Shown here: piece after piece, positions 1-64,000 of the stretch
Numbering within the stretch: the first letter of the stretch is position 1
Layout of the letters: each line of letters opens with the position of its first letter
NCBI GenBank assembly: GCA_963783695.1
Contig: CAWAOM010000001.1
Location: 289,938 to 353,937, forward strand
Origin: an uncultured Gammaproteobacteria bacterium
GTDB taxonomy: Bacteria; Pseudomonadota; Gammaproteobacteria; Steroidobacterales; BM003
Reading direction: 5' to 3'
DNA length: 64,000 bases
Translations under genes and position numbers: made by a program
Notes under the pieces: generated by a model
Told to the model about the DNA's origin: nothing
The model's database searches: none
Seen by the model: the letters and a program-made list of their open reading frames with translations, nothing else

Positions 1-1
1 C

Positions 2-526
2 GTTCGCATTATCGGCGCACAGTTACTGCCCGGATTCAGCACAATGCAAAAATGCGCTCGCGGGCAGCGCTGGGTCTGGGACGGCGTCACTTTCGAGGTT
101 TTGCACCCGCCATCATCGATGGTCTTCGATCGAGACAACGACGCTTCCTGTGTCATTCGGATCGAAACCTCGTCTGGGGCGGTGTTGCTGACCGGTGACA
201 TTGAAAGAGCGGCCGAGCGGATTTTGCTCGGTTTCGCGGCCGACCTCGAGTCCGATGTAGTGGTCGCGCCGCACCATGGCAGCAGGACTTCGTCATCGCA
301 GGCGCTGATTGCGGCGACCCGGCCGTCATGGGTGGTTTTTGCCGCTGCCACCGATAACCGCTGGGGTTTCCCGGCTCCGGACGTGGTTGCGCGCTGGCGT
401 CGTGGCGGGGCAACGGCTCTGTACACCGGCAGGGACGGTGCGATCGGTTTCTCCTTTGGCGCCGGCCACGCCTCCCCGCCGCGCAAACAGCGGGAGCTGG
501 AAAGACGAATCTGGCACGAACGGTAA
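2..526 (+). CDS. comEC: ComEC/Rec2 family DNA internalisation protein, C-terminal metallo-beta-lactamase-like domain (5' end lies outside the window)
   Basis: Frame is open from base 2 with no stop before the first ATG at 44. Sequence ...VLLTGDIERAAE...VVVAPHHGSRTSSS...WGFP... matches my memory of the ComEC C-terminus. It sits upstream of exbBD-lpxK-kdsB as in Pseudomonas-type genomes (recalled, not searched). Confidence 0.8.
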   Translation, partial: VRIIGAQLLPGFSTMQKCARGQRWVWDGVTFEVLHPPSSMVFDRDNDASCVIRIETSSGAVLLTGDIERAAERILLGFAADLESDVVVAPHHGSRTSSSQALIAATRPSWVVFAAATDNRWGFPAPDVVARWRRGGATALYTGRDGAIGFSFGAGHASPPRKQRELERRIWHER

Positions 527-601
527 TAGTCGGTTTCGGTGCAGCCGCCGAGTGCAGTATTATCGCGGTGTCCAGGTCATTGAAATCTTCGTTGGTACCC
601 G

Positions 602-1228
602 ATGTTTGAAATCATAAAAGCGGGCGGCTGGTTGATGCTGCCACTGCTTGCCTGCTCAGTAGTAGCAGCGGCAATTATCATTGAGCGGTTGTGGACGCTG
701 CAGCAGAAGCGTGTTCTGCCGCAGAATCTGACCTCCCGGGTGTGGGAGTGGGTGCAGAAAAACCAGCTGAACGACGAGCACTTGCTCACCTTGCGTCGCA
801 GTTCGCCGTTGGGTGAGGTGCTGGCTGCGGGGCTGGTGAACCGTAACCGTGAGCCACACGAAATCCGCGAGAGTATCGAAGACACCGGGCGCCATGTGGT
901 GCACGAAATGGAACGGTTTCTGAATTCGCTGGGGACGATCGCGGCGATATCGCCATTGCTGGGGCTTCTCGGAACCGTTATCGGCATGGTCAAGGTTTTC
1001 GCGGCAATTACCGCTCATGGTGTGGGCAACCCCTCTGTGCTCGCGGGCGGTATTTCCGAGGCGCTGATTACGACTGCCGCGGGGTTGTCTGTCGCCATTC
1101 CGGCGTTGATCGGCTACCGCTATCTGCGCGGTCGGGTCGAATCGCTCGTCGTGCAGATGGAAAAAGAATCGATCAAGCTCGTCGACCAGATCCGCGACGG
1201 CAGGATGAGCGGGGATCCGCAGCCGTGA
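602..1228 (+). CDS. exbB: MotA/TolQ/ExbB family proton-channel protein
   Basis: 208 aa with three hydrophobic segments. Conserved C-terminal region GLLGTVIGM...GISEALITTAAGL is typical of ExbB/TolQ. Its stop overlaps the next gene's start (GTGA). Confidence 0.85.
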   Translation: MFEIIKAGGWLMLPLLACSVVAAAIIIERLWTLQQKRVLPQNLTSRVWEWVQKNQLNDEHLLTLRRSSPLGEVLAAGLVNRNREPHEIRESIEDTGRHVVHEMERFLNSLGTIAAISPLLGLLGTVIGMVKVFAAITAHGVGNPSVLAGGISEALITTAAGLSVAIPALIGYRYLRGRVESLVVQMEKESIKLVDQIRDGRMSGDPQP

Positions 1229-1653
1229 ACCTGCAGGGACGCCCGCGCGAGGAGCCCGAAGTGAACCTGACGTCGCTGATCGACGTGGTTTTGCTGTTGC
1301 TGGTCTTTTTTATGGTGTCGACAAGTTTTGTACGTGAGGCCGACCTGACGGTGAAGCTGCCGCAGGCCTCCACCGAGGCCGAGTTGGTTGTAGAGGAGAC
1401 TGACCGGCTGGTTCTTGTGGTGACAGCCAGTGGTGAATACAGGGTCAACGACCGTGACCTGGTCAATACCCGTGCCGAGACGTTGCGCGAGGCGATACGC
1501 AAGACGGTGGGCGAAGAGCGCAGCCTTCCTGTGGTGCTGCGGGCGGACGGTCGGGCAAGCCACCAGTCGGTCGTGACGGCGATGGATGTGCTGGGGCGGA
1601 TGGGTTTCGACAGAATATCGATTGCCACCGTCAACGAGCAGGATGGCTCCTAG
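1225..1653 (+). CDS. exbD: ExbD/TolR family biopolymer transport protein
   Basis: 142 aa with a single N-terminal TM (NLTSLIDVVLLLLVFFMV) and a periplasmic domain, the usual ExbD architecture. GTG start overlaps the exbB stop. Confidence 0.85.
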   Translation: MNLQGRPREEPEVNLTSLIDVVLLLLVFFMVSTSFVREADLTVKLPQASTEAELVVEETDRLVLVVTASGEYRVNDRDLVNTRAETLREAIRKTVGEERSLPVVLRADGRASHQSVVTAMDVLGRMGFDRISIATVNEQDGS

Positions 1654-3394
1654 GCAAATCCCGGGTTCGTCGGTTTACCTGCGGCTTCTCGCCTACGCGC
1701 GACCCTATCTCGGCGTGTTCGCGCTGGCCGTGCTGGCGATGGCGCTCGAGGCGCTGAGTCAGGCTGCGCTTGCCTATCTGATCCGGCCGATGCTCGATGA
1801 CGGGTTCGTCGGCCGCGACCCGGCCACGCTAAAAGCCCTGCCGCTGGCAATCCTCGTCATCTTCCTGCTGCGCGGTCTGGGCGGATTTGGATCCGCTTAC
1901 GGCCTGGTATGGATTGGCAGACGGGTGGTCAAGGCGCTGCGGCGGGATCTGTTTGATCAGTACTTGTATCTGCCTGCGGCGTTTTATGATCGCAGCAGCG
2001 CCGGACACCTGCTGGCCAAGCTGACCTACAACGTGGAACAGGTCGCAGAGGCCTGCACCCAGGTGATCACGATTATTGTCCGCGATGGCCTGACCGTGCT
2101 GTTCATGGTGGCGCTGATGTTCTCGATCAACTGGCAGCTGACCTGTTTCATGTTGCTGGTCGTGCCGGTGATAGCGGCGCTTGTGACCTTTCTCGGTAAG
2201 GTGTTCCGGCGTTACAGCGGACACATACAAACGAACGTCGGCGAGGTTACACGGGTCGCAGAGGAAGCTATCGCCGGGCAGCGGGTGGTAAAAATTTTCA
2301 ATGGCCAGGATACCGAGACCCGGGTTTTCGAAAGTGTGAACGAACGCAATCGCCGCCTTCACATGAAGCTCGCCCGCGTTCAGGCTGGCAGCGTGCCGGT
2401 TTCGCAAATGGTGATGGCAGTGGGGATGGCAGGAATCGTCTACGTCGCCACGCTGGAAACGCTGCAGGTCAGTGTGGGAGAGTTCGGATCATTTCTGAGC
2501 GCCGTTTTGTTGATGATGGCACCGGTGAAGCGTCTTACGACTGTCAACGTCAATCTGCAACGCGGAATCGCGGGCGCCGAGAGCATTTTCACCGTACTCG
2601 ACGACGCGCGCGAACCGGACGCTGGCAGGCACCGGCTGGAACGGGCACGTGGCGATATCGAGTTCCGCAACCTGGTGTTTGGATACAGCGCAGAGAAGGG
2701 TAATGTTCTGCGCTGCGTCAATCTCCGGGTCGATGCCGGCGAGACGATCGCGATAGTTGGCGCATCCGGCAGTGGCAAGACGACCCTGGTCAGTATGCTG
2801 GCGCGATTTTATGAGCCGCAACAGGGCGCGGTGCTACTCGACGGTGTCGATGTGCGTGACTATAGGCTGGCGGACCTGCGCCGACAGGTGAGTCTTGTCA
2901 GCCAGGATGTCGTTTTGTTCAACACGACTATTGCCGCCAACATTGCTTATGCCGAAAGCGGCGATGTCGGGCCGCGGGAGATCGCTGCCGCGGCTGCCAA
3001 CGCCAATCTCGATGAGTTTATCGCGACTCTGCCCGCTGGCCTGGATACGCAGATCGGTGACCGTGGAGTTTTGCTCTCCGGTGGCCAGCGTCAGAGGGTC
3101 GCTATAGCGAGGGCATTGTTAAAGGATGCGCCGGTGCTGATACTCGACGAGGCGACGTCGGCGCTGGATAGCCACACCGAGGCGTTGATCCAGGATGCGC
3201 TCGACCGCCTCTTGCGCAATCGCACGACGCTGGTGGTTGCCCATCGTCTGTCGACCGTTGAACGTGCCGATCGCATTGTCGTGCTCGAGCAGGGCAGAGT
3301 GATCGAAACGGGCACGCATCGGGAGCTGCTGGCCAAAGCGGGCCGCTACGCCCAGCTCTATCATTTGCAGTTTCGCGACCATCCGCATTCATGA
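1643..3394 (+). CDS. msbA: Lipid A export ABC transporter permease/ATPase MsbA
   Basis: Six-TM N-terminal domain, then Walker A GASGSGKTT, ABC signature LSGGQRQR and Walker B ILILDEATSALD. Followed by lpxK as in E. coli. I chose the ATG at 1643 (MAPRQIP..., 11-nt overlap with exbD); the ORF-track start at 1586 is probably too early. Confidence 0.9.
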   Translation: MAPRQIPGSSVYLRLLAYARPYLGVFALAVLAMALEALSQAALAYLIRPMLDDGFVGRDPATLKALPLAILVIFLLRGLGGFGSAYGLVWIGRRVVKALRRDLFDQYLYLPAAFYDRSSAGHLLAKLTYNVEQVAEACTQVITIIVRDGLTVLFMVALMFSINWQLTCFMLLVVPVIAALVTFLGKVFRRYSGHIQTNVGEVTRVAEEAIAGQRVVKIFNGQDTETRVFESVNERNRRLHMKLARVQAGSVPVSQMVMAVGMAGIVYVATLETLQVSVGEFGSFLSAVLLMMAPVKRLTTVNVNLQRGIAGAESIFTVLDDAREPDAGRHRLERARGDIEFRNLVFGYSAEKGNVLRCVNLRVDAGETIAIVGASGSGKTTLVSMLARFYEPQQGAVLLDGVDVRDYRLADLRRQVSLVSQDVVLFNTTIAANIAYAESGDVGPREIAAAAANANLDEFIATLPAGLDTQIGDRGVLLSGGQRQRVAIARALLKDAPVLILDEATSALDSHTEALIQDALDRLLRNRTTLVVAHRLSTVERADRIVVLEQGRVIETGTHRELLAKAGRYAQLYHLQFRDHPHS

Positions 3395-4437
3395 CGGCCT
3401 CGGGAGCGGCACGGATGTCGAGGCGGCAGCGCCTGCGCGCGAGGCTCGAGGCGGCTTTGAGTGGTCTCTGGTACGGTTCGGCGCCGCCGCCGCTCTGGGC
3501 CAGACTCGGGGAGCGGCTGTATGCGCGGCTCGCTGCCGCGCGCCGCTTGCGACTCACGAAGGTGGCAGACGCAAGCGTTCGGGTATCGGTGCCGGTGATC
3601 ATTGTCGGCAACCTGACGGCCGGTGGCACTGGTAAGACCCCGCTGGTCGTTTGGCTCTGCGATTGGTTGCAGGCGCACGGCTGGCGCCCCGGCATCCTTA
3701 GCGGCGGGTATCGCGGAAAATCCAGGCAATGGCCACGGCAGGTCGGGCCGGACAGCGATCCTGTCGAGGTTGGGGACGAGGCGGTACTGCTGGCCCGTCG
3801 CAGTGGCGTGCCGGTAATGTCCGACCGACGCAGGGCGCGCGCGGCGGTCGAACTCGAGCGCGCTGGCGTTGACGTGATCGTTAGTGATGACGGGCTGCAG
3901 CACTACCGGCTGGCGCGTGACGTCGAGTTCGTGGTGATCGATGGCGAGCGCGGATTTGGCAACGGCCACTGCCTGCCTGCGGGACCGCTGCGCGAGCCTC
4001 CGGAGCGGCTTGTGGAAGCCGACTTCGTCATTGTCAATGGCAAAAGCAGACTCACCCTTCCGCGCGGCATGCCTATGCGTGTCGTAGCGGTCGACCTGTG
4101 CAACGTGGCACGGCCGCAATGCCGCAAGTCGCTCGATGCGTTGTCAGGCTGGCGTGCGCACGCGGTTGCCGGGATCGGAAATCCGCAACGTTTCTTCGAT
4201 ACGCTGACGGAGCTTGGTGTCGATTACATCCCGCACGTTCTGCCTGATCATGCCGACCTCCAGCGGGCGAGCCTCGATTTTGGCGACGACCTTGCAGTGA
4301 TCATGACCGAGAAAGATGCCGTAAAATGCGAGTCCTGGGCCGAGCCGAATTTCTGGTTCGTCAGGGTGGCCACCAGGTTCGAGCCGCGTATTGTGGACAA
4401 CCTCACCGCGCAGTTGTCGGTGCTTTTGCAAAACTAA
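3391..4437 (+). CDS. lpxK: Tetraacyldisaccharide 4'-kinase LpxK
   Basis: P-loop VGNLTAGGTGKTP, about 348 aa, ATGA overlap with msbA, canonical msbA-lpxK pairing. Confidence 0.9.
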   Translation: MTASGAARMSRRQRLRARLEAALSGLWYGSAPPPLWARLGERLYARLAAARRLRLTKVADASVRVSVPVIIVGNLTAGGTGKTPLVVWLCDWLQAHGWRPGILSGGYRGKSRQWPRQVGPDSDPVEVGDEAVLLARRSGVPVMSDRRRARAAVELERAGVDVIVSDDGLQHYRLARDVEFVVIDGERGFGNGHCLPAGPLREPPERLVEADFVIVNGKSRLTLPRGMPMRVVAVDLCNVARPQCRKSLDALSGWRAHAVAGIGNPQRFFDTLTELGVDYIPHVLPDHADLQRASLDFGDDLAVIMTEKDAVKCESWAEPNFWFVRVATRFEPRIVDNLTAQLSVLLQN

Positions 4438-4458
4438 CGATGGAAACGAGGCTTTTAG

Positions 4459-4641
4459 ATGGATACCAGGTTACTCGATATTCTGGCTTGCCCGCTGTGC
4501 AAGGGTCCGCTCGATTACGACAAGGCAGCTGCGGAGTTGATTTGCAAGCATGATCGGCTGGCGTTTCCGGTGCGCGACGGGATTCCCGTCATGCTAGAGG
4601 ATGAAGCGCGCAAATTGGCCACGGCCGATAACAGCGAATGA
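4459..4641 (+). CDS. ycaR: Trm112/YcaR family small zinc-ribbon-like protein (UPF0434)
   Basis: 60 aa, [13 protein letters not shown]...[10 protein letters not shown]. Conserved position between lpxK and kdsB. Confidence 0.85.
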
Positions 4642-5432
4642 AAGTTCATGTCGTGATTCCCGCGCGCTACGCTTCGTCGCGGTTGCCTGGGAAGCCGCTG
4701 AAGATGATCGCGGGCAGACCGATGATCCAGCATGTATGCGAGAGGGCGCACGCGAGCGATGCGGACACAGTCGTGGTAGCTACCGACGATGCACGAATAG
4801 AGGCAGCATGCCGCGACTTCGGCGCAACGGTCATGATGACCGATAGTGCGCATGTCTCGGGCACAGACCGGATTGCCGAAGTTGCCGGGCGATCGGGATG
4901 GGACGGACAGGATGTCGTCGTCAACGTACAGGGGGATGAGCCGCTCATTCCGCCGTCAGCAATAGCCCAGGTGGGCGGGCTCCTGGTTAACGAGCCGCGC
5001 GCGCAGATGGCAACGTTGGGCACGCCCATCCGCGACCTTGCCGATTTCCTCAATCCGAATGTTGTAAAAGCCGTTATGGCCGAGTCGGGCAGAGCGCTTT
5101 ATTTTTCGCGTGCCCCGATCCCGTGGAATCGGGAGGGCGCGGCCGCCGGGATTGCCAGCCAGACCAGTTTTGTAGGTGCACTGCGCCATATAGGATTGTA
5201 TGCGTACCGGGTAGCTGCGTTGCAGACACTGGCGCGCACTGCGCCGTGCCTGTTGGAGCAGTACGAGCAACTCGAGCAACTTCGCGCCCTGTGGTGCGGG
5301 ATGTGGATTCAAATGGACGTCGCGACCGAGACGCCCCCGGTCGGAGTAGACACGGATGACGATTTGCAGCGTGTCCGGGTGTTGCTCGAGGGGGAATCGC
5401 GATCGCAGCAGACGGGTGAGGTTGAAGAATGA
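4638..5432 (+). CDS. kdsB: 3-deoxy-manno-octulosonate cytidylyltransferase (CMP-Kdo synthetase) KdsB
   Basis: N-terminus [29 protein letters not shown] motif, ATGA overlap with ycaR. Confidence 0.92.
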
Positions 5433-5905
5433 AAGTACTTTTTGTATGCATGGGCAATATCTGTCGCTCGCCGACCGCAGAAGGCGTATTCGCCAAGTTG
5501 CTGGCGGAAATCGCACCGGATCTCGATGTCGAGATTGACTCCGCTGGTACCCATGCCTACCACGTTGGGCACGAACCGGACCGGCGCGCGCAGGCGGCCG
5601 CATTGCAGCGCGGTATCGATCTGAGTGGTTTGCGCGCGCGCAAGGTGGCATCGCGCGATTTTGAGTATTTCAGCCATATCCTCGCGATGGACGAGGACAA
5701 CCTGCGATTACTCCAGGAATGGTGTCCGCCCGAATTTCGTGACCGGGTACGTCTGTTTCTCGAATATTCGCGGACCGCCGAAGTACGAAACGTGCCGGAT
5801 CCGTATTACGGCAGTTCCAACGGATTCGAATACGTGCTGGATCTTGTAGAGGAAGCCAGTCGCGGCCTGATCGAAGAGCTTGGACGGCAGACTCACAGCG
5901 AGTGA
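5429..5905 (+). CDS. ptp: Low-molecular-weight protein-tyrosine phosphatase
   Basis: CX5R(S/T) P-loop VCMGNICRSP near the N-terminus and a DPYY motif. 158 aa. ATGA overlap with kdsB. Confidence 0.9.
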   Translation: MKVLFVCMGNICRSPTAEGVFAKLLAEIAPDLDVEIDSAGTHAYHVGHEPDRRAQAAALQRGIDLSGLRARKVASRDFEYFSHILAMDEDNLRLLQEWCPPEFRDRVRLFLEYSRTAEVRNVPDPYYGSSNGFEYVLDLVEEASRGLIEELGRQTHSE

Positions 5906-5924
5906 GCCTGCCGTCCTCATTGAT

Positions 5925-8900
5925 CTAGGATTTGCTGCCCGTTTCGCGGGCTACCGCGTCCTTGTCTTTCGCCTGAGCCTCGGTTGAGGGAATCGGCAGC
6001 GGCTTCTGTTCTTGCAGGGCAGGACTGTTGCGCCTTTCGCCAGAGGCCTTCTGCGCCGGTTCAGGCGCGGGTTTGGCCGATTCGGTGGCATTCTCCTTTG
6101 CCTTGGTCGTAGCCGGCGCTTGCGGCGATGCCGCAGTCTCGGGCAATGCCTCGGTCTTGGGCGATCCCTCAGTCTTGGGAGATGCCCCGGTCTTGGGAGA
6201 TGCCCCGGTCTTGGGAGATGCCCCGGTCTTGGGAGATGCCCCGGTCTTGGGAGATGCCCCGGTCTTGGGAGATGCCCCGGTCTTGGGAGATGCCCCGGTC
6301 TTGGGAGATGCCTCGGTCTTGGGAGATGCCTCGGTCTTGGGAGATGCCCCGGTCTTGGGAGATGCCCCGGTCTTGGGAGATGCCCCGGTCTTGGGAGATG
6401 CCTCAGTCTTGGGAGATGCCTCAGTCTTGGGAGATGCCTCAGTCTTGGGCGATGCCCGGGTGGACGATTTTTGCACAGGAGCGGTATTTGCCGGAGGCAC
6501 CGGTGCGGCCGCAGTCTCTCCGCTGGGCGTCCGCACGCGCGTTTCGACGCGCGTGGCAACGGGCTCTGCCACGGTTTTCGAAGCCGCCGTCGGGCGTGCC
6601 GGCTGGTTTTCCCGCGACGGTTGAACCGGCCCAGGTTTCGCAGCGGTTTTGGCGCCGTCACCTCGCTCGGCGGGTGCCGGATCCTCTGGCTTCGGCATCG
6701 GCGCGGGTTGCATCGAAGCGGCAGACGAATGTGCCGGTGCCGTTTGTACGGGACCGCTGTTGTTTTCCGCAGGCGCCGTTTGTTTTGCCTCTGCCGGTGT
6801 TTGCCTTGCGTCGTCGCTGCGGGAGGTTTCCTTTGCGGATGCCTGGATTGCTGGCTTTGCTGCTGGCTTTGCGCTTTCCGGCGCGGTGTCGGGGCGAGAA
6901 GCGGGTTGTGGTTTGGCCTGCGCGTTGACGGCGTCGTTGTCGGACTTGGAGCGGTCAGCTGTCTGCGCCGAAACCGACTTGTCGCTCGTTTTTGGGGCCG
7001 TGGTTTTTTCGCCTACATTGCCGGTACCCGTTGCAGCTGGGATGGCAGCGCTGTCCGTGGCGGTCGCTGTTGTGGCCTGATCGGCGGGTTTGCGTCTTCC
7101 GCCACGTGAGCGGCGCGATCGGCGCGGTCCGCTGCGACGCTCCGTTTGCGCAGATGAGTCGTTGGCCGCTTCCGGGGTCTTTTTTTGCCCGTTGCTCTGT
7201 GCGCTTTTGTCCGGCTGCCCCTGCGCAACAGCGTTGTCGGCGCGCTGCTTGCTGCCGCCACGTTTGCCACGGCGGCTGCGGCGGGCCCGCGTCGGCTTCG
7301 ACTCGCCGCTGCCATTTTCCTTTTGTTCCTCACCTGCAGGCCGGTTGGCTGTCTGCCTCACGTCCTTTTTGTTCTCGCTGCCAGTGCCGGCTTTTCGCGC
7401 CGGTTTCTTGCGCCGCGAATCCGAACGAGTGGTTCGTTGGTTCTTGCCGCGACCCGAGGGCCGGGTTGTGTTTTGCTCGCTGCCCTTGTGCCTTCCGCGC
7501 GTGGCTGGTTTATTTTTTTCCTGTTCCGCTTTTTGCCCACCGGAGCCGGTCAATGATTGCCATATCTTGCGCAACCACGCACCAAATCCGCCGCTCTCCG
7601 CTGGAGTCTCCGCTTTGGGCGATGGCGATGGCGGTGGCGGCGCCGGTGTCGGTGCCGGGCGGTCCGGAACCAGACTGGCGACCGCCGGTTTTTCGGCGAC
7701 GGGTTTCGCTGCAGGCAGACCTGAAGCGTCTTCGTTTTCCTCGCTTTCGCTGGGAAGCTGGTAACTGACTGCGGTGAACTCCGGCAGCTCCGCCTCGTCG
7801 TCACGGACCCGGCGAATCGAATAATTCGGGGTTTCGAGCTGGGGATTTGCGACCAGGCGAAGACTGACGCTGCTGGCAACCTCGATGTTGTTTACCCACT
7901 CACGTTTTTCATTGAGCAGATAGGTTGCTACCTCAACCGGGAGCTGTGCGACGACCATCGCGGTGCGCTCCTTGCGGGCCTCCTCGCCGAGCAGGCGCAA
8001 TACGGCGAGAGATAATGACTCGACGTCGCGGATTACACCAAAGCCGCTGCAGCGCGGACACACGATGTGACTGGATTCACCGAGAGACGGGCGCAGCCGC
8101 TGGCGGGACATTTCGAGAAGCCCAAAGCGGGAGATGCGTCCAATCTGTACCCGTGCACGGTCCATGCGCACCGACTCTCGCAGGCGGTTTTCAACCTCGC
8201 GCTGATTCCGTTGCGGGCCCATGTCGATAAAGTCGATGACAATGAGTCCACCGATATCGCGAATGCGCAATTGCCGGGCAATTTCTTCGGCTGCCTCGAG
8301 ATTCGTGTTGAACGCAGTCGCTTCGATATCGTCGCCTTTCGTTGCGCGTGCGGAGTTGATGTCGATTGAGACCAGCGCTTCGGTGTGATCGATTACGATG
8401 CTGCCGCCGGAAGGCAGGCTGACGCTGTGACTGAAGGCCGACTGAATCTGGCTCTCGATCTGGTAGCGGGTAAAGAGAGGGACCTCTTCCGCGTAGCGTT
8501 TGATCTTGCGTTCGTTATGCGGCATTACCCGCTCAACGAATTCCCGTGCCTGGTTGTACACCGACTCGTCGTCGATGAGGATTTCGCCGACATCGGCGCT
8601 CAGGTAGTCGCGCAGGGCCCGTATGATCGCGTTGCTTTCCTGGTAGATCAGTGAGGGTGACGGACCCTGAACCGCGGCGACTTTAACGGCTTCCCAGACT
8701 TTGAGCAGATAATCCAGATCCCACTGCAGCTCTTCCGGGCTCCGACCGACGCCGGCAGTGCGCACTATGACTCCCATGCCATCGGGGAGTTCGAGTGCCG
8801 CGAGGGAATCGCGCACGAGGTCCCGGTCAGGCCCGGTGATGCGTCGGGACACGCCACCAGCGCGCGGATTGTTCGGCATCAGCACCAGGAATCGTCCCGC

Positions 8901-9266
8901 GAGACTGATAAAAGTCGTCAGCGCAGCGCCCTTGGTGCCGCGTTCTTCCTTTTCGACCTGGATGACGATGTCCTGACCTTCTTTCAGTACATCGCGAATA
9001 TTGACTTTGCCACCGGACCCGGGGCGATTTACGAAATATTCCGGCGAAATTTCCTTGAGCGGCAGGAAACCGTGGCGTTCTGATCCGAATTCGACAAAAG
9101 CAGCCTCGAGGCTGGGTTCCAGCCGGGTTATCTTGCCCTTGTAAATATTGGCCTTTTTCTGCTCTCGGCCTGGCGCTTCGATATCCAGATCATAGAGTTT
9201 CTGACCATCGACGATTGCAACCCGCAGTTCTTCCTGCTGGGTTGCGTTTACCAACATTCTCTTCAT
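5925..9266 (-). CDS. rne: Ribonuclease E
   Basis: N-terminal [22 protein letters not shown]1 domain, catalytic core, Zn-link CPRCSGFG. Then a long low-complexity Arg/Pro/Lys-rich C-terminal half with Arg-rich segments ([13 protein letters not shown]). Divergent from rluC as in E. coli. Confidence 0.95.
6127..6450. repeat. 18 tandem copies of an 18-bp unit (gatgccYcRgtcttggga) inside rne, encoding (A/G)SPKT(E/G) hexapeptide repeats
   Basis: Counted directly. Seven consecutive identical copies at 6181-6306. Variant copies differ by one or two bases, and the outermost copies are the most diverged. Confidence 0.95.
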
Positions 9267-9679
9267 CGGCCCCTTCTCGCATGGCGATGCGCGGGGCTAC
9301 ATACCTTGGTGCCGAACCGGACCCGAGTGCATCCCGGAACCACGAAAATGTGTCCGGACACGGGTCATAAGCAGGTACCGGATGCACAAATGCATCTGGT
9401 ACCGCTGACAGATTGCCAACGAAATCACGTGGCATGCCGTTCGCCTCAACAGGGCGTTGGCGCTGTTCCACATGCGCTTTTGGCGCTTGCGGTTTCCAAG
9501 ACTGCAGCCAACCGCAGCCCGAAATTCGGGCTGGTGACAAACATTGCGGTCCCGCCCTGCAAAGGGGGAACCGCCCCAAAAATTTGCTGGCGACGTCGGT
9601 CGGCAGTTTGTTGAATTCTCGCGTTGCGCCCGACGCCGCTGCGGTACTATAGCAACAGCCGCGTGAGCCAGCAACGAAA
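9267..9679 (-). promoter_or_regulatory. Long rne leader / divergent rne-rluC control region
   Basis: 413 bp without a convincing ORF between the rne start and the rluC start. E. coli rne has a long autoregulatory 5' UTR. No element boundaries can be resolved by eye. Confidence 0.4.
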
Positions 9680-10666
9680 ATGACCGCTAAGCCTTTGAAA
9701 AATCGTAAAGACTCGCCCAAGGTCAGTTATCACTGCATCGGCGCGGAGGAAGCGGGCCAGCGCCTCGATAACTTTCTGCTGCGAGTGTTGAAAGGCGTCC
9801 CCAAAACGCGGATTTACAGGGCCATCCGCCGCGGAGAGGTGCGGGTCGACGGCGGCAGGGCGGCGGCATCGCGCAAACTCAAGGCCGGAGAATCGATAAG
9901 ATTGCCGCCGCTACGCAGAGCCGAAGGTGAGACGCCGCGTTCGCCCGATGCGGCCCGAAAGGCCATTCTGGGGCAGATTGTCTTCGAGGATGAACGACTA
10001 CTCGCCATCAATAAACCGGCGGGACTGGCCGCGCATGGCGGCAGCGGCGTGAGTTTTGGCGCAATCGAGCTGATGCGCCAGGCTCGGCCCGATCTGGCGT
10101 ATCTCGAGCTTGTCCATCGGCTGGACCGCGATACCAGTGGGTGCCTGTTGTTTGCCAAGCGTCGCAGCGCGTTACGCGCCATGCACGAGCAGCTGAGGGA
10201 AAACGCAGTTGACAAACGGTACCTTGCCTTGCTGGTCGGCCGGCTCGGACCCGGGCACAGCCGGGTAGATGCCGCTCTGGCGACCAACCTGCGGCGTGGC
10301 GGCGAGCGCATGGTCATCGTCGAGCCCGATACCGGCAAGCGCTCCGTGTCGACTTTCAAAACGGTCAGGACGTTTCCCGAGGCAACCCTTGCCGAGGTCC
10401 GGATCGAAACCGGCCGGACCCATCAGATCCGGGTCCATGCGGCGCATCTGGGGCATCCTGTCGCCGGTGATGAGAAGTACGGCGACCGTGATGCCAATCG
10501 TGTCTTGCGCCGGCTGGGACTAAGGCGGATGTTTCTGCATGCGCAGTCGCTTTCGTTCGAGCAACCGGGTAGCGCCGAGACGGTGTGTATTACCGCCCCG
10601 TTACAGGCGGAGCTGCGCGAGTTGCTGGATCGTCTCGAGGCGATCGGTGGCGGCCCGTCAGGGTAG
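9680..10666 (+). CDS. rluC: 23S rRNA pseudouridine synthase RluC (RluA family with S4 domain)
   Basis: S4-like N-terminus (GQRLDNFLLRVLKGVPKTRIYRAIRRGEVRVDG), catalytic HRLDRDTSG, GRTHQIRVH. Divergent from rne. Confidence 0.88.
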   Translation: MTAKPLKNRKDSPKVSYHCIGAEEAGQRLDNFLLRVLKGVPKTRIYRAIRRGEVRVDGGRAAASRKLKAGESIRLPPLRRAEGETPRSPDAARKAILGQIVFEDERLLAINKPAGLAAHGGSGVSFGAIELMRQARPDLAYLELVHRLDRDTSGCLLFAKRRSALRAMHEQLRENAVDKRYLALLVGRLGPGHSRVDAALATNLRRGGERMVIVEPDTGKRSVSTFKTVRTFPEATLAEVRIETGRTHQIRVHAAHLGHPVAGDEKYGDRDANRVLRRLGLRRMFLHAQSLSFEQPGSAETVCITAPLQAELRELLDRLEAIGGGPSG

Positions 10667-11302
10667 ACGGAAACCACTGTCGCGCAACGCCTGCGCCAGC
10701 CATATCAGCGGTAGTCCTATCAGTCCGGTCGGGTCGCGGCTGGTGACCTCATCGAACAGGGATATGCCAAGCGCCTCGGCCTTGAAGCCACCGGCACAAT
10801 CCAGCGCCGGCTCGCGCACGACATAGCGGGCGATTTCATTGGCGCTGAGTTGGCGAAAATGCACGTCCGTGTTGTCAACATGCTGTTGTTCCGCGAGCGG
10901 CGCCGGATTCCTGACGCATACCGCGGTGTAAAACCGGACCTTGCTTCCGCCGCAAAGTTGCAGTTGGCGCGCCGCGGCCTCCGGCGTCCGCGGTTTTCCG
11001 AGAACCGCATCACCGACGCTGGCGACCTGGTCTGATCCGATAATCGTGGCAGCGGGAAACTGTTCCGCCAGCTTTGCGGCCTTTTGTCGGGCCAGCCGCG
11101 ACGCAAGTTCGCGCGGCGTCTCGCCATCAAGCGCAGCCTCGTCAATGTCGGCGGACGCCTGGATGAATTCCAGCCCAAGGCGCTGCAACAGACCTGCCCG
11201 ATAGCGGGATTTCGATGCCAGCACAAGTGGTCGTGGCGGGTTGGCCGCGGATGGGGTCACTCGATGTCCCTGCAGTGAATTCGGTCGCGCAATTGTACGC
11301 AT
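10658..11302 (-). CDS. maf: Maf-like nucleoside triphosphate pyrophosphatase (YceF type)
   Basis: LVLASKSRYRAGLLQRLGL...IGSDQV...GKP... is Maf family. Position next to yceD-rpmF-plsX as in E. coli. Start chosen at the internal ATG 11302; the ORF-track start 11479 would overlap yceD. The start is uncertain. Confidence 0.8.
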   Translation of the reverse strand: MRTIARPNSLQGHRVTPSAANPPRPLVLASKSRYRAGLLQRLGLEFIQASADIDEAALDGETPRELASRLARQKAAKLAEQFPAATIIGSDQVASVGDAVLGKPRTPEAAARQLQLCGGSKVRFYTAVCVRNPAPLAEQQHVDNTDVHFRQLSANEIARYVVREPALDCAGGFKAEALGISLFDEVTSRDPTGLIGLPLIWLAQALRDSGFRLP

Positions 11303-11408
11303 GTGGGGCAAGGCATGGGCGGTCCTGATTATCCACTTAACAATCAATGGGTTGGTTAACGATGTCGCCTTTGACCCCTTTCTGGCAAAAAGATATAATT
11401 GACCGCTT

Positions 11409-11969
11409 ATGTCGGGAACTCTCACCGAGCCTGTCAGGATTTTCGAACTTGCCGCCAGGGGCTTTGCCGGTGACGACACTCTCGATTTCAGGGAGTTACC
11501 GAGGCTTGCGGCTGTTCTTTTGCCGGAGTTTGTCGAGAGCGGCTGTGTGAGAGTCGAATTGACGCTCTCCGGGGAGGCGCAATCGGTGGCGGTCCGGGGT
11601 CGGATCGAGGCGCAGCTTGGTTTGCAGTGTCAGCGCTGTTTGCGTCCGCTGACGTACCCGATCGAGCACGACTTTGCATGGTTGCTGGGCGAGGCGACTG
11701 CGCAGCCGGTCACGGTAGCGGATGAATTCGAGCCAATTCGGCTCGAGGATTGCCGCGCCGAAGGTATTGCAAGAGGAGAGGGCAAGGACACGACGCTGAA
11801 GCTGGCGCCCTTGCTCGAAGATGAATTGATGCTTCAACTGCCCTTCGCGCCAATGCACGAAGACGCGGATTGTAAGGCAACGACCAGTAGCTCTGTGGCC
11901 GCTTCCGCCGACAGCGAGACGGTGCATCCGTTTGCTGCGCTGGCTGAGTTAAAGAAGAAGCGCGACTGA
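11409..11969 (+). CDS. yceD: YceD family (DUF177) ribosome-maturation-associated protein
   Basis: 186 aa, CQRCLRPL...Cys pair, acidic C-terminus. Immediately upstream of rpmF. Confidence 0.85.
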
Positions 11970-12015
11970 TTTTTTACCGATTTCGATCTTTGGATACTTT
12001 TTGGAGTACAGCACG

Positions 12016-12207
12016 ATGGCCGTTCAAAAAAACAGGAAATCTTCGTCGAAGCGGGATATGCGCCGTGCGCATGACAGCCTCGGCAAACCGGCGCTCTCGA
12101 TTGAGCCGACCAGTGGTGAGACACACCGCCGTCACCACATCAGTCCCGATGGGTACTATCGTGGCCGCCAGGTCATCAAACCCGCTATCGAAGAAGAAAT
12201 CGAATAA
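12016..12207 (+). CDS. rpmF: 50S ribosomal protein L32
   Basis: [20 protein letters not shown] is the conserved L32 N-terminus. The ATG at 12016 is preferred over the ORF-track start at 12001. Confidence 0.93.
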
Positions 12208-12272
12208 CTCTGCTGGCCGGCGTTACACCGTCGCTGCTTCATCCTGACCGACAATCGCGAGCCGGGGGCGAG

Positions 12273-13274
12273 ATGCTGACCACGATCGCTGTAGATGCGA
12301 TGAGTGGCGACCATGGTGCAGATATTTGTGTGCCCGCCTGTCTCCGTTTCCTGCGTGAGCACGGCGATGCGCACCTGTTGCTGGTGGGCGACGAGCCGAT
12401 ACTGCAAGGACTGGCATTTTCACGCGGCGCGGAAGCTTCGCGTTTGGACATCGTTCATGCGTCTCAGGTCGTGACCATGGATGATAGTGCGCGGGATGCG
12501 GTTCGGCGTAAAAAAGACTCATCCATGCGCGTCGCAATCGACCTGGTGAAGCAGGGCGCTGCGGCTGCTTGTGTCAGCGCCGGAAATACCGGTGCGTTGA
12601 TGGCCACCGCGCGGTTTGTACTGAAGACATTGCCGCGAATAGACCGGCCCGCGATCATTTCTGCGATACCTGCCGTCAATGGCCACACCCATATGCTGGA
12701 CCTTGGTGCAAATGCCCGCTGTACGGCCGAGCAGCTGTTTCAGTTTGCCTTGATGGGATCCATAACCGCTCAGGAAGTGCATCGGCTCGAACGCCCGCGC
12801 GTCGGTCTCCTAAATATTGGCGAGGAGGAGATCAAGGGACACGAAATTGTACAGCAGGCTGCGGCATTGTTGCTCGCGAGCGATCTCAACTATGTCGGCT
12901 TTGTCGAGGGTGACGATATATTTCACGGCGCCGTGGATGTCGTGGTAACCGACGGTTTTACCGGCAATGTTGCGCTCAAGACAATGGAAGGCGTGGCCAA
13001 GATGATTGCCCAACTGACCCGCGAGGAGTTCACCCGTTCCGCCTTCGCCCGCCTGCAGGGCCTGGCGGCAATGCCTGCGCTGAAGGCGTTGAAAGCGCGG
13101 CTCGATCCGCGGCGTTACAATGGCGCGAGCCTGGTCGGTCTGCCGGGCGTGGTGGTCAAGAGCCATGGCGGAGCCGATGAAGTCGCATTTTGTAACGCGC
13201 TTGAAATGGCGCGCCTGGAAGCGCACACGGATTTGCCGGCGCGCATCAGCAAACTTCTGCAAGAGCAACCCTAA
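12273..13274 (+). CDS. plsX: Phosphate acyltransferase PlsX
   Basis: IAVDAMSGDHG..., SAGNTGALMA, VVKSHG motifs. rpmF-plsX-fabH order. Confidence 0.93.
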   Translation: MLTTIAVDAMSGDHGADICVPACLRFLREHGDAHLLLVGDEPILQGLAFSRGAEASRLDIVHASQVVTMDDSARDAVRRKKDSSMRVAIDLVKQGAAAACVSAGNTGALMATARFVLKTLPRIDRPAIISAIPAVNGHTHMLDLGANARCTAEQLFQFALMGSITAQEVHRLERPRVGLLNIGEEEIKGHEIVQQAAALLLASDLNYVGFVEGDDIFHGAVDVVVTDGFTGNVALKTMEGVAKMIAQLTREEFTRSAFARLQGLAAMPALKALKARLDPRRYNGASLVGLPGVVVKSHGGADEVAFCNALEMARLEAHTDLPARISKLLQEQP

Positions 13275-14243
13275 GTGATCTATTCAAAAATCAGCGGTAC
13301 CGGACGATGCCTGCCCGATAATCTGGTTACCAATGCAGACCTGGAAAAGACGGTCGATACGACCGATGAGTGGATCCGGAGTCGTACCGGTATCGAGCGC
13401 CGGCATATCGCGGCCGATGGTGAGACTACCTCTGACCTTTGCGTCGGTGCCGCCCGGCAGGCGATAGAGGCGGCCGGAATCAATCCCCATGATATTGATT
13501 TCATCGCGGTCGGGACGACGACGCCGGACCAGGTTTTCCCCAATGTCGGATGCCTGGTTCAGGACAAACTCGGCATCGGAGGATGCCCGGCTTTCAGTCT
13601 GGAAACTGCCTGTAGCGGCTTCATTTATGCACTGGGTATCGCTGATAAATTCGTTCAAACGGGATCTGCGAAATGCGCCCTCGTAATCGGCGCGGAAACC
13701 TTGTCACGGATGGTTGACTGGTCGGACCGCGGCACCTGTGTGTTATTTGGTGATGGTGCAGGTGCGGTGATCATAGAGCCGTCCGGGGAACCTGGAATTG
13801 TCTCCACTCACCTCCATGCAGATGGCCAGTACAAGGATCTGCTGTTTTTCCCAAGCGGTGTATCGCGCGGGTTCGGCGCGTGGAAGGAAGGCGGTGATTT
13901 TATCCAGATGCGTGGCAACGAAGTGTTCAAGGTTGCGGTGACCAAGCTGGGGGAAATTGTCGAGGAAACCCTGGCAGCCAACGGACTGGAGAAATCCGAT
14001 ATCGATTGGCTGATACCGCATCAGGCCAATATCCGGATTATCAAGGCCACCGCGAGGAAACTCGATATGCCAATGGAGCGGGTCATCCTCACGGTTCAGG
14101 ATCACGGCAATACCTCGGCTGCATCGGTGCCGATGGCGCTGGATGTGGCTGTTCGGGACGGGCGAATCAAGCGCGGAGACACGCTCCTGCTCGAAGCTTT
14201 CGGGGGTGGGTTTACATGGGGGTCCGCTCTGATCAGGTATTAG
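13275..14243 (+). CDS. fabH: 3-oxoacyl-ACP synthase III FabH
   Basis: Active-site Cys in ACSGFIYAL, HQANIRII, GNTSAASVP. GTG start directly after the plsX stop. Confidence 0.93.
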   Translation: MIYSKISGTGRCLPDNLVTNADLEKTVDTTDEWIRSRTGIERRHIAADGETTSDLCVGAARQAIEAAGINPHDIDFIAVGTTTPDQVFPNVGCLVQDKLGIGGCPAFSLETACSGFIYALGIADKFVQTGSAKCALVIGAETLSRMVDWSDRGTCVLFGDGAGAVIIEPSGEPGIVSTHLHADGQYKDLLFFPSGVSRGFGAWKEGGDFIQMRGNEVFKVAVTKLGEIVEETLAANGLEKSDIDWLIPHQANIRIIKATARKLDMPMERVILTVQDHGNTSAASVPMALDVAVRDGRIKRGDTLLLEAFGGGFTWGSALIRY

Positions 14244-14305
14244 CCCGGACGGATTCCGGGCCGCGTCCTGGTCAATTGCAGGTCAGGCGCGCGACTTTGA
14301 CCGGT

Positions 14306-14518
14306 TCAGGTGCCGCCGCGCGCGGTATGAATACGGGAGCGCCAGATTTCAAATGCATCCCAGGCCTGGACGGAACCTGTAACGCTCACATCCTGCCGCT
14401 TTGCCGGTAATCCACCGTGCGCATCGGTCGATCTGTACAGACTTCTTGCCTGGGATCCGGATTGGGTAGACACGTCGCTCAGCCCTGCTTCCGTTCCTGG
14501 GATTATTTTTGCTTCCAT
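14306..14518 (-). CDS. Hypothetical small protein (70 aa)
   Basis: The internal ATG at 14518 is preceded by a strong Shine-Dalgarno (GGAGGAGAAGCA-ATG on the minus strand). The longer ORF-track version (to 14821) would overlap the upstream gene. No family recognised. Confidence 0.35.
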   Translation of the reverse strand: MEAKIIPGTEAGLSDVSTQSGSQARSLYRSTDAHGGLPAKRQDVSVTGSVQAWDAFEIWRSRIHTARGGT

Positions 14519-14657
14519 TGCTTCTCCTCCGTGGAACATTAACTTATAGCTTTTTATGCGAGCTAATTCAAGGAAAAACGATGGCGCTCGTCGCAGGATT
14601 TTGCCGCCGCAACGCATCGACGCGATCGCGGAGGCGACGATTTCCCCATGACAGCGA

Positions 14658-15200
14658 TCAGAAAAGGCGTTTTTCGCCCGACCGGTCATTATCGATACGC
14701 CGGTACATCCGCTGGTAAAGTTGCGAGCGGCGTTGTTTGAGGCGGCGTGCCCGGGTTTCGAGATCGCGGCCGACCTTGTGGCGCTTGAAGTAAGTGTCGC
14801 GGTAACTGCAGAAATCGGCATAGGCTTCGCGCTGGTGGCGCAGATCGCGCAGCACTAACTCGACCATTATGGCGTCATCGAGGTAGCCAAGCCCCGGGAC
14901 GTCGTCGGGGATCAGGTCGTTGGGGTCTGACAGATAGGCGAGAACCGCAAGGACATCCTCTCGTTCCAGTCGCGGCAGCGACCAGTCGTCGTCCAGCGTC
15001 ATTGCGATGAGAGTTTCCAGCTGGGCCGCACGGCTGGAAACAAACTCTGGCACGTTTTTCCCGCCCAGTGCCTGCAGCGCCAAGCGCGCGCCGGCAATGA
15101 CCTCATCGACATCCATGCGCTTGACGGTCTTCCTGATTGCCCGTATTTCCCTGCGCAGATTCGCAATGTCCTTCTCGCCGATTTCTATTGATATCTTCAT
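14658..15200 (-). CDS. Hypothetical protein with a DUF1232/YkvA-like motif
   Basis: YLSDPNDLIPDDVPGLGYLDDAIMVELV resembles the DUF1232 core motif (recalled). Basic C-terminal tail. Start taken at MKISIEIG (15200) rather than 15299. Confidence 0.55.
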   Translation of the reverse strand: MKISIEIGEKDIANLRREIRAIRKTVKRMDVDEVIAGARLALQALGGKNVPEFVSSRAAQLETLIAMTLDDDWSLPRLEREDVLAVLAYLSDPNDLIPDDVPGLGYLDDAIMVELVLRDLRHQREAYADFCSYRDTYFKRHKVGRDLETRARRLKQRRSQLYQRMYRRIDNDRSGEKRLF

Positions 15201-15321
15201 GATGTCAGGAGTCCGTTGCCTGAGGCCGATACAATTTGTGGTGCGGTGCACGGCTGTGCTATTCGTCTGCTGCATCTTGATCGCCGCAGTGTCAGCCACT
15301 GCATCATAATAGACCAGAGTC

Positions 15322-16839
15322 GTGAGGTCCGATATCCAAAACTCATTGCCAGGCTCGCCCGCGACCCGGTTTGCCGCCTTGCTGGCCGGACCGCTGGTTG
15401 CGCTAGTCGTCTACCAGTTGCTGCCGCAGCACTTTGTCGACAGCAACGGGATCAGCACCGTTTTTAGCGCGGAGGGCCGGGCAACCGCGGCGATCGGTGT
15501 GTGGATGGCCATTTGGTGGATGACCGAGGCAATACCTGTCTATGCGACGGCACTGATTCCGCTCGCGGTATTTCCGCTGGTTGGTGCTGCGCCAATACGC
15601 GCCGCCGCCGCGCCCTACGGGCATGAGCTGATCTTCCTGTTCATGGGCGGATTTATCATCGCGCTGGCAATGGAGCGATGGGGGCTGCATCGGAGGATTG
15701 CCTTTACCGCATTGCGGTTCGTCGGGACCGGGCAGGCACGCGTTGTCGCGGGTTTCATGTTTGTCACTGCCGCGATGAGCATGTGGGTAACCAATACCGC
15801 GACCACCCTGTTGATGTTGCCGATCGCGATTTCCATCATCACGCTGGGCGAAGGCGAAGAATCATCCGAACCCACAGCCGCTCAGCATCGCTTCTCCCTG
15901 TGTTTGTTGCTTGGCATTGCTTATGCGGCATCGATAGGCGGAATCGGTACGCTGATCGGTACGGTTCCGAACGCTTTCCTCGCGGCGTTCGCGTCCAGTG
16001 ATCTTGGCGTCGAGATAAGTTTTGTCGGCTGGATGGCCGTCGGGGTACCCGTGGTATGCATACTTTTGCCCGTCGTGTGGTGGTTGCTGACACGAATACT
16101 CTTCCCGCTGGGCCAACAGCGGATAGATGCCGGTCCCGGTGCCATCGACCGGGCCTATAGCGGGCTGGGACCGATGAATAGCGGGGAGCGGGTGACGCTG
16201 GTGGTCTTTCTCCTTACAGCCGGCTCGTGGCTGACGCGGCCGTTGCTCAATCAGCTCGAAATCGGCGGGGCGATGCCACTGGCCGGTCTCAGCGATGCCG
16301 GTATCGCAATAATCGGGGCGCTACTGTTATTTGTCTGCCCGGTTTCTTTGCGCCGCCCGGTATTTGCCATGGATTGGGAAACCGCGGTGCGGCTGCCGTG
16401 GGGCTTGCTGGTGCTGTTCGGCGGCGGCCTGAGCCTTGCCGCGGCGATCCGGATCAACGGGGTTGGTGAGTTTCTCGTGGCCAGCACGGCGGGACTGACG
16501 TCCATGCCGGGGTGGGTGATTATTCTGGCGGTCGTGGCGCTGATCGTCTTTCTCACCGAGCTGACCAGCAATACTGCCACCACGGCGACGCTAATACCGA
16601 TCCTGGCCGCGGTTGCGCCGGCGCTCGGGCTGGAGCCGCTTGCCCTTGCAGTGCCCGCGGCAATTGCTGCGAGCTGCGCTTTCATGTTGCCCGTCGCGAC
16701 GCCGCCAAATGCGATCGTATTCGGATCGGGCCGGGTCCGTATTCTCGAGATGAGTCGGGCAGGATTATGGCTCAACCTGATCGCTATTGTCGTCGTTACC
16801 GCCGCAGGTTATGCGCTGGTGTTACCCGCGCTCGGCTGA
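15322..16839 (+). CDS. SLC13/DASS family anion:sodium symporter permease
   Basis: 505 aa, polytopic. Duplicated hairpin-type motifs (...MWVTNTATTLLMLPI... and ...LTELTSNTATTATLIPI...) are characteristic of the DASS/SLC13 fold. GTG start. Confidence 0.8.
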   Translation: MRSDIQNSLPGSPATRFAALLAGPLVALVVYQLLPQHFVDSNGISTVFSAEGRATAAIGVWMAIWWMTEAIPVYATALIPLAVFPLVGAAPIRAAAAPYGHELIFLFMGGFIIALAMERWGLHRRIAFTALRFVGTGQARVVAGFMFVTAAMSMWVTNTATTLLMLPIAISIITLGEGEESSEPTAAQHRFSLCLLLGIAYAASIGGIGTLIGTVPNAFLAAFASSDLGVEISFVGWMAVGVPVVCILLPVVWWLLTRILFPLGQQRIDAGPGAIDRAYSGLGPMNSGERVTLVVFLLTAGSWLTRPLLNQLEIGGAMPLAGLSDAGIAIIGALLLFVCPVSLRRPVFAMDWETAVRLPWGLLVLFGGGLSLAAAIRINGVGEFLVASTAGLTSMPGWVIILAVVALIVFLTELTSNTATTATLIPILAAVAPALGLEPLALAVPAAIAASCAFMLPVATPPNAIVFGSGRVRILEMSRAGLWLNLIAIVVVTAAGYALVLPALG

Positions 16840-16930
16840 GTTCTTCGACTTGCCGATCGTCTTCTGCCGTGGGAGGATAGCGATCGAAATCCGTCTTTTC
16901 CACCCGGTTTTGCGCAGGATCAGTTCAGGG

Positions 16931-17929
16931 ATGAAACTCATACTTGCTTGTTTTAGTCTTGCCGTGGCCGCGCTAGCGGCGTTGCTCGTGCCGGGAACGG
17001 TGACAGCGGCGAGCTTCGTGTTACCCCCGCCCGATATTGACGTCGTCGGCACGACCGGCACGGTAAGAGCGAGGGAGGAGGATACTCTTCTCGATATTGC
17101 GCGCGAGCACGGGCTGGGATACGAGGACATCGTTCGCGCCAACCCGGATACCGATCCCTGGTTGCCGGGAGAAGGGACCGAGGTGTTGCTCCCGACCCGG
17201 TTCATTCTGCCGCCGGGGCCACGCAAGGGTATCGTGCTAAACCTGCCCGAATTGCGTCTGTATTATTATCGCCCGGCCAAATCGGGCGAAGTGCCGATGG
17301 TCGAGACTCACCCGGTCAGCATCGGGCGCATGGACTGGGCGACGCCGTTGGGGCAGACCAAAATTGTAACCAAGGTCCGCAACCCTGCCTGGTATCCGCC
17401 AGAGTCGATCCGCAAGGAACATGCCGAGGATGGCGACATTCTGCCCAGAGTAGTTCCGCCTGGTCCGGATAACCCGTTGGGTGGTTTTGCGATGCGCCTC
17501 TCGATCCCCGGATACCTGATCCACAGCACCAACAGACCTTCTGGCGTCGGCATGCGGGTGACGCACGGGTGTATCCGGATGTACCCGGAAAATATCGAGG
17601 CATTGTTCGAAATTGTTCCTGTGGGTACCCCGGTGCGGATCATCAATGAGCCCTACAAGGTGGGCTGGGGTGTCGATTCGCTGTACCTTGAGGCGCATCC
17701 GCCGCTGGATGAGGATGCGGAACGTATCGGGCGTGATCTGACCGTAGTGACCGAACTGATCGTCAAGGCCACCAGCGAGCGCAATATTTCGGTTGACTGG
17801 GATCGTATCGGCACAATATTTGAGGCAGCCAGCGGTGTGCCGGACTCGATGGCTGCCAGCGATGCCGCGCCAATTCGGGTGAGCAACGACGATGGCCAGG
17901 GGGTTGAGCGAGAGCAGAACTCGCTTTAG
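16931..17929 (+). CDS. L,D-transpeptidase with LysM domain (YkuD/ErfK/YcfS family)
   Basis: Signal peptide MKLILACFSLAVAALAALL, LysM-like DTLLDIAREHGLGYEDIVRANP, catalytic LIHSTN...THGCIRM. Start moved to 16931. Confidence 0.88.
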   Translation: MKLILACFSLAVAALAALLVPGTVTAASFVLPPPDIDVVGTTGTVRAREEDTLLDIAREHGLGYEDIVRANPDTDPWLPGEGTEVLLPTRFILPPGPRKGIVLNLPELRLYYYRPAKSGEVPMVETHPVSIGRMDWATPLGQTKIVTKVRNPAWYPPESIRKEHAEDGDILPRVVPPGPDNPLGGFAMRLSIPGYLIHSTNRPSGVGMRVTHGCIRMYPENIEALFEIVPVGTPVRIINEPYKVGWGVDSLYLEAHPPLDEDAERIGRDLTVVTELIVKATSERNISVDWDRIGTIFEAASGVPDSMAASDAAPIRVSNDDGQGVEREQNSL

Positions 17930-17956
17930 GCATCACTCATACCGTTGCAGGCAGGC

Positions 17957-17993
17957 AAAAAAAAACGCCGCGGCAAAACCGCGGCGTTTTTTT
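17957..17993. terminator. Bidirectional intrinsic terminator between the L,D-transpeptidase gene and lpp
   Basis: A9-cgccgcgg-caaaa-ccgcggcg-T7: a perfect 8-bp GC stem flanked by A and T runs. Confidence 0.85.
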
Positions 17994-18009
17994 GGCCGAA
18001 GATGACAGC

Positions 18010-18321
18010 TTACTTGCGCTGTGCCCTCTCAAACATGCGATCAATTTTCTCGCTGTTACGGTTGCAGCAAGCCTGCGAGGCCTGTGCCGCACGTCCAGCC
18101 TGATCAGCCGCACTCTGTGCCGCAGCAGACATCTGCTTGGCATCGTTGGCGGCACGTCCGGCAGCATCTGCGGCAGATTTCGCTGACTGTGCTTCGCTCA
18201 GAGCCCGGTCGGCAATGGCTTTGACTTCGTCAAGCCTTGTGTTGGTGGCACATCCTGATGCGATTACAAGTGCGACAGCAACAGCACTAGCCTTCATGGC
18301 AATTCCGATCTTCTTATTCAT
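18010..18321 (-). CDS. lpp: Lpp/OprI-like alanine-zipper outer-membrane lipoprotein with C-terminal Lys
   Basis: Lipobox LVIASGC. Ala/Gln-rich heptad-like mature part. C-terminus ...DRMFERAQRK resembles the OprI/Lpp ends (...RK). Start at MNKKIG (18321); an alternative ATG lies 8 codons later. Confidence 0.7.
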   Translation of the reverse strand: MNKKIGIAMKASAVAVALVIASGCATNTRLDEVKAIADRALSEAQSAKSAADAAGRAANDAKQMSAAAQSAADQAGRAAQASQACCNRNSEKIDRMFERAQRK

Positions 18322-18494
18322 AACTCGTCCCCTAGCAATCAAACAAACGATGAGAATTCTAATCAAATTCAACAGATTCGAGTGGCCAGATATCTTTACG
18401 ATAGAGGTCCTGACCTATTCGCCCAGAGAACATACTTCATAACGGGTCGGGCAATCAAGCGTCGCGCGCCTGCGACACCGCGCGGGCGGTGCCG

Positions 18495-20093
18495 TCAGCG
18501 CCCTCTGTCACCCAGAATTTCGCGTGCGGCGTTGTGCCCGGGCAAGCCGGTCACTCCGCCACCGGGATGAGTTCCGGAGCCACACATGTAGAGATTTCTG
18601 ATCGGCGTCCGGTAGTTGCCATACCCCAGCAAGGGTCGGGCACTGTACAACTGTTCCATGCTGAGCCGGCCATGAAAAATGTCGCCGCCGACAAGCCCGA
18701 ACCTGGCCTCGAGATCGGCAGGCGACAGCATCATCTTGCCGACGATACTCGAGCGGAAATTAGGAGCGTATTCGGTGACCGTGTCGATTATGGTCTCGGC
18801 CGCGTCGTCACGGACCTCGTCCCAGTGTCTGCCGTCTGGCAGGTTTGGACTGAAATGCTGGCAAAACAGGCTGGCAACGTGTTGCCCCGGCGGTGCGAGG
18901 CTGTCATCGATCGTGCTGGGAATCAGCATTTCGACCACCGGCCGCTTCGAAAAGCCGTTCTTCCGCGCATCCTCATAAGCGTCGTGCATGTATTCGAGCG
19001 ACGGACCCATGATTATGCCGCCGCCATGATGGCGGCCCTGCTGGGTGCCGGGCAGGCATGAAAAGTCGGGTAGCTGTGACAGCGCCACGTTCATTCTGAA
19101 GGTGCCTGAACCGCAGCGGAAACCGCGGATCGATTCGATGAACTCCGGCGCCAATGCGGTATCCGGCACCAGATCCAGAAACAGCAGTTTCGGGTTTACG
19201 TTTGCTGCGACCCGGCGCGCCCGAAATACTTCACCGTCTCCGCTGCGGACACCGCACGCCTGCGAGTCCTCAACCAGTATTTGCGCAACCGGAGTCGAGG
19301 TGCGCAGTTCAACGCCGAGTTCGCGCGCTTCCGCGGCCATCGCCTGAGTAATCGCGCCCATGCCGCCAATGGCATGTCCCCATGCGCCCTGCTTGCCATT
19401 GACCTCGCCAAAGACGTGGTGGAGGAGGACGTAACCGGTGCCGGGGTGAAACGGGCTCGCGAAATTCCCGACGATTGCATCGAATCCGAACAGGGCTTGC
19501 AACGCCGGTGTTTCAAACCAGTCACCGAGAATCTCGCCGGCACTGCGCGACATCAATTCAAGAACCGATCGCTGTTGCGCGACGGTCAGGTTAAGCCAGC
19601 GCCGCCCGCTCTTGAGCGCACGCCAGGCGTCGATCAGTCCGCCACCCGCATTCGGTGGAGTTTCAAGCAAGGTCGCGCGCAGCAGCCCGACTACGCCGTC
19701 AAGCATCTCGTAGTAGCGCGGCAGCTGCGCGGCGTCCTTCCTCGAGAAATTCGCGACCTGCTCGATATCCGCGGCGGCGTCGGCGCCAAAGCTGAGGTGC
19801 CTGCCGTCCGGCAATGGCATGAAATTGGCCAGGGGACGTTCGACGATTCGCAGGCCATGCCTGGCGAGATGTAAATCGGCGATGACCTTCGGATGCAGCA
19901 GGCTAACCGTATAGCTCGCGACAGAGTTGCGAAAACCGGGATGAAATTCTTCGGTGACCGCTGCGCCACCCAGTATTTCCCGGCGTTCCAGTACCAGGAC
20001 CCGACGCCCGGCCCGGGCGAGATAGCAGGCGCAAACGAGGCCGTTATGGCCACCACCGACGATGATGACATCGTAAGGGCTGTTGTCTGACAT
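18495..20093 (-). CDS. FAD/NAD(P)-dependent oxidoreductase, phytoene desaturase (CrtI)-related family
   Basis: N-terminal Rossmann motif DVIIVGGGHNGLVCACYLARAG, 532 aa. C-terminal GSGTHPGGGVTG is typical of the CrtI-like family. Substrate unknown. Confidence 0.75.
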   Translation of the reverse strand: MSDNSPYDVIIVGGGHNGLVCACYLARAGRRVLVLERREILGGAAVTEEFHPGFRNSVASYTVSLLHPKVIADLHLARHGLRIVERPLANFMPLPDGRHLSFGADAAADIEQVANFSRKDAAQLPRYYEMLDGVVGLLRATLLETPPNAGGGLIDAWRALKSGRRWLNLTVAQQRSVLELMSRSAGEILGDWFETPALQALFGFDAIVGNFASPFHPGTGYVLLHHVFGEVNGKQGAWGHAIGGMGAITQAMAAEARELGVELRTSTPVAQILVEDSQACGVRSGDGEVFRARRVAANVNPKLLFLDLVPDTALAPEFIESIRGFRCGSGTFRMNVALSQLPDFSCLPGTQQGRHHGGGIIMGPSLEYMHDAYEDARKNGFSKRPVVEMLIPSTIDDSLAPPGQHVASLFCQHFSPNLPDGRHWDEVRDDAAETIIDTVTEYAPNFRSSIVGKMMLSPADLEARFGLVGGDIFHGRLSMEQLYSARPLLGYGNYRTPIRNLYMCGSGTHPGGGVTGLPGHNAAREILGDRGR

Positions 20094-20157
20094 GGCGCGG
20101 ATTCCGCTCTAGAAAAGCAGTTATTGTGACGCTCGGATGCGCGCCGTGCCAGTAGCG

Positions 20158-21243
20158 CTAGCGGGCAGCTGCAACTTCTTTGGCGATTTGCACTGTCTGC
20201 CCGGGCCGCAGACGCTCGCCACCACGGATCACTACCTGGTCGCCGTCGCTGATATTCCCGCGCACCTCGATCATTGTTCCGTTGCCAACCCCGGTCTGAA
20301 CCGGGATCTGCTCGACCTTGTTGTCTTCGACCAGCTTGAACAAATAGATATTGTCCTGGCGCAGGATCAGAGCGTCTCGTGGCACCGCAACGACTTCCGT
20401 GGCTTCGCTGCGCGGCAATTCGACCCGCACGGCGGACCCGATTACCCAGCTGTTCGGATCGAGCGCGACCCTTACCTCGATCATGCGCGACCGCTCGTCA
20501 CCAACGGGGATGACGGAACGGATCGTGTTTTCCGTGAAGTGACGCTGATCGCGCACCGTCACAGCCATATCCGCAAACAGATACGGCGCGACCGTCATGG
20601 GCGCGCGCGCCCGGACCTCGATATTGGTTGTGTCCACGAGACGAGCGATAGCACCACCGACGGAAATAAATTCGCCTGCCTGGGCCAGACGCTCGACAAT
20701 CTGACCTGAAAACGGCGCTCTGACCTGGGCCCGCTGCAGGCTGTAGAGAGTCTGCTCACGCGACACCCGGGCCTGTACCAGATCCTGCTCGGCCATCGCT
20801 TTTTGCGCGGTAGATTCGTCCAGTTGATTGCGCGCCGCGTTGTTTTGCCGTGCCAGTTGCTGCAGCCGGTCGAGCTGCTGGCTAAGGTAGACCAGATTGG
20901 CTTCGAGACGTTTGATGGTTGCATCGTCCTCCTGCAGTTGCAGCGAGAGCGCGCGATCATCGATACGGGCGATGACATCGCCGCTTTCTATCAGGTCACC
21001 CGGTTCCGCGACCCAGCTCAGCCGTCCGGAGATTTCGGCCGCAATCCGCGCATCGTTGCGGCTGACTACGGTTCCCGGGGCCTGTATGACTGAGGCCATG
21101 GACTGGCGCTGTGCCGCGTCGACGCGGACGGTCGGAGGCGGAGGCCCGTCCTGGGCAAACGCAGCCTGGCCGACCGCTACGGCGGCAACAACTAAACATG
21201 CCGCAAAGCGATAGAAATGTGTATTCATACGAGCAATTCCCAA
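20158..21243 (-). CDS. RND efflux periplasmic adaptor (membrane fusion protein)
   Basis: Signal/anchor sequence, lipoyl-like and coiled-coil hairpin region (LQLQEDDATIKRLEANLVYLSQQLDRLQQL), beta-barrel C-terminus. Adjacent to the RND permease. Confidence 0.85.
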   Translation of the reverse strand: MGIARMNTHFYRFAACLVVAAVAVGQAAFAQDGPPPPTVRVDAAQRQSMASVIQAPGTVVSRNDARIAAEISGRLSWVAEPGDLIESGDVIARIDDRALSLQLQEDDATIKRLEANLVYLSQQLDRLQQLARQNNAARNQLDESTAQKAMAEQDLVQARVSREQTLYSLQRAQVRAPFSGQIVERLAQAGEFISVGGAIARLVDTTNIEVRARAPMTVAPYLFADMAVTVRDQRHFTENTIRSVIPVGDERSRMIEVRVALDPNSWVIGSAVRVELPRSEATEVVAVPRDALILRQDNIYLFKLVEDNKVEQIPVQTGVGNGTMIEVRGNISDGDQVVIRGGERLRPGQTVQIAKEVAAAR

Positions 21244-21252
21244 TACCTTCGA

Positions 21253-24200
21253 TCAGGTTTCCAGTGCCTTGCCAACTTCGCCTGCCGGGCCCGCCGGCAT
21301 GATCTGTTTGGTTGCGGCGCCCTCTCCGAGCCGGAGCAGCGTCGGCAACAGCAGCAGGGTGAAAATCGTGCTGACTGACATACCGCCGACGATGACGACG
21401 GCGAGGCCACGATAGATCACGCTGCCGGCACCCGGCATCAGTACCAGCGGCAGCATCCCGAAGATGCTCGTCAGTGTACTCATGAATATCGGGCGCAGTC
21501 GAACTTGCAACGCATGCGAGACCGCATCACGCCGGGTCATGCCGCCGCGCTCGGCCATACGTGTCTGATGGACCAGCAGGATCGCATTGTTGACCACGAG
21601 GCCCATCAGGATGATGAAACCGATCATCGTCAACAAATCCATTGGCTGAAAGCTGAACGTGTTCAGTATGCGCAGTGCCGCGACGCCGCCGACCGTGGCG
21701 AGAGGCAGCGCCAGGAGTACCAGAAGACTGTCGCGCATCGAGCGGAACAGGGCGCTCATCAGCAGAAACAACACCATTATCGCGAGCAGGAAGTTCTCCG
21801 ACATATTCGCGATTGCAGACTTCAGCGCGCTTGCACTGCCACCGTACTGGATCGTGCCATCCGCCGGCAGCAGCGGTTTCAGCTCGGGTTCAACTTCTTT
21901 CTGCAGGATCTCGATCGCCTCTTCCAGCGACAGATCCTCCGGCGGCGTAACGTTCAGCACGACGCTGCGACGGCGGTCGATCCGCAGAATCTGGCTCGGT
22001 CCAACCGTGCGCTGGATATCCACCAGTTCTCCGAGTGGCAGGACACCACCCAGCGGGGTGGCCAAAGGCACCGCTTCAAGTTCGTCCGGATCGGCCCACG
22101 GTTCCGCGCGGAGGATGATGTCCATGCGTTTCTCGCCGTCGAAGTACTCGCCGACCCAGACACCGTCGCCTAGACTGCGCACGACGCTGGACAAGGTCTC
22201 GCGTGTCCAGCCTGCCTCGTTGATACGCTGATCGTCCGGAGTCAGGCGTAGTTCGGGTTCGGCGAGTTCCGTGCCGGGCCGTGGCTGGACCCGTGACCCG
22301 GGCAGTTTTTGCTGCACGATGCCCATGCCCTGGCGGGCCGCGTCTAGCAGGGCGCCGGTGTCGGTGGCCTGCATCACCATGGAAATATTGCGGCCGCCGC
22401 CAAAGCCGCCAAACAGATTACCCTGCATCACGAAGGCAAACGTATCAGGGAGACCGGCCACCACCTCGTCACGGATGATCGCCTCGAGTTCCTTGACCCG
22501 GGTCTGGTCCTTTGCGCGGACCCCGATAGTGCCGCCGTTTGGCCAGACTATGATGTAGTAGTTCTTCAGCGCCGGTTCTTTCTCGCCGCTCATGTACGGC
22601 TGCAGCCGGTCGACCATGACCTTTACGATTTCGTCTTCGATCAGATCCGTATTGGCGCCGGGCGGAAACTGGAAGAACCCGTCGACCGCATCACGCTTGA
22701 CCGGAGGCAGATAGTCCATCCGCGGGACCAGGGTCAGCGTCACCAGAACGGGTGTCCCCATCAGGACGAGGATCGTCAGCCAGCGCCGGGGCGGTGTGTC
22801 GGTCAGGCGTAAAATTGCCGCCGCCATTCGCTGCCAGGCGTTTTCATGGCGATCCTTGAGGTGTTCGGAGTCGAGCCACTTCGATGCCGCCGTCGGCAGT
22901 ACCGTCACCGCGACCAGCAGGGAAATGCTGACGGCAATTGCGATGGTCAGGGCGAGATCGGCAAATAATTGTCCCTCGACATCTTTAAGGAAAATCACCG
23001 GCAGGAAGATCGCGACGGTCGTGGCGGTCGATGCCACCAGCGCGCCGAGAACCTGGGCCGTGCCCTCGGCTGCCGCGTCGAGCGCGCCGCGGCCCTGTCC
23101 GCGAAGGCGGACGATGTTCTCGAGGACGACGATCGCCGCATCGAGCACCATGCCGACCGCGAACGCGAGTCCGGCCAGCGAGATGATATTCAGCGTGCGC
23201 CCGGTCAAATAAAGGACCACGAAGGTGGACAGCAGCGAAATCGGTATCGCGGTGGCCACGAGCAGGGTTGCCCGCCATTGCCGCAGGAACCACCACAGCA
23301 CCCCGACCGCCAGCAGAACGCCTATCACCAGATTGCTGGTGACGAGTCCGACCGCACGCTTGATGAATACCGATGCATCGAATGACTGCTGGATGGAAAG
23401 ACCGAGTTGCTGCAATTGTTGTTCGCGGACTTCCTCCACGGCCGCCTTGACCGCTGTCAGGGCTTGTAAGGCATTCGCGCCGGATTCCTTAAAGATCTCA
23501 ACGCCCATGGCCGGGTTGCCATTCTGGATCGAGAAATTGGCACGGTCGCCGCGGCTGACGCTGATGTCGGCAATGTCGCCGAGCCGCACTGGTCTACCGT
23601 CACGCCACTCGAGGATCAGTTCGGACAATTGATCGGGTGTATAGCGACCGGCAAAACGCAGCGTGTACTGGCGTCTTCCGACCTCGACGAATCCGCCGGA
23701 CACGTCGTTGGCCCGGCCGGCTATCGATGCGACGGTAGGAATCTGGATACCGAGCTCGGCGGCGCGGTAGGGATCGAACACGATTTGCAGCTGCTCGTCC
23801 TGGCCGGCACGGATTTCGACGCCGGCTACGCCGGGAATACTCTCGAGCCTGGGCTTGAGAATGTCTTCGATGACGCGCTGGTAACTCTCGATCGGACCAG
23901 CCGTGCCAGGTAGCAACTGGACGAAGAACCAGGTCAGCGTTTCATTGGTGCCGCCACCCCAGCCGGCCCCAAGGCGTACTGACGGCGGTGTGGCGTCGCG
24001 CGGCAATGGCTGCAGGCGATTGATCCGGCTGATGACATCGATAAGCGTTTTCTGCATATCGGTGTCGAGTCCGAAACGCATATTGATCCAGGAAAAGCCC
24101 TTGTTCGCGCCGGCGCTCATTTCCTTCATACCGGGCAGGCCCTGCAGGACCTCTTCGATCGGCTCGACCAGTTCCGATTCGACTTCGCGCGGCGAGGCGG

Positions 24201-24357
24201 CGCGCCAGCCGGTCTGGACCGACATTTCCGGTTCGTCGATATTTGGAAACAGCTGCACCGGGAGCTTGTTGAGGCTGTAAAGCCCGAAGAACACGATGAT
24301 TGCGACAACGACGGCTATCCCGGCCGGGTTGCGTAGGGAATTGATCGTGAGACTCAT
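21253..24357 (-). CDS. RND family efflux permease (AcrB/AcrD/AcrF superfamily)
   Basis: 1034 aa with 12-TM plus two large periplasmic loops. N-terminus ...IAVVVAIIVFFGLYSLNKLPVQLFPNIDEP is typical. Confidence 0.9.
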   Translation of the reverse strand: MSLTINSLRNPAGIAVVVAIIVFFGLYSLNKLPVQLFPNIDEPEMSVQTGWRAASPREVESELVEPIEEVLQGLPGMKEMSAGANKGFSWINMRFGLDTDMQKTLIDVISRINRLQPLPRDATPPSVRLGAGWGGGTNETLTWFFVQLLPGTAGPIESYQRVIEDILKPRLESIPGVAGVEIRAGQDEQLQIVFDPYRAAELGIQIPTVASIAGRANDVSGGFVEVGRRQYTLRFAGRYTPDQLSELILEWRDGRPVRLGDIADISVSRGDRANFSIQNGNPAMGVEIFKESGANALQALTAVKAAVEEVREQQLQQLGLSIQQSFDASVFIKRAVGLVTSNLVIGVLLAVGVLWWFLRQWRATLLVATAIPISLLSTFVVLYLTGRTLNIISLAGLAFAVGMVLDAAIVVLENIVRLRGQGRGALDAAAEGTAQVLGALVASTATTVAIFLPVIFLKDVEGQLFADLALTIAIAVSISLLVAVTVLPTAASKWLDSEHLKDRHENAWQRMAAAILRLTDTPPRRWLTILVLMGTPVLVTLTLVPRMDYLPPVKRDAVDGFFQFPPGANTDLIEDEIVKVMVDRLQPYMSGEKEPALKNYYIIVWPNGGTIGVRAKDQTRVKELEAIIRDEVVAGLPDTFAFVMQGNLFGGFGGGRNISMVMQATDTGALLDAARQGMGIVQQKLPGSRVQPRPGTELAEPELRLTPDDQRINEAGWTRETLSSVVRSLGDGVWVGEYFDGEKRMDIILRAEPWADPDELEAVPLATPLGGVLPLGELVDIQRTVGPSQILRIDRRRSVVLNVTPPEDLSLEEAIEILQKEVEPELKPLLPADGTIQYGGSASALKSAIANMSENFLLAIMVLFLLMSALFRSMRDSLLVLLALPLATVGGVAALRILNTFSFQPMDLLTMIGFIILMGLVVNNAILLVHQTRMAERGGMTRRDAVSHALQVRLRPIFMSTLTSIFGMLPLVLMPGAGSVIYRGLAVVIVGGMSVSTIFTLLLLPTLLRLGEGAATKQIMPAGPAGEVGKALET

Positions 24358-24544
24358 TGCAGGCCATCCCTCTGGTGACTGTCGGTCTTGGACAGCCGTA
24401 TAACTTTATATTGTTTTAGTTAGCGTGTTGTGCGCCGGCCTGTTTCAGGCCTTCCTGTGCAGACTTGGTTGAATACGAAAAGTTCAAGCGATGTTCTGTG
24501 CTTAGATGCGACAGGCGGCAAATTGGTTGCAGTCGGGCAAGAGC

Positions 24545-24572
24545 TTGCCCCGAAACTTTTCCTGTATATAAT
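24545..24572 (+). promoter_or_regulatory. Putative sigma-70 promoter of lexA (TTGCCC-16 nt-TATAAT)
   Basis: Hexamers read directly. The -10 hexamer lies inside SOS box 1. Confidence 0.5.
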
Positions 24573-24593
24573 GACAACTGTTTTTATATACAG
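24562..24593. promoter_or_regulatory. Two abutting LexA operators (SOS boxes)
   Basis: Box 2, CTGTTTTTATATACAG (24578-24593), is a perfect CTGT-N8-ACAG. Box 1, CTGTATATAATGACAA (24562-24577), is a weaker copy. Both lie 11-42 bp upstream of the lexA ATG. Confidence 0.85.
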
Positions 24594-24603
24594 GTGTATT
24601 CTT

Positions 24604-25221
24604 ATGCAGGAACTGACACCCCGCCAGTCGCAGGTACTGGCTTTCATCCGTGATTTTATCGTCGAGCAGGGAATGCCGCCGACCCGCGCGGAGATTGCAC
24701 GTGCGCTGGGTTTCAAGTCGGTCAATGCCGCTGAAGAGCATCTTCGTGCGCTGCAACGCAAGGGTGCGATCGAACTGATTTCCGGCACTTCCCGTGGCAT
24801 TCAGCTCAAAGACGCGTTGCGCGAGCAAATAGGGTTACCCCTGGTGGGCCGGGTGGCGGCCGGTCATCCCATCCTGGCGGAGCAACATATTGAGGCGCGT
24901 TATCAGCTCGACCCGCATCTGTTCAGCCCCAAACCGCATTATCTGCTGCAGGTAAAAGGCATGAGCATGCGCGACGCCGGCATCCTGGATGGTGACCTGG
25001 TGGCGGTGCACCGGACTCCCGACATCCGCAATAGCCAGATCGTGGTTGCGCGTCTGGACGATGAAGTAACCGTCAAGCGCTATCGCCAGGAAGGCAAGCT
25101 GGTCTGGCTGTTACCGGAGAACCCGGATTTCGCACCGATGCGGCTGGATCTGGCGGAGCAGCCTCTGATTATCGAAGGGGTTGTCGTTGGGGTTGTGCGG
25201 CGGGGTGCCGGACTGCAGTGA
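24604..25221 (+). CDS. lexA: LexA SOS repressor
   Basis: [37 protein letters not shown]..., Ala-Gly cleavage site (VAAGHP), Ser (GMSMRDAGI) and Lys (VKR) of the protease dyad. Start moved to 24604. Confidence 0.93.
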
Positions 25222-25841
25222 AACCGCTTCCCCAGGCACTTCTCGATCAGGCCGGTTTGTGGCGTGCCCGTAATGGCGCTCAGCGGGTAGCCACGATTGC
25301 CACCGGCTACCCCGAACTGGATGTGCAATTGCCCGGCGGTGGCTGGCCTCTGGGCGCGCTGACCGAGTTGATTGTCGGGCATTACGGGATTGGTGAGCTG
25401 AGATTGTTTTTGCCGGCACTATCCGCATTGAGCCGTCAGTGTGACCGCAGGCTGATGTGGGTTGCGCCACCGCATGAGCCTTATGCGCCGGCACTTGCTG
25501 CGGCGGGTCTGGATCTCTCCCGGCACCTGGTGGTGCGGCCGGAGCAGCCGCGCGACGTTCTGTGGGCTGCCGAACAGGGCCTGCGCTCCGGGTGTTGCGC
25601 GGCGGTACTGTTATGGACAGAACGCCTGAGTGGCAGGGAAGCACGCCGTTTGCAGCTGGCCGCCGAGTCGGGTGCGGCCTGGGGGCTGGTCTTTCGTCCA
25701 CCCGCAGCGGCGCGGGAGCATTCGCCAGCCGCCCTGAGGCTGGAGATAAGTGTCAGCAGTGGTGAGCGCTGCCTGCGTATCCTGAAAGCCCGCGGTGGGC
25801 GGCCTGCGGTGTTGGGTGGCCTGCAATGGCTGGCCCATTGA
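25218..25841 (+). CDS. imuA: ImuA (SulA/RecA-like translesion-synthesis accessory protein)
   Basis: GTG start overlapping the lexA stop (GTGA). [24 protein letters not shown] motif is typical of ImuA. Context lexA-imuA-imuB-dnaE2. Confidence 0.85.
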
Positions 25842-25871
25842 TCCGGCCCGGCACAGGGAAGTCGCCAGGTC

Positions 25872-27425
25872 ATGAGTCGCTTACAGGAAAAGTCCCTCCC
25901 GCTTTTTTCTCTTGCCGATGAACCGCCGCTAAAACCGGTCCACGATGCAGTGCCGGCTTCACCGTTCGCGCGCCCCGCGCCGAGACCGGTATTGTGGCTG
26001 GCGGTGAACCTGCCGCGTCTCGGCCTTGAGGTGTTCGGTCACAACGACGAACCGCTGATTGTCATAACCGGGCAAGGTGCTGCGCGCCGGGTGTGGATAC
26101 CTAACGCTGCCTGCATGGCTGCCGGCATACGTCCCGGCATGAGTCTCAATGCCGCGTTTGCATTGTTGCCGGATTTGCGGGCGGCGGAACGTAGCCCTTT
26201 ACGTGAACAACAGGCGCTGGAGCAAATTGCCATCCGGCTTGGGCGGTTCAGTCCTCGTGTCAGTTGTGACGCTGCCGATATGGTGTTGCTGGAAGTGCAG
26301 GGGAGTCTGCGATTGTTCGGCGGGGTGGAGCGACTGTGTAGCGATGTACGGGCAGTTCCTGGCGAGTTTGGATATACGACGCGGCTGGCACTCGCGCCCA
26401 CGCCGCTTGCAGCGGCATGGCTGGCCCGCGCCGGCGAAGGCAAACCGGTTCTGGAAACCGCGCAATTACCGGGACGGCTCGGTCGAGTGCCTTTGTCATG
26501 TCTCGACTGGCCAGAACCTTTGCTCGACACGCTGGCAGGCATGGGGGTTTACACGCTGTCCGATTGCCTGCGTTTACCGCGCGATGGTTTTGCCCGTCGT
26601 TTTGGCCAGCAGCGTCTCGACATGCTTGATCGGGCGCTGGGCCGGCAGGCCGATCCGCGCCAGGCTTTCATGCCGCCGGCCTGTTTTGCGGATACGCTCG
26701 AGTTCGATTTCGAGGTGCATACCGCATCTGCGCTGGCACCCTGGATCGGTTGTTTGCTGAGCCGGCTGCAGAGGTTTCTTCTGCCGCGGCAGTTGGCGGT
26801 GGAACGTGTCATCTTCGAGGTAGTACATACCGGTCATCCGCCAACACGCCTGCCGCTGGGGCTGGCGAGTCCAAGTTGCGATGGCGCCTATATTGGCGGG
26901 CTCATGGCGGTAATCCTGGAGCGTCTTGTATTACCGGCACCGGCCACTGCATTGCGTTTGCGCAGCGGAACGCCACTACCGTTGCGCCAGGACAGCGCCG
27001 GTCTTTTCGATGCCGATCCCGATCAGCCGGCAGACCGGCACGGATTACGCGAACTGGTCGGGCGGTTACGGGTCCGCCTCGGTGAGGCCGCGGTATACGG
27101 TACGCACCTGGTCGCCGAGCATCGTCCCGAGGTGGCGTGGCGGCGGGGCGGGAGCAGCAGCGCTGCTGTGGTTCCTGTCTCCGCTATGCGTCCTACGTGG
27201 ATGCTCGATGTGCCGAGAGCGCTTGAGATCGTGCGGGAACAGCCCTGGTATCGTGGCCGCCTGCAGATCGAGAGTGGTCCCGAGCGTATCGAAACGGGCT
27301 GGTGGGATGCTGCACCGGTAAGTCGGGATTACTACATAGCCGCCAATCCCTATGGCGCCCGGTTGTGGATTTATCGCGAACGCCGTAAAACGCCGCGCTG
27401 GTTCCTGCACGGGGTTTTCGGCTGA
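25872..27425 (+). CDS. imuB: ImuB (Y-family DNA polymerase-like protein)
   Basis: [15 protein letters not shown]-terminal motif, 517 aa, between imuA and dnaE2. Confidence 0.88.
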
Positions 27426-30400
27426 TGCAGCCCGATTATGCGGAGTTGCATGCGCTCAGTAATTTCACGTTCCTGCGTGGTGCCTCGCATCCGGAGGAAC
27501 TCGTTACCACCGCCGCGGCACTCGGTTATCGTGCGCTGGCGCTGACCGATGAATGCTCGATGGCCGGAATCGTGCGTGCACACGGCGCAGCGCGCTCACT
27601 CGATTTGCAGTTGATCGCCGGCAGCGAAATGCGACTGACCGATGCGACCAGGCTGGTGGTGCTGGCAACGAACCGGCAGGGATACGCTGAACTTTGTCGC
27701 CTGATTACACTGGGACGCCGCGCTGCGGAGAAAGGCGAATACACGCTGTGTCGTGATGACTTCGCCACGGGTTTACCGCATTGCCTGGTATTGTGGTTGC
27801 CGGGCATGCAGCCGGAAATGCAGACCGGCGCCTGGGTGGCGGAGCAGTTCCCGGGGCGCAGCTGGCTTGCCGTCGAGCTCCTCGCCGGCGGGCGCGATTG
27901 CAGTGACTGCCGGGTGCTCGACAGTCTCGGCCGGCGTCTCGGTCTGCCGCGTGTTGCCGCGGGCGATGTTCACATGCATCGGCGTTCTCGCCGCGCTTTG
28001 CAGGACACCCTGACCGCGATACGTCTGAAAACGACTCTGGATGGTGCCGGTTTCGCGCTATATCCAAATGGTGAGCGCCATCTGCGCGCGCGCCGCAGGC
28101 TCGCGCAGCTGTATCCGCGGGAGATGCTCTCTGAGACGCTGCATATCGCCGAACGCTGCAACTTTTCCCTCGATGAGTTGCGCTATGAATATCCGTGCGA
28201 GCTGGTTCCCGAAGGGCAGACACCCGCAACTCATCTGCGTCTTCTGACCGAGGAGGGCATGCGCAGGCGCTGGCCGGACGGGGTCACCGATAAGGTAAAG
28301 CGCATGATCCGGCACGAACTCGGATTGATCAGCGAACTCGCCTATGAACCGTATTTTCTAACGGTCTACGATCTGGTCCGGTTTGCCCGCAAGCATCGCA
28401 TTCTTTGCCAGGGACGGGGTTCGGCCGCCAACTCGGCTGTCTGTTTCTGCCTCGGTATCACCGAGGTTGACCCTGCCCGTATGGCGACCCTTTTCGAACG
28501 ATTTATCTCGCGCGAACGTAACGAACCACCCGATATCGATGTCGATTTCGAGCATGAAAGACGCGAAGAGGTTATCCAGTACATCTACCAAAAATACGGC
28601 CGCGAGCGGGTCGCGCTGACGGCGACCGTGACAACATACCGTGCCAAGAGCGCGGTGCGTGATGTCGGTAAGGCACTTGGTCTCGATCCGATACAGGTCG
28701 ACAGACTGGCGCGGGCGATGCGCTGGATTTCCGATACCGATGTCGACGAACAGCGTATCCGCGAAGCGGGTTTCAGTCCTGACACAGCGGTTATCGCGCG
28801 CCTGCTCAGGCTGGTCCGTGAACTTATGGGTTTCCCGCGTCATTTGTCCCAGCATGTCGGTGGCTTCGTATTTTCGGCGGGGCCGCTGTATGAGCTGGTG
28901 CCGATAGAAAATGCCGCGATGCCCGAGCGTACCGTTATCCAGTGGGACAAGGACGATCTGGATGAGCTGGGTCTGCTGAAGGTCGACGTGCTGGGTCTCG
29001 GCATGTTGTCGGCGATTCGCCGCAGTTTTGATCTGATAGCAGCGCATCGCGGGAAACGCTGGAGTCTGGCCACGGTACCGGCCGAGGATTCTGCGGTTTA
29101 CGACATGATCGGTCGTGCCGATACCGTTGGCGTTTTTCAGATTGAGTCGCGCGCGCAGATGGCGATGCTGCCGCGTCTGAAGCCTCGTTGCTATTACGAC
29201 CTGGTCATCGAGGTGGCAATCATTCGGCCCGGGCCGATACAGGGCGATATGGTCCATCCCTATTTGCAACGCCGCAATGGTGAAGAACCGGTGACTTATC
29301 CGAGCCCGGAAGTCGAAGATGTACTGGCACGCACGCTGGGTGTGCCGATCTTCCAGGAGCAGGTCATGCAGCTTGCCATTGTGGCGGCCGGGTTCAGTGC
29401 CGGTGAGGCGGATCAGTTGCGCCGAGCGATGGCCGCATGGCGCCGCCGCGGCAGTCTCGGCCCGTTCGAAGACAGGCTGATCAGTGGCATGGCGGAACGC
29501 GGTTATAGCGAAAGTTTCGCGCGACAGATATTCAACCAGATACAGGGTTTTGGCGAATACGGATTTCCGGAATCGCACTCGGCAAGTTTTGCGCTGCTCG
29601 TTTATGTGTCGTCATGGCTCAAATGCCATGAGCCCGCCGCATTTACCTGTGCGTTGATAAACAGCCAGCCGATGGGTTTCTATGCACCGTCACAACTGGT
29701 GCAGGACGCGCGTCGGCACGGCGTCGAAGTGCGCCCCGCGGATGTCTGCGACAGTGACTACGACTGTACACTCAAGCCGTCCCTGCAGACGCAGCCGGCG
29801 ATACGCCTGGGTTTGCGCCTGGTCAAGGGATTATCGGCGGACAGTGCCCGGCGCATTGCAACGGCACGTCAGTGCCGGGCGTTTGCCAGTACCCAGGACC
29901 TGGTGGAACGGGCCGGGCTTGGGCGTCGTGATCTGAACGCGCTGGCCGCGGCCGATGCCTTGCGTGAACTGGCGGGACATCGGCATCGCGCAAGGTGGGA
30001 AGTGCTGGGTGTGGAACCGCCCACACCTTTGTTACCGCGGCCACGTATTGCCGAGGCGGAGCCGATGTTGCGAGCGGCAACTGAAGGTGAGGATATCGCC
30101 GCTGATTACAATCGTCTTGGCTTGTCCCTGCGCCGGCACCCACTGGCCTTGCTGCGGACGTTGCTGCGGCAGAGAGGGATGTCGACAGCGCAGGAACTGG
30201 CCGTGCTGGCAGACGGCGAGTCGGTCATTACTGCCGGGGTGGTCATCACCAAGCAACGCCCGGGCAGCGCCAAGGGAGTGACCTTCGTTACGCTCGAGGA
30301 CGAAACTGGCCATGTGAATGTCATTGTCTGGCGCAAGCTTGCCGAGCGGCAACGAAAAACGCTGTTGGGTGCACGGTTGATGGGGGTGCGCGGCAAATTG

Positions 30401-30499
30401 CAACGTCAGGGGGAGGTACTGCACCTGGTCGCGCAACGCCTGGAAGATCATACAAATTTGCTGGGAAGCCTGGTTACCCGTTCACGCGATTTTCATTGA
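27425..30499 (+). CDS. dnaE2: Error-prone DNA polymerase DnaE2 (ImuC)
   Basis: PHP domain start [22 protein letters not shown], Pol III alpha core, 1024 aa. 1-nt overlap with imuB (TGATG). Confidence 0.93.
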
Positions 30500-30564
30500 A
30501 TTGCCGCGTTGCCGGCGCCAACGCAAAATGACAGGGCTGATCTGCCACGACGGCCAACCCGCGC

Positions 30565-30831
30565 TCAGTCGAGTCGATACTCGCTGTAATGATCGCTGTC
30601 ATCCATGTCCTCGAAGTCATCGAAAACATCACGGATATCCTGCTGCGAACGTTTGTTTTCCATGTAGGCTTCGAGCCGCCGTCGCGCGGTCATGCTGCCA
30701 TTGCCGGACGAAGCGCTTGCGACAACCGGTTCCACCTCTGTTGCATCATCGTCTTCGACATCCACGCTGTCATCGTCGCAAAGATCGATGTCATCATCGT
30801 CAAAGCTGCCTGCCGTTGGTTCCTCGCTCAT
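30565..30831 (-). CDS. Small highly acidic protein with a central basic RRRLEAYMENKR motif
   Basis: 88 aa, Asp/Glu-rich ends (DDDDIDLCDDDSVDVEDDD ... DDFEDMDDSD). Resembles my recollection of the PA3496-type small acidic protein family, but this is unverified. Confidence 0.5.
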   Translation of the reverse strand: MSEEPTAGSFDDDDIDLCDDDSVDVEDDDATEVEPVVASASSGNGSMTARRRLEAYMENKRSQQDIRDVFDDFEDMDDSDHYSEYRLD

Positions 30832-30986
30832 TTCCCTTCACCATGCGCACGAGAATTCAGACTCCTTCAGTGCGTATATAAGGCGAAATCGTTGCGGGCG
30901 CAAGCATCATAAAACTGCAACATCCCAGGCTGCGAGAATCGGGGAGACTTGATCGGCCGCAGGATCGGCCCGTGACTCGGGGTGCG

Positions 30987-32201
30987 CTAACCCACCAGCT
31001 GATTAAGTTCGAACAGCGGCAGTAACATCGACACGACGATGGCCAGTACCACCAGCCCCATTATTACGATGAGTGCCGGCTCCAGTATGGCGAGCAATGC
31101 TGAGATGATGCCGTCGAGTTCGCGTTCCTGATTGGTCGCCGCTCGATTCAACATTGTCTCGAGCTGGCCACTGGTCTCACCGCTAGAGATCAGGTGCAGC
31201 GTCATAGGAGGGAAAAGGCCGCTTTTTGACAGCGATTTGCCGATTGCGCCACCTTCGCGTACCCGCGAAGCCGCTTCGCTAACGGCCTCCCGCATCGGAA
31301 TATTACTGACCACCGCGCCTGAAATGCGGAAGCTCTCGAGGACCGGTACCCCGCTGCCAGCGAGGATGCTGAGCGTCCTGGTGAATCGTGCGGTATTGAC
31401 GCCCTGTACGAGGCGACCTATCACCGGTATCCGGAGCAGAAATCTGTGATATTTGCGGCGCGCGTCTTCGCGTCGCAGCAATGCTCGAATAGCGAAAATC
31501 AGCGCAATGATGATTGCCAGCAGCAACCACCAGTAATCGCGCATGAAATCACTGGCGGAAATCAGAATCCGCGTCGGCGTGGGCAGCAGATTGCCGGTGT
31601 TCTCGAACACGCTAACGACCTTCGGTACGACAAAAGCGAGCAGAAAAGAGACGATCGTAATTGCCAGGGTGGTGAGGACGATCGGATAGATCATCGCGCT
31701 GGAAACCTTTTGCCGCAGCACCTGGCGGCCCTCGGTGTAATCCGCAAGACGTTCCAGCACCGCATCGAGATGCCCCGACTGTTCGCCGGCCGCGACGGTT
31801 GCCTGATAGATTTCCGGGAACGCCTGCGGAAATTCGGCGAGACCGTCAGCCAGGGTATGTCCTTCCATGACCTTGGCCCGTACCCCTAGAATAATACTCT
31901 GCAGGCGCGGCTTTTCGTGCTGTTCGGATATTGCCAGCAACGCTTCCTCCAACGGCAACCCCGACTGCACCAGCGTCGCAAGCTGGCGGGTCAGCAGGGC
32001 CAGGTCGGCGGCACTGAGGCCACGGCGTAAACCGAGCTGGGCGCTGCGCCGTGCTTCGGTCCTGACGACTTCGCTGACCTCTATCGGCAGCAGTTTTTTT
32101 TCCCGCAGCAGTTGTCGAACCTGCTTTGCGGTATCGCCCTCAAGAACACCTTTGCGTTCGCGTCCCCGGTCGTCGACGGCCGTGTACTCGAATGCACCCA
32201 T
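30987..32201 (-). CDS. gspF: Type II secretion system inner-membrane platform protein GspF
   Basis: 404 aa with a duplicated GspF domain. N-terminus [42 protein letters not shown] is typical. Follows gspE. Confidence 0.9.
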   Translation of the reverse strand: MGAFEYTAVDDRGRERKGVLEGDTAKQVRQLLREKKLLPIEVSEVVRTEARRSAQLGLRRGLSAADLALLTRQLATLVQSGLPLEEALLAISEQHEKPRLQSIILGVRAKVMEGHTLADGLAEFPQAFPEIYQATVAAGEQSGHLDAVLERLADYTEGRQVLRQKVSSAMIYPIVLTTLAITIVSFLLAFVVPKVVSVFENTGNLLPTPTRILISASDFMRDYWWLLLAIIIALIFAIRALLRREDARRKYHRFLLRIPVIGRLVQGVNTARFTRTLSILAGSGVPVLESFRISGAVVSNIPMREAVSEAASRVREGGAIGKSLSKSGLFPPMTLHLISSGETSGQLETMLNRAATNQERELDGIISALLAILEPALIVIMGLVVLAIVVSMLLPLFELNQLVG

Positions 32202-33739
32202 TAGTCGGCACGGGAAACGCGCAAGACTTCTTCGACCGTCGTAACTCCCTCGAGAACCTTACGGCAGCCATCTTCACGCAAGCTCGGGCTGCAGGTGCGC
32301 GCATGGCGGTCCATCTCGTGTTCGCTGGCGCCGTCATGGATCATCGTGCGCAGTGTGTCGTCGATGGTGACCAGTTCGTAAATGCCGCTGCGGCCGCGGT
32401 AGCCACCGCCAGTGCTCGCAACCTCGCGGCGCGGCCGATACAGGGTCGGCGGGTCGGAGGGGTCGCGTTTGAGTAGCTGACACTCGTATTCGCTTGCGGT
32501 GTAGGCCTCTTTGTCATCCGGAGCAAGCATCCTGACCAGGCGTTGCGACAAAACACCGATGACGCTCGATGACAACAGGAACGGCTCGACACCCATATCG
32601 CGCAGTCGGTTCACCGCGCCCACCGCGGTATTGGTGTGAAGAGTCGACAACACAAGATGTCCGGTAAGGCTGGCCTGTATCGCAATTTCTGCTGTCTCGA
32701 GGTCGCGAATCTCGCCGACCATGACGACGTCAGGATCCTGACGCAGTATGGCGCGCAGCCCGCGAGCAAATGTCATGTCGACCTTGGTGTTGACCTGAGT
32801 CTGGCCAATTCCGTCAATGTGATACTCGATCGGGTCCTCAACAGTCATGATGTTGCGGCTGTTGTCGTTTATGCGCCCGAGCGCGGCGTACAGTGTCGTG
32901 GTTTTGCCCGACCCGGTAGGGCCGGTCACCAGGATGATGCCGTGGGGGCGATGGATCAGGTCGTCAATGGTGTTCCGGGCTGGCTCCGACATTCCGAGAT
33001 GTTCGAGTTCGAGGCGCCCCGCCTGCTTGTCCAGGAGACGCAGCACCACGCGTTCGCCATATCCTGACGGAATGGTGGAGACGCGCACGTCGACCGCACG
33101 ACCGGCAATACGCAACGAAATTCGACCGTCCTGAGGCAGGCGCTTTTCGGCGATATCCATGCGCGACATCACTTTTACCCGCGATACGACCAACGGTGCG
33201 ACGGCGCGCCGGGTCTGCAAGACTTCGCGTAAAATGCCATCGACGCGAAACCTGACTACGAGGCGGTTCTCGTAGGGTTCGATATGGATGTCCGATGCAT
33301 TCTCCTTGACCGCCTGGGTCAGCACCGCATTGATCAGCCGGATAATCGGCGCGTCATCGTCGCTTTCCAGCAAATCGGATGGTTCGGGCAGGGATTGCGC
33401 GACACTAAACAGGTCAGTATCACCCTCGAGACCTTCCATCGCCTGCATAGTCTCGTTCGAGCCGGCCTCATAGTTCAGTTGCAGGGCAGCATCGAATTCG
33501 TCCTGGCTGACTCGCTGCAATTTCAGTGGCACACCGGCAAACCGGCGAACTTCTGCAAGAATCAGCAGATCGAGATCCGGCCGGCAAATCGCGATGGCTT
33601 CCGATTCGCTGCGATCCTGCAGCAAAATGCCGTGCCGTTTGGCAAACGTAAACGGCAGGCGGCGCGCAGGTTGCGCGTCATCGCCGGCGGGAGCGGCCAC
33701 CGCTTCGACAAGCGAATCAGTTGTTTCCGTCAGTGCCAT
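32201..33739 (-). CDS. gspE: Type II secretion system ATPase GspE
   Basis: Walker [16 protein letters not shown], Asp box, Walker B, His box ([12 protein letters not shown]), tetracysteine-like region. The 5' end overlaps the gspD 3' end by 23 nt, so the start is uncertain. Confidence 0.92.
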
Positions 33740-35777
33740 CGCTGCTCGTCTCGCGTCCTTGGCCGCTGGTCGGGTCCGGGACCAGTCCCGGCGTCAACGG
33801 CTCACTGTAGATTTCGGAGAAATCGACCTCGGGCAGTTCGAGCGCCTCGTAGCCTTTCATGCGTCCGACTTCCTTGAGTTTGCTCTTGTCCTGAGCATTG
33901 CGAATGTAGTTGTATTTCGCCTCGGTGGCACGGGCGTAGTCCTGCCCGCTGCGGATAATAGTCGGGTGAATAAAAATCATCAGATTCTGACGAGTACGGT
34001 CTGTCGAGCGCGAGCGGAACAACTCACCGATGATCGGCACGTCGCCGGCAATCGGAACGCGTTCATAACCTTCGGAAATATTGTCCTGAATCAGCCCGCC
34101 GAGTACCACGATACCGCCGTCCTCGACCATCACCGTGGTTTTGATCGTACGCTTGTTGGTAATGAGGTCCGAGGCGCCGCTCACTTGCGCGCTACGCGAG
34201 AGATCCGAGGCTTCCTGGTCGATCTTGAGCATGATCGAGCTGCCTTCATTGATCTGCGGAGTGATTTTGAGCACCAGGCCGACATCTTTGCGTTGAATCG
34301 TGGTGAACGGGTTGACCACGCCCGCGGCGCCGCCCGCGCTGGTGAATTCGCCGGTCCGGAACGGTACTTCCTGGGCAACAGTTATTTCCGCCTCCTCGTT
34401 GTCCAGTGTGACGATCGACGGTGTTGAGATAATGTTCGTGTCCGAATCCGATGCCAGCGCGTTGAGGATCAGCGCGAAACTGGTTCCGTCATTCTGGATC
34501 GTGCCGCCGCCGGCGGTTATGCCGCTGCCGGGAATCGCGCCGGCGGCGCCTTCCGGACTGTTGCCAAGCAGGTTGAAAATCAGATTCGGCAAATCGACGC
34601 CGGAATTGGTGAATCGGGTAAAGCCGGCGCCGTAGCTGGGATTGGCGACGGCCCAGCTCACACCGAGATTGGCCGCTTTCTCCGCCTGCATCGCCACCAG
34701 AATAGTCTCGACCGCGACCTGTTCACGGCGAATGTCTAGTTTGTCGACGATTGCCATCAGGCTGCGCATCGTTTTCGGCGGCGCGGTCACGATCAGGGCA
34801 TTGGTCTGCTCCTCCGCCCACAGCACGATATTGTCGTCGCGGCGTTGTTGCGGCGTTTGCCCCTGTTGTCCGGGCGCGGCCGCGACGATGCCGGTGATCT
34901 GCTCGTTGAGTTTTGCCGCCAGATCCACCGCGCTGGCATAGCGCAGATAGCGTACCCGGGTATCGCCGCCTTCCTGCAAAGGCGTGTCCAGATGCGTAAT
35001 CAGGGCGCGTAGCCGAAGTCGCGTGCCCTGATCGCCGCTGACCAGTACGCTGTTCGTTCGCTCGTCGGCTACCAGTCCCACGCCGGCGACCTGTTGATCG
35101 CCGCCGCGATTACCCTGGTACAGCGACGAGATGATTCGCACAACCTCGGCTGCCGCAGCATGTTGTAGCGGGATGATGTCGACATCGGCATCGCCGCCGG
35201 CGCTGTCGATCCGGCGGATAATGCTCGCCATTCGCGCCACGTTGGCGGACCGGTCGGAAATTATCAGCATATTCGAATCGGGGTGTGCCGCCAGGTGGCC
35301 ATACTGGGGAATCAACGGCCGCAATATCGGCACCAGCTGCGCGGCGTTTACGTTTTGAACCTGCACTACCTGGGTGACAATCTCATCGCCGGCGGAGGGC
35401 AGGGAACCCGGCAGATCGACGGCCGGCATCTGCCGGGCATTGGCATCGGGCATGATCTTGATGATGTCGCCCGAGGAGACCGCAACGAATCCGTATACCT
35501 GCAGAATAGAAAGGAACGCCTCATAAAACGCGTCAGCCGACAGTGGTGTCGAAGAAATCATCGTGACCTGCGCCTTGACCCGTGGATCGACAATGAAATT
35601 CTTGCCGGTCAATGCGCTGACGGCCTCGATGACCTGACCGATGTCTGCATTCTTGTAATTCGGTGTGATTGCCGCGTTTTGCGCGGACGCGACCGTCGCA
35701 AGTACAAACAAAGGCAATACCACCAAAAAAAGCCGGAATTTTGTAATTATTGTTTTCGCAGTGCTGCCTGTCGGCAT
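33717..35777 (-). CDS. gspD: Type II secretion system secretin GspD
   Basis: Signal peptide, N0-N3 domains, secretin core (...VVLGGLIQD...[18 protein letters not shown]...). Confidence 0.92.
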
Positions 35778-35835
35778 GCTCTGAACTCCTCAGTTACGAC
35801 GCAGGACGTCTCTTCGTCACGGCGTTCTCAAATAC

Positions 35836-36741
35836 CTACTCGTCCCCGAGTTCCGACGTATCCAGCACCAGAACTTCGGGTTGACCATTGCGCTCGACGG
35901 TCACCGACACGGACGTCGCCTCACCCAGCGAGCGGAAAATCTCCATTCCCTTGGTCGGATCGTCCAGCGCAACGCCGTTGATCTCAGTGATCAGATCGCC
36001 CGGCCGCAGACCGAGTTGCGAGAATGCCTGGCGTTGCCGGCCAGGGTAAACGCGGTAGCCGCGCTGTTTGCCGTCGGCAAAAACCGGTTGCGGCCGAATC
36101 ACCTCCGTCAGCGACGCGGCATTCTGATCGATAAGCTGCCTCACCGACGTGCCGGTTCGTGCTCGTGCGGAACTCCGGGCCCGTGGCTGGATTGCCCGCG
36201 CCTGCCCTTCGCCGAGTTCCTTGGGTAGGCGCAGGGCTTCGATTTTGCCACCGCGATCGAGCAGAACGCGATCCGGGTAAACCGAATGCAATTTGGTGCC
36301 GGTGCGTATTACGTCGCCAACGGCAAAGACCTTGGTCGCGGCACCGCGTTCACTGATGATGGCGAGCGACTCATTGGCATCCAGAGCACTCAGGGTGCCG
36401 CTCAGAGTCAGGTTGAGGTTGGTATCCGGAGCATCGACCGGGTCGGGCGGCGGCGGCGGCGCCTCACGGGTCGCCTCGCCAAAGAGGTGCGCATCGACCG
36501 CCTCGCGCAATTCCGCACGCAGATCGCCCCCGGCCGCTGCGGTATTTACCGTGGCCGCCGGCGGAATTGTCGTATCCGGTTCCGGCTGCGGCACGAATGA
36601 CCAGGTCAGGCGGGCAAGCTGCCATGCAATGAGTATGACCAGCAAAACACTGACCCAGAACGGCAGTGAGCGATTGGTTCCAGCCGCAAATTGCTCCGGT
36701 GTCAGGTTTTTCAGTTCACCAAATCGGGCGGACAGACTCAT
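35836..36741 (-). CDS. gspC: Type II secretion system protein GspC (PDZ type)
   Basis: N-terminal TM (LPFWVSVLLVILIAWQLARL), HR region, C-terminal PDZ (GYRVYPGRQRQAFSQLGLRPGDLITEINGVALDD). First gene of gspCDEF. Confidence 0.8.
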   Translation of the reverse strand: MSLSARFGELKNLTPEQFAAGTNRSLPFWVSVLLVILIAWQLARLTWSFVPQPEPDTTIPPAATVNTAAAGGDLRAELREAVDAHLFGEATREAPPPPPDPVDAPDTNLNLTLSGTLSALDANESLAIISERGAATKVFAVGDVIRTGTKLHSVYPDRVLLDRGGKIEALRLPKELGEGQARAIQPRARSSARARTGTSVRQLIDQNAASLTEVIRPQPVFADGKQRGYRVYPGRQRQAFSQLGLRPGDLITEINGVALDDPTKGMEIFRSLGEATSVSVTVERNGQPEVLVLDTSELGDE

Positions 36742-36847
36742 CGGCGGGTGCTCAGGGACATAGGGGTTCTGGGAGCTGACATAACTTCGATTGGGTTAAT
36801 GATACGGGTAGCCGGCCAAGGCTCTCAAGCTATCTTGACACTTTATA

Positions 36848-39160
36848 GTGCACAATGGTTGCCGATTTTTCATAAACTTACGCCGGCAGTTTCACAATAA
36901 CTCGCAGGGCGAGCCCCGTGTCCAGGAATCGATTTTGCAACCACGCCTGATTATTCGAGCGCTCATCAGTCTGTTGGTTCTGCTGCCGCTGATTATGCAT
37001 GTGCGGGGAGACCTGCATCAGGGCTGGCTCGAGCGGCTCGAACTGGCGAGCTACGATGTCCGCACCTGGCTCACGATGCCGCGCACCATGGACGACCGTA
37101 TCGTGATCGTCGATGTCGATGAGCGCAGCCTGCTGCGCCAGGGGCAATGGCCATGGTCTCGTGACACGCTGGCGCAGCTGGTGGACCGGCTTTTCGAGCA
37201 GTATCAGGTATCCCTGCTCGGTTTCGACATGGTTTTCGCCGAACCCGATGCCAGCACGGGTCTGGGCACGCTTCGCGACTGGGCGGAGGGGCCGCTTGCC
37301 GGAGATGCGCTGTTTCTGGAAACGCTGGAGCAGTCTCGGCCGCTGCTCGACCATGATGGTATTTTCGCCGGCTCACTGGCCGGCCGGCCGGTCGTCTTGG
37401 GCTATATTTTCCGCCGCGAGGGTGACCCGGGTGCGCAAATCAAGGTGGGTGCGCTGCCGCCGCCGATCATCCCCGCAGATCGCAATGACACGACCATTCC
37501 GTTTTACAAGGCGCAGGGTTATACCGCGAATCTGCCGCAGCTTCAGCGCAATGCGCCGGCCGCCGGGTTTTTTGAGAATCCGACCGTCGATCCCGACGGG
37601 GTGTACCGGCGCCTGCCGATGTTGCAGGCGCACCGCGGCGGCCTGTATCCGTCGCTCGGGCTGGCGGTATCGCAAATGGCCCTGGCCAACCCTGCGCTTG
37701 ATTTTGAGTTTTTCGCCGGCGCCGAAGGGCCGCGTGACGGCCTGGATCTGGAGGGGCTGCGGCTGGGGTCGTTGCGAATTCCTGTGGCGGCGCGAGCCGA
37801 AATGTTCGTTCCATACCGTGGCGCACAAGGCAGCTTCCCGTACGTATCGGCTACCGATGTTCTCGACGGTACGGCGCCCAACTACCCGTTGCAGAATGCG
37901 ATCGTATTGCTTGGTACCAGCGCGCCGGGACTCAACGATCTGCGCAGCACGCCTGTCGGTGAGCGCTTCAATGGGGTCGAGATTCACGCCAATATAATAT
38001 CGGCGATCCTCGATGGCCGGCTCAAGGCCCAGCCGCATTACTTTCGCGGCCTGGAGCTCATACTCCTCGTCGTGCTGGCGATTGGTCTGACCCTTTTGCT
38101 TAGTCTGGCCCCCGTTGGTCTCGGCATGTTCGGCTGCCTGGTCGTTCTTGTGGCGATCTTCGTGGCCAATGTGTGGGCGTTTGCGCGCGGCTGGGTCGTG
38201 CCGCTGGCGGCGTCCGAGGTGCTGATAGCGGGACTGTTCGTTACTCACACCGCCTATGGATATTTTGTGGAGTCGCGCGGCCGGCGGGCGTTGTCGGCGC
38301 TTTTCGGTCAGTACGTGCCGCCTGAGCTGGTGCGCGAAATGGCATCCAATCCGCGCCGCTTTGGCATGCAGACAGTGAGTCGCGACATGACGGTGCTGTT
38401 TGCCGACGTCCGCGGCTTCACCGGTATCGCCGAGGATCTCGAGCCGCCCGAGCTAAGCTTGCTGATGAACGAGTTCCTGACGGTGATGACGCGCGTGATT
38501 CATCGCCACCGCGGTACGATAGACAAATACATGGGCGATGCGGTCATGGCTTTCTGGGGTGCGCCAGTGCCGGATCCGGAGCATGCACGCAATGCGCTGC
38601 GTGCGGCGTTTGAAATGAACGGCGCCATGCAGTCGCTGTTGCCGCGGTTCAGAAAGCAGGGCTGGCCGGAACTCGGCGTGGGTATCGGCCTCAACTCAGG
38701 GCAGATGCGGGTTGGCAACATGGGCTCGGAGTTCCGGATCGCGTATACGGTGCTTGGCGATGCGGTAAACCTCGGCGCACGGATCGAGAGCCTGACTCGT
38801 GAATACGGAGTAACCGTGGCAGTAGGGCAGCAGACCCGCGAGGCGCTGCCTGATATTGGTTTCCTGGAGCTGGATATCGTCCGGGTCCGCGGCAAGGATC
38901 GCCCAGTGGCAATCTACGAACCATTGGGGCCGCAGGCGGAGCTTGACAATGAGACTCTCGCGATGGGCAAGCGGCATGAGCGGGCGCTGCAGCTGTATCG
39001 AACAAAGGAATGGGATGACGCGGAACGAGAATTTTACCTGTTGCACCAGAGTTACCCCGATCGGCGGATTTTCCGGGTCTATCTGGACCGAATCGCGCAT
39101 TGCCGCAATGAGCCACCCGGTGCCGACTGGGACGGCGTGTTTACCCAGCGTGTCAAGTAA
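36848..39160 (+). CDS. CHASE2 sensor domain-containing class III adenylate/guanylate cyclase
   Basis: N-terminal TM, then a large periplasmic CHASE2-like region, then a TM cluster, then the cyclase core VLFADVRGFTGIAE...GTIDKYMGDAVMAFWGAP...VGNMGSEFRIAYTVLGDAVNLGARIE. The start codon is uncertain. Confidence 0.85.
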   Translation: MHNGCRFFINLRRQFHNNSQGEPRVQESILQPRLIIRALISLLVLLPLIMHVRGDLHQGWLERLELASYDVRTWLTMPRTMDDRIVIVDVDERSLLRQGQWPWSRDTLAQLVDRLFEQYQVSLLGFDMVFAEPDASTGLGTLRDWAEGPLAGDALFLETLEQSRPLLDHDGIFAGSLAGRPVVLGYIFRREGDPGAQIKVGALPPPIIPADRNDTTIPFYKAQGYTANLPQLQRNAPAAGFFENPTVDPDGVYRRLPMLQAHRGGLYPSLGLAVSQMALANPALDFEFFAGAEGPRDGLDLEGLRLGSLRIPVAARAEMFVPYRGAQGSFPYVSATDVLDGTAPNYPLQNAIVLLGTSAPGLNDLRSTPVGERFNGVEIHANIISAILDGRLKAQPHYFRGLELILLVVLAIGLTLLLSLAPVGLGMFGCLVVLVAIFVANVWAFARGWVVPLAASEVLIAGLFVTHTAYGYFVESRGRRALSALFGQYVPPELVREMASNPRRFGMQTVSRDMTVLFADVRGFTGIAEDLEPPELSLLMNEFLTVMTRVIHRHRGTIDKYMGDAVMAFWGAPVPDPEHARNALRAAFEMNGAMQSLLPRFRKQGWPELGVGIGLNSGQMRVGNMGSEFRIAYTVLGDAVNLGARIESLTREYGVTVAVGQQTREALPDIGFLELDIVRVRGKDRPVAIYEPLGPQAELDNETLAMGKRHERALQLYRTKEWDDAEREFYLLHQSYPDRRIFRVYLDRIAHCRNEPPGADWDGVFTQRVK

Positions 39161-39170
39161 AATCTCAACC

Positions 39171-39199
39171 TTGTCAAACCGGGTGCCAGCCCTTATATA
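39171..39199 (+). promoter_or_regulatory. Putative sigma-70 promoter for clpS-clpA (TTGTCA-17 nt-TATATA)
   Basis: Hexamers and spacing read directly, about 115 bp upstream of the clpS ATG. Confidence 0.4.
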
Positions 39200-39312
39200 T
39201 TACCGCACGGGTAGAAGCGGCCGGCGCTGCGAACGATGCGCCGCAATATGGCCGCGGCTACCCCTTTTCTGTTAATGATATGTTGACGGGCAGGCGCAAG
39301 TAGTCATAACCG

Positions 39313-39630
39313 ATGACCGAAGAGCAGCACAAAGCCAACCACGATCTGGCAGTCGAGGAGGCGCGCCCGAAGCTCAAGCGTCCGCCGTTGTACCAGGTCG
39401 TGCTACTGAACGACGACTTCACGCCAATGGAATTTGTGGTGGAGGTGCTGGAAAAGGTGTTTGGCATGGATCGCACGAGAGCAACCCGTATCATGCTTGA
39501 AGTGCATACCCGTGGTAAGGGTGTGTGCGGCATCTACACGTACGAGATTGCCGAAACGAAAGTGGCGCAGGTCAACAGTTACTCGCGTCAGCATCAGCAC
39601 CCGCTGCTTTGCACGATGGAGGAGTCATGA
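39313..39630 (+). CDS. clpS: ATP-dependent Clp protease adaptor ClpS
   Basis: [27 protein letters not shown]...A..IMLEVH..G core. Precedes clpA. Confidence 0.93.
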
Positions 39631-41882
39631 GCATGCTCAGCCCGGAACTGGAATTCTGTCTCAACGATGCGTTCCAGGGCGCTCGCGACCAACGTCATGA
39701 GTTTATTACCGTGGAGCATCTTTTGCTGGCGCTGACAGATGTGCCGAAGGTGATCGAGATTTTGCGCTCCTGCGGCTGCGACCTCGAGCGCCTGCGCCGC
39801 GATCTTGCCAAGTTTATCGATGAGCAGACTCCGCGTTTGGACGAAGAGTCCGAGCAGGAGGTACAACCTACGCTGGGTTTTCAGCGGGTCCTGCAGCGAG
39901 CGGTTTTTCACGTCCAGTCCAGTGGCAAGAAAGAAGTCACGGCAGCCAACGTCCTGGTTGCAATTTTCAGCGAAAAACAATCGCATGCGCTGTATCTTTT
40001 GAGCTCGCAGGATGTGGTGCGGCTGGATATCGTTAATTTTATTTCGCACGGGCTGTCGAAGATCGGTGAAAGCGCCACCACCACCAACGAATCCCAGGAA
40101 ACGGGTGGCGAAAGCGAAGGCAGTCCGCTGCAGCAGTTTGCGACAAATCTCAACAAGCTTGCGACCGAGGGGCGCATCGATCCTTTGATTGGCCGTGCGA
40201 CCGAGGTCGAGAGAACGATCGAGATTCTGTGCCGCCGGCGCAAGAACAATCCCCTCTACGTTGGCGACGCGGGTGTCGGCAAGACCGCGCTGGCCGAGGG
40301 GCTGGCGCGCAAGATTGTCGAAGGCGAGGTGCCGGCGCTGCTGTCCGACTGCACGATCTATGCGCTGGATATGGGCACGCTGCTGGCAGGGACAAAATAC
40401 CGCGGTGATTTCGAGAAACGCCTGAAGGGAGTGCTGGGCGAAATTCGTAACGATCCCGGTTCGGTATTGTTCATTGACGAGATTCACACGGTGATCGGTG
40501 CGGGAGCCGCCTCCGGCGGCGTGATGGATGCATCGAATCTGATCAAACCGGCGCTGGCCAGCGGCGAGTTGCGCTGTATTGGCTCGACGACTTATGAGGA
40601 ATACCGCGGCATTTTCGAGAAGGATCATGCGTTGGCGCGCCGTTTCCAGAAAATCGAAGTCGCTGAGCCGTCGGTGCCGGAGACCGTCGATATTCTCAAA
40701 GGGCTGCGCTCGCGCTTCGAGGAGCACCACGGCATCGAATACAGCGACGAAGCGCTGGCGGCGGCTGCGGATCTCGCATCGAAGCACATCAATGACCGGC
40801 GTTTGCCTGACAAGGCCATCGATGTGATCGACGAGGCCGGCGCCAACCTGCGGCTAAGCGGGGAGGGTACGGTGGTGGATGTGCCGCATGTCGAGGCCAT
40901 CGTTGCGAAAATGGCGCGTATCCCGCCGAAAAGCGTCTCGGTGTCCGATCGAGATGTGCTGCGCACGCTTGAACGCGATATGAAGCTTGTCATTTTTGGT
41001 CAGGATCGCGCCATTCGCGAACTGGCCTCGGCGATCAAGATGTCACGCTCGGGGCTTGGCGAGGATGAACGTCCGGTCGGCTGTTTCCTGTTTGCCGGGC
41101 CCACCGGCGTCGGTAAGACCGAGGTGACACGCCAGCTTGCCCATGCGCTCGGTATCGAGCTCGTTCGGTTTGATATGTCGGAATACATGGAGCGTCATAC
41201 GGTGTCTCGCCTGATCGGCGCGCCACCGGGCTACGTGGGCTACGACCAGGGCGGGCTCCTGACCGAGGCGATCAACAAGAACCCGCATTCGGTTCTACTG
41301 CTGGATGAGATCGAAAAGGCGCATCCGGAGGTTTTCAACCTGCTGTTACAGGTAATGGACCACGGCACGCTGACCGACAATAATGGGCGCAAAACCGACT
41401 TCCGAAACGTGGTTCTGGTAATGACTACCAATGCGGGCGCGCAGGAGATGAGCCGTCCGTCCATTGGGTTTACCGATCAGAATCATGCCAGCGACGGGAT
41501 GGAAGCGATCCGCAAGATGTTCGCGCCGGAGTTTCGAAATCGCCTCGATGCAATTATCCAGTTTGATTCGCTCGAGATGGAGACGATTGTGCGGGTCGTG
41601 GACAAGCTGGTCGTGGAGCTCGAGGCGCAGCTGGAGGAGAAAAACGTCACCATCGCGCTCAACGACGATGCGCGGCAGTGGATCGCCGAGCGCGGCTACG
41701 ATCCAAAAATGGGGGCGCGACCCATGGCGCGGGTTATCCGCGAACACATCAGGCGGCCGCTCGCCGAGGAACTGCTATTCGGCAACCTCACAGGCGGCGG
41801 GCATGTGACCGTGCGCGTGAACAACGACGACAATCTTGAGCTTGTCGCTCAGTCGCTGATCGAATCGGAGACGGTCGACTAG
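39627..41882 (+). CDS. clpA: ATP-dependent Clp protease ATP-binding subunit ClpA
   Basis: N-domain [33 protein letters not shown]. Two AAA+ modules (GDAGVGKTA and GPTGVGKTE). ATGA overlap with clpS (the alternative ATG at 33 matches the E. coli N-terminus better). Confidence 0.93.
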
Positions 41883-41911
41883 AAAGGAGGGCGCGCGCTG
41901 GCTGACTGCAA

Positions 41912-42130
41912 TCAGCGGCCGCGGTAGACGATTCGGCCCTTGGTGAGGTCGTACGGGGTCAGCTCTACCTTGACACTGTCACCGGTCAGGATACGGATAT
42001 AGTGCTTGCGCATCTTGCCGGAAATATGGGCGGTGACGATATGCCCGTTCTCCAGTTCGACCCGGAAAGTCGTATTGGGGAGGGTTTCGACAACCGTCCC
42101 TTCCATCGTTATCGCTTCTTCTTTGGCCAT
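41912..42130 (-). CDS. infA: Translation initiation factor IF-1
   Basis: [70 protein letters not shown] is near-canonical IF-1. The ORF-track N-terminal extension is rejected. Confidence 0.95.
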
Positions 42131-42216
42131 TGAGCCTGTCTTAACTCCATACGCGAACGCGGGCGCATTGTGCATAGAGTCAGCGCGCAATGCAATGCCC
42201 GGCCATCTGTCGACTC

Positions 42217-42945
42217 TCAGCGGTGGCCGCAATCCGCCACTAAATCGCTGTTTCTTATATGCCACTGACGCCAGTTTCCGGGTTCCGGAGCAAGCGCGGT
42301 TGCAACCTCCAGAACCTCCACGAATTCGCTCCGCGGCATGTACGAGCAACCCAGGGTTTCGAGATGCGGCGATCCTACCTGGCAGTCGATCAACGCAAAA
42401 TCGCGGCTCTCGAGCGCGAGCGTCAGTGCGGCCAGCGCGAATTTTGAGGCATCGGTAACAAGACTGAACATGGATTCAGCGAAAAAAGCGGCGCCGATGG
42501 CCAGCCCGTAGACGCCGCCCACCAGTTTGCCGCCGTGCCAGATTTCGACGCTGTGACCATGCCCGAGTTCGTGCAGGTCCATGTACGCCCGGGCCATCTC
42601 TGCGGTAATCCAGGTGCCGCTGCCGCTGCGTCGCGGGCCGGCGCAATGCTGCAAGACTTCGCTGAAGCAGCGGTCGAAACTGATTCCAGGGTCCAGTTGC
42701 CGCAGCCGTCGCCGCGCCCGGCGGCTGAGGTGAAAGTTACCCGGGAGCAGCACTGCGCGCGGGTCGGGCGACCACCAGAGTATAGGTTGTCCGGCCTCAT
42801 ACCATGGAAAAATGCCCTGCCTGTACGCGGCCAGCAGCCGTGCACTCGACAGGTCGCCGCCGACCGCCAGCAGTCCGTCCGGTTCGCGCAGAGCGGTTTC
42901 AACCGGCGGAAACAGCGATGGATCGGTGCCAAGCCAGGGAATCAT
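42217..42945 (-). CDS. aat: Leucyl/phenylalanyl-tRNA--protein transferase
   Basis: [22 protein letters not shown]...[13 protein letters not shown]...ILWWSPDPR... is the typical Aat sequence. Start at MIPWLG (42945) forms an ATGA overlap with the upstream gene's stop. Confidence 0.9.
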
Positions 42946-44096
42946 TGCGACTGCTTCGGTCCGCCAGACGGGGCGCTCTTGAATGGCAATGCGGCGCGTG
43001 CAGCCTCGATGTAACGGTCGACATGCAGCTCCTCCTGCCTGAGCAGCCCGGACAGCGCGTGATGAAAGCGAGGATCGCCAAGGCTGTGCATCGACCAGGT
43101 AGCACTCGGTTCGAAACCGCGGCTGATCTTGTGTTCGCCCTGGGTACCCGGCTCGAACAGATCGTAGCCGTTCTCTATACAGATCTCGATGCCCTGGTAG
43201 TAGCAGGTTTCGAAATGCAGCGCATCGTAGTAATCGGTGCAACCCCAGTAGCGTCCGAAGAGTTGCCGGGTGCCGGCGAAAAAGATCGCCGCGGCCACCA
43301 TTTCGCTGCCATTGCGGGCCATCACCGCCAGCACGGCATCGGCCATGGTACGGCCTACCTCCTCGAAGAATTCGAGCGTGAGATACGGCTGCCGGCCGCG
43401 GCGCAGAAAGCTGAGCGCGTGGAGTTCGTACAGGCGCTTCCAGTCCTGGGCCGTGATGTCGCTGCCCCAGCGCCGCTCGAGCGTGATGCCTGCCTCCTCT
43501 ACCTTGCGCCGTTCACGCCGGGTGTTTTTGCGTTTCTTGCTCGAGAAACTTGCGAGGAAATCGTCGAAATCGGAATAGCCGCGGTTGCGCCAGTGGAACT
43601 GGCAATCCTTGCGGCGCAGCATTCCGACGCTTTCGAATGTCGCCAGCTCGCCGGATGGCGGGAAGAGAATGTGCAGCGACGAGTAGCCGTGCTCACGCGC
43701 GAGGGCAATCGCAGCGTTGCCGAGTTCGGCGCGGACGGAATCGTGTTCCGGCCGTGCCAGGATGCGTGGGCCGGTCACCGGCGAAAATGGGACCGCGCAA
43801 ACCAGCTTCGGGTAGTAGTCGAGGCCGGCCTGCTGGTAGGCGCGCGCCCAGGACCAGTCGAACACGAACTCGCCCCACGAATCGTCCTTCTCGTACAAGG
43901 GCATTGCCGCGACGATATGGCCATCGTGTTTCGCAATCAGGTGACACGGACGCCAGCCGGTGCCGGGGCCAACACAGGCGTTGTGCTCCAGTGCAGCGAG
44001 GAACTCGTGGCGCACGAACGGGTTGTCGCCGCCCGCGACAGCGTTCCACTCCGCCGCGGTTACCTGTTCTACCCGCTCCAGGGTTTGGATTTCCAT
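42942..44096 (-). CDS. COG3146/DUF482 family protein (FemAB-like, GNAT-fold putative N-acyltransferase)
   Basis: ...WNAVAGGDNPFVRHEFLAALEHNACVG..GW.P.HL...PLYEKDDSWGEFVFDWSWARAYQQAGLDYYPKLVCAVPFSPVTGPRIL matches my memory of DUF482 proteins. 384 aa. Confidence 0.75.
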   Translation of the reverse strand: MEIQTLERVEQVTAAEWNAVAGGDNPFVRHEFLAALEHNACVGPGTGWRPCHLIAKHDGHIVAAMPLYEKDDSWGEFVFDWSWARAYQQAGLDYYPKLVCAVPFSPVTGPRILARPEHDSVRAELGNAAIALAREHGYSSLHILFPPSGELATFESVGMLRRKDCQFHWRNRGYSDFDDFLASFSSKKRKNTRRERRKVEEAGITLERRWGSDITAQDWKRLYELHALSFLRRGRQPYLTLEFFEEVGRTMADAVLAVMARNGSEMVAAAIFFAGTRQLFGRYWGCTDYYDALHFETCYYQGIEICIENGYDLFEPGTQGEHKISRGFEPSATWSMHSLGDPRFHHALSGLLRQEELHVDRYIEAARAALPFKSAPSGGPKQSQ

Positions 44097-44128
44097 GCGC
44101 CGGTCAACAGACCCTAGGCGCGTGCGGG

Positions 44129-45121
<993 letters not shown>

Positions 45122-45360
45122 TCAGAGTGCTCCGCACCGAATCGCGGTCGCGAAACGGGCTAAAATCCGGCTGCACAGTCTGCCTGAAACAAAGAGAAGT
45201 TGGCCAATTTTTGCCGGGGACACCGGAAGCGAGCTCGCCACGGTTGAGTCGAGTGCGCCGGGCAATTGCGGGGAGTAGTCGAAAAATGTGTAGACTTGTA
45301 GTGTTTTATTTTAATATGTTCAGATAGTTATGAATTTTTTCTTAGATACAGGATTATATT

Positions 45361-47673
45361 TTGGCTGCATCGACTGAATCAGGACCCGCGCTGCTCGGCG
45401 TATCGGTCAGGCGCGCGCTGCGAGAGGCCGCGCTGTGGGTGTTCGGGGGGCTTGCCCTGATGCTGCTCGCGGCATTGTTGTCCTACAGCGCCGACGATGG
45501 CGGGTTTGTCTCGACTGGCGGTGACGGCGATATCCGCAATCTGATCGGACCGGTCGGAGCATGGCTCGCGGATTTTCTGCTTGCCCTGTTTGGCCGCCCC
45601 GCTTACCTGTTTCCGCTGATGCTCGCCTATGCCGGCTGGCTGATGTTTCGGCCTCGCGCCGACGGTGAGATGCTGACCGGCAGCATGCTGGCATTTCGCG
45701 CAACCGGATTCGTGATCACGCTTGCAACGAGTTGCGGTCTGGCGACTCTGCATTTCGCGGCGGCCGGGTTGCCGGAGACGGCGGGCGGTGTGCTGGGCCA
45801 ACTGGTGGGTAACGGACTGGCCAGCGTGCTCAGCTTCCTCGGCGCAACGTTGCTGTTGCTGGCATTGTGGCTGGCGGGGGTTTCGCTGTTTATCGGTATG
45901 TCCTGGCTCGCCGTGATGGATTACATCGGCAAGGGGACGCTGTGGCTGGTCGAGCGCGGCATGGACGCGCTGCGCCAGGCTCGCGAGGCGGTGATCTCGC
46001 GACGGGCGAAAAAGGCGCGCGCAGAAGTCGTACAGAAAGAGAAGAAACGCACGGCCAAGCGGAGCCGCCCCAGGATCGAACCGGTCATAGCGTCTATCCA
46101 GACCAGCGAACGGGTTGAGAAAGAACGCCAGGTGCCGTTGTTCGAGGCGCCCGAGAAGTCGGAACTGCCACCGCTCAATATCCTCGACGATCCGCCGGAG
46201 AAGAAGGGCGGCTATTCCGAAGAGGCGCTGGAAGCAATGTCGCGCCTGGTGGAATTGAAGCTCAAGGATTTCAATGTCGATGTCGAGGTTGTGTCGGTGC
46301 ATCCGGGTCCCGTTGTCACCCGGTTCGAGCTGCAGCCGGCCGCCGGGGTCAAGGTCAGCCAGATAAGCAATTTGTCGAAAGACATTGCGCGGTCACTGTC
46401 GGCGATAAGCGTCAGGGTCGTTGAGGTAATCCCGGGCAGGTCCGTCGTCGGCCTGGAAATCCCGAACGAGGTCAGGGAACTGGTGACGCTCGGGGAGATT
46501 CTGCGCTCCCGCGAGTACGACAAGATGGCGTCGCCACTGGCATTGGCGCTGGGCAAGGATATCGGCGGACTGTCAGTCGTCGCGGACCTGGCACGCATGC
46601 CACATCTTCTGATCGCCGGCACAACCGGTTCCGGTAAGTCTGTCGCTATCAATGCGATGGTTCTCAGCCTGCTCTACAAGGCCACGCCGGAACACGTGCG
46701 GTTGATTATGATCGATCCGAAAATGCTCGAGTTGTCAGTCTACGAGGGTATTCCGCACCTGCTGGCGCCGGTCGTCACCGATATGAATGAGGCCGCCAAT
46801 GCACTGCGCTGGTGCGTGGCGGAGATGGAGCGGCGCTATCGCCTGATGGCCGCGCTCGGTGTGCGAAACATCGGCGGTTACAACCGCAAAGTGCGCGATG
46901 CGAATGACAAGGGCGAACCGATTCCCGATCCGCTATTCGTGCCGCCGGAAGTGCTCGATCCGGATACCGTGATAGAGCCGCCAGTTCTTCAGCCGCTGCC
47001 GTTCGTCGTTGTAATCATCGATGAACTGGCCGACATGATGATGATCGTCGGCAAGAAGGTCGAGGAGCTGATCGCGCGCCTGGCGCAGAAAGCGCGCGCC
47101 TCTGGCATCCATATGATCGTAGCGACCCAGCGGCCTTCGGTGGACGTCATCACCGGTCTGATCAAGGCGAACATACCAACCCGAATCGCGTTCCAGGTTT
47201 CGGCCAAGGTCGACTCGCGGACCATCCTGGATCAGATTGGTGCGGAGCATCTGCTGGGCCACGGCGACATGCTGTACCTGCCACCGGGCACATCGTTGCC
47301 GGAACGGGTGCACGGTGCGTTTGTCTCCGATCAGGAGGTGCACCGGGTCGTTAAGCAACTGTTAAAGAACGGTCGGCCAGAATATATCGACCAGGTACTG
47401 GAAGGCCCGGGCGTGCCGCTGCCGGGCCTGTCGCCGGCAGCATCCGGGGAGTCGGCCAGCGTGGACGCCGAGCAGGATCCGCTGTATGACGAGGCGGTGC
47501 GGATCGTGACAGAAACACGCAAGGCATCGATATCGGGAGTCCAGCGCCGGCTGAAGATTGGTTACAACCGTGCTGCGCGCATGGTCGAGACGATGGAAGA
47601 GGCGGGTATTGTCGGATCGCTGCAGTCGAACGGTTCGCGTGAAGTGCTCGCACCGCCACCGCCAGAGGATTGA
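45361..47673 (+). CDS. ftsK: DNA translocase FtsK
   Basis: N-terminal TM domain, linker, motor domain with Walker [12 protein letters not shown], gamma domain [31 protein letters not shown] start as in the ORF track (AGGA 8 nt upstream). Confidence 0.92.
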
Positions 47674-47687
47674 CGAACGGTAAGTGT

Positions 47688-48341
47688 ATGCATTCGATAG
47701 TGAAAAAAATGTCGTTGCTTGTGGCTTTGCTCACGATGCTGCCGGGCATGGCTGCGGCGCAGGATCTCGACCCGGAGCCGGGTTTTGCGCGGGTACGAGC
47801 GCTGACATCCGGGCTCGGGTCGATGACTGCACAGTTCCATCAGCAATTGCTGGATGCGGACGGGCAGTTGATCCAGGAAGGGCGCGGCACGTTGAGCATC
47901 CAGCGACCGGATCGCTTCCGCTGGCAGTACGCCGAACCCTACGAACAACTCGTGCTCGGCGATGGCGAGCGGCTGTGGTCCTACGATGCCGACCTGGAGC
48001 AGGCGGTGGTGCGCGGCTACGACGATGTTCTCGAAGCGTCGCCGGCGATGTTGCTGAGCGGCGCGCGCGATGTTGCTGAACTTTACGAAGTTGCCGCGTT
48101 ACGCAATGAGCAGGGCCTCGAGTGGGTCGTGCTGGCGCCGCGTGCGCGCGAAACCGACTTCAAGTTTCTCGGCCTGGGGTTCGCTGGAGACGAATTGCGG
48201 CGGATGGACCTGATAGACAGCCTTGATCAGCTGACCCGAATCGAATTGTCAGAGGTCAAAAGAAACCCGCCGCTGGACAGCTCGGTATTTGAATTCGATC
48301 CGCCCGCCGGTGTTGACGTGATTGAGCCGACGGATCCCTGA
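47688..48341 (+). CDS. lolA: Outer-membrane lipoprotein carrier protein LolA
   Basis: Signal peptide ...LLTMLPGMAAAQ, F.Q......G.L.IQRP.RFRW.Y..PYEQL...DG..LW.YD.DLEQ pattern. ftsK-lolA-rarA-serS synteny. Start uncertain (47670, 47688 or 47709). Confidence 0.88.
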   Translation: MHSIVKKMSLLVALLTMLPGMAAAQDLDPEPGFARVRALTSGLGSMTAQFHQQLLDADGQLIQEGRGTLSIQRPDRFRWQYAEPYEQLVLGDGERLWSYDADLEQAVVRGYDDVLEASPAMLLSGARDVAELYEVAALRNEQGLEWVVLAPRARETDFKFLGLGFAGDELRRMDLIDSLDQLTRIELSEVKRNPPLDSSVFEFDPPAGVDVIEPTDP

Positions 48342-48342
48342 C

Positions 48343-48729
48343 GTGCTGCCATTACGCTGGGGCAGGTGGTGGCTGATAGCCGGCTGGATCCTGATCCTGT
48401 CGGTTATCGTACTCAGTGTGATGCCGGGCGCCGCGGATCTGCGTATGAGCCTTTCGGACAAGACCGGTCACGTGCTGGCGTACCTCGTTTTGACGGTGTG
48501 GTTTGCCGGTGTGTATCGCAGGTCCCGATATCCGTGGATCGCAGCAGGCCTGATTGTTCTCGGCGGCGGACTCGAAATGGTGCAAAGTCAGTTGCTTCAT
48601 CGCAGCGCTGAATTCGCTGATCTGCTGGCGAATTGTACTGGCATCGCGGTGGGGATTTTGCTCTCCCTGGTTTTTCTCGGTGGCTGGTGTGTGCACGTGG
48701 AGCGGCTGGTCGGAGCTGATCGCAGATAG
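48343..48729 (+). CDS. VanZ-like small membrane protein
   Basis: About 128 aa with four hydrophobic segments. ...DKTGHVLAYLVLTVWF...E.VQ........ADLLAN..G motif is typical of VanZ. GTG at 48343 is preferred over the overlapping ORF-track start at 48322. Confidence 0.6.
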   Translation: MLPLRWGRWWLIAGWILILSVIVLSVMPGAADLRMSLSDKTGHVLAYLVLTVWFAGVYRRSRYPWIAAGLIVLGGGLEMVQSQLLHRSAEFADLLANCTGIAVGILLSLVFLGGWCVHVERLVGADRR

Positions 48730-48741
48730 GCAGATACGACT

Positions 48742-50127
48742 ATGACTGACAGCCGCGCACAGGGACATCTGGATATCGGTTCCGATAGTTCCGCTGGGGA
48801 GATAGCCGTTGCTTTCAGGCCGTTGGCGGACCGAATGCGCCCGCGCAGCATCGACGAATTTTTTGGTCAGTCACATCTGCTGGGCGATGGCAAACCGCTG
48901 CGGCGAATGGTGGAGGAGGGCAAGCTCCACTCGGCAATTCTGTGGGGACCGCCCGGGACCGGCAAGACGACTCTCGCGCGCCTGATCGCGGCAGCGGCGG
49001 ATGCCCATATTATTTCGCTTTCTGCGGTAATGGCCGGCGTCAAGGACGTCCGGGCAGCGGTCGCCGAGGCCAACGATGTGCGCGAGCAATGCGGCAAGGC
49101 GACGCTGTTGTTTCTCGATGAGGTGCATCGGTTCAACAAGTCGCAGCAGGACGCGTTCCTGCCGTATGTCGAGGATGGCACGCTGACGTTTATCGGCGCG
49201 ACGACCGAGAACCCGTCATTCGAACTGAACAATGCGCTGTTATCGCGTGCGCGAGTCTATGTGCTGCGCTCGCTGACGCCGGATGCGCTGCGCGAGATTC
49301 TCTCTGCTGCGCTGCACAGCGTTGACCGTGGTCTTGGCGGCGAGGCGCAGATTTCTGAAGACCTGATCGATCGCCTCGCGCAGGCAGCCGATGGTGACGC
49401 CCGGCGCTCGTTGAATCTGCTCGAACTCGCCGCCGACCTCGCAGAGGATCGGAATGGCTCGCGCGTAATTTCCGCGGCAGTGGTTACGGAGATAGTGAGC
49501 GGGGGTTACCGTCGTTTCGACAAGCAGGGCGACGATTTTTATGACCAGATATCGGCGTTGCACAAGGCGGTCCGGGGAACCGATCCCGATGCCGCTTTGT
49601 ACTGGCTGTGCCGCATGCTCGATGGTGGTTGTGACCCTCGTTACGTGGTGCGCCGCGTCGTAAGAATGGCCAGCGAAGACATCGGTAATGCGGATCCGCG
49701 CGCGCTGCGCATCAGTCTCGACGCCGCCGAAGTCTACGAACGCCTTGGCAGTCCCGAGGGTGAGCTTGCGATAGCGCAGGCAGTCGTGTTCCTGGCCTGC
49801 GCGGCCAAGAGTAACGCGGTGTACAAAGCCTACGGCGCGGCGCAATCGGACGTTGCCGAATATGGCTCGCTGGGAGTGCCAATGCATTTGCGCAACGCAC
49901 CAACCCGGCTGATGAAAGAACTTGGCCACGGCAAGGGTTACCGCTACGCGCACGACGAACCCGACGGCGTCGTCCATGGAGAGAAATACTTCCCGGACGA
50001 GATGGGTCCGCGTTCGTATTATCGCCCCGTCGCGCGCGGACTCGAGATGAAAATTAGCGAAAAACTCGATGCCTTGCGTCGCGAAGTCAGGAAACGGGGT
50101 TCCGGCGAGGACCCGGACAACCGATAA
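48742..50127 (+). CDS. rarA: Replication-associated recombination protein A (RarA/MgsA)
   Basis: [19 protein letters not shown], Walker [25 protein letters not shown]-terminal MgsA domain. Confidence 0.93.
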
Positions 50128-50159
50128 TCCCAACCTGCCGACCAATCAACCAGGGGTGA

Positions 50160-51440
<1,281 letters not shown>

Positions 51441-51499
51441 ACCGCCCCGGCCACTACTCGCAGCCCTGGTCGGCCCGGTTCGCCGTGCGAATCGCAGCG

Positions 51500-51537
51500 A
51501 AAAAAAAGCCCCGCTCAAGCGGGGCTTTTCTCGTTTT
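51500..51537. terminator. Bidirectional intrinsic terminator (serS / BI-1 gene)
   Basis: A8-gccccgc-tcaa-gcggggc-ttttctcgtttt. Confidence 0.8.
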
Positions 51538-51548
51538 GGGGTTTGCGG

Positions 51549-52232
51549 CTACTCGTCGCCCATTACGCCCAGTATGTGTAGCAGACTGGTGAACAGGTTG
51601 TATATCGACACAAACAACGTCACGGTCGCCATGATGTAGTTGGTCTCTCCGCCACGGACGATCTCGCTGGTCTGGAACAGGATCAATCCTCCCATTGCCA
51701 GCACAAACATGCCGGAGACGGCCAGCGACAGGGCCGGCATGTTGAAAAAGATCGCGATAAGCCCGAGCAGGAACGCACCGAGGATACCGATAGTCAGGAA
51801 GCCGCCCATGAAGCTGAAATCGCGGCCGCTTTTAATAGCGTAGGCGCTAAGCCCCACAAAGGTGGCTCCGGTAATACCAAAAGCCGTCATCACCACCTGA
51901 CCACCATTTGGCAGGAATTTCAGATAGGCGCTGATGATCGGGCCAAGCGTGAATCCCATGAACCCGGTCAGTGCGAAAATCGAAACGATACCCATGGTGC
52001 TGTTGCGGAATTTCGAGGTCAGGAACAGCAGCCCGAAATAGCCGACCAGGGTAATGACAAGACCGGGATGGGGCAGATTGAGCGCCATGGAAGCACCGGC
52101 CGTCAGCGCCGAAAATATCAATGTCGCCGCGAGCAACATATAGGTGTTGCGCAGGACTTTGTTTGTGCTGAGCGCAGACTCCGTAGCGGCGGTCGTGGTT
52201 GCCGTTGCGTAACGGGTGCGAACTGGTTCCAT
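51549..52232 (-). CDS. Bax inhibitor-1/YccA family membrane protein
   Basis: Seven hydrophobic segments. N-terminal ...NKVLRNTYMLLAATLIFSA... and C-terminal ...TLFVSIYNLFTSLLHILG... are typical of BI-1/YccA. Start at 52232 or 52256. Confidence 0.85.
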   Translation of the reverse strand: MEPVRTRYATATTTAATESALSTNKVLRNTYMLLAATLIFSALTAGASMALNLPHPGLVITLVGYFGLLFLTSKFRNSTMGIVSIFALTGFMGFTLGPIISAYLKFLPNGGQVVMTAFGITGATFVGLSAYAIKSGRDFSFMGGFLTIGILGAFLLGLIAIFFNMPALSLAVSGMFVLAMGGLILFQTSEIVRGGETNYIMATVTLFVSIYNLFTSLLHILGVMGDE

Positions 52233-52444
52233 CGAATCGTTCCTCCAGGGAATCAACGGGCCGGCATTAGCGCCGGCCCTGCATACAGACTAAATATACG
52301 GGCCGTGGTTCCAAATTCAAGGCGGCCTTGCGTCCAACGCGCAGGGCAGTCAGAATCGCCGCCCGAGTGTACACGGTTAACAGTCAGGGACTGCAGATAT
52401 TAAACAAAAATATTAAATACAATTCCTAACTAATTGAAATAAAA

Positions 52445-52535
52445 GGAGAGGTGGCAGAGCGGTCGAATGCACCGGTCTTGAAAACCGGCATCGGGTAACT
52501 CCCGATCGAGGGTTCGAATCCCTCCCTCTCCGCCA
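52445..52535 (+). tRNA. tRNA-Ser (anticodon UGA), class II with long variable arm, CCA encoded
   Basis: GGAGAGG acceptor pairs with CCTCTCC. The anticodon arm CCGGTCTTGAAAACCGG is identical to E. coli tRNA-Ser(UGA) as I recall it. Variable arm CATCGGGTAACTCCCGATC, T-arm GAGGGTTCGAATCCCTC, discriminator G plus CCA. Confidence 0.93.
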
Positions 52536-52540
52536 TACTA

Positions 52541-52566
52541 AAGAACCCGCGAAAGCGGGTTTTTTT
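52541..52566 (+). terminator. Intrinsic terminator of tRNA-Ser (aacccgc-gaaa-gcgggtt + T run)
   Basis: 7-bp stem, GAAA tetraloop, T-rich tail. The same hairpin recurs at the end of every 178-bp repeat unit. Confidence 0.85.
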
Positions 52567-53100
52567 GTATGGCGGAGAGGGAAGGCCTGGTGAGAACCCT
52601 GAGGTTCGACAAGCCGGGGCGCAGCGCCGGCGCAGGACGCCGCAGCGAAGCGGAGGCGCCCCGCAGGGGTGAGGCTGCAAGGCAGACGAATCTATCCCTC
52701 CTGCCAACCGACGAGTTAAAGAACCCGCGAAAGCGGGTTTTTTTGTATGGCGGAGAGGGAAGGCCTGGTGAGAACCCTGAGGTTCGACAAGCCGGGGCGC
52801 AGCGCCGGCGCAGGACGCCGCAGCGAAGCGGAGGCGCCCCGCAGGGGTGAGGCTGCAAGGCAGACGAATCTATCCCTCCTGCCAACCGACGAGTTAAAGA
52901 ACCCGCGAAAGCGGGTTTTTTTGTATGGCGGAGAGGGAAGGCCTGGTGAGAACCCTGAGGTTCGACAAGCCGGGGCGCAGCGCCGGCGCAGGACGCCGCA
53001 GCGAAGCGGAGGCGCCCCGCAGGGGTGAGGCTGCAAGGCAGACGAATCTATCCCTCCTGCCAACCGACGAGTTAAAGAACCCGCGAAAGCGGGTTTTTTA
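52567..53100. repeat. Three tandem copies of a 178-bp GC-rich structured unit (52567-52744, 52745-52922, 52923-53100)
   Basis: Aligned by eye. Copies 1 and 2 are identical; copy 3 differs only at its last base (53100). Each copy ends in the tRNA-Ser terminator hairpin. Confidence 0.97.
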
Positions 53101-53129
53101 GTATGGCGGAGAGGGAAAGCCCGGTGAGA
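53101..53129. repeat. Truncated, slightly diverged fourth copy (first 29 nt of the unit)
   Basis: gtatggcggagagggaaAgccCggtgaga versus the unit's gtatggcggagagggaaGgccTggtgaga. Similarity is lost afterwards. Confidence 0.85.
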
Positions 53130-53170
53130 GGTCCGAGAGACCCCTTGCGGCCCTAACCGCAACTACAACA

Positions 53171-53200
53171 ATAAAAACCCGGCTCATGGCCGGGTTTTCT
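53171..53200 (-). terminator. Intrinsic terminator of pntAB
   Basis: Minus strand reads aaacccggc-catga-gccgggttt followed by TTTTAT, 36 bp after the pntB stop. Confidence 0.8.
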
Positions 53201-53235
53201 GCACAACCTGCAGAGGGCGCGCGAGCGCCGCCTGT

Positions 53236-54630
53236 CTACAGAGCTTTTAGTACCGCGTCGAGGCTGTCCTTGGCATCGCCAAACAACATCCGCGTGTTGT
53301 CCTTATAGAAGAGCGGATTCTCGACGCCGGCGTAACCGGTTGCCATGCTGCGTTTCAGCACGATGGTCGTGCCACCCTTCCAGACCTCCAGCACCGGCAT
53401 GCCGGCGATCGGACTGTCGGGTTCTTCCTGCGCGGAGGGGTTGACGATGTCGTTTGCGCCGATGACCATCGAGACATCGACGTCCGGGAAGTCCTCGTTG
53501 ATCTCGTCCATTTCATAGACGATGTCGTAGGGCACCTTGGCCTCGGCCAGCAACACGTTCATATGGCCGGGCATGCGGCCCGCGACCGGATGAATACCGA
53601 AGCGCACGTTGACGTCCTTCGCGCGCAGCGCTTTCGTGATTTCGAAAACCGTATGCTGTGCCTGCGCCACCGCCATGCCGTATCCCGGCACGATCATGAC
53701 TTCCTTCGCGTTCGTCAGCAGCTCGGCCGTTTCCTCGGCCTGGACAGGCACGATCTCGCCTTCGATTTCGCCACCACTTGCCGCCGTGCCGCCGCCGGTG
53801 CCGAAACCGCCGGCAATGACCGCGAAGAACTTTCGGTTCATCGCGCGGCACATGATGTAGCTCAGGATCGCGCCGCTCGAGCCGACCAGGGCGCCGGTCA
53901 CGATCAGCAGGTCGTTGCTCAGCATAAAGCCGGTCGCCGACGCCGCCCAGCCCGAGTAGCTGTTCAGCATCGACACGACGACGGGCATGTCGGCACCGCC
54001 GATGGCCATGACCATGTGAACGCCGAAGGCAAGCGCAATCAGCGTCATCAACACGAGCGGCCAGGTGCCACCGCCCAGCGCTGACTGCTGGACGAACTCG
54101 CGGCACAGCCAGATGGCCCCGATCAGCAGGATGAGATTCAGTACGTGCCTTGCTGGCAGCAGCAGCGGCTTGCCGCCGATCCGCCCGGAGAGCTTGCCGA
54201 AGGCGATGATGGAGCCGGAGAACGTGACCGCGCCGATCAGGATGCCGAGATAGGTCTCGATGTCGTGGATCGTCGCTTCCGCGCCGGTCAGCACGAATGA
54301 GTGATCCATGAAGTTCGCGTAGCCAACCAGTACGGCGGCCAGCCCGACCAGGCTATGCAGGATCGCGACGAGTTCGGGCATCTGTGTCATCTGCACGCGT
54401 CGAGCGAGCACAAGGCCGATGCTGCCACCGATCAAAAGCATAATGATCAGCAGCGTGTAATGCTGCGTGACCACCCCGAGGATGGTCGCCACCAGCGCGA
54501 GGGTCATGCCGATAATGCCGTACCAGTTGCCGCGGCGAGCGGTCTCCTGGTTCGACAGGCCGCCAAGCGCGAGGATGAACAGGATGGTCGCGGCGATATA
54601 GGAAGCGGTTACGAGTCCGGCGCTATTCAT
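53236..54630 (-). CDS. pntB: NAD(P) transhydrogenase subunit beta
   Basis: [26 protein letters not shown]... parallels the E. coli PntB N-terminus. C-terminal dIII NADP(H) domain ([10 protein letters not shown]...). Start moved to 54630. Confidence 0.93.
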
Positions 54631-54637
54631 GTTGACC

Positions 54638-56176
54638 TCACTTCCTGAACATTTCGAGCATACGTCGCGTGACGGCAAACCCGCCGGCGATGTTGATGCT
54701 CGTAATCAAAATCGTGAAAGCGGCGATCAGCATGATCAGGATGCTGTCGGAACTGATCTGCAGCAGGGCCCCGATCACGATGATGCTGGAGATCGCATTC
54801 GTTACGCTCATCAGCGGCGTGTGCAATGCGGGCGTCACGTTCCAGATGACCATGTAGCCGACGAAACAGGCCAGCACGAAGACCGTGAAATGCGCCATAA
54901 ACGACGCCGGCGCGACGGCCCCTACGCCGAACAACGCAAGGCCGCCAATCGCCATCGCGATAAGCGGTCCGGCGACCGACTTCTTCTGATCTTCCGCTGG
55001 GGTGGCGGGAGCCGGGGGCGGCTTGGCTACTTTCGGCGCTGCCGAGAGTTTCGGCGCCGGGGGCGGCCACGTGGTCTCCCCGCCGATGCAGATCGTTGCG
55101 CCGCGGATCGCCTCGTCCTCCATGTCGACGACCAGTTCGCCGTTTTTCTCGGGGGTCATGTCGGTCAAAAGGTGACGCAGATTGGTGCCGTAGAGCTGGC
55201 TCGACTGCGCGGCCAGCCGGCTTGGCAGGTCGGTGTAGCCGATCAGCGTTACCCCGTGTTTCACGACGACCTGACCGGGTTCGGTCAGTTCGCAGTTGCC
55301 GCCCTGCTCGGCGGCGAGGTCGACGATTACGCTGCCGTCCTTCATCGACTCGACCATTTCGGCAGTGATCAGGCGCGGCGCCGGTTTGCCCGGAATCAGC
55401 GCAGTCGTGATGATGATATCGACATCCCTGGCCTGTTCGGCGAACAGGGCCATTTCGGCCTCGATGAACTCTTTGCTCATGACCTTGGCATAACCGCCTT
55501 CGCCCGAACCGTCCTCGTCCGCGAAGTCGAGCATCAGGAACTCGGCGTCCATGCTTTCGACCTGTTCCTTCACTTCGGGGCGCGTATCGAAAGACCGGAC
55601 GACGGCGCCCATGCTCTTGGCCGCGCCGATCGCTGCAAGCCCCGCCACGCCGGCGCCGATGACCAGGACCTTGGCCGGCGGAATCTTGCCCGCGGCGGTA
55701 ATCTGGCCGGTGAAGAAGCGGCCAAAGTGCTGGGCGGCCTCGACAACGGCGCGGTAGCCGGCGATGTTCCCCATGGAGCTCAGCGCATCCATTTTCTGCG
55801 CCCGCGAAATGCGCGGTACGCTGTCCATGGCCAGCGCCGTAACGCCGCGCTCGGTCAGCGTCTGCAGGAGATCGGGATTCTGGGCGGGCCAGACGAAGCT
55901 GATCAGTGTTTGCCCCGGGCGCAGCATGCCGAGTTCATCGCCTTCTGGCGCCCGCACCTTGAGCACGATATCGCAGAGATCATAAATCTCGCGCGCGGAG
56001 GCGGCGATGTCGCAGCCCGCGGACCGATAGGCGTCATCAGAGAAGCTGGCATGGGTTCCCGCACCGCCCTGAACCACCACACCGTAGCCGAGTTTGATGA
56101 GCTGGGTCGCGACTTCGGGGGTCGTCGCAACTCGTCGTTCGCCCGGATGAGATTCGAGTGGAACACCGATCTTCAT
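54638..56176 (-). CDS. pntA: NAD(P) transhydrogenase subunit alpha (fused dI plus membrane part)
   Basis: [21 protein letters not shown]..., NAD-binding [23 protein letters not shown]-terminal TM helices. 7-nt gap to pntB. Confidence 0.93.
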
Positions 56177-56716
56177 GGACTATCCTCCGCTAGACTAGGC
56201 GCGATTATCCTCAACGCGGCGCGCGATAGCCAGCGGATTGGCTATCAAACGTTTTTATCCTCGAGGCAGCGCTTGCTTTTCTACGTTCCGGCTTGCGATG
56301 GCAACCCGGTCTGATTCGCAGGATCGATGGGATACAGGACGGATCGGTGTGACTTGCCGGACTCGGGCGCGGGCAGGCGATCCGCACGGCCCGATCGCCG
56401 TGCCGTGCTCCTTGGCCCCTGCCACCGTCCGCCATGCCACTGTGGCCCTGTGGCAACACCGGCGCGGGCTGATGGCGCCTTTTTCTGTTCCCCGCTTCAC
56501 TCCCGCGCGGCGCTGTGCGCATGTCAGCGTGTGGTTTTTGCTTCGGTCGGGGTTGGGGAGGATGTGCGTGCTTCGGGCTCGAGAAGTTTGCAGTGGCGCG
56601 GCCTCCCGGGGCAGATCAACGGGTTGCCGGGGCGCGCAGTCGTCGTTTCTGGCTATAGTTAGGTTTGAGCAAAATCAGAATAAACCAGGCCTGCAGTCAA
56701 ACAGGAGGAGCTGCCG

Positions 56717-57232
56717 ATGGCGCTACCACGAAAGCACCGCTTGATCGCTTTGATGCTCGGCTGCCTGCTCTCGCTCACCTCGCTGGCACGGGAGCCAGTG
56801 CGGGTCGTCATTGAATCGAGGATTCTCGAACCTGACCCGCAAGCGGGAGTGAAAGTACGGCATTTGCTCGAGGTCGATTTTGATCGGCAGAACATTGAGG
56901 ATTTCTATGAAACCGGGACAACGGATTTTTTTGGTGTCGATCTGGATAGTGTTCGTGACAATTTCACGGTCCTGAAGATCCACTTTAGCGGCGATGTCGC
57001 CTGGTTTGAGGTCAGGGGCGAAACTGCATCCGGTGTCGCGGTTTTGCCGAATGTAAATTACCGGTTAAATTTCGAGGTTGCCCGGTCGGGCGAAGCGAAA
57101 ATATCGGGGTGCCATGACGGATATCCGGCCTATCGGATTGTTGTCGACGGCGTGGAGCAATATGCTTACCAACACCAGCCTCTGGACCTGCTGTCGTTGT
57201 TTGGTGAATGCGATATCGTAATGCAGGACTAG
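56717..57232 (+). CDS. Hypothetical secreted protein (171 aa)
   Basis: SD AGGAGGAG 6 nt upstream. Signal-peptide-like N-terminus MALPRKHRLIALMLGCLLSLTSLA. No family recognised with confidence. Confidence 0.6.
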   Translation: MALPRKHRLIALMLGCLLSLTSLAREPVRVVIESRILEPDPQAGVKVRHLLEVDFDRQNIEDFYETGTTDFFGVDLDSVRDNFTVLKIHFSGDVAWFEVRGETASGVAVLPNVNYRLNFEVARSGEAKISGCHDGYPAYRIVVDGVEQYAYQHQPLDLLSLFGECDIVMQD

Positions 57233-57550
57233 TTTTCTGCCGGCTTGCAGCGGCGGCCGGCAAGTGGGCCGGCAAGTGGGCCGGCATTGCGGATATCGGA
57301 TATTTCGATTTGCAATTCGATCTAACGTTCGGCTTCGAGGACTCGAAAGGCGCGGCACCGCACGATGCCCCGGATCGCAGGAAGCATCCAATGGTTGCGG
57401 CTGCGCGAGCATTGACGCAGCCACGCCGTAACCTGCCATGGCTGTATGGAGGCTCGGCAGGGTCAGGTTCAGGCGCCGGTTGACGGCAGAGCCAGTGTCC
57501 AGCCGTAAATAAGACATTCCGCTTAGCCACAAGCATGGAGAGAGTCATCG

Positions 57551-58018
57551 ATGACAAAACTGAATATTAATGGCAAGCCCGTCGATATCGAGATAGACGC
57601 CGCGACACCGTTGCTGTGGGTCCTGCGCGAGCAAATGAGTCTTACCGGCAGCAAGTATGGTTGCGGTATTGGGATTTGCGGGGCGTGCACGGTTCATATC
57701 GATGGCAATGCGGTCCGCTCCTGTCTCGTTCCCGCGGCGTCACTCAACGCTTCGCAAAAGGTAGTGACGATCGAAGGTTTGTCTGCCGACGGCAGTCACC
57801 CGGTCCAGCAGGCGTGGGCGGAACTCGATGTGCCGCAATGCGGTTACTGCCAGCCGGGCATGATCATGGCAACTGCGGCGCTACTTAACACCAATGCCAA
57901 TCCCAGCGATGCCGATATCGATGCGGGTGTCACCAATATCTGCCGCTGCGGCACGTTCAACCGGGTGCGGCGCGGGATTCATCGTGCCGCCGAACTCGGC
58001 AAGCGCGAGAGCACGTGA
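57551..58018 (+). CDS. (2Fe-2S)-binding small subunit of a molybdenum hydroxylase (IorA/aldehyde oxidoreductase type)
   Basis: Two cluster motifs, GCGIGICGACTV and QCGYCQPGMIM...NICRCG. 155 aa. Overlaps the next gene (GTGATG). Confidence 0.88.
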   Translation: MTKLNINGKPVDIEIDAATPLLWVLREQMSLTGSKYGCGIGICGACTVHIDGNAVRSCLVPAASLNASQKVVTIEGLSADGSHPVQQAWAELDVPQCGYCQPGMIMATAALLNTNANPSDADIDAGVTNICRCGTFNRVRRGIHRAAELGKREST

Positions 58019-60210
58019 TGGCAACACAACGCGTTTCGGTATCGCGCCGCGAGTTCCTTATCGGTACGGCTTCCGCCGGTGCCGGCTTGTCGCTCGGTCT
58101 TTATTTGCCACTCGGCATCAATCGGGCGGTTGCTGCCGACACCCCGCAGGGGGCGCCCGAGGTCAATGCGTGGGTGGTTATCGAACCCGATGACACGGTG
58201 GTCATTCGTATCGCTCGTTCTGAGATGGGCCAGGGCACGTTGACCGGCCTTGCGCAGCTGGTTGCCGAGGAGCTCGAATGCGACTGGTCAAAGGTGACGA
58301 CCGAGTACCCCACGCCGGGCGAGAGCCTTGCCCGCGATCGCATCTGGGGCAGTTTTTCCACCGGCGGCAGCCAGGGCATTCGCGGCAGCCATCGCTACAT
58401 GCGCGAGGGCGGTGCGCTGGCGCGGGTCATGCTGATCGCGGCTGCCGCTGACGGGTGGGGTGTTGCGGCGCAGGAATGCAGCGCATCAAACAGTGTCATT
58501 ACACATGGTCCGACCGGTCGCACGACCACCTTCGGCAAGGTGGCGACTGCCGCGTCCGGACTGGTACCGCCGGCCGAGGTGGAGCTAAAAGATCCGGCAC
58601 AATGGAAGCTTGCCGGCAAGCCGGTAAAACGTCTGGATACGCTCGAGAAACTGACCGGTAAACAGGTCTACGGAACCGATCTCCAGCTACCGGGGATGGT
58701 GAATGCAGCGATCAAGGCATGTCCGGTATTCGGCGGCACGCTGGCCAAATACGATGATGCCGATGTGCGTAACATGCCGGGCGTGCGCGCCGTCGTGCGC
58801 GTCGGCGATGACGCGGTTGCGGTCGTGGCAGATACCTGGTGGCAGGCCAATACCGCGCTCGATGCATTGCCCGTGACCTGGGATGAAGGCGAGAACGCGA
58901 GTCTCAGCAGTGCGGCGATTGCAGCGATGCTGGAAGAGGGGCTCACAGCAAATGATGCCTATGTCGGCAACGAGGCAGGCGAGGTGCACACGGCGATAGC
59001 CGATGCAGCACAGACCATCGAGGCCACCTACAGCTATCCGTATCAGAACCACGCGACGATGGAGCCGATGAACGCCACCGCGCTTTGGACAGCCGAGCGC
59101 TGCGAGGTCTGGTGCCCGACGCAGAATGGTGAGGCGGCGCTAGCGGCCGCGGCTGCAGCGGCGGGCTTGGCGCCAGCGCAATGCGAGGTTTACAAGATCC
59201 ACCTCGGCGGAGGCTTTGGCAGGCGCGGGGCATTTCATGATTTCGTGACCCAGGCGGTCACGATTGCGAAACAGCTGCCGGGAACCCCGGTGAAGCTGCT
59301 GTGGACCCGCGAAGAGGATATGTTGCACGGCTTCTATCACCCGATCACTCAGGCGAGACTGACAGGCGGGCTCGATGAACAGGGGAATCTTGTCGGCCTG
59401 CATTTGCGGATTTCCGGGCAATCGATTATGGCCGCAGTCAGGCCTCAATCGCTGACCAATGGCGCGGACATGCTGGTCTTTCAGGGACTGCTGCCGGAGG
59501 GTCCGCACGGCATCAGCTATACCATTCCGAACCTGCTGGTTGACCATGCGATGCGAAACCCGCCAATACCTCCGGGCTTCTGGCGCGGTGTGAATATTAA
59601 TCAGAATGCGATTTACATCGAGTGTTTCATCGACGAACTTGCCCATGCGGCCGGCAAGGATCCACTCGAATTCAGGCGTCAGTTGATGGCGAATCATCCG
59701 CACAGTCTCGCTGTGTTGAACGCGGTCGCGGAGAAGGTCGAATGGGACAAGCCCGCGGCTGCAGGCCGGCATCGCGGACTTGCGGTGTGCAAGGCCTTCG
59801 ACAGTTACGTCGCCGCGTGCGCGGAGGTGTCGGTCGACGGTGGCAGCGGGAAGCTGAAAGTGCATCGCATCGTGGCTGCAACGGACCCGGGTCATGCGGT
59901 CAACCCGCAGCAAATCGAAGCCCAGGTCGAAGGGTCGTTCGTCTATGGCCTGTCCGCGCTGCTGTATGGTGAGTGCACGATCGACGGTGGTCGCGTGGAG
60001 CAGGACAATTTTGATTCCTACCGTTCCATGCGCATGGCCGAGATGCCCGCGGTCGAGACCATCGTTATGCCATCCGGCGGCTTCTGGGGAGGTGTTGGCG
60101 AGCCGACCATCGCGGTCGCTGCGCCGGCGGTGTTGAACGCGATATTTGCGGCGACCGGCAAGCGTGTTCGCCAGGTTCCATTGAAAGATGTCGACCTCAG
60201 GGATGTCTGA
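58015..60210 (+). CDS. Molybdopterin-binding large subunit of a molybdenum hydroxylase (IorB/xanthine dehydrogenase family), Tat-exported
   Basis: Twin-arginine signal VSRREFLIGTASAGAGLSL. 731 aa. Conserved ...GGGFGRRG... and ...FWRGV... regions. Confidence 0.85.
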   Translation: MMATQRVSVSRREFLIGTASAGAGLSLGLYLPLGINRAVAADTPQGAPEVNAWVVIEPDDTVVIRIARSEMGQGTLTGLAQLVAEELECDWSKVTTEYPTPGESLARDRIWGSFSTGGSQGIRGSHRYMREGGALARVMLIAAAADGWGVAAQECSASNSVITHGPTGRTTTFGKVATAASGLVPPAEVELKDPAQWKLAGKPVKRLDTLEKLTGKQVYGTDLQLPGMVNAAIKACPVFGGTLAKYDDADVRNMPGVRAVVRVGDDAVAVVADTWWQANTALDALPVTWDEGENASLSSAAIAAMLEEGLTANDAYVGNEAGEVHTAIADAAQTIEATYSYPYQNHATMEPMNATALWTAERCEVWCPTQNGEAALAAAAAAAGLAPAQCEVYKIHLGGGFGRRGAFHDFVTQAVTIAKQLPGTPVKLLWTREEDMLHGFYHPITQARLTGGLDEQGNLVGLHLRISGQSIMAAVRPQSLTNGADMLVFQGLLPEGPHGISYTIPNLLVDHAMRNPPIPPGFWRGVNINQNAIYIECFIDELAHAAGKDPLEFRRQLMANHPHSLAVLNAVAEKVEWDKPAAAGRHRGLAVCKAFDSYVAACAEVSVDGGSGKLKVHRIVAATDPGHAVNPQQIEAQVEGSFVYGLSALLYGECTIDGGRVEQDNFDSYRSMRMAEMPAVETIVMPSGGFWGGVGEPTIAVAAPAVLNAIFAATGKRVRQVPLKDVDLRDV

Positions 60211-60427
60211 GTCAGGCTGAGATGCAGCGAACGGCCGATTTGGAGTCCGGCACTGGCACGCCGGTTGGGCTGGTGTCGCGAGAATTGGGCAGTCGGTGTG
60301 CCGGGCTGAACCACGTGCGTGCGGGTTGTCGGCGACAACGCGCATTGCGCGATCTGGCAGCGACGCGCGAGGTCGTCTACATTTGCATCGGGCAGACCTG
60401 AACCGCGGGTCATCGGGAGAGTATGTC

Positions 60428-61414
60428 TTGAGCACTGGACTGATTGCGCTTCTCGACGACGTCGTGGGTATTGCCAAGGTGGCCGCCGCGTCTCTGGATG
60501 ATGTGGCCGGGCAGGCGGCCAAGGCCGGGGCCAAATCAGCCGGAGTCGTGATCGATGATGCCGCGGTGACGCCGCGATATGTGGTTGGGTTTGCGGCGGC
60601 CCGCGAGCTGCCCATCATTGCCAAAATTGCGAAAGGTTCGCTAAAAAACAAATTGCTGTTTTTGCTGCCCGCAGCATTGATCCTCAGCGCTTTTGCGCCA
60701 TGGGCCATTACGCCTTTTCTGATGATGGGAGCGTTGTTTCTGTGTTACGAGGGTGCGGAAAAGGTCTACGAGGCGTTGTTCCCGCACAAGGCGCATGCGC
60801 ATGAGGCTGCCGTCACGAATGCTCCGGTCGATCCCAAGACGCTGGAGGATCAGAAAGTCGCGAGCGCAATCAAGACAGACTTCATTCTCTCTGCCGAAAT
60901 CATGACCATTGCACTGGCGGCGGTGCCCGGTACTACACTTTTCACCCAGGCCGCCGTGCTGGCGATAGTCGGCATCGGCATTACATTGGTGGTCTATGGG
61001 GCTGTCGCGCTGATAGTGAAAGCCGACGACGTTGGTGTCGCGCTTGCGGCCAATGGCATGGAATCTCCGTTCGGCGCGGCGATTCGTGGTTTTGGACGCG
61101 GACTGGTCAGGTTCATGCCGGTTTTTTTAAAGACGCTTGCCATTGTCGGCACGGCCGCGATGGTCTGGGTGGGCGGCGGAATCCTGGTCCATTCGTTGGC
61201 AGGTTATGGCCTGACCGGGATCGAGCACCTGATACACGATATTGCGGTAGCGGCGAGTTCGGCGGTGCCATCCACGATCGCAGCAGCGACCGAGTGGATC
61301 GTGACCGCCGCGGGTTCGGGCGTCGTCGGGCTGGCGGTCGGTGCGGTCGTGATTCCGATCGTCGGAGTGGTCATTGCGCCTGCCTGGAACGGGCTGAAGG
61401 CGCTCCGCAATTAA
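60428..61414 (+). CDS. DUF808 (YedI-like) inner-membrane protein
   Basis: N-terminus LSTGLIALLDDVVGIAKVAAASLDDVAGQAAKAGAKSAGVVIDDAAVTPRYV is the DUF808 signature as I recall it. TTG start at 60428 with GGGAGAG 6 nt upstream; the ORF-track start at 60296 is rejected. Confidence 0.75.
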   Translation: MSTGLIALLDDVVGIAKVAAASLDDVAGQAAKAGAKSAGVVIDDAAVTPRYVVGFAAARELPIIAKIAKGSLKNKLLFLLPAALILSAFAPWAITPFLMMGALFLCYEGAEKVYEALFPHKAHAHEAAVTNAPVDPKTLEDQKVASAIKTDFILSAEIMTIALAAVPGTTLFTQAAVLAIVGIGITLVVYGAVALIVKADDVGVALAANGMESPFGAAIRGFGRGLVRFMPVFLKTLAIVGTAAMVWVGGGILVHSLAGYGLTGIEHLIHDIAVAASSAVPSTIAAATEWIVTAAGSGVVGLAVGAVVIPIVGVVIAPAWNGLKALRN

Positions 61415-61616
61415 CCGGTATTTTTTTCGCCGGCGGCGCTGGCAAACTTGCATTGCCGTCCAGGCTGGACAGCAATGGACTGTCTCGCTTACTGATTCGC
61501 CGCCACAGCGGCGGCTCAATTTCGCATGGAGGGCACTGCGGGTTGTCCGGTGATCGTTGTCCGGAACAGGTAAACTGCAGCAGCACGCGATCCAGTCACA
61601 AGCAAAAGTCAACGTC

Positions 61617-62198
61617 ATGCGCCTGATAATTGGAATGTCCGGAGCGAGCGGCCTGATCTACGGAATCCGGCTGCTGGAAGTATTGCGGGAGCTACCCGGG
61701 ATGGAGACCCATCTCGTGCTGTCCGAAGCGGCACGCCTGAATATTACTGTCGAAACATCTCGCACTGTCAATGACGTAAAGGCGATGGCCAGCGAGGTCC
61801 ACAGTATCCGCAATATCGGCGCGAGCATCGCCAGCGGATCGTTCAAGCACGACGGTATGATCATCGCACCATGTTCGATGAAGACACTTTCGGCGGTTGC
61901 CAATTCGTACGCCGATAATCTCCTGGTGCGTGCGGCCGATGTCACGTTGAAGGAACGTCGGCGACTCGTGATTATGCCGCGCGAGACCCCGCTCCATGCC
62001 GGGCACTGCAAGCTGATGTACGAGGCATCGCTGATCGGCGCGATCCTGTTTCCGCCGATACCGTCCTTTTACGACCGGCCGCAATCAATCGACGACATCG
62101 TTACGGCATCCGTGGCGCGCGTGCTGGACCTGTTTGACGTCGACCCCGGTTTGCTGAAACGCTGGACCGGTCAGGTCGGGAAACGCGCGGACACCTGA
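61617..62198 (+). CDS. ubiX: Flavin prenyltransferase UbiX
   Basis: MRLIIGMSGASGLIYG..., MIIAPCSMKTLSAVANSYADNLLVRAADVTLKERRRLV. Start moved to 61617. Confidence 0.92.
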   Translation: MRLIIGMSGASGLIYGIRLLEVLRELPGMETHLVLSEAARLNITVETSRTVNDVKAMASEVHSIRNIGASIASGSFKHDGMIIAPCSMKTLSAVANSYADNLLVRAADVTLKERRRLVIMPRETPLHAGHCKLMYEASLIGAILFPPIPSFYDRPQSIDDIVTASVARVLDLFDVDPGLLKRWTGQVGKRADT

Positions 62199-62208
62199 CG
62201 GCTCGGCG

Positions 62209-63999
62209 CTAGTCCTCCCAGATGGCATCGGTTTCCTCGCCGGCGCGGTATTGCTTCAGGATCTTTTCAATGTCCTCGCACAGGTCGCGACCACCGGCGG
62301 CGCGGTCCATAAGCCCTTTCCCGACCACGGACAGGCCCATAGTAAAGAACGCAGCAGCGCCGCTGACCACGCCGCCGGCGACATCCGCGCCGACGCGCGG
62401 ATTCGCCAGCGTGCCGCGTACGCGAAGAAACGGGCTGGCAATCGACGCAACACTGACGCCAACCCCTTTGCGTGGCTTGGCGCCGAAGTCGATATCGAGT
62501 TCCTCGTTCGCCATCTTGAGCTTGCCCCGGCCGCGGATCGTAATGGTGTCGGTCTGCAGCAGGAATGGCTGTAATAATGCCTCGCCATCGTTAAATTTGA
62601 TGTAGTAAATTCCGCAGCCGAGCTGATTGAAAGGCTGCTTCTTGGCCGTCGGTATCAGCTTGTAATAAACCTCGGTCAGGACATCATTGGTCATCAGGCC
62701 GAAACTGCCTTGCGGGCGGCGCCCTGACTCGGAAACGATTTTGATCCAACCGTCGGCCGCGACGGCCATCTCATGGAACGAATTGCCGCTGGCCTTGATG
62801 CGCGTTGCCAGCGTGTTAGGTGGCAACAGCGGCATTTCCTCGGGCGTCACGTCTTGAGATCTTGCGTAACGCATGTTGTCACCGTTCAACTCGATCTGGA
62901 ACGACGGCTCGGCGCCACCGCGATCCAGCCGCGCGCGGCCGCTAAGCGGGCCGCCATTGACGCTGCCCTCGAAGGGTTCGATATGCAGGTCGCCATCCCG
63001 TACCACGATGTCCAGCGACACGTCCTGCATATCCGTGTGGGTAGCCTCGACGCGTTCGATCCCGAGTTTCGCATGCAGGTTGAGGGCATCGAGGCCGGAG
63101 AAATTGAATGGGTTTTTGTTAAAGACGCGTTCGCTTTTCTCCTGTCGAGCGTCCGGAAGCCGGCGATCCGTGAGGTACTTTCCAAGCAAGACTGTCTTGG
63201 ACTTCAAACTTGCTTCGACATCCGGTTTCTTGCCTGGCGAGATCACCACGCGGCCGGAAAAATCGCTCTCGCCGAGACGCACGGAGACCGGGTCCATTAC
63301 GATCTTGCCGTCGCTGCCGGCAAAGTCGGCGCTGAACTCGTAGTCGTATGTGATTCGCCACTGGCGACCGAGAAGCGCCATCGTCTCGGCGACATTGGGC
63401 CCTTTCGAGCGGACTTTTAGCGTTATGTTTTCCGCCTTGACCGGTAACCCCAGACCGCCGTCGAGGTTGACGACGTTGTCATCGAACGTGGCCTCGAAAC
63501 CGGAAAAGCCGATATTGCCCGGGCTCCAGCTGACGCCGCCTTTCGCGTTGAGAGGACCGCTTTTCTCCAGCGGCAGGTCGAAATACTCTGTCAGCGGCGC
63601 GACGTCTGGCACCTCCAGCGTACCGTTGGCTTCGATCGACAGAGCGCCGGTCCAGTTCCGCACCGAACCAGATGCAGTCAGCGTACCCGCCTGTCCCTTA
63701 AAAGTACCGTCGAATGCGATAGCGCCGTCGCTCTCTTTGAGCGTGGTGGATAATTCGAAGGGGTTTTTATCCAATGGTTTGAGGCCGAGCAGTGACGTCG
63801 CGGACTCGAGGCTGTCTCCTTTTGCCTCGACAGTGCCATCCAGCCCTTTGAGACCATCGAGTCGATCAATCGTCAGCTGGCTCGAGAGTTTGAGATCGCC
63901 GTAGACGATCTTGAGGTCGTGGTCGCCCGTGCCGTGAATCATCCTCGACAGCCGCGGAATCGTTCCGGATGCGCGCACCGGTTTGCCGTCCAGTGTTGC
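62209..63999 (-). CDS. AsmA family outer-membrane biogenesis protein, C-terminal part (5' end outside the window)
   Basis: Frame open to the window edge. Long beta-rich repetitive sequence with a conserved C-terminal region (...ITIRGRGKLKMANEELDIDFGAKPRKG...LRVRGTLANPRV...) typical of AsmA-like proteins. Confidence 0.7.
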   Translation of the reverse strand, partial: ATLDGKPVRASGTIPRLSRMIHGTGDHDLKIVYGDLKLSSQLTIDRLDGLKGLDGTVEAKGDSLESATSLLGLKPLDKNPFELSTTLKESDGAIAFDGTFKGQAGTLTASGSVRNWTGALSIEANGTLEVPDVAPLTEYFDLPLEKSGPLNAKGGVSWSPGNIGFSGFEATFDDNVVNLDGGLGLPVKAENITLKVRSKGPNVAETMALLGRQWRITYDYEFSADFAGSDGKIVMDPVSVRLGESDFSGRVVISPGKKPDVEASLKSKTVLLGKYLTDRRLPDARQEKSERVFNKNPFNFSGLDALNLHAKLGIERVEATHTDMQDVSLDIVVRDGDLHIEPFEGSVNGGPLSGRARLDRGGAEPSFQIELNGDNMRYARSQDVTPEEMPLLPPNTLATRIKASGNSFHEMAVAADGWIKIVSESGRRPQGSFGLMTNDVLTEVYYKLIPTAKKQPFNQLGCGIYYIKFNDGEALLQPFLLQTDTITIRGRGKLKMANEELDIDFGAKPRKGVGVSVASIASPFLRVRGTLANPRVGADVAGGVVSGAAAFFTMGLSVVGKGLMDRAAGGRDLCEDIEKILKQYRAGEETDAIWED

Positions 64000-64000
64000 A

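Follow-up and report, generated by a model that had tools for sequence, protein, structure and literature searches.

A tandem array directly 3' of a tRNA-Ser(UGA) gene, on the same strand and in the position that tRNA-linked repeats (TLR; Rfam RtT, RF00391) occupy, is a divergent member of this already described family and no new kind of element. It lies in a stretch of 64,000 nucleotides of DNA, referred to here as the window, and is, taken as a whole, very probably best explained as three TLR copies and a stump attached to the tRNA gene. The initial annotation of this DNA had implied a novel element and did not recognise the family. TLRs have been known since 1978, first after the tyrosine tRNA genes of E. 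coli (Egan & Landy 1978; Rudd 1999; both as cited in PMC8144298). Among the options that the initial annotation offered, genes for small structured RNAs carried on the tRNA transcription unit fit best, since the repeats belong to a covarying family found 3' of tRNA and rRNA genes on the same strand.

Layout of the array and its terminators

The tRNA-Ser(UGA) gene, with its CCA encoded, occupies positions 52445-52535 of the + strand (ARAGORN; Rfam tRNA model, 62 bits). A tmRNA- or tRNA-like gene within the repeats was considered and rejected: tRNA-Ser is the sole gene that ARAGORN calls, and a weak permuted-tmRNA match lies on the tRNA end. Tandem Repeats Finder (TRF) delimits a single array at 52539-53129, with a period of 178, 3.3 copies and 99% matches. 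On direct comparison, the unit at 52567-52744 equals that at 52745-52922 in every base, the unit at 52923-53100 differs from the other two in its last base alone (T to A), and a fourth copy extends over 29 nt (53101-53129, 2 mismatches) before unrelated sequence begins. The near-identical 178-bp units and the short fourth copy reported earlier are confirmed by both approaches, and the array was rightly held not to be a CRISPR, as the units adjoin without spacers.

Every unit contains the intrinsic terminator AACCCGC-GAAA-GCGGGTT followed by a T run, and the same hairpin stands 9 nt past the tRNA, as had been read from the sequence before. The terminator ahead of each core is strong and canonical, with a 7-bp G+C-rich stem, a GAAA loop and seven U. 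Terminator 1 (52544-52566, + strand, T7) has a weaker reading on the - strand in a terminator scan (52561-52544); terminators 2 (52722-52744, the same by sequence and unit identity) and 3 (52900-52922) follow on the + strand. In the phase chosen by the repeat finder, unit 1 (52539-52716, + strand; TRF and repeat search) comprises trailer, terminator and core, and the truncated fourth unit (53073-53129, + strand) comprises trailer, terminator 4 (53078-53099), the 5' strand of the closing helix P1 and GGTGAGA. Core 1 (52571-52706, + strand) begins 36 nt 3' of tRNA-Ser, and cores 2 (52749-52884) and 3 (52927-53062), on the same strand, are equal to it.

Four identical hairpins, preceded by an A tract and followed by a T tract, of which one was flagged as terminator-like on the - strand, and the convergence of pntB (53236-54678, - strand) on the array would agree with a stack of bidirectional terminators that insulates tRNA-Ser from the convergent pntAB operon and in which the cores are spacers. 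This explanation is very improbable, as conservation in the family lies in the cores and the terminators are optional (a hairpin and T run between tRNA and first element is found in only 2 of 47 Gln-linked elements), and pntAB has a terminator of its own at the border of the locus, outside the repeat (53173-53199, - strand, terminator scan). Insulation may hold alongside the TLR reading, yet it leaves the core unexplained. A hairpin and T run at this place is present in 12 of the 15 Ser-linked members, 5 of the 6 Arg-linked and all 4 Met-linked ones, and a layout in which elements have their own terminators is normal for these three groups and for the TLRs of the E. coli rrn operons.

Both ends of the repeat core have as their template the last 13 nt of the tRNA, TCCCTCTCCGCCA (within 52445-52535, + strand). 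The unit start, TGGCGGAGAGGGA, is the exact reverse complement of these 13 nt. The result is a palindrome with two arms of 31 nt, which an inverted-repeat search places at 52520-52585 (arms 52520-52550 and 52555-52585, 90% complementary) and which is made up, in this order, of the tRNA 3' end, the terminator hairpin and the inverted copy of the tRNA 3' end at the start of the unit. The unit end, CGAATCTATCCCTCCTGCCA, is a degenerate copy of the tRNA end, CGAATCCCTCCCTCTCCGCCA, with about 17 matches over 21 positions and one deletion. Each unit carries both the complement and the degenerate copy of the tRNA 3' end, and both had escaped the initial annotation.

Family membership and the conserved fold

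The 62 elements behind covariance model R1 come from other genomes, to the exclusion of the window lineage and E. coli. The model matches the three window units at 50.6 bits each (E 2.6e-11) over the full model length (model positions 1-132 for core 1; matches at 52751-52884 and 52929-53062 for cores 2 and 3). Its scores in E. coli are 70-75 bits for all four RtT copies (E about 1e-17) and 40.3 bits for the rrnB TLR, and the matches together establish family membership. Across the 64 kb, R1 finds the three units and nothing else; a repeat search likewise reveals no second copy, in keeping with the earlier claim that the unit is confined to the array. The Rfam RtT model, whose gathering cut-off is 45 bits, matches nowhere in the window, not even at E values up to 10, and a search of the window against Rfam (at gathering cut-offs and at E up to 10) returns, besides the tRNA, chance-level matches only on the unit. 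The Rfam search that had been recommended is informative in part: it fails on the window, and the unit of the sister strains, compared with 4227 Rfam families, has RtT as its best match over the full length at 23 bits (E 0.014), below the cut-off. Gln- and Arg-linked elements of other gammaproteobacteria exceed it (50-65 bits), and most newly gathered members of the family are missed by the Rfam RtT model.

Family loci were gathered by a scan for a 22-nt motif, which yielded 118 genome loci. A same-strand tRNA ends 2-76 nt upstream in about 102 of the 118, and the 3' end of the element copies that of the upstream tRNA in 99 elements. The upstream tRNAs are of at least ten specificities, and the relevance once considered for the proximity of serS is accordingly dropped. 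Cores that follow tRNAs are found in Gamma-, Alpha- and Zetaproteobacteria, Verrucomicrobiota, Bacteroidota and DPANN archaea. Copies are arranged head to tail, three and a stump in the window and one to five per locus in other genomes. Metagenome scans with a pattern of the window unit and with a pattern shared by the window and its sister strains gave no match by either. The E. coli definition of a TLR asks that its last 18-19 nt repeat the 3' end of the upstream gene without a change (PMC8144298); degenerate tails are found in other Ser-linked members too (L025, L039, L074, L115 and L128; tail match 16-24 of 36).

The conserved core of the family reads G(A/G)UGAGAACC-NNN-AGGUUCGAC, then four more helices, and the family has a six-helix fold with strong covariation. 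In core 1, the R1 alignment and the sequence place the 5' strand of P1 at 52571-52582, the family motif GGTGAGAACCCTGAGGTTCGAC at 52589-52610 with hairpin P2 at 52594-52607, P3 at about 52610-52635, P4 at about 52638-52658, P5 (CCCC-GCA-GGGG) at 52659-52669, P6 (CUGC-AAG-GCAG) at 52675-52685 and the 3' strand of P1, which is the degenerate tRNA 3'-end copy, at 52695-52705, followed by A at 52706 (all + strand). P1 closes a core of about 135 nt, the degenerate tRNA-end copy pairing back to the 5' strand, and the closed stem resembles an acceptor/T-arm stack. The closing stem proposed in the initial annotation, GGCGGAGAGGGA with TCCCTC-CTGCC, is present in the minimum-free-energy fold (-83 kcal/mol, z = -3.6). 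Two hairpins of the family fold are flanked by tandem G-A. The 5' strand of the window unit complements the real tRNA end perfectly over 13 nt and the unit's own 3' copy imperfectly; since it pairs better with the former, a read-through RNA could misfold with the tRNA instead of forming the closed core.

RNAalifold applied to a MAFFT alignment gave a sparse structure, and the helices were completed by hand and checked by pair counts. Cells are paired in 84.3% of cases, against 28-41% with slid partners, and 344 cells are changed on both sides, against 80-116 with slid partners; none of 500 shuffles reaches the observed values of pairing or covariation, under controls that correct for phylogeny incompletely and with P2 invariant because the search pattern required it. 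G-U pairs outnumber A-C pairs (121 versus 69), favouring the tRNA-sense strand, an excess of less than 2 to 1 from phylogenetically non-independent counts that is supportive, not decisive. Between the window unit and the sister-strain unit, seven pairs are changed on both sides (0-2 in slid controls). The helices, whose persistence in relatives had been named as a check, are conserved in both comparisons.

Variation between sister strains

Sister loci were reached through a database homologue of a 235-aa YccA-like ORF. Locus L002 of the independent assembly GCA_942492655.1, which shares 98.07% identity with the window over 8.3 kb (99 mismatches, 46 gaps), likewise has three full units and a partial one, which speaks against the assembly artefact that had been raised earlier as a concern. 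Copy number differs between strains: sister strains have one, two or three full units and a stump like that of the window. The stump is common to them, so the truncated end-piece is old. Their unit is about 72% identical to that of the window, which, together with the identity of units within the array, upholds in part the earlier suggestion of a concertedly evolving element at the tRNA trailer. The distal core is unalignable between strains, and the flanking genes are 87-91% identical. Other features of these loci are an IS481-like insertion directly after the CCA of tRNA-Ser in L012, unrelated DNA downstream of tRNA-Ser in L008 and L010/L011, and contigs from short reads that break at the array locus in L003 and L004.

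Selfish or neutral repeat DNA devoid of an RNA role here, which recombination or slippage at the tRNA 3' end would generate and homogenise, could have a fold that persists only through aiding the survival or spread of the element. Such an origin would suit the full (100%) identity of the three units, the last base of the third apart, beside a very different unit and differing copy numbers in sister strains, the loss of alignment in the distal core between well-conserved flanks, the strong terminator ahead of every core and the 45 years that have brought to light no function of any tRNA-linked member (PMC8144298). We consider it improbable nevertheless: compensatory changes keep the helices between phyla and, within this lineage, between its two types of unit, the excess of G-U over A-C points to selection on the sense RNA, and transcription and processing have been demonstrated for E. 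coli members (PMC8144298).

The 3' flank of tRNA-Ser is a hot spot in sister strains (L012; L008; L010/L011), and each unit repeats part of the tRNA 3' end in the manner of attachment sites. The repeats could then be scar tissue of integrative elements, namely stacked attachment-site duplications from islands at the tRNA-Ser 3' end, but the chance of this is slight. Over about 16 kb upstream and 11 kb downstream there is no integrase, and the absence of integrases and transposases reported earlier holds for the ORFs between 36 and 64 kb, none of which has such domains. The conserved core, with its covarying RNA fold, is shared by more than 100 genomes, where it stands behind tRNAs of over ten kinds. 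The family motif has no match in 2.9 million viral contigs, and BLAST of the unit against plasmid and phage collections gave matches of the size of the terminator hairpin only.

An assembly artefact, a dispersed element of the REP/MITE type and a small-protein gene like E. coli tpr share a probability close to nil. The first could be read into the broken contigs of L003 and L004, and the last into the ORFs of 93-148 aa that cross units and the 29-aa ORF (tpr) annotated inside E. coli RtT. Against an artefact, the independent assembly has three units too. A dispersed REP/MITE-type repeat, entertained in the initial annotation, was rejected as the identity of the unit because it has one locus in 64 kb and a family tied to tRNA genes. 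The period is no multiple of 3, and the ORFs crossing the array are repeat artefacts, as the initial annotation had concluded. The ORF starting in the conserved motif has scattered lengths over 99 elements, 16 stopping at codon 4 and 35 remaining open to the end, about the estimated chance level in G+C-rich sequence; a tpr-like small ORF, not being conserved across family elements, was rejected.

Known relatives, expression and significance

In E. coli, rttR sits in the tyrT-tyrV operon, its array placed, like that of the window, 3' of the tRNA and on the same strand. The tyrT-distal region of E. coli K-12 has a period of 178, 3.1 copies and 95% matches, and contains four Rfam RtT matches. The founding description of a TLR, after E. 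coli tyrT, was of "178 bp repeated 3.14 times"; the equal period in the window is a coincidence, given periods from 141 to 260 across the family. Both arrays are head-to-tail, both are matched by one covariance model (R1), and in both the core opens with the complement of the tRNA 3' end, closes with its copy and contains the common blocks GGGAAGG..(G/A)UGAGAAC..GGUUCGAC and ..GGG(C/U)GAGG..CGA(G/A)U.AUCC. They differ in the partner tRNA (Ser in the window, Tyr in E. coli), in about 7 nt inserted in the window between closing stem and motif, in the start of the motif (GGUGAG in the window, GAUGAG in E. coli) and in the 3' copy, which is degenerate in the window, whereas E. coli TLRs have 18-19 identical nt. 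The window unit, unlike E. coli RtT, is below the Rfam RtT cut-off. Each window unit has an intrinsic terminator, in contrast to the E. coli tyrT array, which ends at a Rho-dependent site.

RrA, RrB and RrF are TLRs located 3' of 5S rRNA in E. coli rrnA, rrnB and rrnD (PMC8144298). They share with the window the order gene, terminator, TLR, terminator, the R1 match to rrB sitting between T1 and T2 of rrnB, and their ends adjoin the genuine 3' end of the upstream RNA and its copy. Unlike the window repeats, they are single copies after 5S rRNA and are without the GAACC/GGUUC hairpin. E. coli TLR members are co-transcribed with the upstream gene and then processed; the rrnB TLR is transcribed by T1 read-through and cut at RNase E sites just past the 5S 3' end and past its 18-nt copy (PMC8144298). 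GGA motifs of RrA, RrB and RrF bind CsrA and Hfq in vitro, whereas tRNA-linked TLRs are predicted not to bind CsrA (PMC8144298).

Other RNAs show more limited likeness. The model of sX4 (Rfam RF02223, a Xanthomonas sRNA) spans tRNA-Ser, the trailer hairpin and the first TLR bases; it scores above its cut-off on the Ser-linked locus L128 and matches the window in part, at 52433-52585, with a score of 28.7 bits that falls far short of the required 70. It is essentially a model of the tRNA-Ser precursor, with the repeat core outside its range. 3'ETS-leuZ, an E. coli sponge RNA, is a small RNA freed from a tRNA precursor by RNase E trailer processing (as outlined in PMC8144298), but has no kinship in sequence or structure with the window unit, no repeat and no tRNA-end copy. 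Sister-strain units read CUGAUGA-G..stem..C-GA, the letters of hammerhead positions 3-13, with the stem flanked by tandem G-A as in hammerhead domain 2. A hammerhead ribozyme (CUGAUGAG in sister strains) was nevertheless rejected, since the core is without GAAA and no hammerhead model matches at E up to 10. A14 is essential in the hammerhead, whereas the TLR position after GA is an invariant C, and most family members have GGAUGA, not CUGAUGA, the window having CUGGUGA and GAC.

By analogy with the rtT RNA of E. coli tyrT and with RrA, RrB and RrF, RNA polymerase starting from the strong tRNA-Ser promoter would read through the terminators at some frequency. Nucleases of tRNA processing (RNase E, then 3' trimming) would cut past each tRNA-like 3' end and release structured RNAs of about 135-175 nt. 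Transcription of the cores is uncertain: a strong terminator stands before each of them and the promoter scan found no promoter-like site within the units, so that it would depend on read-through. The putative role of the released RNA is most likely that of a tRNA-end mimic that binds or titrates a protein. A role in the stringent response, the sole early functional claim for TLRs, has since been withdrawn (PMC8144298). In the DNA, identity over 200-plus nt between neighbouring units may permit unequal recombination or replication slippage, which would expand, contract and homogenise the array.

For the window itself the meaning is small: the locus is to be annotated as a tRNA-Ser-linked TLR (RtT-like) array, and ORFs called across it are to be discarded. 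Conservation of TLRs had been documented only within Enterobacteriales (PMC8144298). It is conceivable, if on balance unlikely, that TLRs form a cross-domain class of structured RNA, homing and self-propagating passengers of tRNA genes that rebuild both of their ends from the upstream 3' end. If this is true, the mechanism by which TLRs are copied would be one as yet unknown, and the window lineage would offer a snapshot of homing and rebuilding activity, with identical units here, a sister unit that is about 28% diverged and present in one to three copies, and a distal core that is unalignable. The wider set of TLRs, including cultured hosts such as Idiomarina, provides a much larger comparative base for the question of function.

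The repeat array downstream of tRNA-Ser(UGA)

The tRNA-Ser(UGA) gene of the window (52445-52535) is directly followed on its 3' side by a tandem array at 52539-53129, the only one that Tandem Repeats Finder reports at this site (period 178, 3.3 copies, 99% matches). The initial annotation described three units that differ only in the final base of the third copy, and direct comparison agrees; a fourth copy is, as stated there, reduced to 29 nt with two mismatches to the unit. Likewise, the hairpin AACCCGC-GAAA-GCGGGTT and its T run, found in every unit, can be read from the sequence as the hairpin that lies 3' of tRNA-Ser. The array is neighboured by clpA, aat, trxB, ftsK, lolA, rarA, serS, a YccA-like gene, pntB and pntA, and in keeping with the earlier description no integrase or transposase was found between 36 and 64 kb of the window. 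An assembly artefact is excluded by the independent assembly of a near-identical genome (GCA_942492655.1, locus L002; 98.07% identity, 99 mismatches and 46 gaps relative to the window), which contains the same three units and truncated copy. The unit has no second site in the 64 kb, either by repeat search or with the covariance model R1 described below, and on that scope a REP/MITE element is rejected.

A feature overlooked in the initial annotation concerns the ends of the core. Its first 13 nt, TGGCGGAGAGGGA, are the exact reverse complement of the last 13 nt of tRNA-Ser, and its end, CGAATCTATCCCTCCTGCCA, is a degenerate copy of the tRNA-Ser end CGAATCCCTCCCTCTCCGCCA, so that each core is bracketed by derivatives of the tRNA 3' end. 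In the minimum-free-energy fold, pairing of this complement with this copy forms the closing stem, and an inverted-repeat search reveals a palindrome with 31-nt arms made up of the tRNA end, the terminator and the core start. A promoter scan detected no promoter-like site inside the unit. A stack of terminators may be an additional effect of the array, but as an explanation it leaves the core unaccounted for.

Other repeats are present in the window. A 12-bp unit (GGCCGGCAAGTG) repeated 2.7 times at 57255-57286 is probably trivial. At 6127-6461, an 18-bp unit repeated 18.6 times (94% matches) lies within a minus-strand ORF (5925-9266) and encodes about 18 ASPKT(E/G) hexapeptide repeats within the C-terminal tail of a 1113-aa protein with a putatively RNase E-like N-terminus. 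RNase E is the presumed processing enzyme of tRNA-linked repeats (TLRs) in E. coli; any link between this protein and the array is hypothetical.

Relationship to the tRNA-linked repeats

According to a published account, TLRs go back to a first description in 1978, and Rudd (1999) counted 22 of them in E. coli K-12, spread over ten loci that hold between one and five (PMC8144298). They are recognized by 18-19 nt that repeat the 3' end of the preceding tRNA or rRNA, their conservation is documented within Enterobacteriales only, and a role in the stringent response once claimed for rtT has been withdrawn (PMC8144298). The three 5S-linked TLRs are situated between terminators T1 and T2, and polymerase reading through T1 transcribes them; their RNAs start at the RNase E site 3 nt after 5S, stop 3 nt past the copied sequence, are short-lived and bind Hfq and CsrA in vitro (PMC8144298). 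The window array and E. coli rrnB have the same order of gene, terminator, core and terminator.

R1 was built from 62 aligned bacterial elements, leaving out the window lineage and E. coli. It matches the three window units over their full length with 50.6 bits (E 2.6e-11), units of sister strains with 40-47 bits (E about 1e-8 to 1e-10), the E. coli rrnB TLR with 40.3 bits (E 1.2e-10) and four E. coli RtT copies with 70-75 bits (E about 1e-17). It is highly probable that the window array belongs to the TLR family, named RtT (RF00391) in Rfam, to which its element is a divergent tRNA-Ser-linked addition. The initial annotation, which had proposed small structured RNA genes, an amplified miniature element or a copy-number-variable DNA structure, is confirmed in its observation and partly supported in its interpretation; the family itself had already been described.

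The founding example, the tyrT-distal region of E. coli, has the same period (178; 3.1 copies, 95% matches) and gives four Rfam RtT matches of 133-138 bits. Since periods in the family span 141 to 260, this shared period and the copy number of about three are coincidental. Each E. coli unit closes with the 3' end of tRNA-Tyr and also holds its complement. Common to the window unit and the RtT consensus are GGGAAGG, UGAGAAC, GGUUCGAC and CGA.U.AUCC, together with a CCC-GNA-GGG hairpin followed by (C/U)GAGG. An Rfam search of the window unit at E up to 10 returned no RtT match; for the sister-strain unit RtT ranks first of 4227 families, at full length, with 23 bits (E 0.014) against a cut-off of 45. 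Gln- and Arg-linked elements of Gammaproteobacteria score above the cut-off of the Rfam model, and Ser-linked, alphaproteobacterial, verrucomicrobial, Bacteroidota and archaeal ones remain below it. Loci L015, L027, L039, L045, L115, L126, L128, L044, L064, L092 and L037 hold Ser-linked, alphaproteobacterial, verrucomicrobial and Bacteroidota members that score 25-80 bits with R1 and are missed by RF00391; the curated family therefore covers less than the real one. The Xanthomonas sRNA sX4 (RF02223) is in effect a tRNA-Ser gene with its trailer hairpin and the first TLR bases; its model scores above cut-off at L128:3264-3417 and matches partially at window 52433-52585.

Breadth and fold of the family

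Scanning one genome per species with a 22-nt motif common to all variants, GRTGAGAAYCYNNAGGTTCGAC, yielded 118 loci, about nine being expected by chance according to our estimate. A same-strand tRNA ends 2-76 nt upstream in approximately 102 of them, and in 99 elements the terminal bases reproduce the 3' end of that tRNA. The set of partners (loci L015-L132) is strongly skewed and comprises tRNAs for Gln (54), Ser (35), Arg (8), Tyr (4), Met (4), Pro (3), Glu (2), Lys (1), Leu (1) and Trp (1), counts that depend on the search motif. Most hosts are Gammaproteobacteria; Alpha- and Zetaproteobacteria, Opitutaceae, Bacteroidota and about eleven archaeal genome bins of the DPANN group are represented as well. 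The papers searched contained no mention of TLRs beyond Enterobacteriales. Across the 118 loci, R1 identifies 167 elements, arrayed in up to five copies, and the score of the window unit falls mid-range among them. The terminator-flanked layout characterizes 21 of 25 Ser-, Arg- and Met-linked elements and 2 of 47 Gln-linked ones.

The DPANN bins (Nanoarchaeota, Woesearchaeota and Pacearchaeota) carry a shorter version of about 100-117 nt, 2-49 nt after tRNA-Gln (L033, L035, L038, L042, L043, L046, L065, L067, L098 and L123) or tRNA-Leu (L100). It combines the family motif GAUGAGAACC-NNN-AGGUUCGAC with one long covarying hairpin, then GAGCA and a repeat of the tRNA 3' terminus that lacks CCA, and scores 24-31 bits with R1. 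In Acinetobacter baumannii, positions 2485513-2485555 of NZ_CP104448.1, a 4.09-Mb record classed with the plasmids, match the terminator and unit start at 87% (GTATGGCGGAGAGGG), a hint that a comparable tRNA-Ser trailer, and perhaps a TLR, exists in Acinetobacter.

From an alignment of 62 non-redundant bacterial elements, six helices were defined: the closing stem P1, the GAACC/GGUUC hairpin P2 with G-A on both sides, P3, P4, P5 (CCC-GNA-GGG) and P6, also flanked by G-A. Pair counts speak for the fold, with 84.3% of cells in pairs (28-41% with slid partners), 344 changed on both sides (80-116 with slid partners), a covariation score of 0.308 (about 0.06-0.08 in controls) and none of 500 shuffles reaching the observed values. 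P2 is invariant because the search pattern imposed it. G-U pairs outnumber A-C pairs by 121 to 69, or 84 to 42 without P1, which favours the tRNA-sense strand as the one that folds. The only serious rival explanation, neutral or selfish DNA whose RNA product has no role, is weakened by the compensatory changes and by this G-U excess. An ORF starting in a conserved (A/G)UG, corresponding to tpr in E. coli, is not conserved, and a coding role was dropped.

Both P2 and P6 have G-A on their 5' and 3' sides (alignment columns 20-21/36-37 and 144-145/189-190), in the window at about 52592-52593 with 52608-52609 and about 52671-52672 with 52686-52689. By sequence, this is the signature of putative tandem sheared G-A pairs of the kind seen in kink-turns and in domain 2 of the hammerhead. 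Units of sister strains even read CUGAUGAG. Known motif models gave no match.

Variation among strains and possible mechanism

Eleven syntenic loci were reached via homologues of the neighbouring YccA-like protein. Sister strains with 87-91% DNA identity in the flanking genes have a tRNA-Ser that is 98.9% identical and a unit of about 196 nt that is only approximately 72% identical to that of the window. In the comparison with the sister-strain locus L005, identity reaches 94% over the proximal 75 nt, with the trailer, terminator, 5' strand and motif, against 87% for neighbouring intergenic DNA, whereas no BLAST alignment could be obtained for the distal half of the core (window 52611-52716). 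This contrast points to either very uneven constraint or replacement of the distal part. Seven pairs differ on both sides between the window and sister-strain units (0-2 in slid controls), which lends modest support to the fold, as the alignment was fitted to the model.

In sister strains the number of full units is one, two or three, and the same truncated end-piece invariably comes after them. Elsewhere, an IS481-like insertion lies directly 3' of the tRNA-Ser CCA and precedes a third TLR variant (L012, 1-910), unrelated genes lie downstream of tRNA-Ser (L008, 1854-2953), or unrelated DNA does (L010, 180-1279; L011, 39-1138); the 3' flank of tRNA-Ser is thus a variable spot. In L010 and L011 the last TLR breaks right after GGTTCGA and is joined to foreign DNA, as if this T-loop-like sequence had been a recombination site. 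That the array consists of attachment-site scars of integrative elements is disfavoured by the absence of an integrase, by conservation of the core over different tRNA types, and by the absence of the family motif from viral contigs and, terminator-sized matches aside, of the unit from the plasmid and phage collections.

For an RNA-producing array, transcription from the tRNA-Ser promoter would read through into the units, and tRNA-processing nucleases would free RNAs of about 135-175 nt at each tRNA-like end; on balance we lean towards both steps operating at the window locus. The array may grow, shrink and homogenize via unequal recombination or slippage between its long identical segments. 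Our best guess, which is not a result, is that the released RNA is a tRNA-end mimic titrating a protein. As by-products, the family's breadth and fold are of more interest than the window array itself.
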